Source: a virus (Duplodnaviria > Heunggongvirae > Uroviricota > Caudoviricetes). From it: a stretch of DNA of 4,152 bases. A program made the translations under genes and the position numbers. Shown piece after piece: positions 1-4,152 of this stretch (positions are counted from its first letter, which is position 1; the number at the start of each line of letters is the position of its first letter). The stretch lies in the IMG/VR virus record IMGVR_UViG_2877953467_000005, one strand, 5' to 3'. The notes under the pieces were generated by a model, which was not told the DNA's origin, searched no databases, and was given only the letters and a program-made list of their open reading frames with translations.

Positions 1-981
1 TTATAACGTCACTCCGCCTTTTAGTGGATTCAGAGCGACGGCATTTTGCAGATAGTCAGGCGCAAGGTGCGCATAGGCCATCGTCTGCTGAATGCTCGCA
101 TGTCCCAGAATCTGTTGCAGTGCGATTATATTGCCCCCATTCATCATGAAATGGCTTGCGAATGTATGCCGCAGGATGTGGGTTGCCTGATTGGGTGGTA
201 TATCAGGTTTCACTCTGCGTAAAATCCCGCAAAATTTCTCATAATCAACTTTGAATAATTTGGCGCTGGCCTCCTCTTTAACTTTTTTCTCCAGTTCCTC
301 AGAAATCGGCACGGTTCGCTTTTTACCGTTTTTGGTTTTCAGGAAGGTAACCCTGCAATTTGTAATCTGTGCTGGTTTTAGCGTGGCAACTTCCGTCCAT
401 CTTCCTCCGGTGCTCAGACATAAAAGCGCGACAAGTAAGTCATCACCAGCCAAAACATTTAACAGTTTTTCGATTTCTGCTTTTTCCAGGAACGTCATTT
501 CAGGGTTGGCCTCCGCCAGTGGCGGCAGTCCGTGAATTGGGTGTTGCCCGGAAAATTCATCCAATTGAATTAATTTTGTGAACATGCCGGATAATCGGTA
601 CATGTCACGGTTTATCGTTGCGGCACTGATACCATCACGTAGTCGCATGGAACGATAATCCATCAAAGCCCTTTTGCTCATCCTGCTCACTGGTATATCA
701 CCTATGCCGCTGATGGTTTTGAGTAGATGATTAAACTCTTTTGTTCCATGCTCGTGGTTTTGCCCGTGATATTTCCACCAGATGTCCAGCAACTCACTCA
801 AAGTCCGGCGGTCTGCTCGCTGGCCTCCCCATTCTTTCTGACTGGCATTGGCGATTGTGTATCGCTCAAATGCTAGTGCTTCAGCTTTTCTTTCGAATTT
901 CCTGCGGATGCGTTTTCCGTCGCGACCGCGAGGTCTAATGTCCACTTCATAGCGACCATCATCGAGCTTCTTAATTGCCAT
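1..981 (-). CDS. int: Phage tyrosine integrase (P2 Int-like), site-specific recombinase
   Basis: Minus-strand ORF 1..1011 (336 aa); stop codon is revcomp of 1..3. The internal Met at 979..981 begins MAIKKLDDGRYEVDIRP, which I recall as the P2 Int N-terminus, and is preceded by GGAGGG (revcomp of 989..994) with a 7-nt spacer, so 981 is the likelier start than 1011. C-terminal tyrosine-recombinase motifs are visible: HILRHTFASH and LGHASIQQTMAYAHL (catalytic Tyr). Confidence 0.92.
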   Translation of the reverse strand: MAIKKLDDGRYEVDIRPRGRDGKRIRRKFERKAEALAFERYTIANASQKEWGGQRADRRTLSELLDIWWKYHGQNHEHGTKEFNHLLKTISGIGDIPVSRMSKRALMDYRSMRLRDGISAATINRDMYRLSGMFTKLIQLDEFSGQHPIHGLPPLAEANPEMTFLEKAEIEKLLNVLAGDDLLVALLCLSTGGRWTEVATLKPAQITNCRVTFLKTKNGKKRTVPISEELEKKVKEEASAKLFKVDYEKFCGILRRVKPDIPPNQATHILRHTFASHFMMNGGNIIALQQILGHASIQQTMAYAHLAPDYLQNAVALNPLKGGVTL

Positions 982-1050
982 AAGAAAGCCCTCCGGCGCT
1001 GTATTCACCATCTTGGTAGCAAATGGTGAAAATGTAATCTTTATATAGAG

Positions 1051-1344
1051 TTAGCCAATCCTTTTCGCGGAGTGGTTGGACTCTGTTGACTCTGGCCCAA
1101 TGTGCGCGAGAGCCGGTGCGATTTGTCCTGCGTCCGGCGCGGTTTTATCTGTCATAAGCCATAGAGCATATTTTTGGAATGTGGGATGCATAGTGATTTT
1201 TAGCAAAGCTGTGCCACCGGGTTCAAAGTTTCCTCCTTCATATTTTTTAAGTGTGCTTAGCGGTAACTCTATGATTTCACAGAATTTTGATTGGCTTAGC
1301 CCTTCAGCCTCACGCAAGGCCTTAATCTTTTCGCTTAATTTCAT
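1051..1344 (-). CDS. C: Immunity repressor, P2 C-family, HTH DNA-binding protein
   Basis: 97-aa minus-strand ORF divergent from cox. An HTH-like segment (LSQSKFCEIIELPLSTLKKYE) and the C-terminal stretch FQKYALWLMT...APDAGQIAPALAH resemble P2 repressor C as I recall it. Size (~99 aa) and position between int and cox match P2 organisation. No strong SD upstream of the start. Confidence 0.85.
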   Translation of the reverse strand: MKLSEKIKALREAEGLSQSKFCEIIELPLSTLKKYEGGNFEPGGTALLKITMHPTFQKYALWLMTDKTAPDAGQIAPALAHIGPESTESNHSAKRIG

Positions 1345-1403
1345 TTGACATGGTGCCTATATAGGGACTAAATCCCCTCAAAACTGGAACCTATATAGGT
1401 TCC
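1345..1403. promoter_or_regulatory. Early promoter/operator switch region: consensus -35 TTGACA (1345..1350, + strand) plus two copies of palindromic CCTATATAGG (1356..1365 and 1390..1399)
   Basis: TTGACA lies immediately next to the C start codon and is oriented toward cox. A weak -10 candidate CTAAAT/TAAATC sits at about 1368..1374 (17-18 nt spacer). The 10-bp self-complementary core CCTATATAGG occurs twice, 34 bp centre to centre; the second copy is inside a perfect 18-bp palindrome GGAACCTATATAGGTTCC (1386..1403). Placement across the -35/-10 and just downstream matches the operator layout known for P2 Pe. Exact promoter elements are inferred. Confidence 0.55.
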
Positions 1404-1465
1404 ATTGATTTGAGAATAAACCAGCATCTAAACGGTTTTGAGTGGTTTAGAAAGGGCTGGATCCT

Positions 1466-1753
1466 ATGAGGGTACCATATATGGACGCTGAAAATTATGT
1501 GATTCAGTATCCGCTTGATGCGGTTCATGTGGATAAATTTGCTGATTTATTAGGGAAGCCAAAGACAGCCGTCAGTGAAATGGTGAAGGCAAATAAATTA
1601 CCAATTATTGAATTGCGTGATCCTTGCAAACCGAAGGCTCGTGCCGGTGAAAAATGGGTTTTCATTCCTGAGTTTAATCGCGCTGTACGTGAGGCGTTTT
1701 ATAACCGACCGGTTGAACAGCGTGATGCATGGCTTTTGTGGATGGGGTTGTGA
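1466..1753 (+). CDS. cox: Cox-like excisionase / early-operon regulator
   Basis: 95-aa ORF. The C-terminal half (AGEKWVFIPEFN...FYNRPVEQRDAWLLWMGL) resembles P2 Cox as recalled (AGEYWVYLPAWN...RPKEIRDGWLMWLGL). First gene rightward of the switch region. Alternative start at 1481 (MDAENYV) has a GAGGG SD at 1469..1473; the 1466 start has AAGGG at 1452..1456. Confidence 0.8.
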   Translation: MRVPYMDAENYVIQYPLDAVHVDKFADLLGKPKTAVSEMVKANKLPIIELRDPCKPKARAGEKWVFIPEFNRAVREAFYNRPVEQRDAWLLWMGL

Positions 1754-1755
1754 TT

Positions 1756-1926
1756 ATGAATGAGCCGCGTTGTATTGCTCAGTTATTGCGTAACGAAAGC
1801 CCCAGGGCGATTGACTTCACCATCACCCACGGTAAGGGGCGTAAGGGAATCATTATCCGCACCAAAAAACAGAGTCCGTTAAAAAAGGCTCTGACCTTTC
1901 TGAAAAGCCGGAGGGTATGGAAATGA
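1756..1926 (+). CDS. Small basic hypothetical protein (position of P2 orf78)
   Basis: ORF track gives 1729..1926. The ATG at 1756 lies 2 nt after the cox stop (TGA 1751..1753), and its own stop (TGA 1924..1926) overlaps the B start in an ATGA arrangement, consistent with translational coupling. The protein is K/R-rich (GKGRKGIIIRTKKQSPLKKALTFLKSRR). No family recognised. Confidence 0.5.
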   Translation: MNEPRCIAQLLRNESPRAIDFTITHGKGRKGIIIRTKKQSPLKKALTFLKSRRVWK

Positions 1927-2423
1927 CAGTGATGACGCTCAATCTCGTTGAAAAACAGCCAGCAGCTATGCGCCGGATAATTGGCAAGCATCTTGCCGTC
2001 CCTCGCTGGCAGGATACATGTGATTATTATAATCAGATGATGGAGCGCGAACGGCTAACGGTTTGCTTTCATGCACAGTTAAAACAGCGTCACGCAACGA
2101 TGCGTTTTGAAGAAATGAACGACGTCGAACGTGAACGACTGGTTTGTGCAATTGATGAATTGCGTGGCGCATTCTCAAAACGCCGTCAGGTCGGCGCAAG
2201 TGAGTATGCATATATTAGTTTTTTAACAGTCAGTCAGCGTCGTACTTTATTTATGCATGCGGGATTGACAGAAAAAGAATTCAATCAGCCGTACTGGCGA
2301 ATTAATGAAGAATCATGTTACTGGCGTGATGCTTTATTCCGTGCATTACGTGAATTATTCAGTCTGTTTGAGTATGCACCGACAATTCTGACGTCGGTAA
2401 AACCAGAGCAATATCTGCATTAA
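1923..2423 (+). CDS. B: Replication protein B (P2 gpB-like, helicase-loader-type)
   Basis: ORF 1917..2423. The start at 1923 (MTVMTLNLVEKQ...) has GGAGGG at 1910..1915 with a 7-nt spacer and gives 166 aa, the size I recall for P2 B. The sequence closely resembles P2 B from memory. Stop TAA at 2421..2423. Confidence 0.85.
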   Translation: MTVMTLNLVEKQPAAMRRIIGKHLAVPRWQDTCDYYNQMMERERLTVCFHAQLKQRHATMRFEEMNDVERERLVCAIDELRGAFSKRRQVGASEYAYISFLTVSQRRTLFMHAGLTEKEFNQPYWRINEESCYWRDALFRALRELFSLFEYAPTILTSVKPEQYLH

Positions 2424-2486
2424 ATAATTAACCAGAGTTTTTAACGCACTTAATCGTGCGGGGCTTCTTTTTGCCTGGAGAAAGTC

Positions 2487-2711
2487 ATGCATACAGTTTC
2501 TGAAAATCAGTGCGGTAAATACGCATTACTGCTGCAACAGGCCAGAACCGAAGCACAGGCCGACGCTGCGACGCGCTTTTCTTCTCATCTTGACGCCATG
2601 ATTCGCCACATCACAAAGGCGGAGTTATCCCGCGTGGAGATAGTTGAGCTGCTCAGTCAGGAGTCGGAAAAATTTCACAATATCGGATTGTCTCGCGGGG
2701 AGGTGCTTTGA
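2487..2711 (+). CDS. Hypothetical early protein (P2 orf80-like)
   Basis: 74-aa ORF with GGAG SD at 2477..2480 and a 6-nt spacer. Its stop TGA (2709..2711) overlaps the next ATG (TGATG). Position and size match P2 orf80. Confidence 0.7.
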
Positions 2712-3013
2712 TGTCCTGTTCTCGTTCGGTTGTATTACTGAATAACGCCTTAAAAATCGCCGTTATGAAAAATGGTGATTTGTCTCTTATTCAACTTGGT
2801 ATTGATAAAGAGAAGCGCGAAATAACTGAATCTGTTATCGCGATTTATCAGAGTGAATTAAACCTCCTGTCTGATGTGGTCAATTTACTTGTTAAACGCG
2901 CTGTATTCCACAAGCAAATTTCCTCAGTGGATGAACTGACAAAATTAACGACAGAACTCGCCAGTTATTGCGCTGATGAATTTAAGAAGCTGAACGACAA
3001 AAGGAGCTGGTAA
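2711..3013 (+). CDS. Hypothetical early protein (P2 orf81-like)
   Basis: ORF track starts at TTG 2708; ATG 2711 is preferred because GGAGG at 2699..2703 gives a 7-nt spacer. 100 aa. Stop TAA (3011..3013) overlaps the next ATG (TAATG). Confidence 0.7.
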   Translation: MSCSRSVVLLNNALKIAVMKNGDLSLIQLGIDKEKREITESVIAIYQSELNLLSDVVNLLVKRAVFHKQISSVDELTKLTTELASYCADEFKKLNDKRSW

Positions 3014-3237
3014 TGCCGGACAACGTGGATTTTATTCAGGAACAACAGGCTGAATTACTGGAGCGCCAGATTAACGCGGCAAGGGTAAAACATTGCGGTG
3101 TTTCTGCGCTGGTTTGCGAAGAGTGTGACGCGCCAATACCTGCTGCCCGTCGTGCGGCTTATCCGTCAGCCACGCGTTGTGTTTCCTGTCAGTCAGTCTT
3201 TGAAGCAAAAAACAAACATTACCGGAGAACGGCATGA
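3013..3237 (+). CDS. TraR/DksA-family C4 zinc-finger protein (P2 orf82-like)
   Basis: 74 aa with AAGGAG SD at 3001..3006. Contains CEEC-x17-CVSC, the CxxC-x17-CxxC signature of the TraR/DksA zinc finger. Stop TGA overlaps the next ATG (ATGA at 3234..3237). Confidence 0.8.
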   Translation: MPDNVDFIQEQQAELLERQINAARVKHCGVSALVCEECDAPIPAARRAAYPSATRCVSCQSVFEAKNKHYRRTA

Positions 3238-3361
3238 GTATTCGTATTGAAATTGGCGAACGTTATGTCGTTACCAGTGACAGCTTTCAGTTTATTCTCC
3301 ACGAGAAAAAGAGAGCGGAAAGCGGTAAAAACGCCGGTCAGGAATGGCTGGCGGTGGTTGG
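3234..3361 (+). CDS. Hypothetical early protein (P2 orf83-like), 3' end lost in assembly gap
   Basis: ATG 3234 with GGAG at 3223..3226. The N-terminal 42 aa (MSIRIEIGERYVVTSDSFQFILHEKKRAESGKNAGQEWLAVV) run straight into the N run. The ORF-track continuation to 3530 reads through the gap in an arbitrary frame and is not trusted. Confidence 0.6.
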
Positions 3362-3372
3362 NNNNNNNNNNN
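3362..3372. other. Run of 11 N: assembly or scaffold gap of unknown true length
   Basis: Literal n characters in the sequence. GC content and gene content differ on either side. Confidence 0.95.
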
Positions 3373-3510
3373 AACTTTTTGGGGTCAGTACATCGAGGGG
3401 CTTTCTGTTTTGGGGAATATTCTTCATTAAAAGTAGTGGATCACGTTTAATAAACTATGTTTATCATATACTTAAAAGTCAATCTTTAAAGTTGGACAGG
3501 TTGGTGGAAA

Positions 3511-4152
3511 ATGGAAAAAGTTATAATTGAGCTTGATAATCGTTGGGAGTTAGCTGATTTCGCGGTCTTAACGAAAGAGTATTTGCAGCTATATGGTTTT
3601 TTTTATGGCCTAAAAGGAGGATCAAGAGGATATTCAACAATGCCTTGGGAGGGTGGGCACAGTGTGGTGAACTTTTTTAGAGGGGCTTACAGTGCGACTC
3701 CACCAGATTTACGTCCTGTAGTGAAAAAAATTCAGTATGCCTCTCCTGGCTTTATTGAATTGTCTGCTCTTATTGATATCTCTTGGCAGATTGCTGAGTT
3801 AGTTACTGCTGTTGGTGGAAGTATTCTGGCTGCCAACAAAGTTTACGATCAGGTGATGCGTACATATCGACAAAGAGAATGGGCAAAGTTGAAATCAGAG
3901 AAGCTGCGTATACAGAATCAAATTAAAGAGATTGAACTTGTTTCTGACGCAGTTAAATCACTTGAATCTGTGATGGCACTTAGTGAAGAACAACGTAAAA
4001 ACTTGGTTCAACTATCGGGGGCAGATGAACTGGTTCAGTTAAAGATACTTTTGGCTGTTTACCGACGGTTATCTCCTCTTGTTGAGTTGCAAAACAGCGG
4101 GAAAGCTAATTTTTCTGCTGGGAAAAATAAAAATTTAAAAGCGTCCGATTAA
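3511..4152 (+). CDS. Hypothetical protein, 213 aa, no recognisable family; candidate accessory or cargo gene (possible superinfection-exclusion or anti-phage function)
   Basis: Complete ORF from ATG 3511 to TAA 4150..4152, coherent over 213 codons. The region is AT-rich (about 37% GC in two 60-nt samples versus about 52% in B). Weak SD GGTGG at 3503..3507. Predicted N-terminal globular part, a central amphipathic hydrophobic stretch (FIELSALIDISWQIAELVTAVGGSILAA) and a K/E-rich C-terminal region that looks helical or coiled-coil. No Walker A, nuclease or other catalytic motif recognised. Confidence 0.6.
   Translation: MEKVIIELDNRWELADFAVLTKEYLQLYGFFYGLKGGSRGYSTMPWEGGHSVVNFFRGAYSATPPDLRPVVKKIQYASPGFIELSALIDISWQIAELVTAVGGSILAANKVYDQVMRTYRQREWAKLKSEKLRIQNQIKEIELVSDAVKSLESVMALSEEQRKNLVQLSGADELVQLKILLAVYRRLSPLVELQNSGKANFSAGKNKNLKASD

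Follow-up and report, generated by a model that had tools for sequence, protein, structure and literature searches.

How does the C repressor of a P2-like phage read its operators? In its crystal structure, P2 C forms a symmetric dimer that is spaced for two consecutive major grooves and superimposes on P22 c2 and the 434 repressor (PMC2995052). [quoted passage not shown] The locus analyzed here, a stretch of 4,152 nucleotides referred to as the window, bears directly on this problem, as its immunity class supplies fully symmetric sites together with natural operator mutants. On the grounds of that symmetry, the initial annotation had suggested that the C/Cox pair of the window differs from that of P2 both in its mode of recognition and in its immunity specificity. 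Are the symmetric sites operators for C, and does their symmetry call for a new way of binding DNA?

The locus and its prophage

The window comprises the early control region (int-C-cox-B) of a prophage that is P2-like (Peduovirus) and belongs to the L-413C immunity type. The genes that matter here are the following:

1..1011, minus strand: int, a tyrosine integrase of the P2/WPhi type (Pfam Int_N and Phage_integrase), downstream of C in the lysogenic operon
1051..1344, minus strand: C, the immunity repressor, 97 aa with an N-terminal HTH (open reading frame; Pfam HTH_3; PHROG 147, 6e-39)
1481..1753 (alternative annotated start 1466), plus strand: cox, encoding the Cox excisionase and Pc repressor (Pfam Phage_Cox, 1e-23; PHROG 272, 2e-47)

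The gene order, int-C-cox-orf78-B with orf80-83 after B, is that of L-413C and P2. Gene content and the homology of C and Cox agree with the initial assignment of a P2-type C/Cox switch region: a P2 C homologue of about 100 aa with an N-terminal HTH is present, a Cox homologue heads the opposing early operon, and int lies downstream of C. The sole relative of C in the PDB is P2 C (2XCJ/2L49; E=2e-21), and L-413C gpC has the very same sequence as the C protein of the window. Between the Cox proteins of the window and WPhi the identity is 82%, and their alignment begins at the ATG at 1481. Most records place the start of Cox at 1481 (90 aa), L-413C and 569R9 at 1466 (95 aa); the former position is favoured by the alignment with WPhi Cox and by a Shine-Dalgarno sequence, GAGGG.

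The C-cox region is 99-99.7% identical to those of Yersinia phage L-413C, KC618326 (a record titled 'Escherichia phage P2' that differs from canonical P2), P24B2, FSL SP-004, R18C and others. It is present in 420 of 5426 complete E. coli genomes, in a single copy each, and in E. coli genomes the prophage adjoins cpxP. Over positions 1-3361 the window matches the E. coli M217 prophage at 100% identity. Phages have been placed in the same immunity class when their C proteins are at least 95% identical (PMC3448106). The class of the window is probably among the published classes I-VII (Karlsson et al. 2006), because PMC3448106 lists L-413C among its phages and not among the 'new' classes. This class merits attention: it is found in about 8% of complete E. 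coli genomes, in the phage L-413C, which is used in plague diagnosis, and in the 'virulent' phage R18C.

Two identical self-complementary sites around the early promoter

The early promoter Pe and the repeats around it are arranged as follows:

1345..1350, plus strand: -35 hexamer TTGACA of Pe, abutting the C start codon; the CAT-TTGACA junction recurs in WPhi and P2, whose Pe has been annotated or mapped
1351..1370, unstranded: candidate operator O1, TGGTGCCTATATAGGGACTA, a 20-bp near-palindrome (8 of 10 pairs) with its core at 1356-1365; positional homologue of WPhi O1
1369..1374, plus strand: -10 hexamer TAAATC of Pe; TAAATT in almost all relatives
1385..1404, unstranded: candidate operator O2, TGGAACCTATATAGGTTCCA, a perfect 20-bp palindrome with its core at 1390-1399; positional homologue of WPhi O2

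As the initial annotation had recognized, two identical self-complementary 10-bp cores, CCTATATAGG, stand 34 bp apart from start to start (1356-1365 and 1390-1399), and no further copy with up to two mismatches was found across the window. Copy 1 falls between the -35 and -10 hexamers and copy 2 shortly after the expected transcription start, so that the two flank the -10 region, likewise as claimed. The second copy had been placed in a perfect 18-bp palindrome; this palindrome is indeed perfect, but it spans 20 bp. The direct-repeat unit measures 15 nt (TGGTGCCTATATAGG and TGGAACCTATATAGG), and the four half-sites of O1 and O2 yield the consensus TGGnnCCTAT, read inward from both ends. Because the cores are palindromic, O2 is a 20-bp palindrome and O1 pairs at eight of ten positions, the direct and the inverted readings of the sites coincide. 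The usual description as non-palindromic direct repeats does not apply to this operator region, both cores being perfect 10-bp palindromes.

Could such an arrangement arise by chance? We estimated expectations from dinucleotide-preserving shuffles of the window. Lone 10-bp palindromes are unremarkable by this measure (about 4 expected per window, 3 present). Two identical 10-bp palindromes at most 60 bp apart occurred in 0.3% of shuffles, a palindrome of at least 18 bp in 1.4%, and an exact 10-mer repeat within the 121-bp C-cox spacer in 0.4%. The repeats are non-random. A text search of the literature for CCTATATAGG returned only eukaryotic CArG-box and unrelated papers.

A promoter scanner called Pe in the class-mate KC618326 (TTGACA-18-TAAATT) and in WPhi (TTGACA-17-TATATT) and made no call in the window; the spacer is thus 18 bp in this class versus 17 bp in WPhi. 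Position 1374 is C in the window, in one further relative (L010) and in a few E. coli genomes (M217, EC31, ECKH-257), and T in the remaining class members; the change from T to C removes the near-invariant last T of the -10 hexamer. In the M217 prophage, which is identical to the window over positions 1-3361, gene A is cut by an IS21-like element. Given the altered -10 hexamer, the switch may no longer fire, and this change together with the interruption of gene A in M217 raises the possibility that the lineage of the window may be a locked or defective prophage. Hexamers of the opposing promoter Pc were also sought by consensus in the C-cox spacer, and none was convincing.

A known layout with another sequence

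Mapped operators have been described for only three P2-like classes, P2, P2 Hy dis and WPhi (PMC1904268). The sites are 8 bp long in both P2 and P2 Hy dis, with spacings of 22 and 26 bp, respectively, and those of Hy dis lie around the -35 hexamer; WPhi has half-sites of 10 bp, spaced by 34 bp from centre to centre on either side of the -10 hexamer (PMC1904268). In the WPhi sequence (AJ245959), O1 and O2 are TATTGGTGAC at 1771-1780 and 1805-1814, and the first of them begins 7 nt after the TTGACA that abuts the C start, compared with 6 nt for the first core of the window. As in WPhi, two 10-bp repeats with a 34-bp spacing flank the Pe -10 region, C has 97 aa, and the chromosomal attachment region is near cpxP. 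Since TTGACA is placed in the same way and the spacing is the same, the operator architecture of the window is the known WPhi layout in another sequence. The site itself is different: CCTATATAGG and TATTGGTGAC are unrelated, and the half-sites of WPhi are not self-complementary, whereas here each core is palindromic within a 20-bp dyad.

Likeness to P2 is more general. It extends to the C/Cox pair with its homologous repressor, to a couple of half-sites on either side of the Pe -10 hexamer and presumably to the convergent arrangement of Pe and Pc. The initial annotation described the P2 operators as short non-palindromic direct repeats, and this agrees with the annotation of P2 (NC_001895), in which GTTTAGAT occurs twice, 22 bp apart, as 8-bp direct repeats flanking the -10 hexamer. 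The window differs from P2 in site length, symmetry and spacing, and nothing resembling CCTATATAGG with up to two mismatches was found in the P2 early region, so that P2 does not share this operator sequence. From a wider perspective, dyad-symmetric sites of 14-20 bp for an HTH dimer are also found in the operators of lambda, 434 and P22 c2. Unlike the lambdoid operators, the region analyzed here has just two sites, 34 bp apart, which are not shared with a lytic repressor, and unlike the lambdoid repressors C is a single-domain protein of 97 aa.

Which immunity, then, might the class confer? With C sharing just 43% identity with P2 C and 56% with WPhi C, one would naturally expect a distinct specificity and, with it, heteroimmunity towards both phages, and this part of the initial proposal is supported. 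Membership in the P2 class is rejected by the lack of GTTTAGAT 22 bp apart and by an identity of C well short of the 95% cutoff; the WPhi class (class III) is rejected by the same cutoff and by unrelated spacer and sites. P2 Hy dis immunity had been suspected from the 43% identity of C, but this is also the figure for P2 and WPhi (PMC1904268), and the geometry of the Hy dis operator differs.

Changes in the probable operators of lytic isolates

Natural variation within the class offers a second line of evidence. We compared 33 class sequences over 921 bp, all of which, except for HQ103, encode the same intact 97-aa C. Both 20-bp sites are kept in all prophage and temperate records, the sole exceptions being single changes at the outermost positions, 1351 and 1404. 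R18C has been reported as virulent (PMC6823313), and L-413C is a clear-plaque mutant of L-413 (PMC3448106). In R18C (L022), exactly two private changes are found across the 921 bp, and they strike one core each: G1364T the first and C1390T the second. L-413C (L001) has four, of which C1356A alters core 1, T1373C the -10 hexamer and C1402A the right arm of the O2 palindrome, beyond its 10-bp core; the fourth is C1632T. Five of these six private substitutions fall within 1351-1404, that is, within 54 of 921 bp (binomial P=4e-6), and the clustering is also significant relative to the other sequences (Fisher test P=9e-4). All four in-site changes are located at consensus positions of a half-site, none at the 'nn' positions. 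HQ103, which is lytic, has a 7-bp deletion inside C (window 1179-1185).

In WPhi, repression in vivo is lost only if both half-sites are damaged (PMC1904268, PMC1904263), and the pattern of one hit per site in R18C and L-413C is what such a requirement would produce. We infer that the changes at both sites likely explain the lytic or clear-plaque behaviour of the two phages. No operator explanation for that behaviour was found in the literature examined. If operator changes do cause lysis by L-413C and R18C, this bears on the diagnostic or therapeutic use of such phages. As a test of core conservation, the 420 E. coli prophage copies are uninformative, since the whole 135 bp varies at no more than three positions.

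A probable bipartite operator for C

What do these sites do? We consider it likely, with a probability of roughly three in four, that they form a bipartite operator (O1 and O2) through which the 97-aa C protein represses the rightward early promoter Pe. The positions relative to Pe, the WPhi layout and the variants of the lytic isolates all point in this direction. The sites also track C and not Cox: Cox is closely similar to its WPhi counterpart, while the sites of the two phages are unrelated.

We envision that each 20-bp site, with its TGGnnCCTAT halves facing inward, is bound by one symmetric C dimer that places one HTH on each half-site. Two dimers centred 34 bp apart would be separated by about three turns and would thus lie on roughly one face of the DNA. 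They would bind cooperatively and bend the DNA, as has been shown for P2 and WPhi C, and bound C would then occlude the -35/-10 spacer and the start site. In the window class both halves of each site would be at or near the consensus, whereas in the sister class described below this would hold for the left half only, and internal symmetry might simply add an extra specific half-site within the usual binding mode of the family. In addition, O2 overlaps a dyad that recurs throughout the classes and probably folds into a stem-loop where the early transcript begins, which would help to account for the perfect and long palindrome at O2. A 10-bp palindromic core is too short for two HTHs, and the 20-bp reading leans on flanks that vary at positions 6-7. 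The locus is no new kind of system: it is very probably a WPhi-type operator of unlike sequence in an uncharacterised but very common immunity class.

Site symmetry in related classes

Does the symmetry of the sites imply a different mode of recognition, as the initial annotation had proposed? Of its two suggestions, a different specificity is in keeping with the divergence of C, but a different mode sits poorly with the WPhi geometry and with the symmetric dimer of P2 C. A further argument against it comes from a sister class, which we identified among the C-cox spacers of 80 IMG/VR relatives (about 50 distinct spacers). The C proteins of this class are 85% (L026) and 72% (L031) identical to that of the window and have the same helix 3, STLKKYE. 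Their sites are TGGAACCTATATGT, present twice 33 bp apart, with the same left half-site as here, TGGAACCTAT. The right halves are non-symmetric (6-8 of 10 pairs), so that the sites read as plain direct repeats. With helix 3 and the left half shared and the right halves degenerate, the same HTH evidently works on asymmetric sites. The sister class shows symmetry to be apparently dispensable for this HTH, and the symmetry of the window looks like an optional second consensus half-site, not like a new mode of binding.

A survey of orientation in about 25 immunity classes extends this picture. Internally symmetric sites are also found in three other classes (L028, L042, L065). The two sites are direct repeats of each other in the window class, in L026, L046 and L065, and in WPhi and P2. 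In other classes the two sites, of about 17 bp, are inverted relative to each other (15 of 16 positions in L033 and L066, 14 of 16 in L069, L072 and L083; L052 also belongs here). Site spacing is the same in direct and inverted classes, about 33-37 bp. Classes with symmetric sites and classes with inverted sites would both fit the binding of one dimer per site with free orientation.

Dyad symmetry at site 1 is raised across 23 class representatives at exactly the centre seen in the window (4.7 of 10 pairs, compared with about 2.4 at other centres) and includes some covarying pairs, part of it being owed to conserved promoter-linked bases. A simple code relating helix 3 to the site was considered and rejected, as helix 3 STLKNYE pairs with several different sites. 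Could these features be general? It is possible, if doubtful, that for P2-like C proteins at large each site is a pseudo-palindrome of about 20 bp for one symmetric dimer, that the mutual orientation of the sites is free and that O2 is set in a conserved hairpin at the 5' terminus. If this were true, the window class would represent the limiting case in which both sites are truly palindromic, and thus an ideal natural substrate for asking how a C dimer reads DNA. The hairpin at O2 would then couple repression to the fate of the early mRNA.

A family-wide dyad around the second site

The palindrome of O2 is the centre of a longer element:

1377..1414, unstranded: extended dyad CTCAAA..TGGAACCTATATAGGTTCCA..TTTGAG, the local form of a family-wide dyad; predicted RNA hairpin on either strand

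Its predicted fold (1376-1415) is stable, at -16.4 kcal/mol (z=-6.3) for the plus strand and -17.9 kcal/mol (z=-5.0) for the minus strand. Nearly all classes have a dyad around site 2, typically AAAAGGT-N12-ACCTTTT and often extended to 9-11 pairs, and its presence is independent of immunity class. In an alignment of 39 sequences (the 60 nt that follow the Pe -10 hexamer in loci L005-L084; A3, columns 11-23 with 36-46), 81% of cells are paired compared with 70% in shuffles (0 of 500 as high), compensatory double changes occupy 44 cells compared with 16.7 expected, and slid controls are at most 57% paired. The inner arms of the window, TGGA/TCCA, share columns with the AGGT/ACCT of the family, and CTCAAA/TTTGAG represents the outer stem. 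In P2, a separate dyad, TTTAGTGC-N10-GCACTAAA, is located downstream of O2 (L002, 1933-1958) and is uncoupled from the operator. The WPhi Pe transcript starts just 5' of AAAAGG (PMC1904263). The dyad begins at about +1 of the Pe transcript. It is plausible that it forms a 5'-terminal stem-loop of the early RNA, and the symmetry of O2 may in part be explained by it.

How far might this element account for the symmetry? In the most serious alternative, which is credible although we would not put our weight on it, the symmetry arises secondarily from a stem-loop in RNA or DNA, and C binds as an asymmetric reader of direct repeats; the two sites might still be operators, with which this explanation is compatible. 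The stem would have extended inward to take in the O2 core, the hairpin would act on the early (or Pc) transcript by stabilising or attenuating it, and the O1 core would be palindromic too because O1 must carry the recognition sequence of O2. Conservation of the dyad with compensatory changes, the strength of the predicted fold and the separate position of the P2 dyad are all consistent with such an origin. So is the sister class, which retains the direct repeat without the symmetry, and so are stems of 9-11 bp around a non-symmetric 12-nt centre, which are too long for one dimer. The position of the WPhi start fits as well, and a WPhi construct cut right after O2, and thus without the 3' arm, downstream phage sequence and the annotated Pc, yielded about 100-fold more reporter (PMC1904263), but this effect could equally come from the loss of convergent Pc. 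G-U-type pairs, which might have assigned the hairpin to the Pe or the Pc RNA, have no strand bias (17 versus 15). Site 1 lies outside the dyad, yet its symmetry is raised across classes as well. Of the two private changes in R18C, C1390T would produce a mild U-G wobble, and the other is located in O1, outside any hairpin. In L-413C, C1402A could act via the hairpin just as well as via C, and the same may be said of the symmetry of O2.

A terminator is a further alternative. Under this improbable reading, the 20-bp palindrome and the adjoining TTGATTTG constitute an intrinsic terminator or attenuator between convergent Pe and Pc. A consensus scanner does flag the plus strand, with an 8-bp stem, four G-C pairs, a 4-nt loop and the tail TTGATTTGAG. 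However, the element would sit some 5 nt downstream of the early transcription start and also within the C mRNA leader, and both transcripts have to read through it; its T-tract is weak. Elsewhere in the family the T-run belongs to the stem, so that only 3-4 non-A/T pairs are left and the conserved element is not a canonical terminator. Termination would also leave copy 1 and the O1 mutations unexplained. Binding of Cox, which also acts in the P2 spacer (PMC3448106; P2 annotation), or of a host protein such as IHF, or mere chance repetition, is very unlikely, given that the WPhi spacer holds nothing related to the repeats despite the similarity of the Cox proteins, that the Cox-proximal downstream spacer is common to classes with different repeats, and that chance is excluded at the level of about 0.3-0.4% and by the pattern of mutations.

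Other elements of the spacer and the distal window

The spacer has further features close to cox. A third match to the 20-bp consensus TGGNNCCTATATAGGNNCCA, with three mismatches (0.01 expected per window), is TGGATCCTATGAGGGTACCA at 1458-1477; it overlaps the Cox ribosome-binding region, and a single A-to-C difference from P37 betters its right arm. We considered it as a third operator, O3, and rejected it: most of it is retained in classes whose operators differ, and it is probably not class-specific. A third perfect 10-bp palindrome, CCATATATGG, is found at 1475-1484, across the probable Cox start at ATG 1481; it has the CC..GG ends of the operator core, with its AT phase opposite. A 15-nt direct repeat is formed by TTTTGATTGGCTTAG inside C (1285-1299) and TTTTGAGTGGTTTAG in the Cox-proximal spacer (1436-1450). 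The spacer stretch CCAGC...TAGAAAGGGCTGGATC is common to many classes with different C operators; it may contain Cox-binding or Pc elements and represent the joint at which C and Cox modules recombine.

Towards its distal end the window departs from the prophage. A run of 11 N at 3362-3372 breaks orf83, and gene A is absent from the window. Positions 3373-4152 have a lower G+C content (38-41%) and in M217 are not contiguous with the prophage. This part contains an open reading frame of 213 aa (3511-4152) that gave no match in Pfam and PHROG searches and matches the anti-phage defence protein PD-T4-10_B (PADLOC, 1.3e-34).

Follow-up and report, generated by a model that had tools for sequence, protein, structure and literature searches.

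An 11-N gap that probably skips the interior of one P2-like prophage between cpxP and fieF

The closest free phages to the DNA described here are the Yersinia phages HQ103 and L-413C, Peduovirus genomes with 98.2-98.9% nucleotide identity to positions 1-3361 of the window (the whole 4,152-nt stretch that we analysed) and, for L-413C, a gene-by-gene match. The preliminary description had read this part as a P2-type early operon in which replication gene A should follow orf83. That expectation was borne out by L-413C and by closed E. coli relatives, in which the start of A precedes the orf83 stop by 11 bp, so that the two genes overlap.

Among integrated relatives, the P2-like prophage of AR435 (NZ_CP029115.1, 226.4-264.7 kb) lies between cpxP and fieF. 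Its left part is 100% identical to the left flank of the window, whereas everything that AR435 carries from codon 42 of orf83 to the end of IS150 is missing from the window. Compared with HQ103 and L-413C, the prophage has gained a module of about 760 bp containing a 213-aa ORF (ORF213), an IS150 in the ogr terminator, an ISEc12 in A and an IS66-family element in the tail-fibre region.

A third described system bears on the 213-aa ORF. PD-T4-10 consists of two overlapping genes that mediate toxin-antitoxin-like abortive infection, with B as the toxin, and acts on T-even phages (Vassallo et al. 2022, PMC9519451). Our ORF resembles that system in being a homologue of B and in its P2-like prophage setting, which is also that of several systems in that paper; it differs in having no A gene, in its partial coverage of the models and in lying at ogr-attP instead of at either of that paper's two hotspots.

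The two flanks and their place in closed genomes

Left of the gap, the genes follow the divergent int-C / cox-orf78-B-orf80-81-82-83 order and encode P2-family proteins by Pfam and PHROG (Table 1). The integrase gene is 100% identical to AR435 (locus L002, 11550-12530, annotated as a phage integrase), where the RefSeq form is shorter, its 981 nt corresponding to window positions 1-981. Scanning of the whole 4,152-nt window revealed a single run of Ns, 11 bases at 3362-3372. The orf83 gene opens with an ATG at 3234 and continues for 42 full codons and 2 bases to 3361, where the Ns begin; these 128 bases match the start of the AR435 DUF5405/orf83 gene (276 bases, 91 aa) without a single difference, confirming the earlier observation that orf83 is cut by the 11 Ns after 42 codons. 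The fragment matches phrog_154, a PHROG family to which P2 orf83-like proteins belong, and Pfam DUF5405 below threshold. A 98-aa ORF called at 3234-3530 crosses the N run into DNA unrelated to orf83 and is a read-through chimera, an artefact, and exact look-up of its product returned no called gene on record. No A-like sequence follows the gap within the window.

Table 1. Features of the window; coordinates prefixed L001 and L002 are those of AR435 loci.
Feature	Position	Strand	Evidence
int, P2-family tyrosine integrase, first gene of the integrated prophage	1-1011	-	Pfam Int_N, Phage_integrase
Immunity repressor C (HTH)	1051-1344	-	Pfam HTH_3; C in L-413C annotation
cox (excisionase and early repressor)	1466-1753	+	Pfam Phage_Cox, E=1.2e-23
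orf78	1756-1926	+	phrog_273, E=7e-41; orf78 in L-413C annotation
Replication gene B	1917-2423	+	phrog_235, E=2.5e-105; gpB in L-413C annotation
orf80 (DUF2732)	2487-2711	+	Pfam DUF2732
orf81 (DUF5405)	2711-3013	+	Pfam DUF5405, E=2.3e-34
orf82 (TraR/DksA zinc finger)	3013-3237	+	Pfam zf-dskA_traR
orf83 5' fragment (42 of 91 codons plus 2 nt), left contig end	3234-3361	+	100% to L002 14783-14910 (AR435); phrog_154, E=3e-18
11-N scaffold gap	3362-3372		33,850 bp in most closed relatives; 15,298-21,939 bp in deletion variants
Last 20 bp of IS150, right inverted repeat ...GGGGTCAGTACA, right contig start	3373-3392	+	Identical to L001 12001-12020 (AR435)
Copy of the TCG duplication and 3' arm of the ogr terminator hairpin split by IS150	3393-3410	+	Folding with IS150 removed
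Accessory insertion of about 760 bp relative to L-413C, from the ogr terminator to the attP P-arm	3404-4152 and about 12 bp past the window end (L001 12032-12792)	+	attP alignment
213-aa solitary ORF, last gene of the integrated prophage	3511-4152	+	PADLOC PD-T4-10_B, E=1.3e-34

The preliminary description had called the DNA beyond the gap unrelated and AT-rich. It does not continue orf83, but it is far from anonymous, consisting of an IS150 end, an arm of the ogr hairpin and a module from the far end of the prophage, and it is only moderately AT-richer than the DNA to the left (GC 0.38-0.43 versus 0.44-0.49). The window shows only the terminal 20 bp of IS150, whereas AR435 carries the full element, 1,443 bp long and flanked by a 3-bp TCG target duplication. 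This duplication and the terminal inverted repeat ending in ...CAGTACA identify it as IS150 of the IS3 family. The junction of IS150 with the hairpin, as seen in the right flank, occurs in 73 closed genomes among 5,426 complete E. coli genomes, and IS150 is multi-copy in the closed relatives that carry it.

Folding with IS150 removed yields a terminator-like hairpin directly after ogr, with a 16-bp stem, a free energy of -28.3 kcal/mol and a z-score of -7.2, homologous to the hairpin that follows ogr in L-413C. IS150 sits in the loop of this hairpin (L001 10553-12040; window 3373-3410) and splits the ogr terminator directly upstream of the 213-aa ORF. The two sides of the gap are asymmetric: no IS sequence lies at the end of the left contig, against 20 bp of IS150 at the start of the right one.

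In AR435, positions 1-3361 and 3373-4152 are each matched at 100% identity, with strand and order conserved and 33,850 bp between them. The interval holds the rest of orf83, A, a helicase gene between A and the portal gene, the late genes (portal, terminase, capsid, lysis, baseplate, tail fibre, sheath, tube, tape measure, U and D), ogr and IS150, with an IS66-family insertion in the tail-fibre region. Exactly this spacing was found in 12 of the 20 IS150-bearing closed genomes that were among the matches listed for both probes; in the remaining eight it was 15,298 bp (n=5), 16,665 bp (n=2) or 21,939 bp (n=1).

The closed relatives also carry the attachment sites of the prophage, a 47-bp core present as a direct repeat, one copy after cpxP and one before fieF; int marks one end of the prophage and ogr the opposite end. 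The attL core (L002 11387-11433), which would lie just outside the window after cpxP, and the attR core (L001 12863-12909) differ by one mismatch (CATGATG versus CATGCTG). The same core is present in the attP of L-413C, which also has the Int arm repeats in common with the prophage; the canonical 27-bp att core of P2 is absent, the integrase using this different core of 47 bp. Both limits of the window itself are stop codons, that of the first prophage gene (int) at its start and that of the last gene at its end. The 47-bp core overlaps the hairpin of the cpxP terminator, such that integration regenerates that terminator.

Gene A, the tin/old site and insertion elements in the prophage interior

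Gene A of AR435 is split by an ISEc12 of about 2.6 kb (L002 15048-19913). The A::ISEc12 junction was detected in 74 closed genomes, versus 73 with the IS150 marker, and the genomes listed for the two are the same ones; because marker and junction co-occur, relatives with the IS150 marker of the window retain orf83 together with the 5' portion of A. Whatever the gap holds, the prophage is probably defective, A having already been split by ISEc12 in the IS150-marked lineage. A is intact in EC2. The site between A and the portal gene, known as tin/old, is occupied in AR435 by a gene for an 827-aa DEAD/DEAH helicase (L002 20153-22636, minus strand), which matches PDC-S28, a candidate single-gene system in PADLOC, along its entire length (E=0).

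Three further genomes have window-like ends, on the int side and on the ogr-ORF213 side, together with internal IS-associated deletions. SCEC020007 (15,298 bp) has lost the segment from the ISEc12 in A to the IS66 element. EC2, which has no IS150, has lost the terminase-to-T region beside ISEc12, leaving about 12.2 kb between the flanks. The draft genome GCA_052037505.1 (locus L005, 601-9860) contains another P2-like remnant at the same site, with different hotspot cargo and with most late genes deleted; its order is IS fragment, orf80-83, a 272-aa ORF, A, an Rv2179c-like exonuclease, a HIRAN protein, a 179-aa ORF, D, ogr and ORF213. In all three, orf83 is retained and A survives at least in its 5' portion; none fuses orf83 to the IS150/ogr end, and no observed deletion variant resembles the window. 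The 33,850, 21,939, 16,665 and 15,298-bp series and the independent EC2 variant (loci L002, L013 and L020) make this prophage a clear case of stepwise IS-driven decay.

Possible origins of the 11-N gap

We consider it probable that the 11-N gap is a scaffold join with a placeholder, skipping the interior of one P2-like prophage. A draft E. coli assembly would have held the two prophage ends at cpxP/fieF on two contigs, later joined in the correct order and orientation: a left contig with attL-side DNA and the genes from int to codon 42 of orf83, and a right contig starting inside the right end of IS150 and carrying the last gene of the prophage. Ordering the contigs against a reference without the prophage, in which cpxP lies next to fieF, would be expected to produce such a join, and the join would skip the rest of orf83, A, the cargo of the tin/old site, every late gene, ogr and the greater part of IS150. 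The 11 Ns would be a placeholder carrying no estimate of size. The source strain would have an intact orf83, and A would be present, probably disrupted by an IS as in its relatives; with the interior skipped by the join, the shortened orf83 and the missing A would reflect the assembly, not the organism. We infer that the interior persists in the source strain and that a minimum gap of fixed size accounts for the 11 Ns. Ragout, a reference-guided scaffolder, presumably writes 11 Ns as its minimum gap, for which literature searches yielded no confirmation.

Multi-copy IS elements are a classic cause of breaks in short-read contigs, and the start of the right contig is explained because IS150 is such an element. 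Two observations count against a scaffold join: IS-linked deletions do occur inside this prophage, and the left contig ends (3361/3362; L002 14910/14911) in single-copy DNA devoid of IS bases, the first repeat break to be expected (A::ISEc12) lying 1,433 bp further on, which hints at a strain-specific event at the contig end. A repeat lying behind the left contig end was rejected for AR435-like genomes, in which the next 600 bp are single-copy. A repeat break could arise at this position if a second P2-like prophage were present in the source strain. Comparison with L-413C, L005 and SCEC020007 revealed no identity or mosaic boundary at the left breakpoint.

The literal join was sought directly. 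A 1,153-nt query spanning the gap found the flanks within about 1.08 kb of each other in 0 of 5,426 complete E. coli genomes, and a search for flank ends 11 bases or 0-30 bases apart returned 0 matches in collections of viral, species-representative genome and metagenome contigs (a control confirmed that an N in the junction pattern matches a literal N). Truncated orf83 was thus contiguous with the ogr-side end in none of the 5,426 closed E. coli genomes and in none of the three contig collections. The preliminary description had offered two options. That A had been replaced or deleted in a remnant element gained no support among the 5,426 closed E. coli genomes; that the gap hides A comes closer, although the several kb then envisaged become 15-34 kb in closed relatives, the whole interior of the prophage.

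A real deletion, in which recombination took place between a second IS150, inserted in orf83, and the one in the ogr terminator, or in which IS150 made an adjacent deletion, seems unlikely to us. It would leave int-C-cox-B-orf80-82-orf83'-IS150-ORF213, with the gap hiding only about 1.4 kb of IS150, and hence a non-replicating and non-packageable remnant that retains immunity, int and cox, both att sites and the accessory ORF. Such an event would account for a right flank that opens with an IS150 end, as well as for a left contig that ends in single-copy DNA with no repeat to explain its end, but the left contig carries 0 bases of the left end of IS150, compared with 20 of the right end on the right contig, and a 140-nt probe for the predicted junction of orf83 codon 42 with the IS150 left end matched 0 of 5,426 complete E. 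coli genomes. Deletions mediated by IS150 are frequent in E. coli, which favours this reading in general terms, and the prophage itself has several natural IS-associated deletion variants, the one at L005 included; yet the known deletions in the IS150-marked lineage begin at the ISEc12 in A and not in orf83, and the 74 A::ISEc12 genomes, which match the 73 IS150-marker genomes in all sampled cases, retain orf83 and the 5' part of A. That the same gene order constitutes a mini-P2 of about 5.6 kb, formed by an IS150-mediated deletion of about 32 kb, is decidedly unlikely. Were it so, the element would be excisable by virtue of int, cox and both att sites, would keep P2 immunity and would have a solitary PD-T4-10B-like gene as its sole payload, the prophage being reduced to an immunity-plus-defence cassette.

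A truly short gap, in which an illegitimate deletion fused codon 43 of orf83, across about 11 bases, to a point some 31 bp from the right end of IS150, is very improbable: it draws on the literal length of the N run, whereas the junction with 0-30 bases is absent from the viral, genome and metagenome collections and has no counterpart within about 1 kb in closed E. coli, no mechanism readily explains a deletion endpoint 31 bp inside an IS end, and a unique short junction would normally assemble free of gaps. Least credible of all, and refuted by the position of the 213-aa ORF, is a gap of a few kb containing A, which does come after orf83 in P2-type phages, with the 213-aa ORF as tin/old cargo between A and the portal gene (Q): in every genome seen the context of this ORF is ogr-(IS150)-ORF-fieF, with the ogr terminator before it and the attR core and fieF after it, which also disposes of the earlier proposal of cargo downstream of A, and the tin/old site of the closed-relative prophage is taken by the PDC-S28 helicase.

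If the 11 Ns are indeed a scaffold join, taking the scaffold for continuous sequence would wrongly assign the 213-aa ORF to the tin/old-type cargo and lead to the call of a defective P2 remnant lacking A. This calls for caution among readers and in automated callers of islands and hotspots, the actual locus being in that case an ordinary IS-riddled prophage, either full-length or partly decayed.

The accessory module between ogr and the attachment site

To place the right-hand module we took IS150 out, fused attR with attL at the core and aligned the attP so reconstructed to L-413C. It matches L-413C on either side of the segment of about 760 bp, with 94.8% and 99.0% identity, and because of this two-sided alignment the 213-aa ORF is an accessory insertion and the last gene of the prophage. 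A chromosomal origin of the ORF was ruled out, attR lying downstream of it and the segment being an insertion relative to the attP of L-413C. The ORF is present as an exact sequence in 7,893 blocks of the assembly collection.

The ORF product matches three PADLOC PD-T4-10_B models with E values of 1.3e-34 to 3e-19; the best match spans profile positions 139-346 of 353, and another model is matched over positions 28-231 of 244. It had no match in Pfam or PHROG and no tblastn match in 50,697 phage records. An overlapping upstream A (antitoxin) gene of the PD-T4-10 type is absent, the ogr terminator and a 116-bp spacer occupying the upstream position, and the small ORFs near the 213-aa ORF have no PADLOC match. 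The ORF therefore lacks the two-gene PD-T4-10 arrangement, and by its sequence resembles single-gene accessory or defence cargo. Outside the question of the gap, this solitary PD-T4-10B-like gene in the ogr-attP interval is the one point of biological interest, and a mild one. The interval between ogr and the att site is not mentioned as a cargo site in the main papers on P2 hotspots (Rousset 2022; Vassallo 2022, PMC9519451).

Relatives of the ORF form a family of solitary proteins of 209-235 aa in Gammaproteobacteria. An Enterobacter homologue adjoins an Ogr/Delta remnant, and homologues elsewhere are also solitary. The Vibrio homologues, at 46-47% identity (loci L018, 1-9654, and L019, 1-6709), stand in long rows of small same-strand genes of unrelated functions. 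These rows resemble an integron cassette array, which suggests that the gene may move as a single-gene cassette.

Follow-up and report, generated by a model that had tools for sequence, protein, structure and literature searches.

A single-gene cargo module between ogr and the attachment site of P2-like prophages, homologous to the core of the PD-T4-10B toxin

PD-T4-10 is a two-gene, toxin-antitoxin-like abortive-infection system of E. coli ECOR65 (Vassallo et al. 2022, Nat Microbiol; PMC9519451; PADLOC models PDLC04023-04026). Its B protein is toxic and is neutralised by A, T4 resistance is lost when B is deleted, and the phenotype observed is abortive infection; protection by the pair is directed against T-even phages and is known for the ECOR65 system only (PMC9519451). 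A literature search for mechanistic work on PD-T4-10 or DUF6575 beyond that of Vassallo et al. found none. Seven of the 21 systems in that study came from P2-like prophages, and a later preprint places PD-T4-10 in P2-like hotspots. The P2 genes tin, old and Z/fun, together with the P2/P4 hotspots (Rousset et al. 2022, PMC9122126; PMC13586616), make up a second point of comparison; the hotspots named in PMC13586616 are gpA-gpQ, int-att, int-primase and the tail genes, and a slot between ogr and attP is not among them. Finally, streamlined defence variants have been documented in sedentary chromosomal integron cassettes (bioRxiv 10.1101/2024.07.02.601686); the term 'PD-T4' is absent from the text of that preprint, and no tested cassette is known from the gene family described below.

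The window (the whole stretch of DNA analysed, 4,152 nucleotides) is a composite, in which the two ends of one P2-like prophage are joined across a gap of 11 N. Its left part comprises the following features:

Positions 1 to 3361, no strand: left prophage end, context only and not physically adjacent to the gene of interest.
Positions 1 to 1011, minus strand: int, left end of the P2-like prophage.
Positions 1051 to 1344, minus strand: C-type repressor, left end of the P2-like prophage.
Positions 1466 to 1753: cox, left end, followed by early-operon genes.
Positions 3362 to 3372, no strand: run of 11 N, an assembly or scaffold gap.

The left piece is 100% identical to positions 226549-229909 of NZ_CP029115.1, where integrase, HTH protein, Cox, DUF2732, DUF5405 and TraR/DksA are annotated, followed by a replication endonuclease; in the window its early-operon genes reach the first part of the orf83-like DUF5405 gene. 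The gap replaces 15-34 kb of prophage that carry the replication, head, tail and lysis genes, D, ogr and most of an IS150 element. In complete genomes, the distance between the left and right pieces is 15.3 kb (NZ_CP029973.1) or about 34 kb (NZ_CP029115.1 and NZ_AP019189.1), so that the right-hand segment, which a sequence-only reading of the window had placed beside the early operon, lies at the opposite end of the prophage. All complete genomes inspected hold both pieces in one att-bounded prophage, in the same order and orientation. The artefact is limited to the apparent adjacency; the segment forms the right end of this prophage and has these features:

Positions 3373 to 3392, plus strand: right terminal inverted repeat of IS150 (its final 20 nt, ...GGGGTCAGTACA); in L002 the element ends at exactly this point.
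Positions 3393 to 3411, plus strand: TCG target duplication (3393-3395) and 3' half of the ogr intrinsic terminator (TCGAGGGGCTTTCTGTTTT).
Positions 3405 to 4152 (and 12 nt beyond the window), plus strand: cargo insert ('moron') of 760 bp, delimited by blastn of filled against empty alleles.
Positions 3412 to 3510, plus strand: upstream region of ORF213, AT-rich (33% GC), with a Shine-Dalgarno sequence GGTGGA at 3503-3508.
Positions 3511 to 4152, plus strand: ORF213 (WP_000416606.1, annotated 'hypothetical protein'), a short-form homologue of the C-terminal core of the PD-T4-10B toxin.
Positions 4140 to 4152, no strand: part (left arm and loop) of a hairpin of 8 bp that covers the stop codon (AGCGTCCG-ATTAAA-CGGACGCT), seen on L018.

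The first 20 nt of this segment, earlier counted as cargo, are instead the right end of IS150 (1443 bp in L002, annotated as IS3-like IS150 transposase), and the contig evidently broke inside this multicopy element. The 3-bp target duplication TCG borders both ends of IS150, which inserted into the loop of the ogr terminator hairpin (16-bp stem, -30.4 kcal/mol and z = -7.1 in the IS-free form). The IS150 junction occurs in 73 of the 160 segment-carrying genomes, where the element lies 118 bp upstream of ORF213. Loss of a partner gene in the gap, or through IS150, was dismissed, as the element is a simple insertion with a 3-bp duplication, ogr and the ORF are 140 bp apart in IS-free alleles, and complete genomes read ogr, 140 bp, ORF213, attR, fieF.

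The borders of the cargo were obtained by blastn of a filled (L018) against an empty (L025) ogr-fieF interval, in which homology ends at 3404 and resumes at the equivalent of 4165, just ahead of the integrase arm-type repeats GATGTGGACGCTATGTGGACA. L025 is a related prophage at the same cpxP|fieF att site with an empty slot, and a clean indel of 760 bp separates the two alleles, which bears out the view of the segment as horizontally acquired cargo at a variable position. No direct or inverted repeats were found at the flanks of the insert, and no mobile-element signature. The attL and attR core repeats (a duplicated cpxP terminator) lie at about 1890-1932 and 40124-40170 of L002, where ORF213 ends at 40040 and is followed by the integrase arm-type repeats; the gene is thus within the att-bounded element. 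With the ogr terminator on one side and the integrase arm sites on the other, the insert lies within attR and would therefore leave with the phage upon excision. Mapping the locus across P2-like prophages showed the ogr-attP slot to be empty in five of six sampled, and the segment, far from being invariant in P2-like genomes, is present in 160 of 5426 complete E. coli genomes, compared with 2073 that carry a P2-type D-ogr. The carriers include, judging from strain names, lineages that we take to be clinically important. The upstream region and the ORF always occur together in E. coli (160/160 genomes), the upstream region is also found behind ogr in Salmonella phage STYP1, and the same post-ogr slot holds the gene in Kosakonia and Salmonella. 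The prophage, P2-like (Peduovirus), is integrated between cpxP and fieF and carries ORF213 as accessory cargo at its far end.

The GC content drops from 45.6% (positions 1-3361) to 38.9% (3373-4152), which is real but modest; of the earlier estimate (about 50% to about 37%) the drop itself stands and the figures do not. The 760-bp insert has 38.5% GC vs. 45.6% for the backbone and falls below every 779-nt backbone window (range of all left-block windows 41.8-48.5%), while ORF213 has 39.9% (GC3 31.8%) and its upstream region 33.3%. One backbone gene (2708-3013) also has a low GC content of 38.2%.

ORF213 encodes 213 aa, starts with ATG and is preceded by an in-frame stop seven codons upstream; beyond the gap there is no other ORF of appreciable length, and the insert holds no second one. 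Together with the GGTGGA motif, the start and the upstream stop uphold the gene as originally called, i.e., the sole gene of an AT-rich segment. Upstream of it, no sigma-70 promoter with ≥ 9/12 consensus matches and no Ogr-type late-promoter dyad (TGT-N12-ACA) were found, and an Rfam scan of the window gave no RNA family. The right arm of the hairpin over the stop codon lies just past the window and a minus-strand T-run follows the hairpin, making this a terminator-like site; the att-core terminator is situated about 100 bp downstream of the gene. Against the Kosakonia orthologue, pN is 0.12 and pS 0.76 (saturated), with a pN/pS of about 0.16; pN and pS are given in place of dN/dS because of the saturation of synonymous sites. 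Among the 160 genomes, a single broken (frameshifted) allele was seen, in one strain, and nearly all copies of the coding sequence are intact. Judging by this substitution pattern, ORF213 is a real gene under purifying selection. The broken copy and the nearby IS150 in 73/160 genomes indicate that it is dispensable.

The protein had been described as unassignable and as possibly belonging to an undescribed family; the profile search places it with the known defence toxin PD-T4-10_B. Three PADLOC models of PD-T4-10_B match ORF213 (E 1.3e-34, 7e-23 and 3e-19), the best of them, PDLC04024, pairing aa 3-201 with model positions 139-346 of 353 (E 1.3e-34), and BLASTP aligns it with residues 138-345 of the long-form protein P0268 (29% identity, E 8e-23). 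Apart from PD-T4-10_B, PADLOC gave no match; no significant one came from Pfam, NCBIfam or PHROGs, and none from a tblastn search of 50,697 phage records, in line with an absence of homology to P2 A, tin, old and fun. The homology covers the whole length of ORF213 and the C-terminal core (about 200 aa) of the toxin, with the same invariant motifs, and the carrier is a P2-like prophage. In contrast to the toxin, ORF213 lacks the N-terminal DUF6575 domain (about 130 aa in long-form B, above the Pfam cut-off in six of ten long forms scanned and below it in two more) and a PD-T4-10A gene, its central helix is hydrophobic instead of charged, and its slot is ogr-att, not gpA-gpQ or the Z/fun region.

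Proteins of this short form are common, accounting for at least about 100 of the best 150 cluster representatives (796 representatives in the exhaustive search) and occurring in many Proteobacteria and beyond, at prophage ends as well as in the form of a single-gene cassette in a Vibrio array. By their alignment, with conserved length (about 205-250 aa) and invariant motifs, the short forms are a large, old family. That ORF213 might be a 5'-truncated long-form B was considered and rejected: its 118 close homologues are all about 209-235 aa long, with in-frame stops just upstream. In a Pseudomonas prophage, the short form adjoins a PDC-S21 candidate gene. In the Vibrio array (L008), where a 136-nt repeat recurs 11 times, two of the copies enclose the homologue (209 aa, 47% identical) and no other gene; this looks like a single-gene integron cassette, which would fit the idea of minimised variants of known systems; the E. 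coli copy differs in being prophage cargo with no attC-like or other flanking repeat. Fusion to a TRADD-N adaptor is typical of conflict-system effectors. The same core stands behind a TRADD-like N-terminal domain in one family member, P0231 (401 aa), the usual position of a toxic effector in EAD/TRADD-N systems (Pfam PF20694, PF19955), with a weak and single TRADD-N match (24.1 bits vs. a cut-off of 23.7; EAD1 below its cut-off); ORF213 itself, unlike these systems, has no adaptor domain. Compared with the P2 cargo genes and the P2/P4 hotspots, the locus is likewise of low GC content, variable, located between conserved P2 modules and of probable anti-phage role, whereas ORF213 has no sequence similarity to tin, old, or fun and sits after ogr beside attP, outside the two classical hotspots.

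The antitoxin was searched for with an A-family HMM built from 10 sequences, which finds all 12 long-form loci. PD-T4-10A lies directly upstream of B in each of these (12/12; 11 distinct, as L014 and L015 are the same place), while no PD-T4-10A-like frame was detected at E < 0.3 in any frame of the whole 43-kb prophage locus of ORF213, nor any at about 55 short-form loci. A type II toxin-antitoxin pairing is also absent, as the 760-bp insert contains no antitoxin ORF. Of the two options in the sequence-only reading, comparative genomics favours a protein that acts alone. A toxin without an antitoxin needs some other mechanism of control.

An AF2 model of ORF213 (pLDDT 85.9) shows an alpha/beta N-terminal part, an amphipathic-to-hydrophobic helix and long C-terminal helices, in rough agreement with the architecture first proposed, and has the following parts:

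Positions 3511 to 3768, plus strand: alpha/beta sub-domain, aa 1-86 (strand 2-8, helices 14-36 and 49-61, strands 70-75 and 80-86).
Positions 3769 to 3831, plus strand: central helix, aa 87-107 (LIDISWQIAELVTAVGGSILA), of hydrophobic character in short forms but charged in canonical long ones.
Positions 3823 to 4095, plus strand: C-terminal helices, aa 105-195 (a 50-residue helix 105-154, then 159-169 and 173-195).

Twelve residues are invariant in the alignment. The invariant motifs PW-GG-S-VNFF (aa 45-56) and IQYASPGFIEL (aa 74-84) fall in the alpha/beta sub-domain, and the helices 159-169 and 173-195 hold the invariant K178 and R185 (LK-ILL--YRR motif). The AF2 models of ORF213 and of a long form share the same core order of secondary-structure elements, the latter having an additional beta-rich domain (aa 1-125). 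A sequence-profile search of the PDB and Foldseek against PDB and the predicted viral proteins of BFVD returned nothing below E 0.2, and no fold or motif match pointing to a biochemical activity was found; as the fold is unmatched in these databases, a solved structure would be informative.

Taken by homology, ORF213 is a new streamlined variant of a known defence toxin, from a family already tied to defence. We consider it probable that it constitutes a one-gene prophage module, a stand-alone, streamlined PD-T4-10B effector core that would act most likely by abortive infection or exclusion. An anti-phage role, as suggested before, gains support from the relationship to a defence toxin that has been validated by experiment (PMC9519451); from this homology we infer both defence function and toxicity. 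The lysogen would make ORF213, which would remain harmless until an infecting phage activates it; the activated protein would halt growth or kill the cell (abortive infection or exclusion), and this arrest or death would protect the clonal hosts of the prophage. Control would presumably be intrinsic, e.g., with the hydrophobic central helix sequestered in the fold or in an oligomer and a trigger leading to its release or to membrane insertion. Points against this reading are that no promoter was recognised ahead of the gene, that the gene is dispensable, that no fold or motif match hints at an activity, and that the central helix of ORF213 stays below the transmembrane threshold. A further-reaching and more tentative idea, which we hold to be possible but rather improbable, is that the short forms are a distinct, widespread family of single-protein immunity, derived from or ancestral to PD-T4-10B, in which DUF6575 and the antitoxin are replaced by intrinsic control, the helix being buried until a phage cue frees it for membrane action or oligomerisation.

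The same helix could also be read differently, with ORF213 as a membrane-associated superinfection-exclusion or lysogenic-conversion protein, i.e., a repurposed short form that reaches the inner membrane through its hydrophobic helix and blocks entry or an early step without killing. The mean Kyte-Doolittle value of the central helix is 1.33 in 211 short forms (up to 2.6) vs. 0.04 in 45 long forms, 58 of 67 family members exceed 1.6 in this helix, and a non-toxic protein would need no antitoxin. In addition, the gene adjoins att and int, a neighbourhood that is a common place for exclusion genes. We nevertheless regard this reading as unlikely, since the helix of ORF213 (1.37 over 21 residues) reaches only 1.35 in its best 19-residue window, less than the transmembrane threshold of 1.6, contains Asp and Glu, and is placed by AF2 as 16 residues within a compact domain. 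The protein has no N-terminal hydrophobic signal-like segment (its most hydrophobic 19-residue stretch starts at aa 90), and such experiments as exist for the family speak for toxicity and abortive infection.

About equally doubtful is a functionless or decaying orphan, i.e., a leftover PD-T4-10 toxin domain that lost its N-domain and antitoxin and hitch-hikes in the prophage. The absence of both A and DUF6575, the lack of a recognised promoter upstream, the IS150 beside the gene in many genomes and the frameshifted allele would fit such a remnant; a large, old family of conserved length and invariant motifs, recurring as a discrete unit in unrelated prophages and a cassette array, would not, and neither would the low non-synonymous divergence in spite of saturated synonymous sites or the near-universal integrity of the coding sequence.

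Considerably less probable still is a counter-defence decoy, in which ORF213, imitating the PD-T4-10B core, would titrate a partner or trigger and thereby open hosts with PD-T4-10-type systems to infection by the P2-like phage. The gene is carried by a phage and is missing those parts of B that are associated with the antitoxin, as a decoy might, but short forms also occur outside phages (e.g., chromosomal cassette arrays), all invariant core residues common to the long forms are retained, and nothing points to early expression during infection. An origin of the right-hand segment from an unrelated contig, having nothing to do with a P2-like element, is suggested by the 11-N gap and by the start of the piece inside a multicopy repeat, and is next to negligible given the single att-bounded prophage that holds both pieces in all complete genomes inspected.

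If the further-reaching idea of a single-protein immunity family is true, ORF213 would be an autonomous abortive-infection or exclusion protein of about 24 kDa, with a fold unseen in solved structures, and it would fill a little-noticed ogr-attP cargo slot in P2-like phages. PADLOC and DefenseFinder would call no system here, because the validated one needs two genes and a longer B; a short form that protects alone would flag such 'incomplete system' matches, dropped by these tools for a missing partner gene. The practical impact is modest; the family is already tied to defence. For the biology of the family, protection by a short form alone would show how one protein of about 210 aa can take the place of a toxin-antitoxin defence of two genes, would raise the question of how a toxin stays silent without an antitoxin, and would add the overlooked ogr-attP slot to the P2 defence hotspots.

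Both pieces of the window matched complete E. coli chromosomes with 100% identity, and in these they were found 15.3 kb (NZ_CP029973.1) or ~34 kb (NZ_CP029115.1 and NZ_AP019189.1) apart, with order and orientation kept. In NZ_CP029115.1 (strain AR435, locus L002) the annotation showed a single P2-like prophage between cpxP and fieF, with the gene order int, C-type repressor, cox, early genes, replication endonuclease A (split by ISEc12) and helicase, followed by the Q-to-D head, lysis and tail genes, ogr, IS150, the 213-aa ORF (hereafter ORF213) and fieF. As both pieces lie in this one prophage, the left piece (1-3361) is its left end and the right piece (3373-4152) its right end, and the adjacency to the early operon described in the sequence-only reading is a gap artefact. 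The features of the window used below are:

2708-3013, 101-aa early-operon gene (DUF5405)
3362-3372, 11 N
3373-3392, last 20 nt of IS150 (element of 1443 bp)
3511-4152, + strand, ORF213

The 11-N gap directly abuts the terminal 20 nt of IS150 (3362-3392), and the contig break point evidently lies inside this multicopy element. The TCG duplication (3 bp) on both sides of IS150 marks an insertion into the ogr terminator at its hairpin loop, 118 bp 5' of ORF213; in IS-free alleles this hairpin has a 16-bp stem (-30.4 kcal/mol, z = -7.1). Of the 160 genomes bearing the segment, 73 have the IS150 junction; in the remaining ones, 140 bp separate ogr from ORF213. With just these 140 bp between the two genes, the suggestion that a partner was lost in the gap does not hold; nothing was lost to IS150 or is hidden in the gap. 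In AR435, gene A is interrupted at 5548-10413, and the tail-fibre region (28208-31150) carries ISEc22 together with a recombinase gene; counting IS150, the prophage has three IS insertions and is therefore probably defective in that lineage.

The prophage is bracketed by att cores (attL and attR; L002 1890-1932 and 40124-40170), CACCATCCCTGTCTTCCCCCACATG(A/C)TGTGGGGGTTTTTTTT, which are the duplicated cpxP terminator. ORF213 ends 84 bp before attR and two integrase arm-type repeats (TGTGGAC) come directly 3' of its stop codon, hence the gene is inside the prophage. The att core is the intrinsic terminator of cpxP and, as it is duplicated on integration, cpxP and the prophage right end each keep a terminator. 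A related prophage at the same site in E. coli APEC 102026 is devoid of ORF213 (ogr, 237 bp, fieF), and the alignment of the filled and empty intervals gave a clean 760-bp indel (window ~3405 to 4164) that starts directly after the ogr terminator stem and stops directly before the arm repeats; repeats flanking this insert were looked for and none were found. P2-type D-ogr was detected at 2327 places in 2073 of the 5426 complete genomes, ORF213 in 160, and the post-ogr slot was empty in five out of six prophages sampled across the D-ogr matches. The clean indel at one att site and the frequently empty slot confirmed that the segment is cargo at a variable position. The same slot holds the orthologue in Kosakonia arachidis and the gene for a 100% identical protein in Salmonella enterica SR33 (NZ_CP092913.1 'plasmid unnamed1'), where it represents the same prophage and cargo. 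The SR33 record, linear and 80 kb long, looks like a mislabelled chromosomal fragment and contains, besides ogr and ORF213, the genes fieF, pfkA and one for a sulfate-binding protein. In Salmonella phage STYP1 (KX833211.1), 117 nt (28830-28946) were 97.5% identical to the region upstream of ORF213; this 'complete genome' stops one base short of the position of the start codon, so the record probably stops before the gene. The upstream region had no promoter with ≥ 9/12 consensus matches and no Ogr-type TGT-N12-ACA site. Hotspots listed for P2 are gpA-gpQ, the tail genes (Z/fun), int-att and int-primase (PMC13586616, PMC9519451). The classical gpA-gpQ hotspot of the AR435 prophage (L002 10653-13136, - strand) encodes an 826-aa DEAD/DEAH-type helicase that matches PDC-S28, a candidate defence gene of PADLOC, with 1054 bits; together with ORF213, the prophage thus carries cargo in at least two slots.

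The original gene call holds: ORF213 starts with ATG, is preceded at 3-8 nt by GGTGGA and, 7 codons before the start, by an in-frame stop, and its 118 close homologues are nearly all 209-235 aa long. The comparison with its Kosakonia orthologue (77% identical) gave pN 0.12 and pS 0.76 (saturated), and other pairs pN 0.24-0.26 and pS 0.78-0.88; the gene is real and under purifying selection. In strain MLI104K2 (NZ_CP116925.1; L020 3598-4240) the orthologue is a decaying copy, broken into three frames and annotated as a 126-aa hypothetical protein, and the neighbouring gene D is also frameshifted. The drop in GC content is real, although smaller than claimed (45.6% in the left piece, 41.8-48.5% over all its 779-nt windows, to 38.9% in the right; 39.9% in ORF213, GC3 31.8%, and 33.3% upstream of it). 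Low GC by itself is no mark of cargo in this phage, as the DUF5405 gene of the early operon (38.2%) is as low as the cargo segment.

Scans of ORF213 with Pfam, NCBIfam and PHROGs returned nothing. Three PD-T4-10_B models of PADLOC matched it (E 1.3e-34, 7e-23, and 3e-19; aa 3-201 against positions 139-346 of a 353-position model), so the ORF is not unassignable. PD-T4-10 was obtained by functional selection from E. coli ECOR65 and consists of two overlapping ORFs, of which B is toxic and is neutralised by A, which could not be deleted; the deletion of B abolishes T4 resistance, the protection is of the abortive-infection type, and DUF6575 is the sole domain noted (PMC9519451). With the family alignment as query, an exhaustive profile search recovered 796 cluster representatives (197 at E ≤ 1e-30) in two architectures: a short form of ~205-250 aa with the domain alone, and a long form of ~320-400 aa in which an N-terminal extension of 125-165 aa precedes it. 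Long forms matched the PADLOC B models end to end, and in 6 of the 10 scanned an N-terminal DUF6575 was above the Pfam cut-off. ORF213 aligned with residues 138-345 of the long form P0268 (29% identity, E 8e-23), and in the AF2 models, which are confident (pLDDT 85.9 for ORF213; pLDDT 84.3 and pTM 0.83 for P0268), both cores have the order strand-helix-helix-strand-strand-helix-long helix-helix-helix, P0268 having an extra beta-rich domain (aa 1-125). In P0231 (401 aa), the place of DUF6575 is taken by a TRADD-like N domain (24.1 bits against a cut-off of 23.7), with a weak, sub-threshold EAD1 match; both are adaptor domains of conflict-system effectors. The fusion hints that STAND/NTPase-type conflict systems may employ the PD-T4-10B core as an effector.

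Every long-form locus examined had a 114-148-aa ORF ending at, or overlapping, the start of B. Three of these upstream ORFs matched PADLOC PD-T4-10_A (E 1e-18 to 3e-20), and an aligned set of seven diverged ones was linked to canonical A by hhalign (96.4% probability, E 1e-9). The PADLOC model misses, at E ≤ 0.01, the small genes that precede diverged long-form B genes in L066, L075, L076, L090, L092, and L088, and that of L073 scores just 0.003. As PADLOC barely detects diverged A genes that profile-profile comparison relates to A, current annotation probably overlooks many canonical two-gene systems. A combined A-family HMM, run with all filters off on 9413 open frames from 93 loci, recovered all 12 long-form loci (11 distinct places, L014 and L015 being the same), including L086, which was left out of model building. 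The same search gave nothing at E < 0.3 in ~55 short-form loci (± 4 kb flank) or across the whole 43-kb E. coli prophage locus. Of the three testable features that define PD-T4-10, ORF213 lacks two, partner A and DUF6575, and neither PADLOC nor DefenseFinder would call its locus.

Contexts of the short form were as follows:

E. coli, Kosakonia, Salmonella: after ogr
Enterobacter: beside a degraded ogr remnant
Siccibacter, Pectobacterium: prophage ends
Pseudomonas sp. GM80 prophage (L005 6001-7668): 210 aa, beside an S24-peptidase repressor
Vibrio: sole gene flanked on each side by a copy of a 136-nt repeat (11 occurrences in 9.6 kb)

In the GM80 prophage, the short form is followed after 28 nt by a gene for a 335-aa DUF4917 protein matching the PADLOC candidate PDC-S21 (324 bits), and the two could form a small defence cluster. 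The Vibrio region looks like an integron-type cassette array; streamlined variants of known defence systems were reported in integron cassettes (bioRxiv 10.1101/2024.07.02.601686). With no A gene, no neighbour common to these contexts and a sole gene in the Vibrio repeat unit, the short form behaves as a self-contained one-gene unit.

We consider it fairly probable that ORF213 is a streamlined, antitoxin-less PD-T4-10B homologue, a one-gene moron that, from the ogr-attP slot, would give the lysogen protection of the abortive-infection or exclusion type. The analysis established its position, polymorphism, homology, integrity, selection and lack of A and DUF6575; a role in defence, toxicity, a trigger and a means of self-control are inferred. 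The most concrete lead to a mechanistic difference of the short form is the helix after the IQYASPGFIEL motif (ORF213 aa 87-107), which is hydrophobic in short forms (mean Kyte-Doolittle 1.33, n = 211; up to 2.6, e.g., LLLVAGTVAGIVAAVCAAI) and charged in long forms (mean 0.04, n = 45; 4.7 charged residues, compared with 2.2 in short forms). It may form the core of the fold, mediate oligomer contacts or serve as a latent element for membrane insertion. In ORF213 it is at the low end among short forms (1.37 over 21 residues; best 19-residue window 1.35) and contains one Asp and one Glu, so no transmembrane helix is predicted for this protein. A non-lethal, membrane-associated exclusion or conversion function appears unlikely. 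It is similarly doubtful that ORF213 is a functionless orphan, as the gene is conserved and recurs as a discrete unit. A role as a counter-defence decoy seems very improbable, and an artefact from an unrelated contig has a close to negligible chance, such an origin being refuted and the adjacency alone artefactual.

The homology to the PD-T4-10B effector strengthens the proposal of an anti-phage or exclusion gene, although not of an undescribed one: the family already has a link to defence, so the system is not new in kind, and the finding will be unsurprising to specialists aware of defence cargo in P2-like phages. ORF213 is nevertheless worthwhile as a candidate, simple to test, for a minimal defence made of one protein, and raises the puzzle of a toxin without its antitoxin.
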